Of a stretch of DNA of 64,000 nt, positions 1-64,000 are shown piece by piece; within the stretch, counting starts at the first letter, position 1, and each line of letters opens with the position of its first letter. Both the position numbers and the translations under genes were made by a program. The notes below the pieces were generated by a model. The model was given only the letters and a program-made list of their open reading frames with translations, was not told the origin of the DNA and did not search any database. The DNA is from Escherichia phage slur02. The DNA lies in sequence record NC_028927.1; one strand, written 5' to 3'.

Positions 1-1442
1 GCAATATCGATTCGTGCTTTTTCACCTTCACTGAATGAAGCATAACTAAAATCTTCACGACCACGGGATTTAATTGTCTCATTAAATTCTTCATCTAATG
101 TAAACACATAATCCGCTTCCATTATTTTAAGATAATGGTTAATCTGCTTATTAAATAATGGAATGTACTTTTTAATAATAGCACCTTTAATACCAGAATC
201 TTTGAGCATATCAGTCAAAATTCCTCGGTGGTATTTTTCCATTACTAAATTAGTTTTTGTCTTAACAATTTTATCAAGTTCTTCTTGAAGCAGTGCTATT
301 TCATCAGCATGGTCAATAAACTCAGAAGATGCTTTTTCTATAGCCGCTTTAACTTTTTTAGCTTTATCTACTGCTGCGATCAGAGATTGCTTTTTATTGC
401 GAATATCATTTGCCAACGACTGCTGAGTTTTAATATTATCTCGGTATTCATCAACAAGAACTTTTAAATTATCACGATGTGTTAAAAGCTGTTCAAACGA
501 ATGCGTACATTCAGAAACTTTATCTTTAATTTTAGAAACAACTTTATCACCTGAACTTAATTGTGACAAGCAGGTTGGACATAATCCGCCTTCGTGATAC
601 ATATTAATGACTTTATTATACGAGTCAATTTTTGATTTAATTAAAACTGCTTCTTGACCGATTTTATTAAATGCATCAGTCGGGTCTTCATCTAAAACAA
701 TATTAACTAATCTTTCATTAGCTTCTTCTATTTCCGATTTTAGCGTTCTAGCTTCTTTTGCCAAATCATCATACATATTTTGCAGACGAGTAAGGTTGTC
801 ACCAGTTAATTTTTTCTGGCGTTCAACGTTATCATTATATATTTTAATTTGTTGGATAATACTATCTTTTTTAACATCAAGCACTTGGTTCTGCGAATTT
901 AATTCGCGTATTAGTGCTTTATTAAGCTTATCCATTTCAGCTAATGTTCCTACCTCAAGCAGGTCTTCCACAAGCTTTCTTCGCGCAGGGGTCGACAAAC
1001 CCATGAAAGGGGTATACCCTGCTGTACCAAGGACAACAATCTGCTTGAAACTGGCATATGACATTCCGATAAGCTGTTCAAATTCTGCTTGGAAATCTTT
1101 ACTGCTGGCAGATTCATTAAGACGTGTACCGTTAACGGTGATTTCGAAAACGTTCGGTTTTTGTCCTCTTTTGATATAGTACTTTTTCTCATCATATTCC
1201 ATCCACAGTTCAACTAAAAGTTCTTTCTTATTTGTGCTGTTTATTAATTGACCTTTCTTTACATCGCGAAATGGCTTACCAAAAAGCCCAAATGTGATGG
1301 CTTCTAACATAGTAGACTTACCACCGCCATTTCGTCCAGTAATAAGAGTTTTTTGAACCTTATCTAGTTGAATGTCAATAGGATTTCCACCTACTGACAT
1401 TATATTTTGATACCTAACTCGGTTTAGTTTAAAATTCTTCAC
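1..1442 (-). CDS. 46: Recombination/repair ATPase gp46 (Rad50/SbcC-like); C-terminus cut by window edge
   Basis: Frame open from GTG at 1442-1440 to position 1; Walker A GRNGGGKST near N-terminus; ABC signature FSEGEKARIDIA at 1-44; AAGGAA RBS 6 nt upstream of GTG; alternative in-frame ATG at 1400. Confidence 0.85.
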   Translation of the reverse strand, partial: MKNFKLNRVRYQNIMSVGGNPIDIQLDKVQKTLITGRNGGGKSTMLEAITFGLFGKPFRDVKKGQLINSTNKKELLVELWMEYDEKKYYIKRGQKPNVFEITVNGTRLNESASSKDFQAEFEQLIGMSYASFKQIVVLGTAGYTPFMGLSTPARRKLVEDLLEVGTLAEMDKLNKALIRELNSQNQVLDVKKDSIIQQIKIYNDNVERQKKLTGDNLTRLQNMYDDLAKEARTLKSEIEEANERLVNIVLDEDPTDAFNKIGQEAVLIKSKIDSYNKVINMYHEGGLCPTCLSQLSSGDKVVSKIKDKVSECTHSFEQLLTHRDNLKVLVDEYRDNIKTQQSLANDIRNKKQSLIAAVDKAKKVKAAIEKASSEFIDHADEIALLQEELDKIVKTKTNLVMEKYHRGILTDMLKDSGIKGAIIKKYIPLFNKQINHYLKIMEADYVFTLDEEFNETIKSRGREDFSYASFSEGEKARIDI

Positions 1443-1702
1443 AAAAGATTCCTTTTAATGTATCTTTTAGACCATTCTATCATATCATCATAATCTAAAA
1501 AGTATTCATCAAATTCAGCCATGCAAACAACGCCTTGTGCTGCTTTTGATGTGATATAAATTATTCCAACATATCTAGAATCTTCTTCGGTGTAATCAAT
1601 ATTTGCTATGAATTCATCATTAATGTCAAATGTCGAAAACTTCACAGTATGCATCCTTAATACAAGATACAGCCATATCTTGTAATGATTTAGGTGTGTC
1701 AT
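1439..1702 (-). CDS. Hypothetical small protein (true start may be the internal Met)
   Basis: ORF track 87 aa; stop overlaps gene 46 GTG start (GTGA). Confidence 0.35.
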   Translation of the reverse strand: MTHLNHYKIWLYLVLRMHTVKFSTFDINDEFIANIDYTEEDSRYVGIIYITSKAAQGVVCMAEFDEYFLDYDDMIEWSKRYIKRNLL

Positions 1703-1889
1703 TATCTAAAATGTTGAAGTTAAAAGATACAGCCCAGTCAGTGCAGACTGTAACCTTTTTAATACAATTATCTTCAACCTCTAACGGTTCAAACCAATAT
1801 TCAATAATTTCTTTATGCCCAATATCATCTTTTACTTCGCATTCAAAATGCTGACTCATCATAACATTTTTAAATTCATCAAAAGTCAT
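1626..1889 (-). CDS. Hypothetical small protein
   Basis: ORF track 87 aa; start overlaps gp47 stop, typical T-even coupling. Confidence 0.4.
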   Translation of the reverse strand: MTFDEFKNVMMSQHFECEVKDDIGHKEIIEYWFEPLEVEDNCIKKVTVCTDWAVSFNFNILDNDTPKSLQDMAVSCIKDAYCEVFDI

Positions 1890-2905
1890 TGTGTTGCCTC
1901 TACATATAACTGATTTGCATATTGAATAAGTGCTTCACGGTCAGAATCAGTGATGTCTGGAATTGCATTAATGTATTCTTCCATCAACGTCTGAAGAGAT
2001 TGAACTTCAACTTCTTCACTGTCATCTGACTCGACAGAGTTATCAATTTTTGACACAACTCGTAATGAATGCACAACTTTTTCTAGTTCAGATTCGAACT
2101 TCGTTAGATTTTTGTCTACTTCAGTTACTATAACACGTACTGATAGATTTGTAAAATCTTTATAGTCAATTTTTCCTTTAAATGGATAATGAATTCTACG
2201 ATGCCAGGTAGTGTTGTTTGGAATAAATTCCATTCGTTCTGTTTCTGTATCAAACATCCAGAACCCACGAGGGTCATTCTCGTCACCTGCGGTTAGTGTC
2301 CATGGTGTCCCAATATATCTGACGTTAGCAGCCTCAGAGATAGTATGGAAGTGACCAGACCACACTTCTTTATAAGTCTTAAGGAAATCAGGTTCAAGAC
2401 CATGAGATTTCATTCCTTTATAAAAATAAAATCCGTTCAGTTCCCAGTGACCAACGCAAAAAGAAGCAGATGAAGTTTTGATGTGTTCAAGAATTTCACC
2501 AGTATTTTCTTCACACATCCAAGGAATTAAATCAATTAAACATCCGTCAAAATCTACTGTAGTAGGCTTATCATACACTTTAACATTAGGATATTTAGCC
2601 AAAAGCTCAGTAGAAGCATTTGGAGTTAAAGTATTTTTAAAGTGCATATCATGGTTTCCTACAACAGTATGCAGTGTAATACCAGCATCATCAAGCATTT
2701 GAACTATTTCACGAGCGAACTCCATAGTTTTATGCGTGATTGCTTTTCGCACATCAAAAATATCGCCGTATTGAATCCATGTAGTAATTCCATTTTTCTT
2801 AGAATATTCTATTGCTTGTTTAATTCCATCCAACTGAATGGATTGAATCCACTCATCATCGGCTTTAACACCTAAATGCCAATCACCTAAATTTAAAATT
2901 TTCAT
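1886..2905 (-). CDS. 47: Recombination nuclease gp47 (Mre11/SbcD-like phosphoesterase)
   Basis: 339 aa; calcineurin-like motifs GDWHLG, GDIFD, GNHD; adjacent to Rad50-like gene. Confidence 0.9.
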   Translation of the reverse strand: MKILNLGDWHLGVKADDEWIQSIQLDGIKQAIEYSKKNGITTWIQYGDIFDVRKAITHKTMEFAREIVQMLDDAGITLHTVVGNHDMHFKNTLTPNASTELLAKYPNVKVYDKPTTVDFDGCLIDLIPWMCEENTGEILEHIKTSSASFCVGHWELNGFYFYKGMKSHGLEPDFLKTYKEVWSGHFHTISEAANVRYIGTPWTLTAGDENDPRGFWMFDTETERMEFIPNNTTWHRRIHYPFKGKIDYKDFTNLSVRVIVTEVDKNLTKFESELEKVVHSLRVVSKIDNSVESDDSEEVEVQSLQTLMEEYINAIPDITDSDREALIQYANQLYVEATQ

Positions 2906-3065
2906 ATATCAAGAACCGTCATTGAAATGCAAAATAAAATTATTGAAATAAATCCATCTGGAGTGCTAAAGAACCCAATCCAACATGCTCTAGTGAATAG
3001 ATAAAATGCAAGAAAAAGTATCACATATCCAAGAAATATCATTATATCAAACTCCGTATAAAGCT

Positions 3066-3083
3066 AAAGGGCCGAAGCCCTTT
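3066..3083. terminator. Perfect hairpin at the agt 3' end, terminator-like in both orientations
   Basis: AAAGGGC-CGAA-GCCCTTT then TTATTTT on plus strand; agt stop lies in the stem. Confidence 0.5.
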
Positions 3084-4284
3084 ATTTTGTAATAATGTCA
3101 AACTGTTCTTTAAAGCAGAAGCTTGAATCTTGATGCTGATACAAAAATTCATACGCTTTTTCTCGCTCACGGTCATAAAGAGCTCGGTCAGATGACAGTT
3201 CTTTAATACGTTCAAACGTTGATTCCATATCATTTTCATCAAACCAAACGATACCGCTATCATGCGAGGTCAAAGGAGTATTATCAACACGGAATTTTAA
3301 ATTTTCGCCAGTAGATTTCCAAAATACCGGAATTGTTCCACATGCACCAAGCTCGAGGTGAGTATATTCTAAAGAGCGCTGTAAATATTTTTTGTCCAAC
3401 TTACTCAACTGATAACCAAATCCGGATTTACTCATACGTTCAAGCATTTCGCTATTTACATAACGGTCAAGAATTTGCGTTGGCAAATTAGGAGCAATTT
3501 TAATTTGGTCTACTTGATGAAGACGATAATACTCGTATGGAATTCCTTTTTCTTTAATAGGAATGAACGCTGGAGAACGTTCCAGACCTTCCATAATAGT
3601 ACTTAGTCCTGCAGGTTTAAGATGTTTTTCGTGAAAATCAAACATCTGATAAAAACCTTTCCATGTAGTCGTACGACCAATCCAGCGGTTGATATTCATA
3701 TTAATTTCAGAAACATCTTTCCAGTAGGTTGACCGAACCTTCGCAATATCCATAGGAGGCTGAAAGTTATATACTGTCGGCGCTTCTTCAATATCATCAA
3801 ACAAAGAAACTGTTTCAGGATACCATTCTTTCATCAGAACTTTATTAAAATCACCATTATCAGAATGGCTAAAAATAACATCAGCTCGACGAACAGTTTC
3901 TTCTAATCCCAAATTTCGACGCAAAGAAAGAGAAGAATGGTCATGCTGATAAACTACAACACGAACAGAAGGTTTAATGTTATCAATAATTTTTTTATAG
4001 TTATTAATAGTGTCTTCTTCAACCGAAGTAGCAGGAACTGAATTGATAATTAGAATATCACAATCATTTACCAGCTTAAGTGTTTTATCGTATTCTTTTG
4101 ACAATAAAACCGGAATTGAAAATGATTTATAATCATGTGCACAGTTACGAGTAAATGATTTATCTTTAGCATAAACCAAAGTTACTTCATGACCATTTTT
4201 AATAAACCAATCACGTTGCTCAAGAGAAAATTTAGTTACACCACAACCTTCAAGACCTCGAGCCATAAAAATACATACTTTCAT
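3082..4284 (-). CDS. agt: DNA alpha-glucosyltransferase
   Basis: 400 aa, near-identical over long stretches to my recollection of T4 alpha-gt (MKVCIFMARGLEGCGVTKFSLEQRDWF...FKEQFDIITK). Confidence 0.9.
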   Translation of the reverse strand: MKVCIFMARGLEGCGVTKFSLEQRDWFIKNGHEVTLVYAKDKSFTRNCAHDYKSFSIPVLLSKEYDKTLKLVNDCDILIINSVPATSVEEDTINNYKKIIDNIKPSVRVVVYQHDHSSLSLRRNLGLEETVRRADVIFSHSDNGDFNKVLMKEWYPETVSLFDDIEEAPTVYNFQPPMDIAKVRSTYWKDVSEINMNINRWIGRTTTWKGFYQMFDFHEKHLKPAGLSTIMEGLERSPAFIPIKEKGIPYEYYRLHQVDQIKIAPNLPTQILDRYVNSEMLERMSKSGFGYQLSKLDKKYLQRSLEYTHLELGACGTIPVFWKSTGENLKFRVDNTPLTSHDSGIVWFDENDMESTFERIKELSSDRALYDREREKAYEFLYQHQDSSFCFKEQFDIITK

Positions 4285-4337
4285 TTAATATCCTCTTTGT
4301 TTTGGTTTATTTTACCAAAATTTTATAAAGCAATATA

Positions 4338-4351
4338 GGAGCCGAAGCTCC
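4338..4351 (-). terminator. Stable hairpin (UUCG tetraloop on minus strand)
   Basis: GGAGC-CGAA-GCTCC; no strong U-run, may be an RNA-stability element. Confidence 0.35.
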
Positions 4352-4524
4352 TATCCACATAATACGCCATACAGAGGCTCATTAGAACTTTTAAATTTTA
4401 TGCGCTTATATTTTATAGTTCCTTCTGCTTTAGCTTTATCATGAGACTCTTTAAAGAGTCTCATCATTTCCTCTTTAGAGGAACGAATTTTATTATAATC
4501 TATTTCAGAAGTCTGGGTGTTCAT
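4351..4524 (-). CDS. Hypothetical 57-aa protein
   Basis: Own reading of minus strand (below the ORF track cutoff); stop codon runs into hairpin at 4338-4351. Confidence 0.25.
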   Translation of the reverse strand: MNTQTSEIDYNKIRSSKEEMMRLFKESHDKAKAEGTIKYKRIKFKSSNEPLYGVLCG

Positions 4525-4527
4525 CTT

Positions 4528-4734
4528 TCATAACTGCCACCATTTTTTGACTTGATAAGAATCAACCCACACTTTCATATTAGGGTCTGCTCTTACAATA
4601 GGAGGATTAACTTCTTTAATTGAACTATCATGGTATTCTTTTTCAGAAATTTTCACACAAAGATGACCATTCAAAGATTCAGTAAATCCTGCATTAATTT
4701 TAAGACGCTTGAATTTTACGTGTGTAAGCATCAA
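4528..4734 (-). CDS. Hypothetical small protein
   Basis: ORF track 68 aa. Confidence 0.3.
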   Translation of the reverse strand: MMLTHVKFKRLKINAGFTESLNGHLCVKISEKEYHDSSIKEVNPPIVRADPNMKVWVDSYQVKKWWQL

Positions 4735-5017
4735 TCATATCCTCAATTTGCGATCTAGTAGTCTTCCAAAGAATACTGATGAGTTCATCGTTATATGGCT
4801 GTTTTAGAATATCCCGACTTTTCTTGATAGCATATTCGTATTGAGCAAAATTATTGTTTTCAGCTGCAATCTGAGCGTGCTTATAAAGACGATTCAGTTC
4901 GCGTTTGTTTTTAGACAATAACTTATTTGCTTTTCTTTCTGCTTCAAGACGGTTCTTTTCTTCAATAGAAGAAATAAGCTTTTCCACTTCATCATTAATT
5001 TCGGGTTTATCAGTCAT
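4700..5017 (-). CDS. Hypothetical protein, charged/helical
   Basis: ORF track 105 aa. Confidence 0.5.
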   Translation of the reverse strand: MTDKPEINDEVEKLISSIEEKNRLEAERKANKLLSKNKRELNRLYKHAQIAAENNNFAQYEYAIKKSRDILKQPYNDELISILWKTTRSQIEDMIDAYTRKIQAS

Positions 5018-5018
5018 A

Positions 5019-5237
5019 TTATTTCTCTAATATAAAATAAAAATCATCATCTGTTAAATGATACCTGTAATTTAATTCTACACCATTAGATTTAAAAGCG
5101 GTATCATACGGATTTTCTGGATCAATATCAATGTCAAGAGCTAAAACTTCCCTGAGATACATTTTAAGTAAATAGGGAATAGCTTCAACTTCAGGTATTT
5201 CTTCCAAGAATCCGGAGAGGTTAATCGTTAGCCTCAT
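5019..5237 (-). CDS. Hypothetical small acidic protein
   Basis: ORF track 72 aa; tightly packed with gp55. Confidence 0.45.
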
Positions 5238-5778
5238 ATAAAAAATCCAAACTAGGAGAATCGTCTACAACACTTTTCTTTTCAGCCCCCGGTGTTCTAT
5301 AGGTTGATTCTTCGTAATGCGTCATTTTATCGTAGATGTCTTGAATAAAAGTTTCATCTACTAACGCAACCATATCGTCGTCACGGCTGTCATAGACATT
5401 GTGAACGAAGTAACTATATTTCTTTGCAACTTCCTTACGTTCTTTTTTAATACGTTGGACGAATGCATTAAAACAAGCTTGAGTTATATATGCATGTGGG
5501 TTTTTATATTTCGTTTCATCAAAATTATGAAGCCCCTTAATAGAAGCTTCTATACCATCTGCAATCATTTCTTGTTTCCAAGACTGGGTGTATCCTGAAA
5601 AGTTGAAACGTTTAGATAAGCCTTCTGCAATAAGCATAATGGCTAATCCGATAGTATCATTCTGACGAACTACTTTATTTGGGTCTTTATTATTTGCTAA
5701 TTCTGTTTTCCAATCAATAATAGCTTGTAAAAGCTCTTTATTGTTTACGTAATTATATTTAGGCTTAGTTTCTGACAT
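5221..5778 (-). CDS. 55: Late-transcription sigma factor gp55
   Basis: 185 aa from [20 protein letters not shown]..., matching recalled T4 gp55; ORF track adds two N-terminal residues. Confidence 0.9.
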
Positions 5779-5856
5779 TTTCACCTCTTAGCTCAATTCA
5801 TAGATCTATTATATCATAATATTTGAAGATCTATCTTAAAGCATAGAGGATATCAG

Positions 5857-6126
5857 TTATCTAAGTAAACAGTATGCTTGGAATACTTTTTCCATCATCT
5901 TTTTAAATTCATGAATATCTATATAATGACTAGTTAGATCAGCATGATATAAAAAGTCTAAAAACTTTTCATGTGTGCTAACATATTCGCTTTCATTTAA
6001 TTCAGAAACATGGCTTTCCCAATATCCAACACCAGTCTTATTTGGGAAAAATGAAATTTTCATGCATTGATCAACATAGAAAATGCCATAATTTTCAATA
6101 GTAATAGAAATATTAATAAATTTCAT
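5857..6126 (-). CDS. Hypothetical protein
   Basis: ORF track 89 aa. Confidence 0.45.
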   Translation of the reverse strand: MKFINISITIENYGIFYVDQCMKISFFPNKTGVGYWESHVSELNESEYVSTHEKFLDFLYHADLTSHYIDIHEFKKMMEKVFQAYCLLR

Positions 6127-6338
6127 ACATTCATCAGCTTAGCCGCTCCAAGAGCTGCATCTAGTGAATCAAATTGGTCAACATATTCAATCAATTCGCC
6201 GTAATTGGCATATAACCACCATTGGCTAAATTCATACTCAAGGATGAATCCATTTCCTTCAATTTGAGTTAAACCAATGTCATTTGTATTTACTTCATAC
6301 CCAGCGAGACGTAAATCGTTAATAAGAGCTTCGTTCAT
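6123..6338 (-). CDS. Hypothetical small acidic protein
   Basis: ORF track 71 aa; ATGA-type overlap with neighbours. Confidence 0.45.
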   Translation of the reverse strand: MNEALINDLRLAGYEVNTNDIGLTQIEGNGFILEYEFSQWWLYANYGELIEYVDQFDSLDAALGAAKLMNV

Positions 6339-6340
6339 AA

Positions 6341-6667
6341 TTATACCTTAGTAATTTTCAGGTCTGCAAATTTTTTCTTGCGTTGATTTTTCATGCGACG
6401 AATAGTTTTATCGGAAATTTCATGCTTTTGATAAGCTTTAGATTCTACACCAAAAGCTTTAACATCAAATTCTGACAAGATATATTGAACCAACAATTCA
6501 CGGATAGTATTACGTCCAATCTTCTGATCATTCTGTTTCATCGTCTGATGAAGCTCTTTTTCCCATTTATCCAAAATTTGAGGAGTTACAATATCGCCTT
6601 TTTCTAGCAAAGAAACTACTTTATCATATGCGTAAGAATTGATGGCGTTTTTAATTTGAATAGTCAT
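6341..6667 (-). CDS. Hypothetical protein with basic C-terminus
   Basis: ORF track 108 aa. Confidence 0.5.
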   Translation of the reverse strand: MTIQIKNAINSYAYDKVVSLLEKGDIVTPQILDKWEKELHQTMKQNDQKIGRNTIRELLVQYILSEFDVKAFGVESKAYQKHEISDKTIRRMKNQRKKKFADLKITKV

Positions 6668-6705
6668 ACATTATCCTCAATTACGTTAAAATTTTATTAT
6701 CCAAA

Positions 6706-6721
6706 AAGGGCCGAAGCCCTT
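6706..6721 (-). terminator. Hairpin terminator
   Basis: Minus strand AAGGGC-UUCG-GCCCUU then UUUUGG; stop codon of 6720-6920 in stem. Confidence 0.5.
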
Positions 6722-6920
6722 AGCTAAACTTTTTGGCACCCTTCCAGCCTTCATACATCATTGCGGCTGATATTAATATTGCTCCTGAGCAACTTGAATA
6801 TTTGTGATTCCAAAACCAGTTTAGAAAAACTTCGTCATCAATACCTTGGGCTATCATATTTTCAAAGAACTGACGACGAGCTTCGGCAATTCGCTGCGAT
6901 AATTTAGATTCAGGATTCAT
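6720..6920 (-). CDS. Hypothetical small protein
   Basis: ORF track 66 aa; stop embedded in hairpin 6706-6721. Confidence 0.45.
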   Translation of the reverse strand: MNPESKLSQRIAEARRQFFENMIAQGIDDEVFLNWFWNHKYSSCSGAILISAAMMYEGWKGAKKFS

Positions 6921-7136
6921 TTAAATTTTCCAATTACCATTTTCATCAATAAATTTAATCCAGTCATTTACTGACCACTTAGTTGTATCACCTTTTGGAG
7001 TAACATTTAAAGTGTATAACCCCTGCTTAAAAAGCATTCGTTTGATATTCATATTTTCCTCAGCTGTAACGATAACACTCGTTTGATTTACGTTTAGCAA
7101 CTCGTTGAGAAGTATTATAATCAAAATCATCGTCAA
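6921..7136 (-). CDS. Hypothetical small protein
   Basis: ORF track 71 aa; overlaps next ORF so start uncertain. Confidence 0.35.
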   Translation of the reverse strand: MTMILIIILLNELLNVNQTSVIVTAEENMNIKRMLFKQGLYTLNVTPKGDTTKWSVNDWIKFIDENGNWKI

Positions 7137-7353
7137 TGTAAACTGATTTTTTCAACTTTCTTACTTCACCGCGTAATTGACGATTTAGCTCATCTTTAAC
7201 TTCTGAATCAATACCTTTCATTCTACGCCATTTATCTGAGCGAAAAATGTTTTCAACCATATCTTTATGACTTACACCATCAGGAGCTTTACGCTTTCCG
7301 AAATAGTCATAATCACGTACTTTTAAATCTTTACGACGATACGTTTTACCCAT
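7060..7353 (-). CDS. Hypothetical basic protein
   Basis: ORF track 112 aa trimmed to internal Met (MGKTYRRKDLKV...), which overlaps the upstream stop. Confidence 0.4.
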   Translation of the reverse strand: MGKTYRRKDLKVRDYDYFGKRKAPDGVSHKDMVENIFRSDKWRRMKGIDSEVKDELNRQLRGEVRKLKKSVYIDDDFDYNTSQRVAKRKSNECYRYS

Positions 7354-7522
7354 GGAGTTTAATTTCCTTAGCAACTGAACTAAATACAGCACGATCACAA
7401 ACCATGCGTTTGTTCCATTTAATCACAGTATAATGAACATCTAGATCATCGACTGCTGTAACAATAACGATATGTCCGTTAACACGATAGTACTGGTCAA
7501 TTTTAATCTCTTTATCAACCAT
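7346..7522 (-). CDS. Hypothetical 58-aa protein
   Basis: Own reading (MVDKEIKIDQYY...); early promoter just upstream. Confidence 0.3.
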   Translation of the reverse strand: MVDKEIKIDQYYRVNGHIVIVTAVDDLDVHYTVIKWNKRMVCDRAVFSSVAKEIKLHG

Positions 7523-7552
7523 ATCAATTCCTCAAAGGTAATTCATATGTTA

Positions 7553-7581
7553 ATAATACCACGGTTTGAACCTGTTGTAAA
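7553..7581 (-). promoter_or_regulatory. Early (sigma70-type) promoter
   Basis: Minus strand TTTACA-17-TATTAT. Confidence 0.55.
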
Positions 7582-7680
7582 CAACTTTGTGAAAAATATT
7601 TTAGGGAATGATAAGAAAGGAACGATAGCTTAGAATGGTAATATACAGAATGTGAGAAAGAAAGGCCCAGAGGGCCCGTC

Positions 7681-8004
7681 TTAATCTTCTATGATATCTC
7701 TATCATATCCAAGTGAAATGAGAGTTTCTTTGAAGTGTTTAATGTTCTTTTGTCTAGAATCATTAATGAAAATGACTGGATAACGAATGTTAAGAGATGT
7801 GAATCCAGCGCGTTTAGCAAGAGATACAATCAGTGGACGATCATACTCAATCTTACCGTTATTTGTAAGAACTTTATAGAAAGTAAAAGGAGCATTGAGC
7901 TCCTTTAGAAGTTTTGTAACTGATTGACATCCAGGACAACGACCTACTTCATCTGGAATTCCATAGACTTCAATCTTATTCTTTAAGTTCGAGTTTTGTT
8001 CCAC
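7681..8004 (-). CDS. nrdH: Glutaredoxin-like protein NrdH
   Basis: CPGCQ redox motif; start taken as in-frame GTG with AAGGAA RBS, start uncertain. Confidence 0.65.
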   Translation of the reverse strand: MEQNSNLKNKIEVYGIPDEVGRCPGCQSVTKLLKELNAPFTFYKVLTNNGKIEYDRPLIVSLAKRAGFTSLNIRYPVIFINDSRQKNIKHFKETLISLGYDRDIIED

Positions 8005-8287
8005 GAGAAATAATTCCTTGGTAAGCCCAATAAGGAGGATTAACAGAATCCTCACCAGAGTTTTCTTCAGGAAAATAAACCTGGATAACAAATCCAGACG
8101 CATCAAAGGTAAAATAAACCGTAGGTAGTTCACCTAACAATTCGGCACGAGTATTAATTTCTTCGAGATCTCGTTCACGTCCAGCCCAAAAACTAGGATT
8201 TAGACTACATTCGTAAAAATAATAGTCATTACCGAACATATCAAAACCCTTCCAACTCTCTACCACATACCGCTCAAAACTAATCAT
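7976..8287 (-). CDS. Hypothetical protein
   Basis: ORF track 103 aa. Confidence 0.5.
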   Translation of the reverse strand: MISFERYVVESWKGFDMFGNDYYFYECSLNPSFWAGRERDLEEINTRAELLGELPTVYFTFDASGFVIQVYFPEENSGEDSVNPPYWAYQGIISRGTKLELKE

Positions 8288-8289
8288 AA

Positions 8290-8505
8290 TTAAGCCTTTT
8301 TATCAAGAACAGAATTCAGCTTGTTAGTAATTTTATCCAGACGCTCATTAAACTCACTAGAAGATAAGCCCTTTTCTGGAGAAATTAAACTAATAACGAA
8401 AAATATAGCAATAAAAGGAATAAGGAAAATAGCTCCAACTGCCATAAACAGAAAGAATGTTACAGTTGTAAGAAAATCAGCTAAACCTTTACGAAATTTA
8501 TACAT
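8290..8505 (-). CDS. Hypothetical small membrane protein
   Basis: ORF track 71 aa; hydrophobic core FFLFMAVGAIFLIPFIAIFFVISLI. Confidence 0.45.
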   Translation of the reverse strand: MYKFRKGLADFLTTVTFFLFMAVGAIFLIPFIAIFFVISLISPEKGLSSSEFNERLDKITNKLNSVLDKKA

Positions 8506-8620
8506 ATTTTACCCTTAATTAATTAACAAAGCATTGATAAGTACTAAACTATATTGGGAATAAAATTCTGGACCAAAATGAAAAATCATATCATTTATAG
8601 TATCCATAATGCAATTCAAT

Positions 8621-9091
8621 TTAATCATGTTTCCACACCCCATCGGTATTTGACCAAAGTCGCTGATTATCTGATCCTCGCCACAGCTTTTTAGTCGGAA
8701 GATTTTTCTCATACTTCCCATCAATAATAACATCAACATATTTAAGCATTTCTAGTTGTTTAATATCTTCAAACTTATATCCTGTCCACAACCAAATGCT
8801 TTTATTGGGATAAAGATTTTTTACTGTTTGAACCACAGAGTGAATCACATCTCTGTTATCAGGATAAAGAGGGTCACCCCCAGTTATAGTTAATCCTTCT
8901 ATATAATCATTATTCAAACATTCAATTAATTGTTCTAGTGTTTCACCAGTGAATGGAACACCATTTCTAGCATTCCATGTTGATTTATTATAACACCCTT
9001 CGCATTTATGCAAACAACCCGTAACGAAAAGAACGACCCTGCAACCAGGGCCATTCACAAAATCGCAAGGATAAAATCTATCATAATTCAT
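8621..9091 (-). CDS. nrdG: Anaerobic ribonucleotide reductase activase (radical SAM)
   Basis: 156 aa; CLHKCEGC radical-SAM cysteine motif; directly downstream of nrdD. Confidence 0.9.
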   Translation of the reverse strand: MNYDRFYPCDFVNGPGCRVVLFVTGCLHKCEGCYNKSTWNARNGVPFTGETLEQLIECLNNDYIEGLTITGGDPLYPDNRDVIHSVVQTVKNLYPNKSIWLWTGYKFEDIKQLEMLKYVDVIIDGKYEKNLPTKKLWRGSDNQRLWSNTDGVWKHD

Positions 9092-10905
9092 TGGTGTTTA
9101 ACCCTATGCATGATTTCTTTATTTTTACCGAGATTAAATCCGCGTTCGTTCGGATTTCCCAAATAACCACATGTTCTTCTTATTGTGTTCATCTTTTTAG
9201 GATCAGTTTCTCCACAGATAGAACAAACAAATCCGTTTTCAGTAGGAGTCATTTCATGGGTACTTCCGCATGTAAAACATTTATCTACTGGCATATTAAC
9301 ACCAAAATAATCTAAATGTTGTGCAGCATAATCCCAGACGGCCTCAAGCCCCTTTAAATTGTTTTTCATATCAGGAAGTTCAACATAAGAAATGTGACCA
9401 CCTGTCGCAATGAAATGATATGGCGCTTCACGAGAAATCTTTTCAAACGGAGTAATATTTTCTTCTACTGAAACATGGAAACTGTTAGTGTACCAGCCTT
9501 TATCGGTAACATCCTTTACATTTCCGTATTTTTCTGTATCGAGTTTACAGAAGCGATAACAAAGGTTTTCAGCAGGAGTAGAATATAAACTAAAAGCAAA
9601 TCCGGTTCTTTCAGTCCACTGTTTAAGATGAGCATTCATTTTAGTTAAAATTTCTCGTCCAATATCACGACCGACAAGAATATTCAATTCGTGAATACCA
9701 ATGTATCCTAAAGACACTGAACTTCTACCGTTTTTAAATAACTCAATTATGTCGTCATCAGGTTTAAGACGAACCCCGAATGCACCTTCTTGGTAAAGAA
9801 TAGGAGCAACAGTTGCTTTAACTCCTTTTAAGGAACTAATTCTACACATCAAAGCTTCAAAACATAAATCCATTCGTTCATTGAACAATTCGATAAATTT
9901 CTGTTCATTGAACTGTGTTCCAATATAAGAATCTAATGCGATACGAGGAAGATTCAGTGTTACAACACCGAGATTATTACGTCCATCAAGAATTTCATTG
10001 CCAGTCGAATCTTTCCATACGCCCAAGAAACTACGGCAACCCATTGGAGAAACAGGAACAGATGAACCAGTGATAGCTTTATTATTCTTAGCTGAAATAA
10101 TATCAGGATACATCCTTTTGCTTGCGCACTCTAGAGCAAGTTGCTTAATGTCGTAATTCGGATCGTCTTTATAAAGATTAACGCCTTCTTCAACGAACAT
10201 AACAAGCTTAGGGAAAATAGGAGTTATTCCATCACGACCAAGACCTTTAATACGATTTTTCAGAATTGCTTTCTGAATCATTCGTTCAGTCCAGTCAGTT
10301 CCCGTACCAAATGTAATTGTTACAAAAGGAGTTTGTCCGTTTGAACTAAAGAGAGTATTTACTTCATATTCATAAGCTTGGAATGCATCGTATACGTCTT
10401 TTTCTGTTTTAGATTGAGCATAATTCAGTGCATCGGCGATTTGCCATTTTTCTGCATCCTCAATATGTTTTGCATAGGTGCGTTTAACATAAGGAGAAAG
10501 TACTTTATCTACATTCGCAAAAGTCGTTCCGCCGTATTGGTGAGAAGCAACCTGTGCAGTAATTTGTGCCATAATTGCAGTAGCAACTCCAATTGATTTA
10601 GGAGTTTCAATCTGTGCATTACCAAGCTTAAATCCGTTCTCAAGCATTCCTTTTAAATCTACTAAACAGCAATTAGTAAATGGAAGAGCAGGGGAATAAT
10701 CAATATCATGGAAATGAATAATTCCGCTTTCATGCGCTTTCATAATAAAAGACGGGACCATATTTTTGGCAATGTGTTTAGACACAATACCAGCCATAAG
10801 GTCCCGTTGAGTTGGAAAAACACGAGAATCTTTATTAGCATTCTCGTTTAAAAGGTCTTTATTAGTTTTATGAATCAATCCTTCAATTTCTTTTTCAATT
10901 GTCAT
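9088..10905 (-). CDS. nrdD: Anaerobic ribonucleoside-triphosphate reductase
   Basis: 605 aa uninterrupted; C-terminal glycyl-radical motif RTCGYLG and Cys-rich zinc site CFTCGS...CSICG. Confidence 0.92.
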   Translation of the reverse strand: MTIEKEIEGLIHKTNKDLLNENANKDSRVFPTQRDLMAGIVSKHIAKNMVPSFIMKAHESGIIHFHDIDYSPALPFTNCCLVDLKGMLENGFKLGNAQIETPKSIGVATAIMAQITAQVASHQYGGTTFANVDKVLSPYVKRTYAKHIEDAEKWQIADALNYAQSKTEKDVYDAFQAYEYEVNTLFSSNGQTPFVTITFGTGTDWTERMIQKAILKNRIKGLGRDGITPIFPKLVMFVEEGVNLYKDDPNYDIKQLALECASKRMYPDIISAKNNKAITGSSVPVSPMGCRSFLGVWKDSTGNEILDGRNNLGVVTLNLPRIALDSYIGTQFNEQKFIELFNERMDLCFEALMCRISSLKGVKATVAPILYQEGAFGVRLKPDDDIIELFKNGRSSVSLGYIGIHELNILVGRDIGREILTKMNAHLKQWTERTGFAFSLYSTPAENLCYRFCKLDTEKYGNVKDVTDKGWYTNSFHVSVEENITPFEKISREAPYHFIATGGHISYVELPDMKNNLKGLEAVWDYAAQHLDYFGVNMPVDKCFTCGSTHEMTPTENGFVCSICGETDPKKMNTIRRTCGYLGNPNERGFNLGKNKEIMHRVKHQ

Positions 10906-11375
10906 TTTAAACTCTTTCTAAGCTGCTTCTTAAATGAAGCTATTAACTGTGTTTTAGTGTCAGATTCATTATATTCAAATCCTCTTTGAAGCATCTCGGC
11001 CATCATTTCCTCTTTTCCTAAACGAGAAAATTCCTTTGATTTATCTCCAACAAAGTTAGGGTGAATATTATTTTGGGTGTAATCGGATTTTAAATAAGTA
11101 AGTAAATTTTCTAACCATTCAAGATAATCAACACCCTGTCCCTTTAAGCCAGAACGATTAAATTTATGCTTCATTTGACCTTCTGCGGCATTGCAGAGAT
11201 TACAAAGCAATCCACGTACTTTTCCTGCTTTTGGTCCATTTAATTCATGGTCATGGTCAAGGTGATTAGCTTGAACATCAGGATTTAGTTCTCGTTGGCA
11301 AATTAAGCATTTACCATTTTGTGCATCATAAAATTTCTGTTTTTCTTCTTTATATAATTTGCCAGTCAATAACAT
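10902..11375 (-). CDS. 49: Endonuclease VII (Holliday junction resolvase)
   Basis: 157 aa; HLDHDHELNGPKAGKVRGLLCNLCN core as recalled for T4 gp49. Confidence 0.9.
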   Translation of the reverse strand: MLLTGKLYKEEKQKFYDAQNGKCLICQRELNPDVQANHLDHDHELNGPKAGKVRGLLCNLCNAAEGQMKHKFNRSGLKGQGVDYLEWLENLLTYLKSDYTQNNIHPNFVGDKSKEFSRLGKEEMMAEMLQRGFEYNESDTKTQLIASFKKQLRKSLK

Positions 11376-11416
11376 AATAAACCCTTACCTTAAATAGATA
11401 AGGGTATTTATTATTT

Positions 11417-11920
11417 TCAAGTATTGTAAAACATTTGATTCAATCGCTTATATTGCCGAATCTTTTGGTCAGAAAAAGAAATTTGGGTTTCAAGCCATTC
11501 AATATATTCTGCCGCAGCTTGCATTAAATTTCCTTCATAGCCATCGTTATTTTCTTGTGCAGCTAATTTAGCTAATGCGTATGAAATACGTTCACCTTGA
11601 AAATCGGCTTTAGACTTCTGAACAGCTTGATTAGTTCGCTCTACAACTTCTTCAATTTCGCCATTTTCGACTGATTCAGTATTCCACAAGCACCAATACG
11701 TAATTGGCTTATCATAGATGTTAATAATCTTTCCATCAGAAAGTTCAATTTCAATAATTCCAGTATCAGGTTCTATATCATCTTCACATTCTTTTGCAAG
11801 TTCACGAACTTTAAAGACAGTACCTGCACTAAGTTCCGGCCAGTAATTACATAGCCCTGTATCAGCACGATTAATTCTAAACCACTTATCTACTGTAATC
11901 ATGTCCCATCTCCATATCAA
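11417..11920 (-). CDS. Hypothetical protein
   Basis: ORF track 167 aa. Confidence 0.55.
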   Translation of the reverse strand: MIWRWDMITVDKWFRINRADTGLCNYWPELSAGTVFKVRELAKECEDDIEPDTGIIEIELSDGKIINIYDKPITYWCLWNTESVENGEIEEVVERTNQAVQKSKADFQGERISYALAKLAAQENNDGYEGNLMQAAAEYIEWLETQISFSDQKIRQYKRLNQMFYNT

Positions 11921-12024
11921 TTAAGTCATTTATCGTTGGTTCATTATACACCGTTTCTTCATCAGTGTAAACCGGTTCTTCCGGCTCTGGCTCTACAGTT
12001 TCCCATCTAGCCGCCCACCAAGGT

Positions 12025-12234
12025 TTAACCCCGAAGCTTATTAAGTTCTTCATAATCAATCCAGGATTCTAATCCTGATGGCAAATCAGATTCAATTTCC
12101 CAAAGAAGTTCTTCAATTTTCTGAAGACGATCTAGTTCTTCGGCTGGAATAGTAACCATTGACGGAGCTCGTGATACACTAATATCGTAAATCATATTTA
12201 CCCCAGTTTGACCATGCAATCGCCGTATTTCCAC
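12025..12234 (-). CDS. Hypothetical small protein
   Basis: ORF track 69 aa. Confidence 0.4.
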   Translation of the reverse strand: MEIRRLHGQTGVNMIYDISVSRAPSMVTIPAEELDRLQKIEELLWEIESDLPSGLESWIDYEELNKLRG

Positions 12235-12413
12235 TTAGAAATAGACTTTTCACCGTTAGAATAATAAACTTCGAGTTTAGCACGATTATTTTTAATTTGA
12301 ATAACCTTGGCTGTCATCAAAGTTCCATACCCATAGTAAACTGCAACTTCATCACCTACATATACCGCGCTTCCGCGGTAATCGTGAATATAGTCAGTTC
12401 CTTCGAGCATCAT
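12198..12413 (-). CDS. Hypothetical small protein
   Basis: ORF track 71 aa. Confidence 0.4.
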   Translation of the reverse strand: MMLEGTDYIHDYRGSAVYVGDEVAVYYGYGTLMTAKVIQIKNNRAKLEVYYSNGEKSISKWKYGDCMVKLG

Positions 12414-12673
12414 TTAAAATATTCTCGCAGTTGGTCAAATCCACCAATATGACTTCCATCAGGAGCAAATACCTGAGGCATTGTCAAGCCGATTTGAGTA
12501 TCACGACCTAGTTTCGTTAGAAGCTCAGCGATTTTCTCATCATCAAAAACACCTTTTTCCGGCATAATGTTGATAAATTCAAACGGCTGTTTCTTCACGG
12601 TCAAAAGACGTTTTGCATTATCGCAATACACACATTTGTGGATGTTGCTATCATAACCATATACTTTAAACAT
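12410..12673 (-). CDS. nrdC: Thioredoxin/glutaredoxin
   Basis: 87 aa; CVYC active site near N-terminus. Confidence 0.8.
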   Translation of the reverse strand: MFKVYGYDSNIHKCVYCDNAKRLLTVKKQPFEFINIMPEKGVFDDEKIAELLTKLGRDTQIGLTMPQVFAPDGSHIGGFDQLREYFK

Positions 12674-12674
12674 A

Positions 12675-12917
12675 TTATTCCTTAATTCCTAGTACTTGTT
12701 TAAAAGTCTCGTCGTAATCAAGACTTTGGCCCGTTTGTTCTTTATGTTTGTATATAATATCACTTACTTCTGATAGCATATTTTTATATGAACGAGTTAA
12801 AGCAGATTTAAGCACACTGTATCTATCAGGAAATTTACCATGTTCATTATAATAAGCTATTGCTAATTCACGGACTGCCTTTTCAGCAGCCTCCATATAT
12901 TCTTTACGCTTGGTCAT
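12675..12917 (-). CDS. Hypothetical protein
   Basis: ORF track ORF trimmed to internal Met ([13 protein letters not shown]...), which gives a TAATG-type junction. Confidence 0.4.
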
Positions 12918-13221
12918 TTTCTTCTCGGTCAAATCGGTGTTTACAATGGCGGCATTTATAACGAAGATTACTAGTCTGCCAATGGACCAATTGCACCTGT
13001 TCAGTTCCACATTCAGGGCAATTAGGAACGTTTTTAGAAGCCCTTTCGCGACGTTTAACCATAGCCATAATGGCATCCCATGCTGGAGGTTTAAAATCTA
13101 AATCGTCACAACCATGAATCTTTCCACGCATTTCCATATCATCTTCCTCACCAGCCATAATAATTTTAATTAAACTGGAATTACTTGAAGCTGCAATGTC
13201 TTCTAATAGACGCTTTTTCAT
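12904..13221 (-). CDS. Hypothetical zinc-ribbon protein
   Basis: 105 aa; CPECG...CRHCKH four-Cys motif. Confidence 0.5.
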
Positions 13222-14147
13222 TTCAATACCTCAATAGCATTACGTAAACCATTTGCTTTTGCATTAAGAGCTTTTAACAATTTGGTGTGTTCTGCAATTT
13301 GGGCTTCAACTTCAATCAAACGAGCATTGAGATATTCGCGTTCTTCACTCAGATTATCAACCTTTTCTACTTTAGGCTCTTTTACAACTGTCTTATATGT
13401 ATTAGGGTTCTTCAGTTTAATTAGAATGCGTGAACTGTATAACATTGAACCATTATCTTCGGTTTCGTCATACATTTCTACTACATCCATAATTTTTAAC
13501 ATCATGCGGAGTTTATAAGACAACGAACGAATAGTTTTGTTGTGCTTATTAATTTCTTTAGCTGTCATGGTGCCGAGATTACGTGAGTAATAATAAGGAA
13601 CCTGGATATTAATTAATACTGATGAACCACCTGGCTTGTGTGTTACTTCATCAGCAATAACCCAATCCTTAACATGAACTGTATTTGTACGGTCATCGCC
13701 CGCGGTAAATAGTTTGCGAGCATGCTTAAAAAGCATATTCACTTGGTCATTGAATTGACAAGCAAATTTATCAGCAAATTTAGTTTCAGGAATGGTAGAT
13801 AACCAATCAGCCAAATGGGTCTTTTTAACATCGTTAACAATAGTAAATTCAACCAAATCAGTTATAGATGTCTCAGATTTAATAAAGCTCGGCTTCATAA
13901 AGTTTTTAATGTTATCGCGAGCTACAGTAGAAGATAACATACGAGAACGTTTAAACCATTGAAGCAAATTGCCCAACGAATGAGAATAAGCGTTTTGAGT
14001 ATCTTTACAGATATGATTTTCCTGGCCAACATATTGAAGGAAATCACGAAGAATATTATTGATTACTGCTCTGTGTCCGATCTGATAATTACGGTGTTTA
14101 GTAATAAGACTGTCAAAATAATCAATATAATGTTTACGAGTTTTCAT
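13218..14147 (-). CDS. Hypothetical protein with C-terminal coiled coil
   Basis: 309 aa; C-terminal heptad-like segment [42 protein letters not shown]. Confidence 0.6.
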   Translation of the reverse strand: MKTRKHYIDYFDSLITKHRNYQIGHRAVINNILRDFLQYVGQENHICKDTQNAYSHSLGNLLQWFKRSRMLSSTVARDNIKNFMKPSFIKSETSITDLVEFTIVNDVKKTHLADWLSTIPETKFADKFACQFNDQVNMLFKHARKLFTAGDDRTNTVHVKDWVIADEVTHKPGGSSVLINIQVPYYYSRNLGTMTAKEINKHNKTIRSLSYKLRMMLKIMDVVEMYDETEDNGSMLYSSRILIKLKNPNTYKTVVKEPKVEKVDNLSEEREYLNARLIEVEAQIAEHTKLLKALNAKANGLRNAIEVLK

Positions 14148-14199
14148 ATTCTTCTCACTTGGTTAATGATTTATACTCCGAGCCATCCTTGGCTTTAAA

Positions 14200-15201
14200 T
14201 TACTTAATTAACTGTAAAGCTTGTTCAAGACGATCAAGACGATTAACGGATTCTTCCCAAATCTTTTTAGCCTGCTCATATTCTTTCTGCGCTTTATTAG
14301 AAATTTCTAGAACTTCTTTATAAGCTTTTTCTAGTGCAATAACTTCTGGACGAATTTCTACCGGTTCAGGAGAATCATCAAGATTATCCATTAGTTCCTC
14401 AAGGGTAGTTTCTTCTTTAGGAGTATTCACAATTTCATCACATTTTTGTTGGTAAATTTCTTTATCAGTCGGTGAGTACGCACACTTTACTTCACGAAGA
14501 CTAACTACAATTTTATATCCTTCCCAACCGCATATATTCTTAAAAGGATATGTATGAATATTTTCTACTGTTTCCATACAAAGTAATGCGGTCTCTAATT
14601 GACGAGTTATAGTGCTAGCAATTGAGAAAAATTTATTAATGTTCTTTTGGTTAGTTTCTGGTGTAAAAAATCCATAATTCACAAAAATAGCTACTTTATT
14701 TTTATCAAGTTCATATTCTTTTATGATAATCATATCAGAAGCCAAAGGATGAATTTGACGATAATCACCATAACATAATTTAGAAGCTGATTTTAGAATT
14801 TGCTTCTTAAAAAGTCTGAAATTACTAATCCAACGACGAGTAAAAATATTCTCAGGGTCTTCTTTATTATTAAGATGATAAGAATTAACATCACCGAACC
14901 AATTATATCCTACTACATCTTTGGTTCGTTTAATTTCTTTCCCAAAATTACCAAGAATATCCCGATTAACCAAATATGAAAGAAGACGAGACTCTTTAAA
15001 GGTTTTCTTGATAACATCTTTATCTACACGGCTAGAAATTTTACGAATTTCATGAATAAATTTAGTAGAAGAAACAATACTTGCATCAACACTATTGAGC
15101 CATTGATTGATAATAGAAAGAACGATATTTTGACCAAACATCGGTATAGCTTTATCATCAATAACGCTATTGAATGATTTGATATATTCGTTACGAGTCA
15201 T
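14200..15201 (-). CDS. Hypothetical protein with C-terminal coiled coil
   Basis: Start moved to Met 11 because the track start lies inside the promoter -10 at 15230-15235; GAGGAG RBS. Confidence 0.6.
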   Translation of the reverse strand: MTRNEYIKSFNSVIDDKAIPMFGQNIVLSIINQWLNSVDASIVSSTKFIHEIRKISSRVDKDVIKKTFKESRLLSYLVNRDILGNFGKEIKRTKDVVGYNWFGDVNSYHLNNKEDPENIFTRRWISNFRLFKKQILKSASKLCYGDYRQIHPLASDMIIIKEYELDKNKVAIFVNYGFFTPETNQKNINKFFSIASTITRQLETALLCMETVENIHTYPFKNICGWEGYKIVVSLREVKCAYSPTDKEIYQQKCDEIVNTPKEETTLEELMDNLDDSPEPVEIRPEVIALEKAYKEVLEISNKAQKEYEQAKKIWEESVNRLDRLEQALQLIK

Positions 15202-15229
15202 ATTAATCTCCTCATTAGAAAGTAAGAAC

Positions 15230-15258
15230 ATTATACCACATCTTTGTGGCGAAGTAAA
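15230..15258 (-). promoter_or_regulatory. Early (sigma70-type) promoter
   Basis: Minus strand TTTACT-17-TATAAT. Confidence 0.6.
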
Positions 15259-16284
15259 CTAGTTTAGTGCATTTAGTGCATTGTTCAGTTTAGAACGTTG
15301 CTTTGTCAGATTTTGAACCCTTGACTGAGCTTGTTCTAACACCTTTTCAGCTTCTAGCACTTCATTGGTCGCTTTAACGAGTTCATCATCTACTGCCTTA
15401 AGAGACTTCTCAATCGCGTCAGCGTGCCATTTTTCTACAGGTTTAAGACTCGGATTTTCAACAGGAAGAAAATTCACTTTATTGAATTTCCATGCATCAT
15501 TATTACCTGAACTATACATCCAAAATTTAGAATCGTTTGATGAGTAATTGGATAAATTTAAATTTAAGTTATCTTGCACTTCTTGCTTTTTCTCTTGCGG
15601 GACTTCGTCCTTTCTCAAAAAATCGTATTTAAATGAAACGATCATATCAAGTTCATATGTTGTCGTATCTAACTTAAATCGTTCAAAACGAGGTAAAATC
15701 TTAGATTGAACAGCAGCAACAACATCCATATACTTAAATGCTTCTGTCAACTGTGATTTAAGGCATTCACAAATTGAAAGAGAATTTTTTGTATTAGGTT
15801 TAAAGCTAATTCGTGCAGTTCTATTATTTTCTTTTAACGGTCTTACTTCCATCTGAAGAGTATAACCATCAAATTTCAGATTCTTTAAGTTAATATCAGA
15901 ACCTTTTAATCGACTAGCCGTAGACAAAATTTGCTTTAATTGTTTACGGAATAGAGCAATAAATCTCCATTCAAGACGATAATGATTTGGATTAAAAAAT
16001 CCTGTTGATAAATCAACCTTACTCTGACCAACGCCTTGAACAAATAGAGGATTTTTATAATCAATAGTTTTACAGAAATCGGTGAGCTGCTCACGAGCAG
16101 TCATTTGTGTAATATATCCCGCTTTACTAAAATGACGTAACCATTCACTGCTATTCATATATTTAAAGTGAATGGAACTATTAACTCTATCAGGGTCTAA
16201 ATTATTTTGGCACAAAAATGTCATAACATTACGGGTATAGCTAGCATTACGAACCATATCTTCAATTTGAGAACGAGTTTTCAT
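15259..16284 (-). CDS. Hypothetical protein with C-terminal coiled coil
   Basis: 341 aa; starts MKTR like 13218-14147; coiled-coil tail. Confidence 0.6.
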   Translation of the reverse strand: MKTRSQIEDMVRNASYTRNVMTFLCQNNLDPDRVNSSIHFKYMNSSEWLRHFSKAGYITQMTAREQLTDFCKTIDYKNPLFVQGVGQSKVDLSTGFFNPNHYRLEWRFIALFRKQLKQILSTASRLKGSDINLKNLKFDGYTLQMEVRPLKENNRTARISFKPNTKNSLSICECLKSQLTEAFKYMDVVAAVQSKILPRFERFKLDTTTYELDMIVSFKYDFLRKDEVPQEKKQEVQDNLNLNLSNYSSNDSKFWMYSSGNNDAWKFNKVNFLPVENPSLKPVEKWHADAIEKSLKAVDDELVKATNEVLEAEKVLEQAQSRVQNLTKQRSKLNNALNALN

Positions 16285-16292
16285 GGTGTTCC

Positions 16293-17201
16293 TTAAGATT
16301 TAAGTAAATCAACAATTTTAATTAATTTTTCACGCTCAGATTTAGCTTTACTACTCAGTCCAGATAGTCTGAAAATTTCATCGTCATATTGTTGAATAGA
16401 AATATTCAGCTCTTCAATCTGCTTATTAAAATAATCAATTTGTTCAGAATGTTTTTCGTTACTACGAACTGGTACAGGTTTTGTAGGCAATTTAGTTGAA
16501 CTGGATTCATCCGGGCGATAAATTAAAATACAACTTGAACCAATAGGGCATTTAGCACCAGATGAATATTCTAATGTTCCGGCTTCTTTTAAAACTTCAA
16601 AAGCTAAACAGAGATGATGCCCCATATTAACATAATCTGTAGAGTGAGCTCTGATATAATAATCATCGCCGCGAATACTAAATTTAAAGCATTTAAGGTC
16701 TTCTGTATTATTGGTCTTAAAAATCATTTGTTTATCTAGACCTTTAGCTAATCGAGCGCCTAATGCTAATAATCGTCGTTGATTTTCCCACAAATCCGTA
16801 ATCATTTGATCGAATGATAATTTAGGCATTAGTCGACCATAAAGGTCATATCCTTTATTATAATTGCGAAGGATTTCACTCGCATTAATACGAGACAACG
16901 CTCCAATTTTATTAAGGGCTTTCATGATGCGATCAGATAAACTCATTCCAGACCCGTTTGTTCGCTGTAAATGTTTATCTAATCCAAACCCAATATCAAC
17001 TTTAAACTTATCTAAAATTTCTGCATGAACATCTCTGTCAATAACATTCAAATCCAAAGTTGGGTTAAATCTATGAAAAAATTTATCTGGCTCTCCACGA
17101 CGAAGTACAGTCCATTCATTCAATTTTTTATTAACTAAAGATTTAATTACTGCATTGACATTATTAATTACTACTGACATATTTTCCTCACTCAATTTCA
17201 A
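16293..17201 (-). CDS. Hypothetical protein with C-terminal coiled coil
   Basis: 302 aa; coiled-coil tail. Confidence 0.6.
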   Translation of the reverse strand: MKLSEENMSVVINNVNAVIKSLVNKKLNEWTVLRRGEPDKFFHRFNPTLDLNVIDRDVHAEILDKFKVDIGFGLDKHLQRTNGSGMSLSDRIMKALNKIGALSRINASEILRNYNKGYDLYGRLMPKLSFDQMITDLWENQRRLLALGARLAKGLDKQMIFKTNNTEDLKCFKFSIRGDDYYIRAHSTDYVNMGHHLCLAFEVLKEAGTLEYSSGAKCPIGSSCILIYRPDESSSTKLPTKPVPVRSNEKHSEQIDYFNKQIEELNISIQQYDDEIFRLSGLSSKAKSEREKLIKIVDLLKS

Positions 17202-17595
17202 TTTTACTAAATACGCAGAATATGATGGAAAAGACTATATAAGCACCGCATACAGATTGAACTAATACCATTCCAAAGAACCAAACAATATTATCAAACA
17301 ATGTCTGTTTTACGTCGAAAGGACGTAAACTTACAGTAATATTATCGCCTTTTTCTATTGATGAATACATCTCTGGGGAAATATATTCACTAAATCTATA
17401 ACCGTCTTTGAGTTCATATACGGCAATAAACGATAAACTAGACCCCTTTCCTTGAGTTCCTGTAAGGGTATTAACTACAGTAACATCATAATCTTTATAA
17501 TGCATATAATCATTAATTGCGTAATAACCATATGCAATTACTATACATAAACAACATATCAATAAATTCAATCTTTTAATTATCAACTGTTTCAT
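17188..17595 (-). CDS. Hypothetical membrane protein
   Basis: 135 aa; hydrophobic segments at both ends. Confidence 0.5.
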   Translation of the reverse strand: MKQLIIKRLNLLICCLCIVIAYGYYAINDYMHYKDYDVTVVNTLTGTQGKGSSLSFIAVYELKDGYRFSEYISPEMYSSIEKGDNITVSLRPFDVKQTLFDNIVWFFGMVLVQSVCGAYIVFSIIFCVFSKIEIE

Positions 17596-17624
17596 AATAA
17601 TCTCAATTAAAAGGGCTTAGAACC

Positions 17625-17649
17625 ATTATACCATCCTTGGTATAAAGCG
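17625..17649 (-). promoter_or_regulatory. Possible MotA-type middle promoter
   Basis: Minus strand CCGCTTTA (MotA-box-like) then 12 nt then TATAAT. Confidence 0.4.
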
Positions 17650-17650
17650 G

Positions 17651-18178
17651 TTATGCGAGTACCGTCTTTAACCGTTCTTCAAACTTCCGAAGAGTATTCT
17701 GGCGTTCAGCTCTTTGCTTTTTGTAAGTTTCAATACGCTCTGAAATGAGAGTGTATCGTTCATTTACTGATTCTTTCATAAAATCAGGAATTTCACGAGA
17801 AGCTTTAATCTCGTCAAATTTATCAATAACAGCTTGCTCTTCAGCAATTAAGTTATCATACATCAAAATATCTTTCTTGATGAACTCAATATCTTCTTGA
17901 GTTACACGAGATAATTTAGATGCTTTATCCTTTTTGTACTGTTCGTTAGTATCACGAGACCAGTGTAATGTACGATTTTTATTCGTATTTTTGTAAATTT
18001 CTACAATACCAATCTCATCAATAATAACGATCCAATTCCAACGAGATTTGTAAATTTGCCCTCCATCAACTGTGATTTCACCTCCGATTGAGATGTCATT
18101 AAAGAACTTGCTTTGTGCTTCTGATTTAAATTTACCATCATTGTAATTTACCAGGTTGAAAATATCTTTAGCGTTCAT
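17651..18178 (-). CDS. Hypothetical protein
   Basis: 175 aa; GGAGG RBS; early promoter at 18207-18235. Confidence 0.55.
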   Translation of the reverse strand: MNAKDIFNLVNYNDGKFKSEAQSKFFNDISIGGEITVDGGQIYKSRWNWIVIIDEIGIVEIYKNTNKNRTLHWSRDTNEQYKKDKASKLSRVTQEDIEFIKKDILMYDNLIAEEQAVIDKFDEIKASREIPDFMKESVNERYTLISERIETYKKQRAERQNTLRKFEERLKTVLA

Positions 18179-18206
18179 TTTCTGTTCCTCCGTAGTTGAT
18201 AGTTGT

Positions 18207-18235
18207 ATAGTACCACAGAGGAACAGTCTTGTAAA
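18207..18235 (-). promoter_or_regulatory. Early promoter with conserved leader
   Basis: Minus strand GTTTACA-17-TACTAT then ACAACTATCAAC. Confidence 0.6.
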
Positions 18236-18238
18236 CCA

Positions 18239-18553
18239 CTAAAAGAAACTTCTTTCACAATTTTTTCCACTGAACCACGCGCTCACTGCTTTCTTAGTCT
18301 CAGGAGCAGTGTTATCCATAAACCATTCAAAGGCAGCCTTTTTATGATTCTGGAGGGCTTCTCGGGCTTTAATCTGCTCACGGTCTATTAACACTAACAT
18401 ATGAGCCTTTCTTGTCACCAAGGGCTTCTTATGATTTTTTGAATACTCCCAGTCATTTGTCCATCGCATTGTCGTTGCGAATTGAAATACAGCTTCTTTA
18501 ATTTTAGTTTCGTAAATTTCACGAGCCTTTGAGTATAACATCATTACCTCCAT
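18239..18553 (-). CDS. Hypothetical protein
   Basis: ORF track 104 aa. Confidence 0.5.
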   Translation of the reverse strand: MEVMMLYSKAREIYETKIKEAVFQFATTMRWTNDWEYSKNHKKPLVTRKAHMLVLIDREQIKAREALQNHKKAAFEWFMDNTAPETKKAVSAWFSGKNCERSFF

Positions 18554-18642
18554 TTACCAGTTTAATTCTAGTCATCTTTTTGATGGCAGTCCATATAATC
18601 TATTTCTGAACTGCCTTTTTATCTTAGAAGTCCTCTTATGAA

Positions 18643-19611
18643 TTATTTCAGAAGAGTAACCTCAGCAATTTCTTCCCAACCGTTTTTGTCGGTCATAATA
18701 AAGTCAGCAAGATAAAGAGCAGTACGCAGTGAAACATTGCGTAAACGATTAACATTGACTTTCATCCATGATAATGCTTTATAAGTTTCTTCATCAGAAA
18801 GACCGCGCTTTTGCATCATGTCGGTTGAAAGAATAACATCTTCAACCCTGACCATAATTTCTTCATTAGTGTGAACACCCAAATCCAAATAAACTGAGCG
18901 GGACACTAATGCTTGTAAATGTGGAGCAAGTTTAGTACCACGGTCTAATTCGCGGTCAATGTCAACGTTTGTGATAAAAACAATCGTTCCTTTAAATTCA
19001 AACTCACGCTCAATGCCTTTTTCTTCTAAGTAAGAAGATGCAGTGCTCCAGCAGACTTTACGGGTCTCTCCAGTGTCCAGAGCAGCTTTCAGAAGATTAA
19101 GAATGTCCATATCAGAGAAAACATCCACATCATCAATCAAAAGGACAGAATTCTCTTCACGATTATTCCAAAGCTGTTCATAAAGACCGATACCGGAGAT
19201 TTTACCGTTAATGCTTTTATATTCAATGTATCCAATATCATTTGCTTTATTTAAAGCTTTATCTAAAGAATACGTTTTACCAATACCTGCCGCACCAGAG
19301 ATAATTAATGAACGAATGTTTCCGTTAATAATACCATTCGTCATCATTCCCATAACATTAAATCTTTTATTAATGCGGGTTTTCATATCTTCATACGATT
19401 CTTTAACTTCTTCAACTTTTACACCATCATATGAAATGTCTGATTTGTAAACCCAAACACCGCGACGTTTACCGTCAATTTCAACAAAAACTTTACCATC
19501 TCCTTGCGCATCTACCGGAGCATTATCTGGGAACCATTCGCCTAAGAGCTCAAAAGTTCCAGAGATTTCTTTACCGAAGTAGATACCCTTATTGATAGTT
19601 ACAGTTTTCAT
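18643..19611 (-). CDS. AAA+/P-loop ATPase, unknown role
   Basis: Walker A GAAGIGKT and Walker B LLIDDVD; start moved to Met 49 (MKTVTINK, GGAG RBS) because the track extension translates promoter sequence. Confidence 0.6.
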   Translation of the reverse strand: MKTVTINKGIYFGKEISGTFELLGEWFPDNAPVDAQGDGKVFVEIDGKRRGVWVYKSDISYDGVKVEEVKESYEDMKTRINKRFNVMGMMTNGIINGNIRSLIISGAAGIGKTYSLDKALNKANDIGYIEYKSINGKISGIGLYEQLWNNREENSVLLIDDVDVFSDMDILNLLKAALDTGETRKVCWSTASSYLEEKGIEREFEFKGTIVFITNVDIDRELDRGTKLAPHLQALVSRSVYLDLGVHTNEEIMVRVEDVILSTDMMQKRGLSDEETYKALSWMKVNVNRLRNVSLRTALYLADFIMTDKNGWEEIAEVTLLK

Positions 19612-19645
19612 TTTATTCTCCAAATCCGTATCAGTTGATAGTTGT

Positions 19646-19674
19646 ATAGTACCATAAAGCTTTATGCTTGTAAA
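19646..19674 (-). promoter_or_regulatory. Early promoter with conserved leader
   Basis: Minus strand GTTTACA-17-TACTAT then ACAACTATCAAC; upstream of AAA+ ATPase gene. Confidence 0.6.
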
Positions 19675-19694
19675 CAACTTTGTGAAAAATTTTT

Positions 19695-19724
19695 GAAATA
19701 AAAAAAGGGAGCCCGAAGGCTCCC
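19695..19724 (-). terminator. Rho-independent terminator after nucleotidyltransferase gene
   Basis: Minus strand GGGAGCC-UUCG-GGCUCCC then UUUUUUAUUU. Confidence 0.7.
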
Positions 19725-19726
19725 TA

Positions 19727-20740
19727 TCATTTATAATAACTTCGGTGGTTTTCAAGATAAACCTGTTCGAGGAAATTATTCCAAAAGCTCATATCTACTG
19801 TTTTAGGCATACCATTCTTAGAAGCTTCAGTAGATGCTGCTTCTACTTGATCGACCACATCTTCCAAAAACTCTTGAACCGTTTTAAATGGATGTTTACC
19901 CAACTTCACGTCGAGAATAAATGGAGCGTCTTGAAGTGGATAAACCAAGTCACCAGTTTTGTAAATTTCCAATAGTTGAAGTCCACCACGACAAGCATGG
20001 CTCAGAGCTTTCCAGTCAATGCCTTCATTGGCTTCGGCCTTTCGAGCGCGTTCACCATATTCAGCATCTAATTTGTTCAGTGACTGCTTAAGCTCAATAA
20101 GAGAAAGCGTTGTCTGATATTTACGACCCAACACTGTGTAAAACGTCTGTGGGCCTGTTTTCTCATGATTATGGAACACCCATTCACAGAATTCGTTTTC
20201 TGGAAGACGATGCTTAATATCTTCAACTTTAGTACGACGCTGCTTAATGGAACCGTCTTCTTGGTAATCAACCCATTGCTCAGGGATTTGATTAACTACT
20301 TTCAATACATCACGTAATGCAGCCAAACGAGAACCCTTGACACCGTATTTAGAAGCTTGCTTGCGGACATATCCTAAATAGGATTTCATGTTAGTCGTAT
20401 AAAAACGAGAACGGTTGTCTTGAATAAACTTCCACACATCAGGCAAATCTGATTTAACTACTAGCTCAGGTGGAGTGTGAAGCATATCCAATGCTACGGT
20501 TTCACCATCTGCTGCTAATTTAAAGAAATATTTAAGACTGTATAGTTCATGGTCAATATCATCTTTAGTGTTTTTAGATGATGTATTGTTAGTATTTTTA
20601 CTCATATGCTCTTTAACATTTCCGATAAGAATATCGCGAGCAGGAGGAACAAAGATTTCTTTAAAATCTACATCAGATTCTGGGGTAGAAGTTCCATAAA
20701 GATGACTACCAAAATAGCTTTTCATTACTGTTTTCATCAT
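19727..20740 (-). CDS. Pol-beta superfamily nucleotidyltransferase-fold protein, unknown role
   Basis: 337 aa; N-terminal GSHLYGTSTPESDVDF (G[GS]x10DxD) with downstream acidic strand TVALDMLH. Confidence 0.6.
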   Translation of the reverse strand: MMKTVMKSYFGSHLYGTSTPESDVDFKEIFVPPARDILIGNVKEHMSKNTNNTSSKNTKDDIDHELYSLKYFFKLAADGETVALDMLHTPPELVVKSDLPDVWKFIQDNRSRFYTTNMKSYLGYVRKQASKYGVKGSRLAALRDVLKVVNQIPEQWVDYQEDGSIKQRRTKVEDIKHRLPENEFCEWVFHNHEKTGPQTFYTVLGRKYQTTLSLIELKQSLNKLDAEYGERARKAEANEGIDWKALSHACRGGLQLLEIYKTGDLVYPLQDAPFILDVKLGKHPFKTVQEFLEDVVDQVEAASTEASKNGMPKTVDMSFWNNFLEQVYLENHRSYYK

Positions 20741-21198
20741 TCAGCCTTATATTCAATAACAGGACATACTTTAGCTTTACGAGCTTTTAAAAATTCGACG
20801 ATAATCGATTTCTTGGGTTGAATAGGAGGTAAACCTTTATACGCTCTATCAATATTTTCTACGTGTAAAGCATAATCCTTTTTCCATTTATAATCTTTAT
20901 ATTTTTCACGCAAATGTGCAGGAATAACAAATGAACCGATAATAAGTAAAACAACCAAAAGCGCAAGTATAAATGCTGATGGAAGCAAAGTCCATAAACT
21001 ACCGAAAATAAGCCAACGTTGTAGGCTTTCTGCACAAATAATTGTTAACCCTACGAGTATAGCACACCCAAAAATAGAAACGAAAAATGTAGGAATGGCA
21101 ATAGACCAAAAATATGCGCATAATGTCTTAGGTCGTTGCCATTCATCGTTAAACAATTTGAATAATTTATAGTGCCAAGAGTTTTCATTAATAATCAT
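20737..21198 (-). CDS. Hypothetical membrane protein
   Basis: 153 aa; three hydrophobic helices. Confidence 0.5.
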   Translation of the reverse strand: MIINENSWHYKLFKLFNDEWQRPKTLCAYFWSIAIPTFFVSIFGCAILVGLTIICAESLQRWLIFGSLWTLLPSAFILALLVVLLIIGSFVIPAHLREKYKDYKWKKDYALHVENIDRAYKGLPPIQPKKSIIVEFLKARKAKVCPVIEYKAE

Positions 21199-21200
21199 AA

Positions 21201-21722
21201 TTATCCTTTCATTGAAGGCGTAATGGTTGTTAAATACTTAATCATAGCTTCAGCTTCTGATTTTGATAATGAAATTTCTCCATTGTTTTGACGAATAGAA
21301 ATAAAATCCGGATGACGGTCACCACCAGCTTTTAAAACACACATATAAGTATCAACTTCACCTTCAATATTTGAAATGATTGAAGCAGTTCCACATGAAT
21401 GTGGTTTTTGATAAATCAATGCAGCTTTTCTTCCACCATTTGACTGTTCATAGGCTTTTAATACATCAAACAAATCAGTTCTTTTATCAATAGCTAAAAT
21501 GTTATTTTCATCTTCAATGTTAAATCCTTCGGATACTTCATAAAGCGTTACCCATAAATCACCGATGTCAATAACAGCATTTACTTTTCCACGGCTTTCA
21601 AGAGTATGACAAATTTTCTTGATTTCGTCATAACTCATTTTAATAATATCATCTCCTTGACTAAGGAAGATGTCATTTTTAAATTCAACACGAATTAAAC
21701 CACTTTCACTTGAAATAAACAT
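21201..21722 (-). CDS. Hypothetical protein, paralog of 21729-22274
   Basis: 173 aa; C-terminus SEAEAMIKYLTTITPSMKG parallels neighbour. Confidence 0.55.
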   Translation of the reverse strand: MFISSESGLIRVEFKNDIFLSQGDDIIKMSYDEIKKICHTLESRGKVNAVIDIGDLWVTLYEVSEGFNIEDENNILAIDKRTDLFDVLKAYEQSNGGRKAALIYQKPHSCGTASIISNIEGEVDTYMCVLKAGGDRHPDFISIRQNNGEISLSKSEAEAMIKYLTTITPSMKG

Positions 21723-21728
21723 ATTTCC

Positions 21729-22274
21729 TCACTTTGAAATCATAGTTGGAATAACAGAATCAAGATAAGTCTTTAGTGCAATAGCTTCGTCTTTGGTAAA
21801 TGTGACAATATGTGCTCGAAAATCATCAATTTGACGAATAGTTAAGACATCTCCATCTTCATAACATTTTGATACGTTTAAAACAGTTTCATCATTCTGA
21901 TTGCAAGCGTTAGTAATAATAGCATTGCAATTTTTAAACCATTTTAAACTATGTTTTCTTTCATTAGAATAATAAAAATATTTAATCTTATCTATAAAAC
22001 TATCCCAATGGATAACTGATAAGCATATTGACTCGCTTTCAATATTAAATCCTGGGCATGAAGAATAAAAATGAATTTTATGCTTATCATTAATGCTTAC
22101 AATTTTATCAGTATAAGGATTTTCAATTTTGGTTAAATGAATGATTTCACTAGGCGTAAAATACAGCATATCGTCTTCTTGTGTCAAACGATACATATTA
22201 TTTACTTTTTCTATAGCCAATTCACCAAAAAGTGAACTAACTTCTAATACTAATCGTTTCGCCGCTACCGTCAT
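21729..22274 (-). CDS. Hypothetical protein, paralog of 21201-21722
   Basis: 181 aa; C-terminus KDEAIALKTYLDSVIPTMISK; early promoter at 22407-22435. Confidence 0.55.
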   Translation of the reverse strand: MTVAAKRLVLEVSSLFGELAIEKVNNMYRLTQEDDMLYFTPSEIIHLTKIENPYTDKIVSINDKHKIHFYSSCPGFNIESESICLSVIHWDSFIDKIKYFYYSNERKHSLKWFKNCNAIITNACNQNDETVLNVSKCYEDGDVLTIRQIDDFRAHIVTFTKDEAIALKTYLDSVIPTMISK

Positions 22275-22406
22275 TACATACTCCTCTGAATCATATCAAT
22301 AATGTTGTTTACCAGATTATAAGTAAACATTGGGTAATTATATTGAATCATCACATACACAACAAACAAAACTTTCATTCTCTTCTCCTTGGCAGTTGAC
22401 AAGATT

Positions 22407-22435
22407 ACTATACCATAACCTTGCCAACTTGTAAA
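22407..22435 (-). promoter_or_regulatory. Early (sigma70-type) promoter
   Basis: Minus strand GTTTACA-17-TATAGT. Confidence 0.55.
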
Positions 22436-22601
22436 CCATTAAATGACGTTTTCAATAAAATTCTGAAGCTTTGTATGAGCATCAACCATGATTTTCATTT
22501 CTTCTTTGGCGAAAGCTATACCTCTTTCCCGAGAAGAACACTCATAGTCAGAAACTGCATTAGCATATTCTTCAATTAACTTCATTAAAAACATCTGCTT
22601 T

Positions 22602-22796
22602 TCAGTTTTCATTATTCCACCTAATCATTTCAAGATATTGAACTAACTTAGCTTTAGATTTATCCAAATCCTTTTTAGCTGCTTCTATACCGTCGTATGA
22701 ATATCCTTCACAATGCTCAACTGCTAATTGATATGAATCTATTTCAATATCACGTGCTAATTTAATGATTTTTTCAAACTGTTCGCGTGTTAGCAT
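22602..22796 (-). CDS. Hypothetical small protein
   Basis: ORF track 64 aa. Confidence 0.4.
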   Translation of the reverse strand: MLTREQFEKIIKLARDIEIDSYQLAVEHCEGYSYDGIEAAKKDLDKSKAKLVQYLEMIRWNNEN

Positions 22797-22798
22797 AC

Positions 22799-23002
22799 TT
22801 AAACTCTCGTATTATGATCGATAATTTCATCAAGAAACATATCTAACGCTTCTACAGCATTATTAACTTTATCTTCAAGTTCTTCAATACTTTTATTTGC
22901 AATGCCTGACGAAAACCAAGCAAAGTCACTAAGTTCCTCATCTGCTTTACGAATTAAAGCTACCAATTCCTTAATTTTATCCGCTTGTTCGATACTAATC
23001 AT
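22799..23002 (-). CDS. Hypothetical small acidic protein
   Basis: ORF track ORF trimmed to Met 13 (TAATG junction). Confidence 0.4.
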   Translation of the reverse strand: MISIEQADKIKELVALIRKADEELSDFAWFSSGIANKSIEELEDKVNNAVEALDMFLDEIIDHNTRV

Positions 23003-23190
23003 TATTCCACCACATATGAAAGAGAGAATATTGCACACGCCATGTGAGTTGCAACTTCATCACACATATTATAACGTTTCTTAAGAAATTCTACAAGTTC
23101 TTCACTAGTAACTTCATCCATGTCGACGAAAAAATCACCATTAATGATGACGTAGATATTTCCTTCTTGATTAAGTGCTTCAATTTTCAT
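23002..23190 (-). CDS. Hypothetical small protein
   Basis: ORF track ORF trimmed to Met 16 because the extension overlaps the promoter at 23219-23247; GAGGAG RBS. Confidence 0.45.
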
Positions 23191-23218
23191 GATGTTCTCC
23201 TCTTTATCCGATAGTTGT

Positions 23219-23247
23219 ATAGTACCACAGCTCAAACGGAAAGTAAA
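23219..23247 (-). promoter_or_regulatory. Early promoter with conserved leader
   Basis: Minus strand TTTACT-17-TACTAT then ACAACTATC. Confidence 0.55.
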
Positions 23248-23257
23248 CCGGTAAAAT

Positions 23258-23280
23258 GAAAAAAGTCTCCCGAAGGAGAC
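23258..23280 (-). terminator. Rho-independent terminator
   Basis: Minus strand GUCUCC-UUCG-GGAGAC then UUUUUU. Confidence 0.65.
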
Positions 23281-23285
23281 TAATG

Positions 23286-23672
23286 TTATTCGAGGGAAAG
23301 AAGATACTTACTCTGGTAAAACATTCCAGTAATATCATCTATCGTGCTTTGGATGGCTGGAGGCATTTCTTTATAAATGCTGTTAGATTGGTCTAGTATG
23401 TGATCAATCATTTTAATTGTGTCGGTAGGAAGTTTACTGGCATCTGGAATTGAAGGTGTGTATTTTCTACCAGAATACCCCAAATATTGCTCACCAAATT
23501 TATCAATCAAATCTGGCAACTCGGAGAAAATAAAATCGTATGCTTTGTGTCTAGCATAACTTTTAGTTTCAAAATGTGCAGAATGAAAATAAGCTTGTGC
23601 AGCCATTAATAAACCTAAGTATTCATCTGCCTTTGAAGGTTTTCCACTTTGTGAAAAGTCGCTGAATTTCAT
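23286..23672 (-). CDS. Hypothetical protein
   Basis: 128 aa; hairpin at 23265-23280 right after the stop. Confidence 0.5.
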
Positions 23673-23962
23673 TCAGTCTCCAATTTAATGTTCATAATTC
23701 TAGCGTATGATTGTGCCATCTCCGCGCCTCGCTCTATACATTCAAAATCAGAAGAGCACGGGTCATTTTTATAGGTCGTTCTCATAAAACTATAGAATTG
23801 TTCAGACGATTCTACGCTTTTATTTTCAAAAAGCATATAAACGTGCCTAATACCAGATTCCATAAATTTATCAAAATGAGGATCGACATTCGCTTCAATC
23901 GGTGGAGATAAAACAAATGACAATCCTAGCATGGCAAATAGTGCCGTTGCTTTTAAGGCCAT
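23669..23962 (-). CDS. rI: Lysis-inhibition antiholin RI (periplasmic, signal-anchor)
   Basis: 97 aa; N-terminal hydrophobic MALKATALFAMLGLSFVLSPPIEA; matches recalled T4 RI and its position just before tk. Confidence 0.7.
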   Translation of the reverse strand: MALKATALFAMLGLSFVLSPPIEANVDPHFDKFMESGIRHVYMLFENKSVESSEQFYSFMRTTYKNDPCSSDFECIERGAEMAQSYARIMNIKLETE

Positions 23963-23974
23963 AAAGGCCTCCTA

Positions 23975-24187
23975 TCATTTTTGTCCTGTATTTACTTTAT
24001 GCCGATGCACGGCCTTAACTTTATCAAGGTATTTTTCAAAATTTCGCAATCTAGTATAGTCTGCCGGAGATTGGTTGAGTGATACTTCTCGACGCAAAGC
24101 TGAAATGATATTTCCAACTTCCCTACGAATTTCATCTAATTGAAGCACAGTAAGATTGCGAAGTTGCTTTTCAGTTAATTGTAGCAT
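23975..24187 (-). CDS. Hypothetical small basic protein
   Basis: ORF track 70 aa. Confidence 0.45.
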
Positions 24188-24229
24188 ATATACCCCTTTA
24201 GTTAGATAAACCTATTTATAACTTTTGCA

Positions 24230-24811
24230 CTAACCGAGCTTTTTAGTTAATTCATTCCAATGTTTTCTACACAAAGAAACATAAATTTCATCACCAATAC
24301 AGATTTGATTACCTTCTTTAACTGGTGTTCCATCTTCCATTAATCGAGCTGTCATAATCGCTTTTTTACCACAATGACAAACTGCTTTTAATTCAATAAG
24401 TTTATCTGCAATCGCTAAAAGTTCTTTAGAACCTTCAAATAATTTTCCAGCGAAATCAGTCCTTAATCCATAAGCCATAACAGGAACATTATATGTATCA
24501 ACAATTCGGCTCAATTGATGCACTTGTTCAGTTTTTAAAAACTGAGCTTCATCTACAAATACGCAATGAATATCTTTTTGTGCTTCAGCCCATTTATAGA
24601 ACTCGAAAATATCCATATCATCTGTAATAATATTCGCTTCCTGTTTAATTCCAATGCGAGAAACAACTTCACAGACAGAATCGCGAGTATCAATAGCAGG
24701 CTTAAGAACTAATACACTCATTCCACGTTCTTTATAATTATGTGCAGCAGTCAAAAGAGAAGCAGATTTTCCAGCATTCATTGCTGCATAAGTAAAAATT
24801 AAACTCGCCAT
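24230..24811 (-). CDS. tk: Thymidine kinase
   Basis: 193 aa; P-loop AAMNAGKS; Cys-rich C-terminus. Confidence 0.9.
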   Translation of the reverse strand: MASLIFTYAAMNAGKSASLLTAAHNYKERGMSVLVLKPAIDTRDSVCEVVSRIGIKQEANIITDDMDIFEFYKWAEAQKDIHCVFVDEAQFLKTEQVHQLSRIVDTYNVPVMAYGLRTDFAGKLFEGSKELLAIADKLIELKAVCHCGKKAIMTARLMEDGTPVKEGNQICIGDEIYVSLCRKHWNELTKKLG

Positions 24812-24820
24812 ATCACCTTC

Positions 24821-25006
24821 TTAAAGCGTATTCACATAAGCTATTAATTCATTTTCTTTCTTATCAAACCGATCAGCAAATTCTTCCTGCTGTTCGGGAG
24901 ATAGCGGGCCGTATTCATCATAAAAGGTGTTTGCTTCTGTATGCTCATCTAGAAGTTCATGGATAAGCTCAAACAATTTATCTTTTTGTTCTTTACTCAG
25001 ACTCAT
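24821..25006 (-). CDS. Hypothetical small acidic protein
   Basis: ORF track 61 aa. Confidence 0.4.
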   Translation of the reverse strand: MSLSKEQKDKLFELIHELLDEHTEANTFYDEYGPLSPEQQEEFADRFDKKENELIAYVNTL

Positions 25007-25176
25007 ATATTAATTTCCAGGAGTTTTAAGATAATTCGCTTTTGCTTAAATATTTCCATCGTTAAATGATCAATATCTTTTTGACCAATTCCAATAGCAA
25101 AACCCTTATTTACGGCAAGTTCAATTAAATTATCAATATTGCGTAAAACTTCATAACGTAACTCAAAATTATTCAT
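25003..25176 (-). CDS. Hypothetical 57-aa protein
   Basis: Own reading (MNNFELRYEVLRNID...); ATATGA overlap with downstream ORF. Confidence 0.3.
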   Translation of the reverse strand: MNNFELRYEVLRNIDNLIELAVNKGFAIGIGQKDIDHLTMEIFKQKRIILKLLEINI

Positions 25177-25400
25177 TTTGGTTCACCTTCTTTAACGAAA
25201 TCAGGATAAGGATAAAATCCTGAATAAAATCCTTCACCTTTATGATTGATGCATCCTTTATTAGAACAATAGCACCAATAATCGAAATCACAAGCCATTT
25301 CATCGTTGCATAAAGCAAAAACAACCGGCCACTTACACTTTTCACAGTGGGCATTTTTAAGAATACTAGTTTGGCTCATAACCATGTAACCTTTAAGCAA
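25173..25400 (-). CDS. Hypothetical Cys-rich small protein
   Basis: 75 aa with 9 Cys. Confidence 0.4.
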   Translation of the reverse strand: MLKGYMVMSQTSILKNAHCEKCKWPVVFALCNDEMACDFDYWCYCSNKGCINHKGEGFYSGFYPYPDFVKEGEPK

Positions 25401-25588
25401 TATTCTTCTACATGTTGTTTACGACCTTTCTTATCAATAAAGGTATATTCAACGAATGTTCCAATGTAGTCTTTATCTACATCATGTGGACTATTAATTG
25501 GACATTTAGTACGGCAAATGCGTTCCCATTGACGAATAATTACTGCTTTGTTTTTAGGATCAAACGGATGTGGGTAATGCACTTTCAT
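25376..25588 (-). CDS. Hypothetical small protein
   Basis: ORF track 70 aa. Confidence 0.4.
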   Translation of the reverse strand: MKVHYPHPFDPKNKAVIIRQWERICRTKCPINSPHDVDKDYIGTFVEYTFIDKKGRKQHVEEYCLKVTWL

Positions 25589-26039
25589 AATCCACCACTA
25601 TTAAATCAATATCAGGAGTAAACATGTCGATTAATTTAGAAACCTTATCCCAATCGCCGCCAGCAATACCACAACCTATGCGTGGAATGTAAATTACCGG
25701 TTTAAACAAAAGGGTTTCTGCCTGTAGATTTAATTCTATCATGCAGTTTACTAAAGCACCATAATCAAGATTAGGACCTGGTTCGTATTGCGTATACAGG
25801 TTATAGCATATACCAAAACCATTAGGTTTATGTTTAAAAACAATAGACATATCGCCTAATTTATCACGAGAACCGTACTCAGTAGTGGTTTTATCTATTT
25901 CTAAAATTTTGGGATAGGCTCTTGCTAATTGACCAGCTACACCTGAACCCATAGTATGAAAACAATTGCACCCGTGCGCAATAATATTACCTTGAAGAAA
26001 TAGGGCGACAATATCGCCCTTGATATATTTTACAATCAT
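25560..26039 (-). CDS. Macro-domain-like protein (putative ADP-ribose binding/hydrolase)
   Basis: 159 aa; GDIVALF...NIIAHGCNCFHTMGSGVAGQLARAYP and later IPRIGCGIAGGDW resemble macro-domain signature blocks. Confidence 0.55.
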   Translation of the reverse strand: MIVKYIKGDIVALFLQGNIIAHGCNCFHTMGSGVAGQLARAYPKILEIDKTTTEYGSRDKLGDMSIVFKHKPNGFGICYNLYTQYEPGPNLDYGALVNCMIELNLQAETLLFKPVIYIPRIGCGIAGGDWDKVSKLIDMFTPDIDLIVVDYESALPTSV

Positions 26040-26377
26040 CTAGTACTCAATCCTCGATTATAAGAATCTACCAAACGGTCAACCATTGAATGACAAGCGG
26101 CTTTATCTTTCTCCTCCGCAACTGAACATTCTAAGGTATTCCACTTTTTAGCATATCGTTTTAACAATGTATCATTTTTGTATCTGCTTGATTTATCTCT
26201 TTCTCCGTCTTTATATGCATATATTAATTTCTGCGCAAATTCAGCTTGGCATGCTTTATTTTTCCCGCAATAATCCGCTGCAGTACGGTTTACATACTCT
26301 CTAATTTCAGTATATGATGTATCTGCTAACGCAGAAAATGAAATTAATCCTATACATAAAACCAAAATTTTAGTCAT
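26036..26377 (-). CDS. Hypothetical secreted protein
   Basis: 113 aa; signal peptide MTKILVLCIGLISFSALA. Confidence 0.5.
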   Translation of the reverse strand: MTKILVLCIGLISFSALADTSYTEIREYVNRTAADYCGKNKACQAEFAQKLIYAYKDGERDKSSRYKNDTLLKRYAKKWNTLECSVAEEKDKAACHSMVDRLVDSYNRGLSTR

Positions 26378-26915
26378 TTACTATTTCCAAAAGTTTATTA
26401 TTTTTAAGGTAATTAGCCTTTTCTAGGACTTCAGAAGCATATTTAGAACCTGCTTTAACATTCCATCCCGAATTATAAGAGGATATTGCTTTTCTTATAT
26501 CGCCCTTATGTATATTTAACCAATAAGAAAGTTCAATGTACGCCCAGGAAGCTGAATTGGACCGTTTATTCAACATTCTTTTTATTTCAGCATCGGTCAT
26601 ATTATAACCAAGTTCCTTAACTCTTGCTCGCATAGTAGGCAAATAATTTTGGAACATTCCGTAGGCGTGATGCTTTGCTTTAGATTTTAAATTAACTCCG
26701 CCAGAGCTTTCTTGCCATAAAATAGCAGCCATTATATGACCCAATCCGCTCTTGTGGATATTTTTGTGTGTTTTATATTTTCCATCCTTAGAAAATTGTT
26801 CCCCGAATTGATACGCGTAACGCATGTTATCGAGTTGGACATTACTGAAAGTATGCTCGGAGCTATGTGCCATCATTGAAATGGCCAATAGACCAGCGAG
26901 TAGTGCTTTTCTCAT
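26370..26915 (-). CDS. Secreted lytic-transglycosylase-like protein
   Basis: 181 aa; signal peptide; WQESSGG...AYGMFQ block typical of SLT domains. Confidence 0.65.
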   Translation of the reverse strand: MRKALLAGLLAISMMAHSSEHTFSNVQLDNMRYAYQFGEQFSKDGKYKTHKNIHKSGLGHIMAAILWQESSGGVNLKSKAKHHAYGMFQNYLPTMRARVKELGYNMTDAEIKRMLNKRSNSASWAYIELSYWLNIHKGDIRKAISSYNSGWNVKAGSKYASEVLEKANYLKNNKLLEIVND

Positions 26916-26922
26916 GCTTACC

Positions 26923-27384
26923 TCATTGAGTTTTAATTACTGCTTTAGAAGCCTTTCCTGGTAAACGACGACTGTTGATAATTGCCATCCTGCATTGAAG
27001 TGACGGGTCTTTGAACTTCTCATTAGGCTTACAAACCGTAAATCCAAGCCAAAGATTTCCATCTGTGATTTCTAAACGTCCAGGACGATATTCAACCCCA
27101 TCAATAAAATCCTCGTCAATGTCAGGACGCGGAGGCATACTCAGGAATTCATTAACTTCTAAAACATGGTCTTTTATTTTATGGAATAATTCAAAAACAT
27201 ATGTCTCATCAATCTCCCGTTGAATTGCACGATCAAGAAGATGTTGAGAATATTTTAGATGAAACGATGAGACTCCTGCTGCTTTTGATGCCTCACGAAT
27301 CTCATTGTTAATTTGACGAAACTCCGACTCAAAGTGACGACGAAGCTTATTTCGACGGATAAAAACTTCTGTATTGATAGTCAT
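26923..27384 (-). CDS. regB: Endoribonuclease RegB
   Basis: 153 aa matching recalled T4 RegB (MTINTEVFIRRNKLRRHFESEF...); early promoter at 27412-27440. Confidence 0.85.
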   Translation of the reverse strand: MTINTEVFIRRNKLRRHFESEFRQINNEIREASKAAGVSSFHLKYSQHLLDRAIQREIDETYVFELFHKIKDHVLEVNEFLSMPPRPDIDEDFIDGVEYRPGRLEITDGNLWLGFTVCKPNEKFKDPSLQCRMAIINSRRLPGKASKAVIKTQ

Positions 27385-27411
27385 GTTGTTCTCCTCTTAA
27401 CTGATAGAAAA

Positions 27412-27440
27412 ATTATACCACAGTCAAGAGGAAAAGTAAA
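27412..27440 (-). promoter_or_regulatory. Early promoter upstream of regB
   Basis: Minus strand TTTACT-17-TATAAT. Confidence 0.6.
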
Positions 27441-27443
27441 CAG

Positions 27444-27722
27444 TTATTCTTTAAATCTAATCAATTTATTCATAGACTTTGAAACTTCTGCACGAACCTC
27501 ATGTAAGTTTTTAAGCTGTTCAAGACGCTGCTCATAGTAAGCAATTTCATCTTCTTCGAGACAGTCCTGTGAATCTTCTTTAAGATAGCGTGCATAGTCC
27601 TGGAAAGCTTTACGGACTACTTCCTGGAAGTCATCAAGACTTTGAATTTTCTTAGGAGCGGCAGATACACGACGAGGGGCAGTATAATACTCATAACCAA
27701 ACCCTGCACTTAATTGAGCCAT
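27444..27722 (-). CDS. Hypothetical small protein
   Basis: ORF track ORF trimmed to Met 15 (TAATG junction). Confidence 0.5.
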
Positions 27723-28024
27723 TAGTATTTTTCCTCTGGTTGGAACACAGCACGGCAAGCCCACATACTTGCTTCTTTGAGTTTCGTTTTAGCAATAGTT
27801 AACTGATCGAGGCTTTCGGCGTAATTCTTCGCGAGTTCATCATCTTCACAGCTATCAAATGCTTCCCAGAATTCATCGTATAAAGCGTCAAAGATAAGTC
27901 CTAAACGAACTTCAGCGTCTTTGATAGCATTCACTTTACCGATTTTCTCTTCAGTATGCGGCTTATAACCTTTAATGTCTTCAATCATATTTGACTTCCT
28001 CACCAGTACATAAATCGTATTCAA
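27722..28024 (-). CDS. Hypothetical small acidic protein
   Basis: ORF track 100 aa; start may be the internal Met. Confidence 0.45.
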
Positions 28025-28202
28025 CTAAACGAATAGGTTCATGAATGCCATATCCCTGAACAGAAATTTCTGTAGTAGGATAAATTCCATCAATATCACC
28101 CATATTCCAGGCTTCGTTAAATTGCTGTTCGCCTGAATTACTAAACCACTCGGCGAAAGCATTTAGCACATCTTTAGAACCTTCAATAATTATCTTTGCC
28201 AT
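27981..28202 (-). CDS. Hypothetical small protein
   Basis: ORF track 73 aa. Confidence 0.4.
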   Translation of the reverse strand: MAKIIIEGSKDVLNAFAEWFSNSGEQQFNEAWNMGDIDGIYPTTEISVQGYGIHEPIRLVEYDLCTGEEVKYD

Positions 28203-28564
28203 TATAAGCTCTCAGTAAAGGTACGAGCAATAACGTCGCGCTGCTGTTCCGGAGTCAGAGAGTTAAAGCGAACTGCATAACCGGATACACGGATGGTCAG
28301 CTGCGGATATTTTTCCGGATGCTTAACTGCATCTTCCAGAGTTTCACGACGCAGAACGTTAACGTTCAGGTGTTGACCACCTTCAATTTTAACTGTAGGC
28401 TGTGGCTCAATTTCAATTTCACGAGCATGCAAACCGTAGAAAATTTCTGGGTCTACAAAAGAGTCCTCTTTAAAGGTTTTAGAGACAATAATTCGTGCTT
28501 GAATACCATCTTCAAAATAAATAGTACCTTTATGTGTGCCTTCAAGAATTTGATATGCTTTCAT
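28202..28564 (-). CDS. Autonomous glycyl-radical cofactor (GrcA/YfiD-like)
   Basis: 120 aa; C-terminus [29 protein letters not shown] is the glycyl-radical motif and matches my recollection of E. coli GrcA. Confidence 0.8.
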
Positions 28565-28571
28565 ATAAACC

Positions 28572-28898
28572 TCAATTAGAAAATAAATTTATCCAAGATT
28601 GTTCTTTAATTAAAAATGGCTCAGAATCATATGCCATTAAACTTTGGGTGATTAGTCCTTTAAAAGGTCCATCAATAAATTCCATGGTAAAATATGGAAT
28701 TTTATTCATTAACTGTGCGTTAGGAGCAGTGCACAAAACTCTGCATCCTTTGAATACACCTTTTTGTAATTTGTATTGCTTGGGATAAAATTCGCTTAAA
28801 ATGTTGTTATTTGCCAAAATTTCAAAATGATTTACCAATTTATTTTTAATAGTTTTTGGCGAAAAATAGAGATATTCGAAAAGCTGTGTGTCTGTCAT
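28572..28898 (-). CDS. Hypothetical protein
   Basis: ORF track ORF trimmed to Met 19. Confidence 0.45.
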
Positions 28899-29494
28899 TA
28901 TTGCATTCCGATTACGAAAAACTGTGGACGAGTAATACCACCAATGCAACATTTACTATTACAGCAGTAGTGTACAGTGTCAATATGGACGCTATAAATC
29001 TTATCCATATCAGGAGATTTGACAGGCTCATCAATTATATACAAAATTCGCGAAAGCGATAAACCTCTGAACTTGCTTCCTTTATTACCAATAAAACTGC
29101 GTACAGAATCAGTAAATAAACGAAAACGTATATCATCATTAGAATAACGCGAAAATTCCTTTTTAATGTTATTTGCAGAAATTTTAGCGTAAGCTGAAGT
29201 ATTAGAAAGAACAATAACTGTTCCGCCATCATACAGCCAATTAGCAGCAAAGTTAGTCACAGCAATTGATTTACCAGATTGACGTCCACCATCTATACGA
29301 AGTGTGCAGTACTGTTTAAGTAATTCTTCAAATGGCGGGATATATTCGTTTTTACAAATTTCTTCTACTCTAGCATCAGAATGGTGTGTAAAAGCATTCA
29401 TCAGGGATAGATACGGGCCAGTTAAAAATGTTCTCATATTTTCTCTCTTAATTTTTGGGCCATTCCATGGCACATGAGTTGTCCATTCCTGCAT
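28898..29494 (-). CDS. Hypothetical P-loop NTPase
   Basis: 198 aa; Walker A-like GGRQSGKS. Confidence 0.5.
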   Translation of the reverse strand: MQEWTTHVPWNGPKIKRENMRTFLTGPYLSLMNAFTHHSDARVEEICKNEYIPPFEELLKQYCTLRIDGGRQSGKSIAVTNFAANWLYDGGTVIVLSNTSAYAKISANNIKKEFSRYSNDDIRFRLFTDSVRSFIGNKGSKFRGLSLSRILYIIDEPVKSPDMDKIYSVHIDTVHYCCNSKCCIGGITRPQFFVIGMQ

Positions 29495-29572
29495 TACCCA
29501 TTACCGCGCTTTGGCTCGACCTTATCACAGGTTGGCGGGAATACCTCAAATGAGGTCCAGGCTGTTCCCATA

Positions 29573-30046
29573 TTATTTGAACGATTTAACGTACTGAATA
29601 GAACCTTTACTATTTACAAAGGCAATTTTACCATTTTTATTATACATGGTAGCAGTACGTTGATAACCATAAGTTTGTTTACCAGATTGATAACCAACTA
29701 ATGCGAAATTATCTTCGCCCATTTTATTCTGTTTAGCGCGAATGCGTTCATGACCATGTGCCATAAGAACCTTAGCATCACCGGTTGCAATGGATCGACG
29801 AGTTTTTTCATCTTCAACTGTATTAACAAAGTCGTCAAATGAATCAAATTTAGCATGAGATTTATTATACAGTTTTCCATCTACTGCATAATTATATCCC
29901 TGTACATCCATCTCAACTTCTGTACCATCATCCAATACAGCAGTGATTTTTTGACCTTTTTTAAATTTCAAAAGATCAGTAAAAGATTCAGCAATAATTT
30001 GAGAATTAATAGCTGCTTCAGTGATAAATTCTTGATATGTTTTCAT
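29573..30046 (-). CDS. Internal-protein-like capsid protein
   Basis: 157 aa; N-terminal MKTYQEFITEA resembles the T-even capsid targeting sequence cleaved by prohead protease. Confidence 0.6.
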   Translation of the reverse strand: MKTYQEFITEAAINSQIIAESFTDLLKFKKGQKITAVLDDGTEVEMDVQGYNYAVDGKLYNKSHAKFDSFDDFVNTVEDEKTRRSIATGDAKVLMAHGHERIRAKQNKMGEDNFALVGYQSGKQTYGYQRTATMYNKNGKIAFVNSKGSIQYVKSFK

Positions 30047-30062
30047 ATGATTCCTTTAATTT

Positions 30063-30380
30063 TTATTCTTTAGGAAAATTTTTAGAATATGCGTCGTAAA
30101 GCTTATTTCCAATACGACGAAAAACTCTAGCTGCAAAACGATTTTCTGGGTTTTTAATCATAATTTGCATCATATAAGTACCCGCGTCTGAAAGAGCTTC
30201 TTCATAGTACCCGTTAATTTCTTTAAGAGTCCTACGTTTACCACCAGGACCATCAACAGTGATTTTCCATTTACCTGTAGAAGTGCGACTCGGCGGCTCA
30301 ACTTGTTCAATCCAAATATAACCGCCTTCTACACGTTGTCCTGCAGCAGATTCTGCAATAAATTCTTGATATGTTTTCAT
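30063..30380 (-). CDS. Internal-protein-like capsid protein
   Basis: 105 aa; N-terminal MKTYQEFIAESA; basic. Confidence 0.6.
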   Translation of the reverse strand: MKTYQEFIAESAAGQRVEGGYIWIEQVEPPSRTSTGKWKITVDGPGGKRRTLKEINGYYEEALSDAGTYMMQIMIKNPENRFAARVFRRIGNKLYDAYSKNFPKE

Positions 30381-30389
30381 ATGTTTCCT

Positions 30390-30806
30390 TTAAATGTAAA
30401 TATTTTTACCGTAATACTTATACCAATGTGGTTTCATTAAAATTTTTTCATCAAGTCGTTGTTGACTCAATTTAATAGCTGATTTGCATGGATTATAATC
30501 ATTTTTCCATTCTACTGGAATATCGCTGATGTCAGGAACTTCAGTATCTTTTATACTGAACCCTCGTTTTAAGCATTCCGTTATAATGTCTAATTGACGC
30601 TTTCGCAAAAATTCTAACTTATCGTAAAAGAACGTAACATGACCAGAACCTAAAATAAACTCGGAAGATATTTTAAAATCTTTAACGCGCTTACCGTTTG
30701 CCACATGCTTACGAACTATACCAAAAACACGTGGCAATTCACGGTATTCTGCGATTAAATGTTGATCAGCAAGTTCAGATACTAAAGTCAAATTAATACG
30801 AGTCAT
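30390..30806 (-). CDS. denV: Endonuclease V (pyrimidine-dimer DNA glycosylase)
   Basis: 138 aa; [17 protein letters not shown]...WYKYYGK as recalled for T4 DenV. Confidence 0.9.
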
Positions 30807-30831
30807 TTTATCCCTCCAAGTAACTGTGAAT

Positions 30832-30860
30832 ATACTATCACAATTCTAGGAGAAAGTAAA
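30832..30860 (-). promoter_or_regulatory. Early promoter upstream of denV
   Basis: Minus strand TTTACT-17-TAGTAT. Confidence 0.5.
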
Positions 30861-30865
30861 CAACT

Positions 30866-31834
<969 letters not shown>

Positions 31835-31853
<19 letters not shown>

Positions 31854-32323
31854 TCAGTGATAAAGCTATTTAAATTTTGGGTATATTTCTTTTCATCAAA
31901 AATCTTTTGTTGTCTGCGTAAACGCCATGGCATTTCAATGAACGTGTACCATATCCCAGATAATATTGCTGCTGTAAAAATATTAACAAGTATGGTTAAA
32001 ATAATCCAATCTCCCGTTCTGTCTACTGGACTTTCTCCAAAGAAGCAAAATACAAATGATGTCACAGGAAAACTAATAATGTACCACAGAATCATAATTT
32101 TATCTGTGAACCAATCAGCATTTGTTAACTTAGCACGACCATTATGAATACACACGAATTTATCATCTGTTATAATAGATGGCTTAGCTGCTTGATATCC
32201 CATTCTAAACTCCCTAATCAACAAATTTTTCATATCTTCGGAACAACCATTCCAGTCAACTCTATTAACTGAAATGCCATCATCCCCATCATCTAAATCA
32301 TACCAGCGAGTTTTTAAAATCAT
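31835..32323 (-). CDS. Hypothetical membrane protein (paralog family)
   Basis: 162 aa; two hydrophobic helices; C-terminal ITECRKLK. Confidence 0.5.
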
Positions 32324-32682
32324 TTAATTTTCCTACAATCACTCACAAACTCTTCCATTGATTCTTTTTCAATATAAGACATGTAGCTATTATATTCCTT
32401 TAATTGTATTTTGTAATCCTTTTTTCTTTGCCAATTTATTTTAAAATTATCATAATGAAAATATAACATGGTACCAAAGAATGAAAATAATGAAATAATT
32501 TTAGTATAGTGAAGTTCACTCCAAACTTCTATTATATTTACTGTGCCGTCAATGTTTAAAATAAGACAGTCAATTAACAATCCAAAAAGACTACCCGCAA
32601 GAGCTGCAGCCAACGCTACAGCAAAAATTAAAAATGACTCAGGAAGAGAATATTTGACTTTATTTAGTTTTGGCTTTTGCAT
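32320..32682 (-). CDS. Hypothetical membrane protein (paralog family)
   Basis: 120 aa; two hydrophobic helices; C-terminal VSDCRKIK. Confidence 0.5.
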   Translation of the reverse strand: MQKPKLNKVKYSLPESFLIFAVALAAALAGSLFGLLIDCLILNIDGTVNIIEVWSELHYTKIISLFSFFGTMLYFHYDNFKINWQRKKDYKIQLKEYNSYMSYIEKESMEEFVSDCRKIK

Positions 32683-33077
32683 CGTGATTCCTTAACAAAT
32701 TTCATAATTTCATCAAATTCATGCGCAGCAAGTTTAAGCTGATGTTCCTTTTTAATCTTTTTACACTGAGCTTTCCAATCACGTACACGTTTACGATAGT
32801 GTCTTCCTTGATACCAGTATCCTATCCAATTTATAGGTACTAATAAAAGCGGAACTACCAATGGAAGAATTAGTGTTGCTCCAAATATTGCACCAGATTC
32901 AATATCAGTCATAACGTCTATAACTATTCCAGCAATCAGCAGAATCACAAATGATACGGCTACCACAGGACCTATTAACACATCAGTAGAAATTATCTGA
33001 CGCTTTAATTCATACTTCAACGGTTTACTTGGAAGGTATAGTGATGGCTTTGACATATTCTCTACATTCCTTAACAA
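32664..33077 (-). CDS. Hypothetical membrane protein (paralog family)
   Basis: 137 aa; two hydrophobic helices; C-terminal VKESRCKSQN. Confidence 0.5.
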   Translation of the reverse strand: MLRNVENMSKPSLYLPSKPLKYELKRQIISTDVLIGPVVAVSFVILLIAGIVIDVMTDIESGAIFGATLILPLVVPLLLVPINWIGYWYQGRHYRKRVRDWKAQCKKIKKEHQLKLAAHEFDEIMKFVKESRCKSQN

Positions 33078-33630
33078 ATTTTTCTAATAATAAATCGCTT
33101 TCAAAATTGGGATTTTCTACGAATTTATCAAAAAGATCATCAACAATAGTTAAGATATTCTTTTTACTAAGAATACGTTTATTTTCATGCTTCGTTTCAG
33201 AATCAACTATAAGAGTAAAGAAATATTTCTTGCCCTGAAATTTTACAGTAGTATCAATATAGAATAAATTTGACTTTTGTAAATTACGTTTAAACCATGC
33301 ATCACTTAAACTATAAACACCAAGATAATCATAATCGTCGTTTAAATAACATACTGTCCATTCAGGAGAAATGAAATCAGTAAATTCAACATCAAAATCA
33401 CATGTTAATGAATGAATTGATTCAATACTGTTAATAAGTATTCCAGGACGTATTAAAGACTTTTTACCTTTATAAAATCCAGAAAGACTTTCATCAGTTT
33501 CATATGAAGAACCCCAATAATAATTACGTCCTTCTGCCATACGTTTAAGAGCATTTAATAATTGGTCTGGAACATCAACCTGTCTTTGGAACTCTTCAAA
33601 CATTGAATTGAAATCACTTTGCATTTTCAT
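33025..33630 (-). CDS. Hypothetical protein
   Basis: ORF track 201 aa. Confidence 0.5.
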   Translation of the reverse strand: MKMQSDFNSMFEEFQRQVDVPDQLLNALKRMAEGRNYYWGSSYETDESLSGFYKGKKSLIRPGILINSIESIHSLTCDFDVEFTDFISPEWTVCYLNDDYDYLGVYSLSDAWFKRNLQKSNLFYIDTTVKFQGKKYFFTLIVDSETKHENKRILSKKNILTIVDDLFDKFVENPNFESDLLLEKFVKECREYVKAITIPSK

Positions 33631-33650
33631 TCCTACTTACTCCAAGTAAT

Positions 33651-33667
33651 AGGGGCCGAAGCCCCTT
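33651..33667 (-). terminator. Intergenic hairpin
   Basis: AGGGGC-CGAA-GCCCCT between 33672-34265 and 33025-33630; weak U-run. Confidence 0.35.
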
Positions 33668-33671
33668 ATCA

Positions 33672-34265
33672 TTATTTCAGAGAATTAATGTATTCCTGAA
33701 CATCGGCAGAGGTAGTTTCAACCCCAGAAATATTGCCATTAAAGGTTTCAACTCGAGCAAGAGTATCTTCAATATCAACCTTAGTCAGTGCTGCAATTTC
33801 AACTACATCATCAGCAGTACTAATTCCAAGGGCATTTGCTGCACGAGTTTCACGGATATATTCCAATTTAACTGCAAGTTCTTGGCGAGCATCATCCAAT
33901 TCAACTACTTTCTTGGCGATTTCAATTCGCATTTCAGCATAACCATCAGCTTTAGTAGTCAACTGTTCAGCTGTTCGACGATATAGCAAGCCGAGTTTAG
34001 CATGCATTGTTACATCTTGACCTTCAGAAAGAAGCTTGCGAATTTCACGCTCTTTTGATTCGGCCTGTCGATTCTTTTCGACAATAAGTTCACGAATACG
34101 TTTTTCTTCATTAATAGATTTAACAGAAGCAGTTTTTAGATCTTTAATCTTATCAAGTAGTTTTGCTGCCGCAGCAGTATACTGTTCTTCAACAGATAGA
34201 TTTTTAGCCATAGCAGAACCAAGTTTAGTGCGAATAAACTCAACAATTTTCTTCAGTGTGTTCAT
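33672..34265 (-). CDS. Hypothetical coiled-coil protein
   Basis: 197 aa; extended heptad-like charged segments. Confidence 0.55.
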
Positions 34266-34322
34266 AGTATTTCCTTAGGTTGGTATAATTAGATAATATC
34301 ACGTTTCTAATAGATTGTAAAC

Positions 34323-34658
34323 TTATTCTTCGTCTAGCTCGTCGATAAAGGCGTCGATGGCCTCGACAACGGCATCATTGATAGCCAATAAAATAAAATC
34401 ATCGTCAGTACCTTTAGAAGATTTTAAAGCATTGATATATGCTTGGTTGGCGAGTTCCCAAGCCTTTTTAAAATAAGGAGCTTCATCATCGGGGCCAACG
34501 AAACGTACGCCTTCAAAGATACGGTTAGCATAATCCAATACCCACTGTACAGGCATGTTTTGAGAACGTTCGTTAAACTCTTTAAATTCCTTAGATTCAA
34601 AAAGCTCTTCAGGATAATCATTTCTATTACAAAAAGCTTTACTAAAGTTACGTTTCAT
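34323..34658 (-). CDS. Hypothetical acidic protein
   Basis: 111 aa; early promoter at 34685-34713. Confidence 0.5.
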   Translation of the reverse strand: MKRNFSKAFCNRNDYPEELFESKEFKEFNERSQNMPVQWVLDYANRIFEGVRFVGPDDEAPYFKKAWELANQAYINALKSSKGTDDDFILLAINDAVVEAIDAFIDELDEE

Positions 34659-34684
34659 AATGTTTTCCTTGTGATGATAAGTCT

Positions 34685-34713
34685 ATAGTAACGCCTTCAT
34701 ACTTAGATGTAAA
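34685..34713 (-). promoter_or_regulatory. Early (sigma70-type) promoter
   Basis: Minus strand GTTTACA-17-TACTAT then AGACTTATCA. Confidence 0.55.
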
Positions 34714-34867
34714 CTATTTCAACATCGCCTTTTGCTGTTTTATAACCTTCAGCCCAAGATACAACCGAGTTTTTATCTGAAGATTCAAATTCTGGCATTG
34801 GGCTTTCGCCAATGTTCACGCAGTATGTTTCTTCATTTTCGTCGAACCAAATAATTAAAGTAGTCAT
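34703..34867 (-). CDS. Hypothetical 54-aa protein
   Basis: Own reading (MTTLIIWFDENEETYC...); GGAG RBS; promoter at 34904-34932. Confidence 0.3.
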   Translation of the reverse strand: MTTLIIWFDENEETYCVNIGESPMPEFESSDKNSVVSWAEGYKTAKGDVEIVYI

Positions 34868-34903
34868 TTATTTCTCCGTTTCTGTATTTGTTTTGATAAG
34901 TCT

Positions 34904-34932
34904 ATAATAACACCATCCTTGGTGTTTGTACA
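34904..34932 (-). promoter_or_regulatory. Early (sigma70-type) promoter
   Basis: Minus strand TGTACA-17-TATTAT then AGACTTATCA. Confidence 0.45.
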
Positions 34933-34935
34933 CAA

Positions 34936-35199
34936 TTATTTCATATTATTGAAATATTCTTCTGCGATTTCGTCGTTATCATGGTAAACTTTAGAAGACA
35001 GTTTAACATAACCTTCAGCAGTGAACATGTTAATCACAACCTTTACAGTATACCACTGACCATCTTCATTACCCATTACTGCGTAAGTTTCAAACATCGG
35101 ATGGTCAGGACCGATAACTTTAATATCATTCACTGTACGACCGAAATCTTCTGAAACACATTTCATAAAGAAGTTGAACAGCTCACCGTAATTATCCAT
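34936..35199 (-). CDS. Hypothetical protein
   Basis: ORF track ORF trimmed to Met 22 because the extension (MPFHGTIQLS) translates the promoter at 35243-35271; GGAG RBS. Confidence 0.5.
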   Translation of the reverse strand: MDNYGELFNFFMKCVSEDFGRTVNDIKVIGPDHPMFETYAVMGNEDGQWYTVKVVINMFTAEGYVKLSSKVYHDNDEIAEEYFNNMK

Positions 35200-35242
35200 T
35201 TCATTCTCCAAGTTGTTTTCTGTATCAGTAGTTGATAGTTGT

Positions 35243-35271
35243 ATAGTACCATGGAAGGGCAAGGATGTAAA
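35243..35271 (-). promoter_or_regulatory. Early promoter with conserved leader
   Basis: Minus strand GTTTACA-17-TACTAT then ACAACTATCAAC. Confidence 0.6.
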
Positions 35272-35400
35272 CCGTTTTGTGAAAAAATTTTTAAAAAGTT
35301 TTGGGGAATTCTAGGGCAGGAAGGGGAAATCAAAGGATAGGATAATATATTATAAAGGGTAGAAACTAAATGATGTCTAGAGAGGCCTGGAAAGGCCTAG

Positions 35401-35436
35401 ATACCAAAAAGCCCCAACCTTTCGGTCGGGGCTAAG
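35401..35436 (-). repeat. 36-bp direct repeat copy 1 (contains terminator hairpin)
   Basis: ATACCAAAAAGCCCCAACCTTTCGGTCGGGGCTAAG, identical to 35960-35995; minus strand folds GCCCCGACC-GAAA-GGUUGGGGC followed by UUUUUGG. Confidence 0.85.
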
Positions 35437-35440
35437 AATG

Positions 35441-35914
35441 TTATTTGATTTGTTTAGCAGACCAAATGCGATCTTTAATAATTTTTTGGATGTCTTCAAC
35501 ATACTCTAGGTCATGAGCATGTGGATTATCTTTGAAACTATAAGCACGAGCTAGTTTTTGGCCTTCAGTTTTGATTACTAAAAGCTCTTTAAGGATAGCT
35601 TCATATTTGGAGATAATTCCTTTAACAATATTTTTTTCTTGTGCAGCTTTAGGATCTGCTTTAGGAGCAGGTTTACCCGAAGCCTTTGCAAAAGCAGCGC
35701 CAGTAGCAACTAAACTTTTCCAGGCCATACTAACTGCATTTCCCGTAAATCCTTCCGCTTTCATGTCGCGTGCGAACTGGAATCGCGATTCATCAGAAGC
35801 ATCTTTATAGGAATATTTACCCGCTGTAATGGCTGCTTTTGCGACAGCTTGAATTTCGGTGCTAGATGCTTCATTTAACACCGCTTCATTTAAAAATTGA
35901 GTATATGATTTCAT
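35441..35914 (-). CDS. Internal-protein-like gene in a repeat-flanked cassette
   Basis: 157 aa; N-terminal MKSYTQFLNEA resembles the capsid targeting sequence; Ala/Lys-rich; flanked by identical 36-bp repeats. Confidence 0.6.
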   Translation of the reverse strand: MKSYTQFLNEAVLNEASSTEIQAVAKAAITAGKYSYKDASDESRFQFARDMKAEGFTGNAVSMAWKSLVATGAAFAKASGKPAPKADPKAAQEKNIVKGIISKYEAILKELLVIKTEGQKLARAYSFKDNPHAHDLEYVEDIQKIIKDRIWSAKQIK

Positions 35915-35954
35915 CTTATTTCCTGTTTTAATTCGTGGATTTAATATACTACTA

Positions 35955-35962
35955 TATTTATA
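35955..35962 (-). promoter_or_regulatory. Late promoter motif upstream of cassette gene
   Basis: Minus strand TATAAATA about 40 nt upstream of ATG at 35914; overlaps edge of repeat copy 2. Confidence 0.45.
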
Positions 35963-35995
35963 CCAAAAAGCCCCAACCTTTCGGTCGGGGCTAAG
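35960..35995 (-). repeat. 36-bp direct repeat copy 2 (contains terminator hairpin)
   Basis: Identical 36-mer on the other side of CDS 35441-35914. Confidence 0.85.
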
Positions 35996-36039
35996 CCTTG
36001 CGGCAACCTTGTCGGGGTTCCACCTGCTAAGGCAAGTGT

Positions 36040-36300
36040 TTGTACGAAACGCCGGGATTCGAACCCGGTTATTAAGCAGTTGACGCTACTCAATATTTTT
36101 AAAAGGCCATATCTCGACCATATCCGAACGTTCCGTCAAAAACGCTACTCGGCTTACGGCAAAGATATTTCCTCGAATCGATAATTCGGTGCGCCGTTTC
36201 TGCTGTGATGTAAGAGGGCATCAATAAACGCAAAGATTATTAACGCAATTCCTTACTCAGGGAACATCAGTCCGACGACTTACCGGTAGCGACCCGGTTT
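36040..36300 (-). ncRNA. Possible tRNA-like stable RNA region; boundaries not determined
   Basis: Noncoding stretch downstream of the tRNA cluster containing a T-arm-like element (CCGGG-TTCGAAT-CCCGG, 36052-36068) without a canonical cloverleaf. Confidence 0.3.
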
Positions 36301-36301
36301 C

Positions 36302-36652
36302 TTAATATTCTTTTAAAGCATCAATCTGTTTACGGCGTTCACGCCATAAATCAATTGCTTCATACGCGGATTCAACATTTCGAATTGGACGGCATTTATA
36401 TAAAGATTTGTGATTTTGATATTGCGTAGATAACGGAATTTTATCTAAAAGGTCTTTACGTTCAAAGTATTCGTAACCATCTAAGCCAAATGAACGATTT
36501 TTGAGAAATTGCCAATGACCAAATTCGTTTTGAATATAAATATAATCCGCATGTTGATAAAGTAAATTAATTTCACGAAATGAGATATGTTTTTCATATT
36601 CATTGAAGTAAAATGTTAAATCATGAACTACTAAATAAACATTACCTTTCAT
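36302..36652 (-). CDS. Hypothetical protein next to tRNA cluster
   Basis: ORF track 116 aa; no homing-endonuclease motif seen. Confidence 0.45.
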   Translation of the reverse strand: MKGNVYLVVHDLTFYFNEYEKHISFREINLLYQHADYIYIQNEFGHWQFLKNRSFGLDGYEYFERKDLLDKIPLSTQYQNHKSLYKCRPIRNVESAYEAIDLWRERRKQIDALKEY

Positions 36653-36670
36653 ATTTTCCTCACTTATAAT

Positions 36671-36746
36671 TGGTCGAGGCAGTAGGGATCGAACCTACGA
36701 CCTAGGACTTAGAAGGTCCTTGCTCTTCCTTCTGAGCTATGCCCCG
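36671..36746 (-). tRNA. tRNA-Arg (anticodon UCU), CCA encoded
   Basis: Manual cloverleaf: acceptor CGGGGCA/TGCCTCG, T-arm GTAGG-TTCGATC-CCTAC, anticodon loop CUUCUAA. Confidence 0.75.
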
Positions 36747-36750
36747 TAAT

Positions 36751-36826
36751 TGGGGTGACCGATGGGAGTCGAACCCATGACTACGAGAATCACAATCTCG
36801 AGTTCTACCAACTGAACTACGGCCAC
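36751..36826 (-). tRNA. tRNA-His (anticodon GUG), CCA encoded
   Basis: Manual fold: acceptor GTGGCCG/CGGTCAC, discriminator C, anticodon stem CGAGA/TCTCG with loop UUGUGAU; no G at -1. Confidence 0.6.
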
Positions 36827-36940
36827 ATTAATACCTACTCCAACAATCAAGATGTCTTCACACGAAATTAAGAGAAGAGTGATCAGTTCAACCCCTATAA
36901 TCGCGTCAAGTAGATATTAATGTGACAGTTGTCACAAATT

Positions 36941-37015
36941 TGGCGGACGTGATAGGATTCGAACCTATAACCAATCGCTTAACAGGCGATCGCTCTACCA
37001 TTGAGCTACACATCC
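36941..37015 (-). tRNA. tRNA-Asn (anticodon GUU), CCA encoded
   Basis: Manual fold: D-arm GCTC-AATGGTA-GAGC, anticodon stem ATCGC/GCGAT with loop CUGUUAA, T-arm ATAGG-TTCGAAT-CCTAT. Confidence 0.65.
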
Positions 37016-37019
37016 AAAT

Positions 37020-37106
37020 TGGTGGGGAGTGGTGGAGTCGAACCACCCGAGTCGCAATGACAATGAATTTACAGTCCACACCGCTACCTCTACGGGATAA
37101 CTCCCC
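37020..37106 (-). tRNA. tRNA-Tyr (anticodon GUA), long variable arm, CCA encoded
   Basis: Anticodon loop CUGUAAA, T-arm GGTGG-TTCGACT-CCACC, acceptor GGGGAGT/ACTCCCC. Confidence 0.6.
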
Positions 37107-37118
37107 TAATTCATAATT

Positions 37119-37193
37119 TGGTGGCCCTGGGTGGAATTGAACCACCATCTGGCGATTATGAGTCGCTTGCTTGAACCTTCCAGCTACAGGGCC
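37119..37193 (-). tRNA. tRNA with CAU anticodon (Ile in T4, or Met), CCA encoded
   Basis: Anticodon loop CUCAUAA; T-arm GGTGG-TTCAATT-CCACC; acceptor GGCCCTG/CAGGGCC. Confidence 0.65.
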
Positions 37194-37194
37194 T

Positions 37195-37270
37195 TGGTGC
37201 TGATTGACGGAATCGAACCGCCGACGTCCTCATTACAAGTGAGTTGCTCTACCTACTGAGCTAAATCAGC
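37195..37270 (-). tRNA. tRNA-Thr (anticodon UGU), CCA encoded
   Basis: Anticodon loop CUUGUAA; acceptor GCTGATT/AATCAGC. Confidence 0.7.
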
Positions 37271-37276
37271 AAAAAC

Positions 37277-37366
37277 TGGCGGAGGCGATAGGATTTGAAC
37301 CTATGAGTCGCCGGAGCGACTGCCGGTTTTCAAGACCGGTGCATTAAACCACTCTGCCACGCCTCC
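37277..37366 (-). tRNA. tRNA-Ser (anticodon UGA), long variable arm, CCA encoded
   Basis: Anticodon stem CCGGT/ACCGG with loop CUUGAAA; variable arm hairpin; acceptor GGAGGCG/CGCCTCC. Confidence 0.7.
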
Positions 37367-37368
37367 AG

Positions 37369-37442
37369 TCTCCATACAAGGATTTGAACCTTGGACCTCC
37401 TGATCCCAAATCAGGCGCTCTACCAAACTGAGCTACACGGAG
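37369..37442 (-). tRNA. tRNA-Pro (anticodon UGG), no encoded CCA
   Basis: Anticodon stem CCTGA/TCAGG with loop UUUGGGA; 3' end only 2 nt from tRNA-Ser 5' end. Confidence 0.7.
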
Positions 37443-37452
37443 TAAATTAAAT

Positions 37453-37526
<74 letters not shown>

Positions 37527-37531
37527 AAATT

Positions 37532-37618
37532 TGGTGCGAGAAGTGGGACTCGAACCCACAAGGAAATCATTCCGCAGCATTTTAAGTGCTGTGCCTTTAC
37601 CAATTTGACCATTCTCGC
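37532..37618 (-). tRNA. tRNA-Leu (anticodon UAA), long variable arm, CCA encoded
   Basis: Anticodon stem CAGCA/TGCTG with loop CUUAAAA; acceptor GCGAGAA/TTCTCGC. Confidence 0.7.
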
Positions 37619-37619
37619 G

Positions 37620-37692
37620 CTGGGAATAAAGGACTCGAACCTTTGCATCCTGGAATCAAAATCCAGTGCCTTACCAACTTGGCTAATTCCCA
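37620..37692 (-). tRNA. tRNA-Gln (anticodon UUG), no encoded CCA
   Basis: Anticodon stem CTGGA/TCCAG with loop UUUUGAU; 3' end 1 nt from tRNA-Leu 5' end. Confidence 0.7.
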
Positions 37693-37789
37693 ATTATTAA
37701 CAAAGGCTCTTTAGCAAGAACCCTTGATGATAGAGGGTATTAATCAGTGCGGTATGAGTTAATAATAACAAATAATTCTTAAAGCATAT

Positions 37790-38083
37790 TTACCATTTAT
37801 GATAATACATATTTACGATGCATTCAAGACCCAAAGGATTCTTGAAAATATCATATTCAAGAGGACCTTTTTCTGTTTCAATAAAGAAATCAAAATTTAC
37901 TGTATTAAATTTACGGTCTTCCTTCACTAATTTAACTTGAGAAGATGAACGGTCAACATAAACCTTTTCAACTTCAAAACATGTTAAAATGCCATAATCA
38001 TCAATCAAGGCTTTAGCTGCTTCTTGATCATATTTATATCCATTTTCAATGGATGATACTTTAGCATAAAGAATCATTATCAA
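37790..38083 (-). CDS. Hypothetical protein
   Basis: ORF track 97 aa. Confidence 0.45.
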   Translation of the reverse strand: MIMILYAKVSSIENGYKYDQEAAKALIDDYGILTCFEVEKVYVDRSSSQVKLVKEDRKFNTVNFDFFIETEKGPLEYDIFKNPLGLECIVNMYYHKW

Positions 38084-38502
38084 CCTTCATCAACAATAGT
38101 ATGAGTATGGGCATTTACAATTTGCCACCAATCAAAGCGATTAGAACCATACATCGGTTTGTTTTCATTTTCTTTGATAATATCACGAAGTTCATCTTCA
38201 GTAGCGGCTTTCGCGATTAAATCAGCATATCCACCACGAGGATAATAATTATCACCTGCAAAAAGTAAAAAGTTTGGTTTAATGTTATTGAACTCTTCAA
38301 GAGTAATAACTGTTCCTGATGGTAGTTGAACAATCTCTACATATTTATATCCTAATTTTTGAGCAGCATCTACTGCTTCAAGCAAAGTATCATGAGCCCA
38401 TCCAATTTGACAACCTGGCTTTTCAGATGGATTAGCCTGATAATCCGCGTACACTTTATACATTCTATTCACCTTTAGAAATTTTATCCGTAACGACAGC
38501 AA
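38080..38502 (-). CDS. Hypothetical protein
   Basis: ORF track 140 aa. Confidence 0.5.
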   Translation of the reverse strand: MLSLRIKFLKVNRMYKVYADYQANPSEKPGCQIGWAHDTLLEAVDAAQKLGYKYVEIVQLPSGTVITLEEFNNIKPNFLLFAGDNYYPRGGYADLIAKAATEDELRDIIKENENKPMYGSNRFDWWQIVNAHTHTIVDEG

Positions 38503-38650
38503 TTAAACCAATTAAAAATGCTACTACAAGTGAAAAAACATTTTCTGCTGTAGTTAATAATCCGCATATAAATCCAACAAACATTGAAAAACTAAAAGCA
38601 GAAGCAGAAATTGCAATAGCAACATTTCGAATTAATTCACAGCGTTTCAT
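38465..38650 (-). CDS. Hypothetical small membrane protein
   Basis: 61 aa, single hydrophobic helix; promoter at 38679-38707. Confidence 0.4.
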   Translation of the reverse strand: MKRCELIRNVAIAISASAFSFSMFVGFICGLLTTAENVFSLVVAFLIGLIAVVTDKISKGE

Positions 38651-38678
38651 TTTATTCTCCTCAGTAGTTGATAGGGTA

Positions 38679-38707
38679 ATAGTATCACTACTAAAACCCT
38701 ATGTAAA
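38679..38707 (-). promoter_or_regulatory. Early promoter with conserved leader variant
   Basis: Minus strand GTTTACA-17-TACTAT then TACCCTATCAAC. Confidence 0.55.
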
Positions 38708-38720
38708 CAACTTTGTGAAA

Positions 38721-39417
<697 letters not shown>

Positions 39418-39418
<1 letters not shown>

Positions 39419-40143
39419 TATAGTACCTTTAGTGTATTTTTAATTTTAGAAAAAAGTTCTTCAAGAGAACCATCGTTTGTAATTACTAAATCGCCATCAC
39501 GAATTGGCAATCCAGCTTCTGTAATATGTGTATCATTGGATTTTTGACCAGGACGAACTACATGAATTACTGTAGCACCCATCGCCCTAGCCGCATCCAT
39601 TTCATGATCTTGACGAGTATCAGGAACGATATAATAATCATAACCTGAGTTAAATTTATCAAGATAATCTAAAGCAAATAATTTTACCCAGTACATGCGG
39701 TCGAAGTTATTAACAATCAAATCCGTACCTAGGGCTTGCATCAGACGACGGACTGACCATTGATCTTCAATATTATTTATAACGTCAATAATCTTGTTAA
39801 TTGCTACAGAATTAACTGATTCTTGTCCTTCGTCATCAAAAACAAACACACCCTTAATTGGGCTTTTACCGTTAAGATAGCAAAATGCTTGTTCCATAAT
39901 CGTGATTACTTCTGATTTAGTCAGATTTAAATTAGTCTCACGATCATAGTCAATTCCTTCAAACTCTTTACGAGTTAAGCAAGGATAGTCAGTGTTTTCT
40001 GCAAATACGCCCCATGCATAAGCCAATGCATCCTTAATAGGACCAGCAAGTTGGTATTTAACTGCAGAATAATTGCTCATGATAAAATCAGCAGTAGTAT
40101 CTTTTCCACTACGCTTTACACCGCTTAAAAAGATTAGTTTCAT
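39418..40143 (-). CDS. 1: Deoxynucleoside monophosphate kinase
   Basis: 241 aa from MKLIFLSGVKRSGKDT (P-loop); ORF track adds 13 N-terminal residues. Confidence 0.9.
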
Positions 40144-40192
40144 GTGTTTCTCCTCAAATTTAATTAAGATTATAACACACAAAACTGAAGCA

Positions 40193-40723
40193 TTAAACTT
40201 CTGCTATAATTTTTCCATCTTTTTCTACTTGAAAATATGTGTAAGGAATCGTTGCAGTACATACTAAAGCCGGGTCTGAATCTTCTGTGTAGCTAAATTC
40301 TACTTCAGATAGGTCAGAAACCCAAGGCTTATAAAAATTTATTGACATCACGATTTCAGTTTTGCTATTATCTAAGATGTAAAGCGTAATGTACTCAGGA
40401 CCTGTTTTTTGGGCAGTATTTTCACCTGTAAGATAGTTGCTAGTTCCTAGCATCCATTCATACATTCCTATCCACGACTTAAGTTCTTCATCAACTATAA
40501 ATCTCACAATGAGTGGATCATACTCAAATGTAACACCTGGACGTTGTGCTCGGCCCAGTCCAAACGGCCCAGTCACGGTATCAGTAACAGGTATTCTAAT
40601 TCCTGGAATAGGAACTGACTGAGCATTTAAAGTAAAAGCAGATGTAGTATTACTATGTGGTATTGATACTACAAAGTTAGTTGTATTTGCTTGGTTAAAA
40701 ATTTGTTGCAGAGCTTGCGACAT
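40193..40723 (-). CDS. 3: Tail tube terminator / sheath stabiliser gp3
   Basis: 176 aa from internal Met (MSQALQQIF...); size and position as T4 gp3. Confidence 0.85.
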   Translation of the reverse strand: MSQALQQIFNQANTTNFVVSIPHSNTTSAFTLNAQSVPIPGIRIPVTDTVTGPFGLGRAQRPGVTFEYDPLIVRFIVDEELKSWIGMYEWMLGTSNYLTGENTAQKTGPEYITLYILDNSKTEIVMSINFYKPWVSDLSEVEFSYTEDSDPALVCTATIPYTYFQVEKDGKIIAEV

Positions 40724-40829
40724 ATATTCCTCATAATGCTTTATAACTGTTGGTGGTATAATGGGTCTAAGTCCCTTCCATTCAATTCCATTTAGAACAA
40801 ACAACAGAAAAGAATGGAAGATAATAGAA

Positions 40830-41654
40830 TTAAATATTTGACCAGACTTTGTTTGCAGAGAAACGTTTTCCTTTTGAAACGAACTGCTGAAGTGGCATCA
40901 ACACAACGTTCGCCCAGTCTTTCGGGGCGATTTCAACAAGGCTACCCATAATATTACCAGGTATATATGCCTTAATCATTTGGTCTGCGCCCCTAAATCC
41001 TTTCACTTGACTCCAATCAATTTTTAATTTCGTTTTATTAGTAATAGTAGGTGTATTTGCATATTGCTTTAAAAGCTCTTCTAGGAATTGCTGACGAGCT
41101 TTAGGTGGAATATAGTGCAAGTTTAATCCGTACATTAAGTTATGCTTACCTAAACCAAGATAAATTATCAAAGGAAATTTATCCCAGTAAGGAAGAGTTT
41201 CCTTGTGTTTAGCATCATAAGCAAAAGCATATATTCGTCCCGGCTGCGGGCGAACAACTTTATGTCCTTTTACTTGCTTAATAGTTTCAGCAAACCATTT
41301 TCTGGTTTTATTATTAATTGCTGCGCCTTCATTACGAATTTTATCACGCAATGTTTGTCTGAATGAATTTATCATAAGCAGTTGTCTTTCTTGCTTATTG
41401 AGCTTATTCATTGGTTTTGATTCAAGCTTTTGAATCTTTTCAGCCGTTTTAATTCCCGAAGCATATTTTGACATTGCCGAAGTAAACGTAGAGTATTTGA
41501 TTCCTCTTTCTTCAGCAAATTGCTTTCCTGTCATTCCTTTTGCTTTGGCCTTTTTATATTCAAGACCTATTTGAATCCATTTCTTTTCGTTTAATGATTG
41601 CTTAACCTTTGGAACTTGGGGAGTGCTTTCATTAATTATTTGAAAAATAGCCAT
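40830..41654 (-). CDS. 2: DNA end protector gp2
   Basis: 274 aa, basic; size and order as T4 gp2. Confidence 0.85.
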
Positions 41655-42106
41655 TATGCCCCCTTAAAGCCAAGAGCTCGTAATCCATCTTCTGTTAGAA
41701 TTCTAAATTTTATTCCACGCTTTTCAGCTAAAGATTGTGCTGCTTTCCATTTGTCGGTATTAACGGAATATGTATAAATTTCATTCATAAATCTTTTCTT
41801 CGCTGCAGTTGTTAGATGTGCTGGTTTAACTGGTGGTTGTGTTTCTTTTTTAGGTTTTATTTCAATAAAAAATTCTTGTCCAGAAGAATCTTTCATCCAA
41901 ATATCCATGAAGTATCTACGTTTTTTCCCTTCGGCATTACAAAAATAAGGAATTACTGCTGTTTCACTACCCCATGCAATAATTTCTGGATTTTTATCTA
42001 ACCATTCAAAAAAGAATTTTTCCCAATTTGATCTATACGTAATTTTTTTAGGGTCACCTCTATACTTTGATATATTTTTAGGAACCCATTTTCCAGAATA
42101 TGCCAT
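41654..42106 (-). CDS. 4: Head completion protein gp4
   Basis: 150 aa; size and order as T4 gp4. Confidence 0.85.
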
Positions 42107-42117
42107 TGGATTCTCCT

Positions 42118-42140
42118 TATAAATAGATAATATATTTATA
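42118..42140. promoter_or_regulatory. Divergent late promoters between gene 4 (minus) and gene 53 (plus)
   Basis: TATAAATA on plus strand at 42118-42125 and on minus strand at 42133-42140. Confidence 0.6.
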
Positions 42141-42153
42141 AACAGGAGGGCCC

Positions 42154-42744
42154 ATGCTCTTTACATTTTTTGATCCGATTGAATATGCGGCCAAAACGGT
42201 GAATAAAAACGCGCCGACTATTCCTATGACAGATATTTTTAGAAACTATAAAGACTATTTCAAACGTGCTCTTGCGGGATACCGCTTACGTACTTATTAT
42301 ATTAAAGGTTCACCTCGTCCCGAAGAATTAGCAAATACTATATATGGAAATCCACAGTTGTATTGGGTTTTATTGATGTGTAATGATAATTATGACCCGT
42401 ATTATGGATGGATTACTTCGCAAGAAGCTGCTTATCAAGCATCTATACAAAAATACAAAAATGTAGGTGGAGACCAAATAGTATATCATGTGAATGAGAA
42501 TGGTGAAAAATTTTATAATTTAATATCATACGATGATAATCCATATGTTTGGTATGATAAAGGCGATAAAGCTAGAAAATATCCTCAATACGAAGGAGCA
42601 CTTGCTGCGGTCGATACGTATGAAGCTGCTGTTCTTGAAAATGAAAAACTTCGTCAAATAAAAATAATAGCAAAATCAGACATTAATTCATTTATGAACG
42701 ACCTTATACGTATAATGGAGAAATCTTATGGAAATGATAAGTAA
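42154..42744 (+). CDS. 53: Baseplate wedge protein gp53
   Basis: 196 aa; TATAAATA late promoter at 42118-42125. Confidence 0.85.
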   Translation: MLFTFFDPIEYAAKTVNKNAPTIPMTDIFRNYKDYFKRALAGYRLRTYYIKGSPRPEELANTIYGNPQLYWVLLMCNDNYDPYYGWITSQEAAYQASIQKYKNVGGDQIVYHVNENGEKFYNLISYDDNPYVWYDKGDKARKYPQYEGALAAVDTYEAAVLENEKLRQIKIIAKSDINSFMNDLIRIMEKSYGNDK

Positions 42745-44455
42745 TAACCTTAATTGGTTTGTTGGTGTTGTTGAAGATAGAATGGACCCATTAAAATTAG
42801 GTCGTGTTCGTGTTCGTGTTGTTGGTCTGCATCCACCTCAAAGAGCACAAGGTGATGTAATGGGTATTCCAACTGAAAAATTACCATGGATGTCAGTTAT
42901 TCAACCTATAACTTCTGCAGCAATGTCTGGAATTGGAGGCTCCGTTACTGGACCGGTAGAAGGAACTAGAGTTTATGGTCATTTTTTAGACAAATGGAAA
43001 ACTAACGGAATTGTCCTTGGCACGTATGGTGGAATAGTTCGCGAAAAACCGAATAGACTTGAAGGATTTTCTGACCCAACTGGGCAATATCCTAGACGTT
43101 TAGGAAATGATACTAACGTACTAAACCAAGGCGGAGAAGTAGGATATGATTCGTCTTCTAACGTTATCCAAGATAGTAACTTAGACACCGCAATAAATCC
43201 CGATGATAGACCACTATCAGAGATTCCAACTGATGATAATCCAAACATGTCAATGGCTGAAATGCTTCGCCGTGATGAAGGATTAAGACTAAAAGTTTAT
43301 TGGGATACCGAAGGATATCCCACAATTGGTATTGGTCATCTTATCATGAAGCAGCCAGTTCGTGATATGGCTCAAATTAATAAAGTTTTATCAAAACAAG
43401 TTGGTCGTGAAATTACTGGAAACCCAGGTTCTATTACAATGGAAGAAGCGACGACTTTATTTGAGCGTGATTTGGCTGATATGCAACGTGACATTAAATC
43501 ACATTCTAAAGTAGGACCAGTCTGGCAAGCTGTCAACCGTTCTCGTCAAATGGCATTAGAAAATATGGCATTTCAGATGGGTGTTGGCGGTGTAGCTAAA
43601 TTTAACACAATGTTAACTGCCATGTTAGCAGGAGATTGGGAAAAAGCATATAAAGCCGGTCGTGATTCATTGTGGTATCAACAAACAAAAGGCCGTGCAT
43701 CCCGTGTTACCATGATTATTCTTACGGGGAATTTGGAATCATATGGTGTTGAAGTGAAAACTCCAGCTAGGTCTTTATCGGCAATGGCTGCGACTGTAGC
43801 TAAATCTTCTGACCCTGCTGACCCTCCTATTCCAAATGACTCGAGAATTTTATTCAAAGAACCAGTTTCTTCATATAAAGGCGAATATCCTTATGTGCAT
43901 ACAATGGAAACTGAAAGCGGACATATTCAGGAATTTGATGATACCCCTGGGCAAGAACGATACAGATTAGTTCATCCAACTGGAACTTATGAAGAAGTAT
44001 CACCGTCAGGAAGAAGAACAAGAAAAACTGTTGATAATTTGTATGATATAACCAACGCTGATGGTAATTTTTTGGTAGCCGGTGATAAAAAGACTAACGT
44101 CGGTGGATCAGAAATTTATTACAACATGGATAATCGTCTTCACCAAATAGATGGAAGCAATACGATATTTGTTCGAGGCGATGAAACTAAGACGGTTGAA
44201 GGTAATGGAACTATCCTAGTTAAAGGTAATGTTACTATTGTAGTTGAAGGTAATGCTGACATTACAGTTAAAGGAGATGCTACCACTTTAGTTGAAGGTA
44301 ATCAAACTAATACAGTAAATGGAAATCTTTCTTGGAAAGTTGCTGGGACAGTTGATTGGGACGTTGGTGGTGATTGGACAGAAAAAATGGCATCTATGAG
44401 TTCTATTTCATCTGGTCAATACACAATTGATGGATCGAGGATTGACATTGGCTAA
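42728..44455 (+). CDS. 5: Baseplate hub / tail lysozyme gp5
   Basis: 575 aa; central lysozyme domain EMLRRDEGLRLKVYWDTEGYPTIGIGHL parallels gene e; C-terminal VEGNxT beta-helix repeats. Confidence 0.95.
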   Translation: MEMISNNLNWFVGVVEDRMDPLKLGRVRVRVVGLHPPQRAQGDVMGIPTEKLPWMSVIQPITSAAMSGIGGSVTGPVEGTRVYGHFLDKWKTNGIVLGTYGGIVREKPNRLEGFSDPTGQYPRRLGNDTNVLNQGGEVGYDSSSNVIQDSNLDTAINPDDRPLSEIPTDDNPNMSMAEMLRRDEGLRLKVYWDTEGYPTIGIGHLIMKQPVRDMAQINKVLSKQVGREITGNPGSITMEEATTLFERDLADMQRDIKSHSKVGPVWQAVNRSRQMALENMAFQMGVGGVAKFNTMLTAMLAGDWEKAYKAGRDSLWYQQTKGRASRVTMIILTGNLESYGVEVKTPARSLSAMAATVAKSSDPADPPIPNDSRILFKEPVSSYKGEYPYVHTMETESGHIQEFDDTPGQERYRLVHPTGTYEEVSPSGRRTRKTVDNLYDITNADGNFLVAGDKKTNVGGSEIYYNMDNRLHQIDGSNTIFVRGDETKTVEGNGTILVKGNVTIVVEGNADITVKGDATTLVEGNQTNTVNGNLSWKVAGTVDWDVGGDWTEKMASMSSISSGQYTIDGSRIDIG

Positions 44456-44984
44456 TATACTTCCAATGAGCGCTGATTTAGGAGAATCCATGGAAGGTTC
44501 TTCTATCGACGTCACCTTTACCGCTCAATTAGAAACAGGTGAAACGTTAGTATCTATAAATATAACTAGTTACGAAGAAACTCCTGGGGTTTTAGTAGAA
44601 GAAAATCGCTTATACGGAACATATGAATCTGTGTTTGGATTTGGAAATGACGCGTTGAAATATCGTTTAGGTGATGAATTTAAAACTGCTGCTTCATGGG
44701 AAGAACTTCCTACTGATTCTGACACTCAGTTGTATTTGTGGAAAGCTCCTAAAAACCTCCAGAAGACATTCACTTACGAAGTAACATTAATATATGACTA
44801 CCAAGAACAAAGTGAATCTGGAGGTTCTGGCAGTAATTCTAGGTCATCTTCTGATACTACTGAACCAACGGATCCTCCTGCTCCAATAAGAAAAACTCTC
44901 GTTAAAAATTATACTAAAACTATAGTTGGAAATTGGAGTCGTTGGGCTAATAAACTGAGAAGCTATGTGTATGAGAGGCCATAA
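44427..44984 (+). CDS. 5.1: Hypothetical protein in the gp5.1 position
   Basis: 185 aa; lies between gene 5 and the PAAR gene. Confidence 0.55.
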
Positions 44985-45278
44985 ATGTCAGGATTAAGTT
45001 ATGATAAGTGTGTTACTGCTGGCCATGAAGCGTGGCCTCCAACAGTTGTGAATGCTACACAAAGTAAAGTATTCACTGGAGGAATTGCTGTTCTAGTAGC
45101 AGGCGATCCAATTACAGAACATACAGAAATTAAAAAGCCATATGAAACACATGGCGGAGTGACACAACCTAGAACTTCTAAGGTATATGTCACAGGAAAG
45201 AAAGCTGTTCAAATGGCTGATCCAATATCATGCGGTGATACTGTGGCTCAGGCATCATCTAAAGTATTCATTAAATAG
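44985..45278 (+). CDS. 5.4: PAAR-repeat spike-tip protein gp5.4
   Basis: 97 aa; compact Gly/Val-rich fold, size and position as T4 gp5.4. Confidence 0.8.
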
Positions 45279-45286
45279 GATTTAAA

Positions 45287-47269
45287 ATGGCAAATACCCC
45301 TGTAAATTATCAATTAACAAGAACAGCAAATGCTATTCCCGAGATATTCGTCGGGGGTACGTTTGCTGAAATAAAACAAAACCTCATTGAATGGCTTAAT
45401 GGCCAAAATGAATTTTTGGATTATGATTTTGAAGGCTCAAGATTAAACGTTCTGTGTGACCTTTTGGCTTATAATACGCTGTACATTCAACAGTTTGGTA
45501 ATGCTGCTGTGTATGAAAGCTTTATGCGTACTGCTAACTTACGAAGTTCAGTTGTTCAAGCTGCACAAGATAACGGATATTTACCTACTTCAAAATCCGC
45601 TGCGCAGACCGAAATTATGTTAACATGCACCGACGCATTGAATAGGAATTACATTACTATTCCTCGCGGAACTCGCTTTTTAGCATATGCAAAAGATACT
45701 TCTGTTAATCCATATAACTTCGTTTCTACCGAAGACGTTATTGCCATTCGTGATAAAAATAACCAATATTTTCCGCGTTTAAAATTGGCCCAGGGACGTA
45801 TAGTAAGAACTGAAATCATTTATGATAAATTAACACCTATTATCATTTATGATAAAAATATTGATAGAAACCAGGTTAAATTATATGTTGATGGAGCGGA
45901 ATGGATTAACTGGACGAGAAAGTCAATGGTTCATGCTGGTTCAACATCAACGATTTACTATATGCGTGAAACTATTGATGGAAACACTGAATTCTATTTT
46001 GGCGAAGGTGAAATTTCTGTTAATGCTTCTGAAGGAGCTTTGACCGCTAATTATATCGGAGGTCTTAAACCTACCCAGAACTCTACGATTGTTATTGAGT
46101 ACATCAGTACTAACGGTGCAGATGCGAATGGCGCAGTCGGATTTTCATATGCAGATACATTAACAAATATAACTGTCATCAATATTAATGAAAATCCAAA
46201 CGACGACCCAGATTTTGTCGGAGCAGATGGCGGCGGTGATCCAGAAGATATTGAGCGTATTCGCGAATTGGGTACTATTAAACGCGAAACTCAGCAACGA
46301 TGCGTAACTGCGACTGACTACGATACATTCGTTTCAGAGAGATTTGGTTCTATTATTCAAGCTGTTCAGACTTTCACTGATTCTACTAAACCTGGGTATG
46401 CATTTATTGCTGCTAAACCTAAATCAGGATTGTATTTAACTACTGTGCAACGTGAAGATATTAAAAATTATCTCAAAGACTATAATTTAGCTCCTATTAC
46501 GCCATCAATTATTTCTCCTAATTATCTTTTTATTAAGACTAATTTAAAAGTCACATATGCTTTAAATAAACTACAAGAATCCGAGCAGTGGCTTGAAGGT
46601 CAAATAATTGATAAAATTGATCGTTATTATACCGAAGATGTAGAAATTTTTAACTCGTCTTTCGCTAAATCTAAGATGTTAACTTATGTAGATGATGCAG
46701 ATCATTCTGTCATTGGTTCATCAGCGACTATTCAAATGGTTCGTGAAGTACAAAACTTCTATAAAACACCTGAAGCAGGTATTAAATACAATAATCAAAT
46801 AAAAGATCGTTCTATGGAATCTAATACGTTTTCATTTAATTCTGGACAAAAGGTTGTAAATCCTGATACTGGTTTAGAAGAAGATGTATTATATGACGTT
46901 CGTATAGTATCAACAGACCGAGATTCTAAAGGAATTGGTAAAGTTATTATTGGTCCATTTGCTTCTGGCGATGTTACAGAAAATGAAAACATTCAGCCAT
47001 ATACAGGCAATGATTTTAATAAATTAGCAAATTCTGATGGACGCGACAAATACTATGTTATCGGTGAAATAAATTATCCGGCTGACATGATTTATTGGAA
47101 TATCGCTAAAATTAATTTAACATCTGAAAAATTTGAAGTTCAGACTATTGAATTATATTCTGACCCAACCGATGATGTTATCTTTACTCGCGATGGTTCA
47201 CTGATTGTATTTGAAAATGACTTACGTCCACAATACTTAACTATCGATTTGGAGCCTATATCACAATGA
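45287..47269 (+). CDS. 6: Baseplate wedge protein gp6
   Basis: 660 aa; size and order as T4. Confidence 0.85.
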   Translation: MANTPVNYQLTRTANAIPEIFVGGTFAEIKQNLIEWLNGQNEFLDYDFEGSRLNVLCDLLAYNTLYIQQFGNAAVYESFMRTANLRSSVVQAAQDNGYLPTSKSAAQTEIMLTCTDALNRNYITIPRGTRFLAYAKDTSVNPYNFVSTEDVIAIRDKNNQYFPRLKLAQGRIVRTEIIYDKLTPIIIYDKNIDRNQVKLYVDGAEWINWTRKSMVHAGSTSTIYYMRETIDGNTEFYFGEGEISVNASEGALTANYIGGLKPTQNSTIVIEYISTNGADANGAVGFSYADTLTNITVININENPNDDPDFVGADGGGDPEDIERIRELGTIKRETQQRCVTATDYDTFVSERFGSIIQAVQTFTDSTKPGYAFIAAKPKSGLYLTTVQREDIKNYLKDYNLAPITPSIISPNYLFIKTNLKVTYALNKLQESEQWLEGQIIDKIDRYYTEDVEIFNSSFAKSKMLTYVDDADHSVIGSSATIQMVREVQNFYKTPEAGIKYNNQIKDRSMESNTFSFNSGQKVVNPDTGLEEDVLYDVRIVSTDRDSKGIGKVIIGPFASGDVTENENIQPYTGNDFNKLANSDGRDKYYVIGEINYPADMIYWNIAKINLTSEKFEVQTIELYSDPTDDVIFTRDGSLIVFENDLRPQYLTIDLEPISQ

Positions 47270-50200
47270 CAGTAAAAGCACCTTCAGTCACTAGTCTCAG
47301 AATTTCCAAGTTATCCGCAAATCAGGTGCAAGTACGCTGGGATGACGTTGGTGCTAATTTCTACTATTTTGTAGAAATCGCTGAGACAAAAACAGACTCG
47401 GGGGAAAATCTCCCGAGTAATCAATACAGATGGATTAACTTAGGATATACTGCAAATAACAGCTTCTTTTTTGATGATGCTGATCCATTGACATCATACA
47501 TTATCAGAGTAGCTACAGCTGCGCAAGATTTTGAGCAGTCTGATTGGATTTATACCGAAGAGTTTGAAACTTTTGCTACAAATGCTTATACATTTCAAAA
47601 CATGATTGAAATGCAATTAGCCAATAAATTCATTCAGGAAAAATTTACTCTTAATAATTCTGATTATGTTAATTTTAATAATGACACTATAATGGCTGCA
47701 TTGATGAATGAATCATTTCAATTCAGCCCATCGTATGTTGATGTTTCATCAATAAGTAATTTTATTATTGGTGAAAATGAGTATCATGAAATACAAGGTT
47801 CCATTCAGCAAGTATGTAAGGATATTAACCGAGTTTATTTGATGGAATCAGAAGGGATTCTATATCTTTTTGAGCGTTATCAACCCGTGGTTAAAGTATC
47901 TAATGATAAAGGACAAACCTGGAAAGCTGTAAAGCTCTTCAATGACCGTGTAGGATATCCTTTATCTAAGACAGTATATTACCAATCTGCGAACACTACA
48001 TACGTTCTAGGATACGACAAGATTTTCTATGGCCGCAAATCTACTGATGTTAGATGGTCAGCCGATGATGTCAGATTTAGTTCTCAGGATATAACATTTG
48101 CTAAACTTGGCGACCAACTTCATTTAGGATTTGATGTAGAAATTTTTGCCACTTACGCGACTTTGCCAGCGAATGTATACCGCATTGCAGAAGCTATTAC
48201 TTGCACCGATGATTACATTTACGTTGTCGCCAGAGACAAAGTTAGATACATAAAAACGAGTAATGCACCTATAGATTCTGATCCATTATCTCCAACATAT
48301 TCGGAAAGACTTTTTGAACCTGATACTATGACTATAACCGGAAATCCTAAAGCGGTATGCTATAAAATGGATTCTATCGGTGATAAAGTTTTTGCTCTTA
48401 TTATTGGTGAAGTTGAAACATTAAATGCTAATCCTAGAACATCAAAAATAATTGATTCCGCTGATAAAGGAATATATGTTTTAAATCATGACGAAAAAAC
48501 ATGGAAAAGAGTTTTTGGTAATACCGAAGAAGAAAGAAGACGTATTCAACCCGGATATGCGAATATGTCAACTGACGGTAAATTAGTTTCTCTGTCTTCG
48601 AGTAATTTTAAATTTTTAAGTGATAATGTTGTTAATGACACTGAAACTGCAGCAAAATATCAGTTAATTGGTGCTGTCAAATATGAATTTCCTCGTGAAT
48701 GGCTAGCTGATAAGCATTATCATATGATGGCATTTATAGCGGATGAAAAATCTGATTGGGAGACTTTTACTCCTCAACCAATGAAATACTACGCAGAACC
48801 GTTCTTTAACTGGTCTAAAAAATCTAACACACGCTGTTGGATAAACAACTCCGATAGGGTTGTAGTAGTTTATGCTGATTTAAAATACACTAAAGTTATA
48901 GAAAATATTCCGGAAACATCACCAGATAGATTAGTTCATGAATACTGGGATGATGGCGATTGTACTATAGTAATGCCAAATGTTAAATTCACTGGATTTA
49001 AAAAATATGCATCTGGGATGCTTTTCTATAAAGCCTCTGGTGAAATAATTTCTTACTATGATTTTAACTATCGTGTGAGAGATACAGTAGAAATTATTTG
49101 GAAGCCAACTGAAGTATTTTTAAAAGCATTTTTACAAAACCAAGAGCATGAAACTCCTTGGTCGCCTGAAGAAGAGCGTGGATTGGCTGACCCTGATTTA
49201 AGACCATTGATTGGCACAATGATGCCTGATTCTTATTTGTTGCAGGATTCGAATTTTGAGGCATTTTGCGAAGCATATATTCAGTATCTTTCTGATGGAT
49301 ATGGAACTCAGTATAACAATTTACGAAATTTAATTCGTAACAAATATCCACGAGAAGAGCATGCATGGGAATATTTGTGGTCAGAGATATATAAAAGAAA
49401 CATTTATTTAAATGCTGACAAACGTGATGCTGTTGCAAGATTTTTCGAATCACGTAGCTATGATTTTTATTCTACTAAAGGAATTGAAGCATCATACAAG
49501 TTTCTTTTTAAAGTTCTTTATAATGAAGAAGTTGAAATTGAAATTGAATCTGGGGCTGGTACTGAATATGACATAATCGTTCAATCTGATTCTTTGACTG
49601 AAGATTTAGTAGGACAAACGATTTATACAGCCACAGGAAGATGTAATGTTACTTATATAGAAAGAAGTTATTCTAATGGTAAATTGCAATGGACCGTAAC
49701 TATTCATAATCTTTTGGGAAGATTAATTGCTGGTCAAGAAGTTAAAGCAGAAAGACTCCCTAGTTTTGAAGGCGAAATTATTCGTGGAGTTAAAGGAAAG
49801 GATTTGCTTCAAAACAATATAGACTATATTAATAGAAGTCGATCATATTATGTAATGAAAATTAAATCCAATTTACCTTCTTCCCGTTGGAAATCTGACG
49901 TTATTCGTTTTGTTCATCCAGTAGGATTTGGATTTATAGCAATTACACTTTTAACAATGTTTATTAATGTTGGTTTAACTCTTAAACATACAGAGACTAT
50001 AATTAATAAATACAAAAACTATAAATGGGATTCTGGATTGCCTACTGAATATGCTGATAGAGTAGCTAAATTAACTCCAGCTGGTGAAATTGAGCATGAT
50101 TCAGTAACAGGCGAAGCAATTTATGAGCCTGGCCCAATGGCTGGTGTAGAATATCCTCTTCCTGATGACTATAATGCTGAAAATAATAATTCAATATTTC

Positions 50201-50364
50201 AAGGTCAATTGCCGTCTGAACGACGTAAATTAATGAGTCCTTTATTTGATGCATCTGGAACAACATTTGCGCAATTTAGAGATTTAGTTAATAAACGTCT
50301 AAAAGACAATATAGGAAATCCAAGAGACCCTGAAAATCCAACACAGGTTAAAATAGATGAATGA
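47266..50364 (+). CDS. 7: Baseplate wedge protein gp7
   Basis: 1032 aa; size and order as T4. Confidence 0.85.
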   Translation: MTVKAPSVTSLRISKLSANQVQVRWDDVGANFYYFVEIAETKTDSGENLPSNQYRWINLGYTANNSFFFDDADPLTSYIIRVATAAQDFEQSDWIYTEEFETFATNAYTFQNMIEMQLANKFIQEKFTLNNSDYVNFNNDTIMAALMNESFQFSPSYVDVSSISNFIIGENEYHEIQGSIQQVCKDINRVYLMESEGILYLFERYQPVVKVSNDKGQTWKAVKLFNDRVGYPLSKTVYYQSANTTYVLGYDKIFYGRKSTDVRWSADDVRFSSQDITFAKLGDQLHLGFDVEIFATYATLPANVYRIAEAITCTDDYIYVVARDKVRYIKTSNAPIDSDPLSPTYSERLFEPDTMTITGNPKAVCYKMDSIGDKVFALIIGEVETLNANPRTSKIIDSADKGIYVLNHDEKTWKRVFGNTEEERRRIQPGYANMSTDGKLVSLSSSNFKFLSDNVVNDTETAAKYQLIGAVKYEFPREWLADKHYHMMAFIADEKSDWETFTPQPMKYYAEPFFNWSKKSNTRCWINNSDRVVVVYADLKYTKVIENIPETSPDRLVHEYWDDGDCTIVMPNVKFTGFKKYASGMLFYKASGEIISYYDFNYRVRDTVEIIWKPTEVFLKAFLQNQEHETPWSPEEERGLADPDLRPLIGTMMPDSYLLQDSNFEAFCEAYIQYLSDGYGTQYNNLRNLIRNKYPREEHAWEYLWSEIYKRNIYLNADKRDAVARFFESRSYDFYSTKGIEASYKFLFKVLYNEEVEIEIESGAGTEYDIIVQSDSLTEDLVGQTIYTATGRCNVTYIERSYSNGKLQWTVTIHNLLGRLIAGQEVKAERLPSFEGEIIRGVKGKDLLQNNIDYINRSRSYYVMKIKSNLPSSRWKSDVIRFVHPVGFGFIAITLLTMFINVGLTLKHTETIINKYKNYKWDSGLPTEYADRVAKLTPAGEIEHDSVTGEAIYEPGPMAGVEYPLPDDYNAENNNSIFQGQLPSERRKLMSPLFDASGTTFAQFRDLVNKRLKDNIGNPRDPENPTQVKIDE

Positions 50365-51361
50365 TTCAAGTGTTATCTATCGTGCGATAGTTACTTCAAA
50401 ATTTAGAACAGAAAAAATGTTGAATTTTTATAATTCAATTGGAAGTGGTCCGGATAAAAACACTATCTTTATCACATTTGGAAGATCAGAACCGTGGTCA
50501 TCAAATGAAAATGAGGTGGGCTTTGCCCCACCTTATCCAACCGATTCTGTATTAGGCGTAACTGACATGTGGACGCATATGATGGGAACAGTAAAGGTTC
50601 TTCCATCAATGCTTGATGCTGTTATTCCTCGCAGAGATTGGGGAGATACTAGATATCCGGATCCATACACATTTAGAATTAACGATATTGTAGTGTGTAA
50701 CTCAGCTCCTTACAACGCTACTGAATCTGGCGCGGGTTGGTTAGTGTATCGTTGTTTAGATGTTCCTGATACCGGAATGTGTTCAATAGCATCTTTAACT
50801 GATAAGGATGAATGCCTTAAATTAGGCGGAAAATGGACACCTTCTGTTAGGTCAATGACTCCTCCTGAAGGTCGAGGAGATGCTGAAGGAACAATTGAAC
50901 CTGGGGACGGATATGTTTGGGAATATCTTTTTGAGATTCCGCCTGATGTATCTATAAATAGATGCACGAATGAATATATCGTGGTTCCTTGGCCTGAGGA
51001 ATTAAAAGAAGACCCGACTAGATGGGGATATGAAGATAATCTCACTTGGCAACAAGATGATTTTGGATTAATTTACCGTGTTAAGGCAAATACTATCCGT
51101 TTTAAAGCATATTTAGATTCAGTTTATTTTCCTGAAGCTGCATTGCCAGGAAATAAAGGATTTAGACAAATATCAATAATCACGAATCCTCTTGAAGCTA
51201 AAGCTCATCCAAATGACCCAAACGTTAAAGCTGAAAAGGATTATTATGACCCAGAAGATTTAATGAGGCATTCGGGTGAAATGATTTATATGGAAAATAG
51301 GCCACCTATTATTATGGCAATGGATCAGACAGAAGAAATCAATATTCTGTTTACATTTTAA
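50357..51361 (+). CDS. 8: Baseplate wedge protein gp8
   Basis: 334 aa; followed by terminator hairpin at 51367-51389. Confidence 0.85.
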   Translation: MNDSSVIYRAIVTSKFRTEKMLNFYNSIGSGPDKNTIFITFGRSEPWSSNENEVGFAPPYPTDSVLGVTDMWTHMMGTVKVLPSMLDAVIPRRDWGDTRYPDPYTFRINDIVVCNSAPYNATESGAGWLVYRCLDVPDTGMCSIASLTDKDECLKLGGKWTPSVRSMTPPEGRGDAEGTIEPGDGYVWEYLFEIPPDVSINRCTNEYIVVPWPEELKEDPTRWGYEDNLTWQQDDFGLIYRVKANTIRFKAYLDSVYFPEAALPGNKGFRQISIITNPLEAKAHPNDPNVKAEKDYYDPEDLMRHSGEMIYMENRPPIIMAMDQTEEINILFTF

Positions 51362-51366
51362 ATTAA

Positions 51367-51389
51367 GGGAGCCCATGGGCTCCCTTTTT
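51367..51389 (+). terminator. Rho-independent terminator after gene 8
   Basis: GGGAGCC-CATG-GGCTCCC then TTTTTCTTT. Confidence 0.65.
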
Positions 51390-51392
51390 CTT

Positions 51393-51400
51393 TATAAATA
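51393..51400 (+). promoter_or_regulatory. Late promoter of gene 9
   Basis: TATAAATA 25 nt upstream of ATG. Confidence 0.6.
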
Positions 51401-51424
51401 CTATAAACTCATAAGGAAACCGCT

Positions 51425-52291
51425 ATGTTCATTCAAGAACCAAAGAAATTGATTGATACCGGCGAAATTGGTAACGCTTCTACTGGTGATATCTTATTCG
51501 ACGGTGGTAATAAAATTAATAGTGATTTTAATGCAATTTATAATGCGTTTGGCGATCAACGTAAAATGGCAGTAGCAAATGGCACCGGAGCAGATGGTCA
51601 AATTATCCATGCTACTGGATATTATCAAAAACACTCTATTGCTGAGTATGCAACTCCAGTAAAAGTTGGCACTAGACATGATATTGATACCTCTACTGTA
51701 GGTGTTAAAGTTATCATTGAAAGAGGAGAACTTGGCGATTGTGTTGAATTCATTAATTCTAATGGATCAATATCAGTTACTAATCCTTTAACGATTCAGG
51801 CTATTGATTCAATTAAAGGTGTTTCAGGTAATTTGGTAGTAACTACTCCATATAGTAAAGTTACTTTACGCTGTATTTCATCTGATAATTCTACGTCGGT
51901 TTGGAATTATTCTATTGAAAGCATGTTTGGTCAAAAGGAATCACCAGTTGAAGGTACGTGGAATATTTCTACATCTGGATCAGTTGACATTCCATTGTTT
52001 CATCGCACTGAATATAACATGGCTAAATTGTTAGTTACATGCCAGTCAGCAGATGGAAGAAAAATTAAAACAGCAGAAATAAATATTCTTGTGGATATTG
52101 TTAATTCAGAGGTCATTTCTTCTGAATATGCTGTCATGCGAGTTGGGAATGAAACCGAAGAAGACGAAATCGCTAATATTGCATTTAGTATTAAAGAAAA
52201 TTATGTAACGGCGACTATAAGTTCTTCAACTGTCGGTATGAGAGCAGCAGTTAAAGTTATCGCTACGCAGAAAATCGGGGTGGCTCAATAA
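51425..52291 (+). CDS. 9: Baseplate protein gp9 (long tail fibre socket)
   Basis: 288 aa; TATAAATA at 51393-51400. Confidence 0.85.
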   Translation: MFIQEPKKLIDTGEIGNASTGDILFDGGNKINSDFNAIYNAFGDQRKMAVANGTGADGQIIHATGYYQKHSIAEYATPVKVGTRHDIDTSTVGVKVIIERGELGDCVEFINSNGSISVTNPLTIQAIDSIKGVSGNLVVTTPYSKVTLRCISSDNSTSVWNYSIESMFGQKESPVEGTWNISTSGSVDIPLFHRTEYNMAKLLVTCQSADGRKIKTAEINILVDIVNSEVISSEYAVMRVGNETEEDEIANIAFSIKENYVTATISSSTVGMRAAVKVIATQKIGVAQ

Positions 52292-54099
52292 TGAAACAAA
52301 ATATTAATATCGGTAATGTTGTAGATGATGGTACCGGTGACTACCTGCGTAAAGGTGGTATAAAAATAAATGAAAACTTTGATGAGCTTTATTACGAGCT
52401 TGGTGACGGTGATGTTCCATATTCAGCTGGTGCCTGGAAAACTTATAATGCTTCATCAGGACAAACATTAACAGCAGAATGGGGAAAATCATACGCTATT
52501 AATACATCTTCTGGAAGAGTGACTATAAATCTTCCAAAGGGTACAGTTAATGATTACAACAAGGTAATTAGAGCTAGAGACGTATTTGCTACATGGAACG
52601 TCAACCCAGTTACACTAGTAGCTGCTTCCGGCGATACGATTAAAGGGTCTGCAGTACCAGTTGAAATTAATGTTCAATTCAGCGATTTAGAACTAGTGTA
52701 TTGTGCCCCAGGACGTTGGGAATATGTCAAAAATAAACAAATTGACAAAATTACCAGTTCAGACATTAGTAATGTAGCTCGTAAAGAATTTTTAGTCGAA
52801 GTCCAAGGACAAACGGACTTTTTAGATGTTTTCCGTGGAACTAGTTATAATGTAAATAACATCAGAGTAAAACATCGCGGTAACGAATTGTATTACGGTG
52901 ACGTGTTTAGCGAAAACAGCGATTTTGGCTCTCCAGGTGAAAATGAAGGAGAACTGGTTCCTCTTGATGGATTTAATATTCGATTAAGACAGCCTTGTAA
53001 TATTGGTGACACTGTTCAAATTGAAACATTTATGGATGGTGTATCGCAGTGGAGAAGTTCATATACAAGACGTCAAATTAGATTGTTAGATTCAAAATTA
53101 ACGTCAAAAACTTCTTTAGAAGGAAGCATTTACGTTACTGATTTATCAACAATGAAATCAATTCCATTTTCTGCTTTTGGATTAATTCCAGGAGAACCTA
53201 TTAATCCCAACTCTCTTGAGGTTCGTTTTAATGGGATTTTGCAGGAATTGGCTGGAACAGTTGGAATGCCATTATTTCATTGTGTTGGTGCCGATTCAGA
53301 CGATGAAGTAGAATGCTCTGTTTTAGGTGGAACTTGGGAACAATCTCATACCGATTATTCAGTTGAAACTGATGAAAACGGCATACCGGAAATTTTACAT
53401 TTCGATAGAGTATTTGAGCATGGTGACATTATCAATATCACCTGGTTTAATAATGATTTGGGTACATTATTAACGAAAGATGAGATTATTGATGAAACTG
53501 ATAATCTCTATGTATCGCAAGGACCAGGGGTAGATATTTCAGGTGATGTAAATTTAACAGACTTCGATAAAATTGGTTGGCCAAATGTAGAAGCAGTTCA
53601 ATCTTATCAACGCGAATTTAATGCTGTTTCAAATATCTTTGATACGATTTATCCTATTGGAACTATATATGAAAACGCTGTTAATCCAAACAACCCTGTT
53701 ACATATATGGGATTCGGCTCATGGAAATTATTTGGGCAAGGAAAAGTTTTAGTTGGATGGAATGAAGATATTTCGGACCCTAACTTTGCTCTAAATAACA
53801 ACGATTTAGATTCGGGTGGAAATCCTTCACATACTGCAGGTGGAACAGGCGGTTCTACTTCTGTTACATTGGAAAATGCTAATCTTCCTGCAACTGAAAC
53901 AGATGAAGAAGTTCTAATAGTTGATGAAAATGGATCAGTCATTGTTGGTGGGTGTCAATACGATCCAGATGAATCCGGTCCAATTTACACTAAATACCGT
54001 GAAGCTAAAGCATCTACTAACTCTACTCACACTCCGCCAACATCAATAACTAACATTCAACCATATATTACAGTTTATCGTTGGATAAGGATTGCATAA
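52291..54099 (+). CDS. 10: Baseplate protein gp10
   Basis: 602 aa; size and order as T4. Confidence 0.85.
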
Positions 54100-54758
54100 T
54101 GAGTTTACTTAATAATAAAGCGGGAGTTATTTCCCGCTTAGCCGATTTTCTTGGTTTTAGACCTAAAGCTGGTAATATAGATGTAATGAATCGTCAATCA
54201 GTTGGGTCAGTGACAATTTCTCAATTAGCGAAAGGATTTTATGAACCAAACGTAGAATCAGCTATTAATGACGTTCATAATTTTTCTATAAAAGACGTTG
54301 GTACAATTATTACTAATAAAACTGGTGTTTCTCCTGAAGGTGTTTCTCAAACTGATTATTGGGCATTTTCTGGAACTGTAACAGACGATTCTCTTCCTCC
54401 TGGTTCGCCTGTTACGGTATTAGTATTTGGTCTTCCAGTTTCAGCAACAACTGGAATGACGGCAATTGAGTTTGTTGCAAAAGTTCGTGTTGCCCTTCAA
54501 GAAGCTATTGCGTCATTTACTGCTATCAACTCATATAAAGACCATCCAACAGATGGTAGTAAATTAGAAGTTACTTATTTAGATAATCAAAAACATGTAT
54601 TAAGCACATATTCTACATATGGAATAACTATTTCGCAGGAAATTATTTCTGAGTCTAAACCTGGCTACGGTACATGGAATTTATTAGGCGCACAAACTGT
54701 AACTTTAGATAATCAGCAGACTCCTACAGTATTTTATCATTTTGAGAGAACAGCATGA
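54099..54758 (+). CDS. 11: Baseplate protein gp11
   Basis: 219 aa from [14 protein letters not shown]; ORF track adds 6 residues. Confidence 0.85.
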
Positions 54759-56338
54759 GTAATAATACATATCAACACGTTTCTAATGAATCTCGTTATG
54801 TAAAATTTGATCCAACTGGTACAAATTTTCCGGAAGAGATTACTGATGTTCAGGCTGCTATAGCAGCCATTTCTCCTGCTGGCGTAAATGGAGTTCCTGA
54901 TGCATCGTCAACAACAAAGGGAATTTTATTTCTTGCCACTGAACAGGAAGTTATAGATGGAACTAATAATACCAAAGCAGTTACACCAGCAACGTTGGCA
55001 ACAAGATTATCATATCCAAACGCAACTGAAACTGTTTACGGATTAACAAGATATTCAACCAATGATGAAGCCATTGCCGGAGTTAATAACGAATCTTCTA
55101 TAACTCCGGCTAAATTTACTACAGCAATTAATCACATTTTTGATACACGAATTTCTTCTGAAAGTTCACTTGGCGTTATTAAGTTATCATCTCTACCGCA
55201 AGCATTAGCTGGTGCAGATGATACTACTGCAATGACTCCATTAAAAACGCAGCAGTTAGCTATTAAATTAATTGCGCAAATTGCTCCTTCTGAAACCACA
55301 GCTACCGAATCGGACCAAGGTGTTGTTCAATTAGCAACAGTAGCGCAGGTTCGTCAGGGAACTTTAAGAGAAGGCTATGCAATTTCTCCTTATACGTTTA
55401 TGAATTCATCTGCTACTGAAGAATATAAAGGCGTAATTAAATTAGGAACACAGTCAGAAGTTAACTCGAATAATGCTTCTGTTGCTGTTACTGGTGCAAC
55501 TCTTAATGGTCGTGGTTCTACAACGTCAATGAGAGGCGTAGTTAAATTAACTACAACTGCCGGCTCACAGAGTGGAGGTGATGCTTCATCAGCACTAGCT
55601 TGGAATGCTGACGTTATCCATCAAAGAGGCGGTCAAACTATTAATGGAACACTCCGCATTAATAACACGCTTACAATAGCTTCAGGTGGAGCAAATATTA
55701 CCGGAACAGTTAACATGACCGGTGGTTATATTCAAGGTAAGCGTGTCGTAACACAAAATGAAATTGATAGAACTATTCCTGTCGGAGCTATTATGATGTG
55801 GGCCGCTGATAGTCTTCCTAGTGATGCTTGGCGTTTTTGCCACGGTGGAACTGTTTCAGCATCAGATTGTCCATTATATGCTTCTAGAATTGGAACAAGA
55901 TACGGCGGAAGTTCATCAAATCCTGGATTACCTGATATGCGTGGTCTTTTTGTTCGCGGCTCTGGTCGTGGCTCTCACTTAACAAATCCAAATGTTAATG
56001 GTAATGACCAGTTTGGTAAGCCTAGATTAGGTGTAGGTTGTACTGGTGGATATGTTGGTGAAGTACAAAAACAGCAGATGTCTTATCATAAACATGCTGG
56101 TGGATTTGGTGAGCATGATGATTCTGGAGCATTCGGTAATACCCGTAGATCAAATTTTGTTGGTACACGTAAAGGACTTGACTGGGATAACCGTTCATAC
56201 TTCACCAATGACGGATATGAAATTGACCCGGCATCACAACGAAATTCCAAATATACATTAAATCGTCCTGAATTAATTGGAAATGAAACACGTCCATGGA
56301 ACATTTCTTTAAACTACATAATTAAGGTAAAAGAATGA
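54755..56338 (+). CDS. 12: Short tail fibre gp12
   Basis: 527 aa; size and order as T4. Confidence 0.9.
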
Positions 56339-57798
56339 CAGATATTGTACTGAATGACTTACCATTCGTTGACGGCCCTCCTACAGAGGGCCAGAGCCGC
56401 ATTTCCTGGATTAAAAACGGCGAAGAAATATTAGGAGCTGACACACAGTATGGAAGCGAAGGTTCAATGAATAGACCTACAGTTTCTGTACTAAGAAATG
56501 TTGAAGTTCTTGATAAAAACATTGGAATACTTAAAACATCTTTAGAAACCGCAAATAGTGATATTAAAACCATCCAGGGCATCTTAGATGTATCTGGTGA
56601 TATAGAAGCTTTAGCACAAATAAGTATCAATAAAAAGGATATTTCTGATCTCAAAACGCTAACCAGTGAACATACAGAAATATTAAATGGAACTAATAGT
56701 ACTGTTGACAGCATTCTTGTTGATATTGGTCCATTTAACTCCGAGGCCAACTCTGTATACAGAACGATCAGAAATGATTTACTGTGGATAAAGCGTGAAC
56801 TTGGACAATACACTGGTCAAGATATTAATGGTCTTCCTGTTGTAGGAAATCCTAGTAGTGGAATGAAGCATCGCATTATTAATAATACTGATGTCATTAC
56901 TTCACAGGGAATACGTTTAAGTGAATTAGAAACAAAATTTATTGAATCTGATGTAGGTTCTTTGACCATTGAAGTTGGTAATCTTCGCGAAGAGCTTGGA
57001 CCGAAACCACCGTCTTTTTCACAAAACATTTACAGCCGCTTAAATGAAATTGACACTAAACAGACAACAGTTGAGTCTGACATTAGTGCTATTAAGACCT
57101 CAATAGGATATCCAGGAAATAATTCGATTATTACGAGTGTTAATACAAACACTGATAATATTGCATCTATTAATTTAGAGCTAAATCAAAGTGGAGGTAT
57201 TAAACAGCGTTTAACCGTTATTGAAACTTCTATTGGTTCAGATGATATTCCTTCGAGTATTAAAGGCCAAATCAAAGATAATACAACTTCAATCGAATCT
57301 TTAAATGGAATCGTCGGTGAAAACACTTCATCTGGTTTAAGAGCGAATGTTTCGTGGTTAAACCAAATTGTTGGAACTGATTCTAGCGGTGGACAACCTT
57401 CTCCTCCTGGGTCTCTTTTAAACCGAGTTTCTACAATTGAAACTTCTGTTTCAGGCTTGAATAATGATGTTCAAAACCTACAAGTAGAGATTGGTAATAA
57501 CAGCACAGGAATTAAAGGGCAAGTTGTAGCGTTAAATACTTTAGTAAATGGAACTAATCCAAACGGTTCAACTGTTGAAGAACGCGGATTAACCAATTCA
57601 ATAAAAGCTAACGAAACCAACATTGCATCAGTTACACAAGAAGTGAATACAGCTAAAGGCAATATATCTTCTTTACAAGGCGATGTTCAAGCTCTCCAAG
57701 AAGCCGGTTATATTCCTGAAGCTCCAAAAGATGGCCAAGCTTACGTTCGTAAAGACGGCGAATGGGTATTACTTTCTACCTTTTTATCACCAGCATAA
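56335..57798 (+). CDS. wac: Fibritin (whisker antigen control)
   Basis: 487 aa; long coiled-coil segments; C-terminal foldon [27 protein letters not shown]. Confidence 0.9.
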
Positions 57799-57801
57799 CA
57801 T

Positions 57802-57817
57802 GGGGCCGCAAGGCCCC
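57802..57817 (+). terminator. Hairpin after wac
   Basis: GGGGCC-GCAA-GGCCCC; no U-run, probably a processing/stability hairpin. Confidence 0.35.
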
Positions 57818-57829
57818 AAAGGATTTTAA

Positions 57830-59531
<1,702 letters not shown>

Positions 59532-59572
59532 TAAATATTATAAACTAATTAAAGCCCAGATTAGGAGAAATC

Positions 59573-62713
<3,141 letters not shown>

Positions 62714-62741
62714 TATTAAAGCATATTAAAGAGGATTAAAA

Positions 62742-64000
62742 ATGACTTTATTATCTCCGGGCATTGAGCTCAAAGAAACTACGGTTCAAAGCACCGTGGT
62801 TAATAACTCTACTGGTACAGCAGCTTTGGCCGGTAAATTCCAGTGGGGTCCTGCTTTTCAAATTAAACAGGTTACAAATGAAGTAGATTTAGTTAATACT
62901 TTTGGTCAACCTACAGCTGAAACTGCTGACTATTTTATGTCTGCAATGAATTTCTTACAATACGGAAATGATTTGCGAGTTGTGCGTGCTGTCGATAGAG
63001 ATACCGCTAAAAACTCATCTCCGATTGCCGGTAATATTGAATACACTATTTCTACCCCAGGTAGTAACTACGCGGTTGGAGATAAAATCACTGTTAAGTA
63101 TGTTTCAGAAGATGTTGAAACAGAAGGTAAAATTACTGAAGTAGATGCTGATGGAAAAATTAAGAAAATTAATATTCCTACCGCAAAAATTATCGCTAAA
63201 GCGAAAGAAGTAGGCGAATATCCAGCATTAGGTTCTAACTGGACTGCGGAAATTTCTTCGTCTTCCTCTGGTTTAGCTGCAGTAATAACTCTTGGAAAAA
63301 TTATTACTGATTCTGGTATTTTATTAGCTGAAATTGAAAATGCCGAAGCTGCTATGACAGCTGTTGACTTTCAAGCAAATCTCGAAAAATATGGAATTCC
63401 AGGAGTAGTAGCTCTTTATCCAGGCGAGTTGGGCGATAAAATCGAAATTGAAATCGTATCTAAAGCTGACTACGCAAAAGGTGCTTCTGCATTACTCCCA
63501 ATTTATCCAGGTGGCGGAACACGCGCATCTACTGCCAAAGCAGTGTTTGGATATGGACCACAAACTGATTCACAATACGCTATTATAGTTCGTCGCAATG
63601 ATGCTATTGTTCAAAGCGTTGTTCTTTCAACGAAGCGTGGTGAAAAAGATATTTACGATAGTAACATCTATATTGATGACTTTTTCGCAAAAGGTGGTTC
63701 AGAATATATTTTCGCAACTGCACAAAACTGGCCAGAAGGCTTCTCTGGAATTTTAACTCTGTCTGGTGGTTTATCATCAAATGCTGAAGTAACAGCAGGA
63801 GATTTGATGGAAGCTTGGGACTTCTTTGCTGACCGCGAATCTGTTGATGTTCAGTTGTTTATTGCGGGTTCTTGTGCCGGTGAATCTTTAGAAACAGCAT
63901 CTACTGTCCAAAAACACGTCGTTTCAATTGGTGATGCTCGTCAAGATTGCTTAGTATTGTGCTCACCACCACGTGAAACTGTAGTTGGAATTCCTGTAAC
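62742..64000 (+). CDS. 18: Tail sheath protein gp18, N-terminal part (runs off window)
   Basis: ATG at 62742 after TATAAATA at 62706-62713; reads MTLLSPGIELKETTVQSTVVNNSTG; open to window end. Confidence 0.9.
   Translation, partial: MTLLSPGIELKETTVQSTVVNNSTGTAALAGKFQWGPAFQIKQVTNEVDLVNTFGQPTAETADYFMSAMNFLQYGNDLRVVRAVDRDTAKNSSPIAGNIEYTISTPGSNYAVGDKITVKYVSEDVETEGKITEVDADGKIKKINIPTAKIIAKAKEVGEYPALGSNWTAEISSSSSGLAAVITLGKIITDSGILLAEIENAEAAMTAVDFQANLEKYGIPGVVALYPGELGDKIEIEIVSKADYAKGASALLPIYPGGGTRASTAKAVFGYGPQTDSQYAIIVRRNDAIVQSVVLSTKRGEKDIYDSNIYIDDFFAKGGSEYIFATAQNWPEGFSGILTLSGGLSSNAEVTAGDLMEAWDFFADRESVDVQLFIAGSCAGESLETASTVQKHVVSIGDARQDCLVLCSPPRETVVGIPV

Follow-up and report, generated by a model that had tools for sequence, protein, structure and literature searches.

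A terminator-bounded late gene between rnaC and e.8 of Tequatrovirus probably encodes a new family of T4-type internal proteins

Introduction

Can an internal protein of the T4 type, that is, one packaged in the head and injected, be encoded outside the loci at which such proteins have been described? The question is raised by a 157-aa ORF in the window (the whole 64-kb stretch of Escherichia phage slur02 that was analysed), where it stands between two copies of a 36-bp repeat and begins with what looks like a capsid targeting sequence. [quoted passage not shown] IPII and IPIII had long been taken as filler until specific targets were found (PMC12373910). A 2025 study of Ip1–3 still counts two loci, 'the two Ip loci in T-even phages'. 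Here, we set out the evidence that the 157-aa ORF probably represents a new family of T4-type internal proteins at a third variable Ip locus, rnaC-e.8.

Results

Position of the gene

Across this region, the window is 100% identical to Escherichia phage slur04, and 97–98% identical to RB51, RB68, wV7 and phiD1; the phage belongs to the Tequatrovirus group. A preliminary description, made from the letters alone, had reported a minus-strand ORF starting MKSYTQFLNEA, and this is present exactly where it had been placed (Table 1); the two ORFs offered there for comparison (29573–30046 and 30063–30380) both begin MKTYQEFI, as claimed. Indeed, as an observation, that description is confirmed in every element. 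It had pointed to the hypervariable internal-protein loci of T-even phages, but judged by annotated relatives, the gene lies elsewhere, in the gap after the tRNA cluster, between rnaC, with which the tRNA operon ends, and e.8; eleven tRNA genes are found just upstream of its region. The rnaC and rnaD stretches matched no family in Rfam. The early promoter of e.8 sits in the right flank of the indel described below, a flank that is also kept in T4, and is outside the cassette.

The gene is, therefore, outside both of the described Ip loci, namely ipI (57B–trna.4) and ipII/ipIII (e–denV), although residence in one of these is typical of internal proteins rather than strictly defining. In the window, the ipII/ipIII locus holds two canonical Ip genes, these being the two comparison ORFs, and the product of the first matches PST IpIV in its first 40 residues and in length. 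The ipI locus is empty: trna.4 (38465–38650) and 57B (38721–39176) are 70 bp apart (38651–38720), whereas T4 has ipI there, and PST has ipV and ipVI. These two genes at 29573–30380 and the 157-aa gene are the only Ip-type genes in the window.

Several further features of this part of the genome may be recorded. The eleven tRNA genes, including those for His, Asn and Tyr, occupy 36671–37692, and the homing endonuclease gene segB is missing from this stretch; T4 combines segB with eight tRNA genes, and in RB68 segB is truncated. Between tRNA-Arg and rnaD, at 36302–36652 on the minus strand, there is a 116-aa ORF that is absent from T4, where rnaD abuts tRNA-Arg; it corresponds in position to RB68_139 and to PhAPEC2 gp135 (RB69ORF150c-like), and represents another indel of the tRNA region. 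Additionally, a 50-nt direct repeat with 72% identity (34669–34718 and 34888–34937) reads, on the minus strand, as a T4 early promoter (GTTTACA-N17-TACTAT/TATTAT) before successive small ORFs, which is the kind of repeated regulatory element discussed as PeSL.

Table 1. Features of the rnaC-e.8 interval. Positions are those of the window unless a related locus (L number) is named; a slash marks a predicted cleavage site.
Feature	Position	Strand	Basis or remark
rnaC (species 1 RNA), conserved left flank of the indel	36043-36181	minus	coordinates transferred from the RB68 and T4 annotations
36-bp repeat, upstream copy, intrinsic terminator	35960-35995	minus	10-bp stem, GAAA loop, U-run
Late-promoter motif TATAAATA	35955-35962	minus	follows the U-run of the terminator immediately; ATG 40 nt further on
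Shine-Dalgarno AGGAAA	35919-35924	minus	4 nt before the ATG; read from the sequence
Complete CDS, 157 aa, phrog_2280	35441-35914	minus	starts MKSYTQFLNEAVLNEA
Predicted capsid targeting sequence and propeptide, codons 1-15	35870-35914	minus	MKSYTQFLNE/AVLNE/A, two L-x-E sites for the gp21 prohead protease
36-bp repeat, downstream copy, the gene's own terminator, isolating it from e.8	35401-35436	minus	repeat search, folding, terminator scan
e.8 early sigma-70-type promoter	35243-35271	minus	TTTACA-17-TACTAT with extended TG; promoter scan
187-aa gene directly after the 157-aa homologue	L004 3089-3652		
187-aa gene directly after the 157-aa homologue	L006 3600-4163		
187-aa gene directly after the 157-aa homologue	L008 3600-4163		
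187-aa gene directly after the 157-aa homologue	L013 3591-4154		

Two terminators and a late promoter

The two 36-bp copies are identical, and they are the sole two matches in the window even when three mismatches are allowed, with none found in 100 shuffles. On the coding strand, each reads AGCCCCGACC-GAAA-GGTTGGGGCT followed by TTTTTGG; folding gives ~−20 kcal/mol (z ~−3.4 to −4), and a consensus scan calls a terminator, such that both copies are, as had been proposed, minus-strand terminators with a loop of the GNRA type. The upstream copy ends the tRNA–rnaD–rnaC transcription unit, and alignment with T4 and RB68 shows that it is at this position that the single copy of T4 stands. Just past the downstream copy, at 35384–35400 on the minus strand, is a second short hairpin, AGGCCTTTCCAGGCCT, which is conserved in other loci, T4 and RB68 among them, its changes being compensating or neutral. 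In two related loci (L010 and L012), the terminator upstream of the homologue has the stem GGCCCTTCC/GGTTGGGCC in place of the GCCCCGACC/GGTTGGGGC of the window; this variant includes a pair-keeping change on both arms, which supports selection for the hairpin.

The late motif TATAAATA overlaps the upstream copy by 3 nt, taking in the last three bases of the repeat; an overlap had been claimed from the outset. The motif by itself is not enriched in this AT-rich window (14 found versus 10.1 expected). It stands directly after the U-run in eight of 12 related loci and in RB68, with variation in the adjacent bases, and at the same junction there are variants in the others: AATAAATA in three Mosigvirus-type loci, and CATAAATA in L015. 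A late motif after the terminator is kept across Tequatrovirus, Mosigvirus and Jiaodavirus loci. A promoter scan of the coding strand found no sigma-70-like site upstream of the ORF. Because there are strong terminators on both sides and e.8 has its own early promoter, the 157-aa gene is predicted to form an isolated late transcription unit.

An indel at which T4 is in the minority

When the window and RB68 are aligned with T4, the latter runs from the rnaC flank through a single terminator to the e.8 flank with no gene between, and the two former carry 559 bp more, which is exactly the gene plus one copy of the terminator. PST is also empty at rnaC-e.8, with a single terminator, and T2L and RB3 each give one unbroken match to the empty junction. 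The comparison with T4, T2 and RB genomes that the preliminary description had called for, therefore, places the boundary of a 559-bp indel at the repeats. Moreover, the cassette is not present with identical flanks in all relatives, as empty sites exist, and the two flank copies differ by 1–4 nt in RB68, L007, L009 and L013. In the window, L006 and L008, the two copies agree in full. In PhAPEC2, they agree in the stem, the loop and the first U's, and constitute a variant of their own with two mismatched stem positions. In Jiaodavirus, the two flanking terminators are unrelated to each other. Given the differences in several genomes and the unrelated terminators of Jiaodavirus, perfect flank identity is a trait of some genomes and no fixed signature, consistent with ongoing recombination or conversion.

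Some 510 phage records encode the 157-aa protein, compared with 668 records that match the junction; the latter number does not amount to an exact census of empty and occupied sites, as BLAST merges the flanks of an occupied site into a single place. On these numbers, the occupied form is the majority state (roughly 70% of related records), and T4 is in the minority. The tRNA cluster is followed directly by a homologue in Mosigvirus (PhAPEC2), Jiaodavirus (KpV477), Tegunavirus (fHe-Yen9-01) and one IMG/VR contig, and this position is seen in every genus examined, of which there are at least four. An exhaustive HMMER profile search of 1.84 billion representatives gave 13 hits, all of them family members or fragments and none annotated; those with a visible source are from T4-like phages, and several others have no stated origin.

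These data bear on the suggestion that the gene is a recently acquired foreign moron, which inserted at the rnaC terminator and duplicated it in the process. The perfect identity of the 36-bp flanks in this genome, the one-copy empty site of T4 and the self-contained promoter–gene–terminator layout are all as such an event would leave them, but we consider it very improbable: the GC content of the gene (37.8%) and its GC3 (24%) match those of neighbouring genes, the few hits in the HMMER search trace, where a source is visible, to T4-like phages, the gene has the same post-tRNA position in Tequatrovirus, Mosigvirus, Jiaodavirus and Tegunavirus, carriers are numerous relative to the records matching the junction, and the Jiaodavirus terminators bear no relation to one another. 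What stands of the 'self-contained moron' of the preliminary description is the layout, as the gene is served by a conserved late promoter and a terminator of its own, and sits between genes that are adjacent in T4; what does not stand, in view of the native composition, the frequency among related records and the position common to at least four genera, is the notion of a rare acquisition from a foreign source. On the same three grounds, loss from T4 is more likely than recent acquisition, and we infer that the gene is an old resident, the single-terminator form of T4 having arisen by recombination between the direct repeats.

Two homologues depart from the general pattern. That of KpV477 (L005, 2495–3020) is interrupted by an in-frame TAA that follows codon 78, and beyond it the frame still matches the 177-aa proteins of sister phages; it is either a pseudogene or the result of a sequencing error. 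A 94-aa sequence from a Logan contig of 2898 bp (P0013) has a trna.3-like N-terminus joined, at IIKEN/PHAH, to the last 30 residues of the family; this chimera would fit a deletion of the entire tRNA region between trna.3 and the gene, or an assembly artefact.

A leader with the determinants of T4 capsid targeting

In IPIII, ten N-terminal residues are enough to target the protein to the head; targeting depends mostly on positions 4 and 7, and processing mostly on 8 and 10, with gp21 cleaving after L/I-x-E (PMC9026906). The leaders of T4 are MKTYQEFIAE/A in IPII and IPIII, and MKTFKEFTSTTTPVSTITE/A in IPI. In the MKSYTQFLNE of the 157-aa protein, Tyr4 and Phe7 occupy the targeting positions, and the predicted processing site L8-N9-E10/A11 is followed by a second, L13-N14-E15/A16. 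The likeness to a T-even capsid targeting sequence that was noted initially, thus, extends to all of the T4 functional determinants (Y4, F7, L8 and E10). Three Met starts in the window fit a pattern comprising an aromatic residue at position 4, F7, L/I/V-8 and E10, where 0.027 would be expected; they are those of the 157-aa ORF and the two canonical Ip genes.

All full-length family members have a similar leader with differing spacer residues, down to ~25% identity; examples are MKTYNEFLMTE/A, MKSYAEFLTE/Q, MKFKEFLAE/A, MLKFNEFLAE/G, MINFSDFLNE/G, MKSFSSFLNE/G and MITFNDILAE/G. F7 is invariant, and position 4 is Tyr or Phe in most members. The leader of the window looks like a four-residue duplication of a shorter form.

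The 98%-identical orthologue in phage fD1 (phiD1, HE956711), g140, was scored as particle-associated at the strict threshold by LC-MS/MS of virions, and has no T4 counterpart (PMC8309999, Table S3). The dataset is, however, unspecific, listing 113 of the 277 phage proteins, including DenV, lysozyme and NudE, as well as 672 host proteins (PMC8309999). The virion association of the orthologue is taken from the literature and, coming from such a proteome, at best roughly doubles the odds; it proves nothing.

Might the product then be a late cytoplasmic protein that is never packaged, the leader likeness being coincidental or serving some other purpose, and the mass-spectrometry signal being contamination? 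The many non-structural phage proteins and hundreds of host proteins in the fD1 preparations would allow for this, and two points that weigh against an internal protein would be accommodated, namely that the gene lies outside the two recognised Ip loci, and that the leader differs from MKTYQEFIAE at five of ten positions (S3, T5, Q6, L8 and N9). Nevertheless, we judge it improbable, since all four critical positions agree, the pattern having a chance expectation ~100-fold below the observed count, the leader has been kept through ~75% divergence of the remaining protein, and the neighbouring, unrelated 187-aa gene (see below) bears a similar leader. A packaged and processed internal protein, as the leader would predict, is the reading that we hold to be reasonably probable.

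The mature protein

After cleavage, the predicted mature protein would have 142–147 residues, a mass of ~15.5–16 kDa and a pI of ~9.4–9.5; the full-length protein contains 21 Lys and 26 Ala, a composition like those of IPII and IPIII. The AlphaFold model (mean pLDDT 74) has a low-confidence leader and two helical domains: residues 18–75 form a confidently predicted, small helical N-terminal domain, which is the best-conserved part of the family, and residues 88–154 a C-terminal helical hairpin, with a disordered Ala/Lys/Pro-rich linker (76–88) between them. Across the family, the linker is kept in composition and not in sequence, as expected for a DNA-contacting tail.

The protein had been called uncharacterised, and sequence, profile and structure searches support this, none of them having led to a known protein or fold. 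Pfam returned sub-threshold noise only, and the PHROGs match, phrog_2280, has no assigned function. In a Foldseek comparison of the model with the PDB, the best E was 0.95, with nothing beyond generic hairpins, and the search against BFVD recovered family members only. BLASTP of the mature part against Ip1, Ip2 and Ip3 gave nothing better than E 1.4, hhalign against IPIII aligned the leader region alone, and no significant similarity was found between the mature part and the other Ip proteins tested or the neighbouring 187-aa family. Nearly all database records of the family are entered as 'hypothetical protein'; one homologue, from a Klebsiella phage, is labelled 'Internal head protein', a label that rests on BLAST annotation alone. 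Our literature search on the family found nothing apart from the fD1 table in PMC8309999.

It is at this point that a packaged protein with a general physical role has to be weighed, i.e. one that neutralizes charge and organizes or helps to eject the condensed DNA, and that has no specific host target. The internal-protein lysines of T4 heads contact DNA phosphates (PMC3012670), and the basic Lys/Pro/Ala linker of the family is preserved in composition but not in sequence; moreover, the conservation of the family across genera, unlike the narrow distribution of Ip1–3, could point to a general DNA-associated role over a strain-specific inhibitor. We regard such a role as unlikely: T4, T2 and PST manage without the gene, so any structural role is dispensable, the N-terminal domain, as the best-conserved part, suggests a specific partner, and IPII and IPIII were likewise thought to be filler before their targets emerged (PMC12373910).

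A modular interval with a second candidate

In the loci that we fetched, the rnaC-e.8 interval takes several forms: it is empty, holds a gene of the 157-aa family alone, or holds this gene together with either a 187-aa gene or a 184-aa membrane-like ORF. The modules join at terminators; after the 187-aa gene the stem differs, and the tail, GGGCTTTTTGGTATCTAGGCC, is the same. The product of the 187-aa gene (RB69ORF149c/RB14ORF136 family, P0064) begins MKTYAEFLTEA; the gene, which in many phages comes right behind the homologue of the 157-aa gene, is equipped with a AATAAATA motif and a terminator of its own. Judging by these sequences, it looks like another uncharacterized internal protein; its annotations all read hypothetical, save for a lone, stray 'isopenicillin N synthase-like dioxygenase'. 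In fHe-Yen9-01, the relative of the 157-aa gene comes after a gene distantly related to the 187-aa family (25% identity, E 1e-5). A C-terminal module common to the 157-aa and 187-aa families was considered and dropped, as hhalign and BLASTP align the leader only.

Discussion

Mechanism and significance

In the mechanism that we propose for the 157-aa protein as an internal protein, the upstream terminator would halt early and middle transcription from the tRNA operon, and late transcription would start from the gene's own TATAAATA promoter and end at the second copy of the terminator. The leader would send the protein into the prohead scaffolding core, where we infer that the gp21 prohead protease cuts after Glu10 and/or Glu15, giving predicted N-termini at A11 (AVLNEASSTEIQAVAK) or A16 (ASSTEIQAVAK) without SYTQFLNEAVLNEASSTEIQAVAK. 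The basic mature protein of ~16 kDa would remain with the packaged DNA, probably via the Ala/Lys/Pro-rich linker, and enter the cell with it. Once inside, it would most likely neutralize an early-acting host defence; the analogy is with Ip1, Ip2 and Ip3 as blockers of distinct GmrSD enzymes, and we give a specific anti-defence role about half the weight that we give to packaging and processing. As for the unit itself, the two terminator copies would make it deletable, and possibly transferable, by homologous recombination.

A bolder reading is that rnaC-e.8 is a third, unrecognized arsenal locus, that the proteins of the 157-aa family are injected and inhibit a host defence different from the GmrSD variants that Ip1–3 block, and that terminator-bounded units move as recombination modules. 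Taken as a whole, this is speculative, and we would rather bet against it; were it true, conservation over phages of Escherichia, Klebsiella and Yersinia, which are expected to differ in DNA modification, would imply a widespread and modification-independent target.

The field describes two Ip loci, and a family with a similar leader is present in ~500 sequenced phages, many of them therapy candidates; its absence from T4 may explain why it has escaped notice. As a candidate for an injected counter-defence protein it is ready to hand, and T4 offers a natural knock-out background. Moreover, the locus is a clean case, found in nature, of a deletable gene module enclosed by terminator repeats.

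Comparison with known systems

The morons of lambdoid phages are autonomous promoter–gene–terminator units that lie between genes adjacent in relatives. The 157-aa unit resembles them in having its own promoter and terminator, and in sitting between rnaC and e.8, which are neighbours in T4; it differs in its native composition, in its predicted late lytic expression rather than expression from a prophage, and in belonging to a family that keeps its position from genus to genus and seems restricted to T4-like phages.

Repoila et al. (1994) reportedly described hyperplastic internal-protein regions in T-even phages. Like these, rnaC-e.8 is bounded by conserved sequence, its ORF content varies between phages, and its ORFs carry an Ip leader and are separated by similar regulatory sequences where exchange appears to occur; the difference lies in the position, between rnaC and e.8.

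The PeSL (promoter-early stem-loop) cassettes of T4-like phages (Comeau 2014, PMC4122927; also Arbiol 2010) have been proposed as sites of recombination, also through mini-circles, by which sequences are deleted, inserted or swapped (PMC4122927). In common with these, the present locus has short conserved promoter and stem-loop elements at indel boundaries in a variable region. The arrangement is, however, distinct: in PeSL, the start codon is preceded by a stem-loop and an early sigma-70 promoter, whereas here an intrinsic terminator is followed by a late (gp55-type) promoter.

Finally, the mature domain of the 157-aa protein has no detectable similarity to any of T4 Ip1–3, the gene lies after rnaC, and the family is kept over several genera; Ip1–3 are injected GmrSD inhibitors, and for the 157-aa protein a role of this kind is a proposal. 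With Ip1–3, it nonetheless has in common a leader of the type MK(T/S)(Y/F)x(E/Q)F(I/L)xE that includes the protease site L/I-x-E, a small basic body rich in Lys and Ala, mature domains that are unrelated between members, and a dispensable gene that is present in some close relatives and absent from others.
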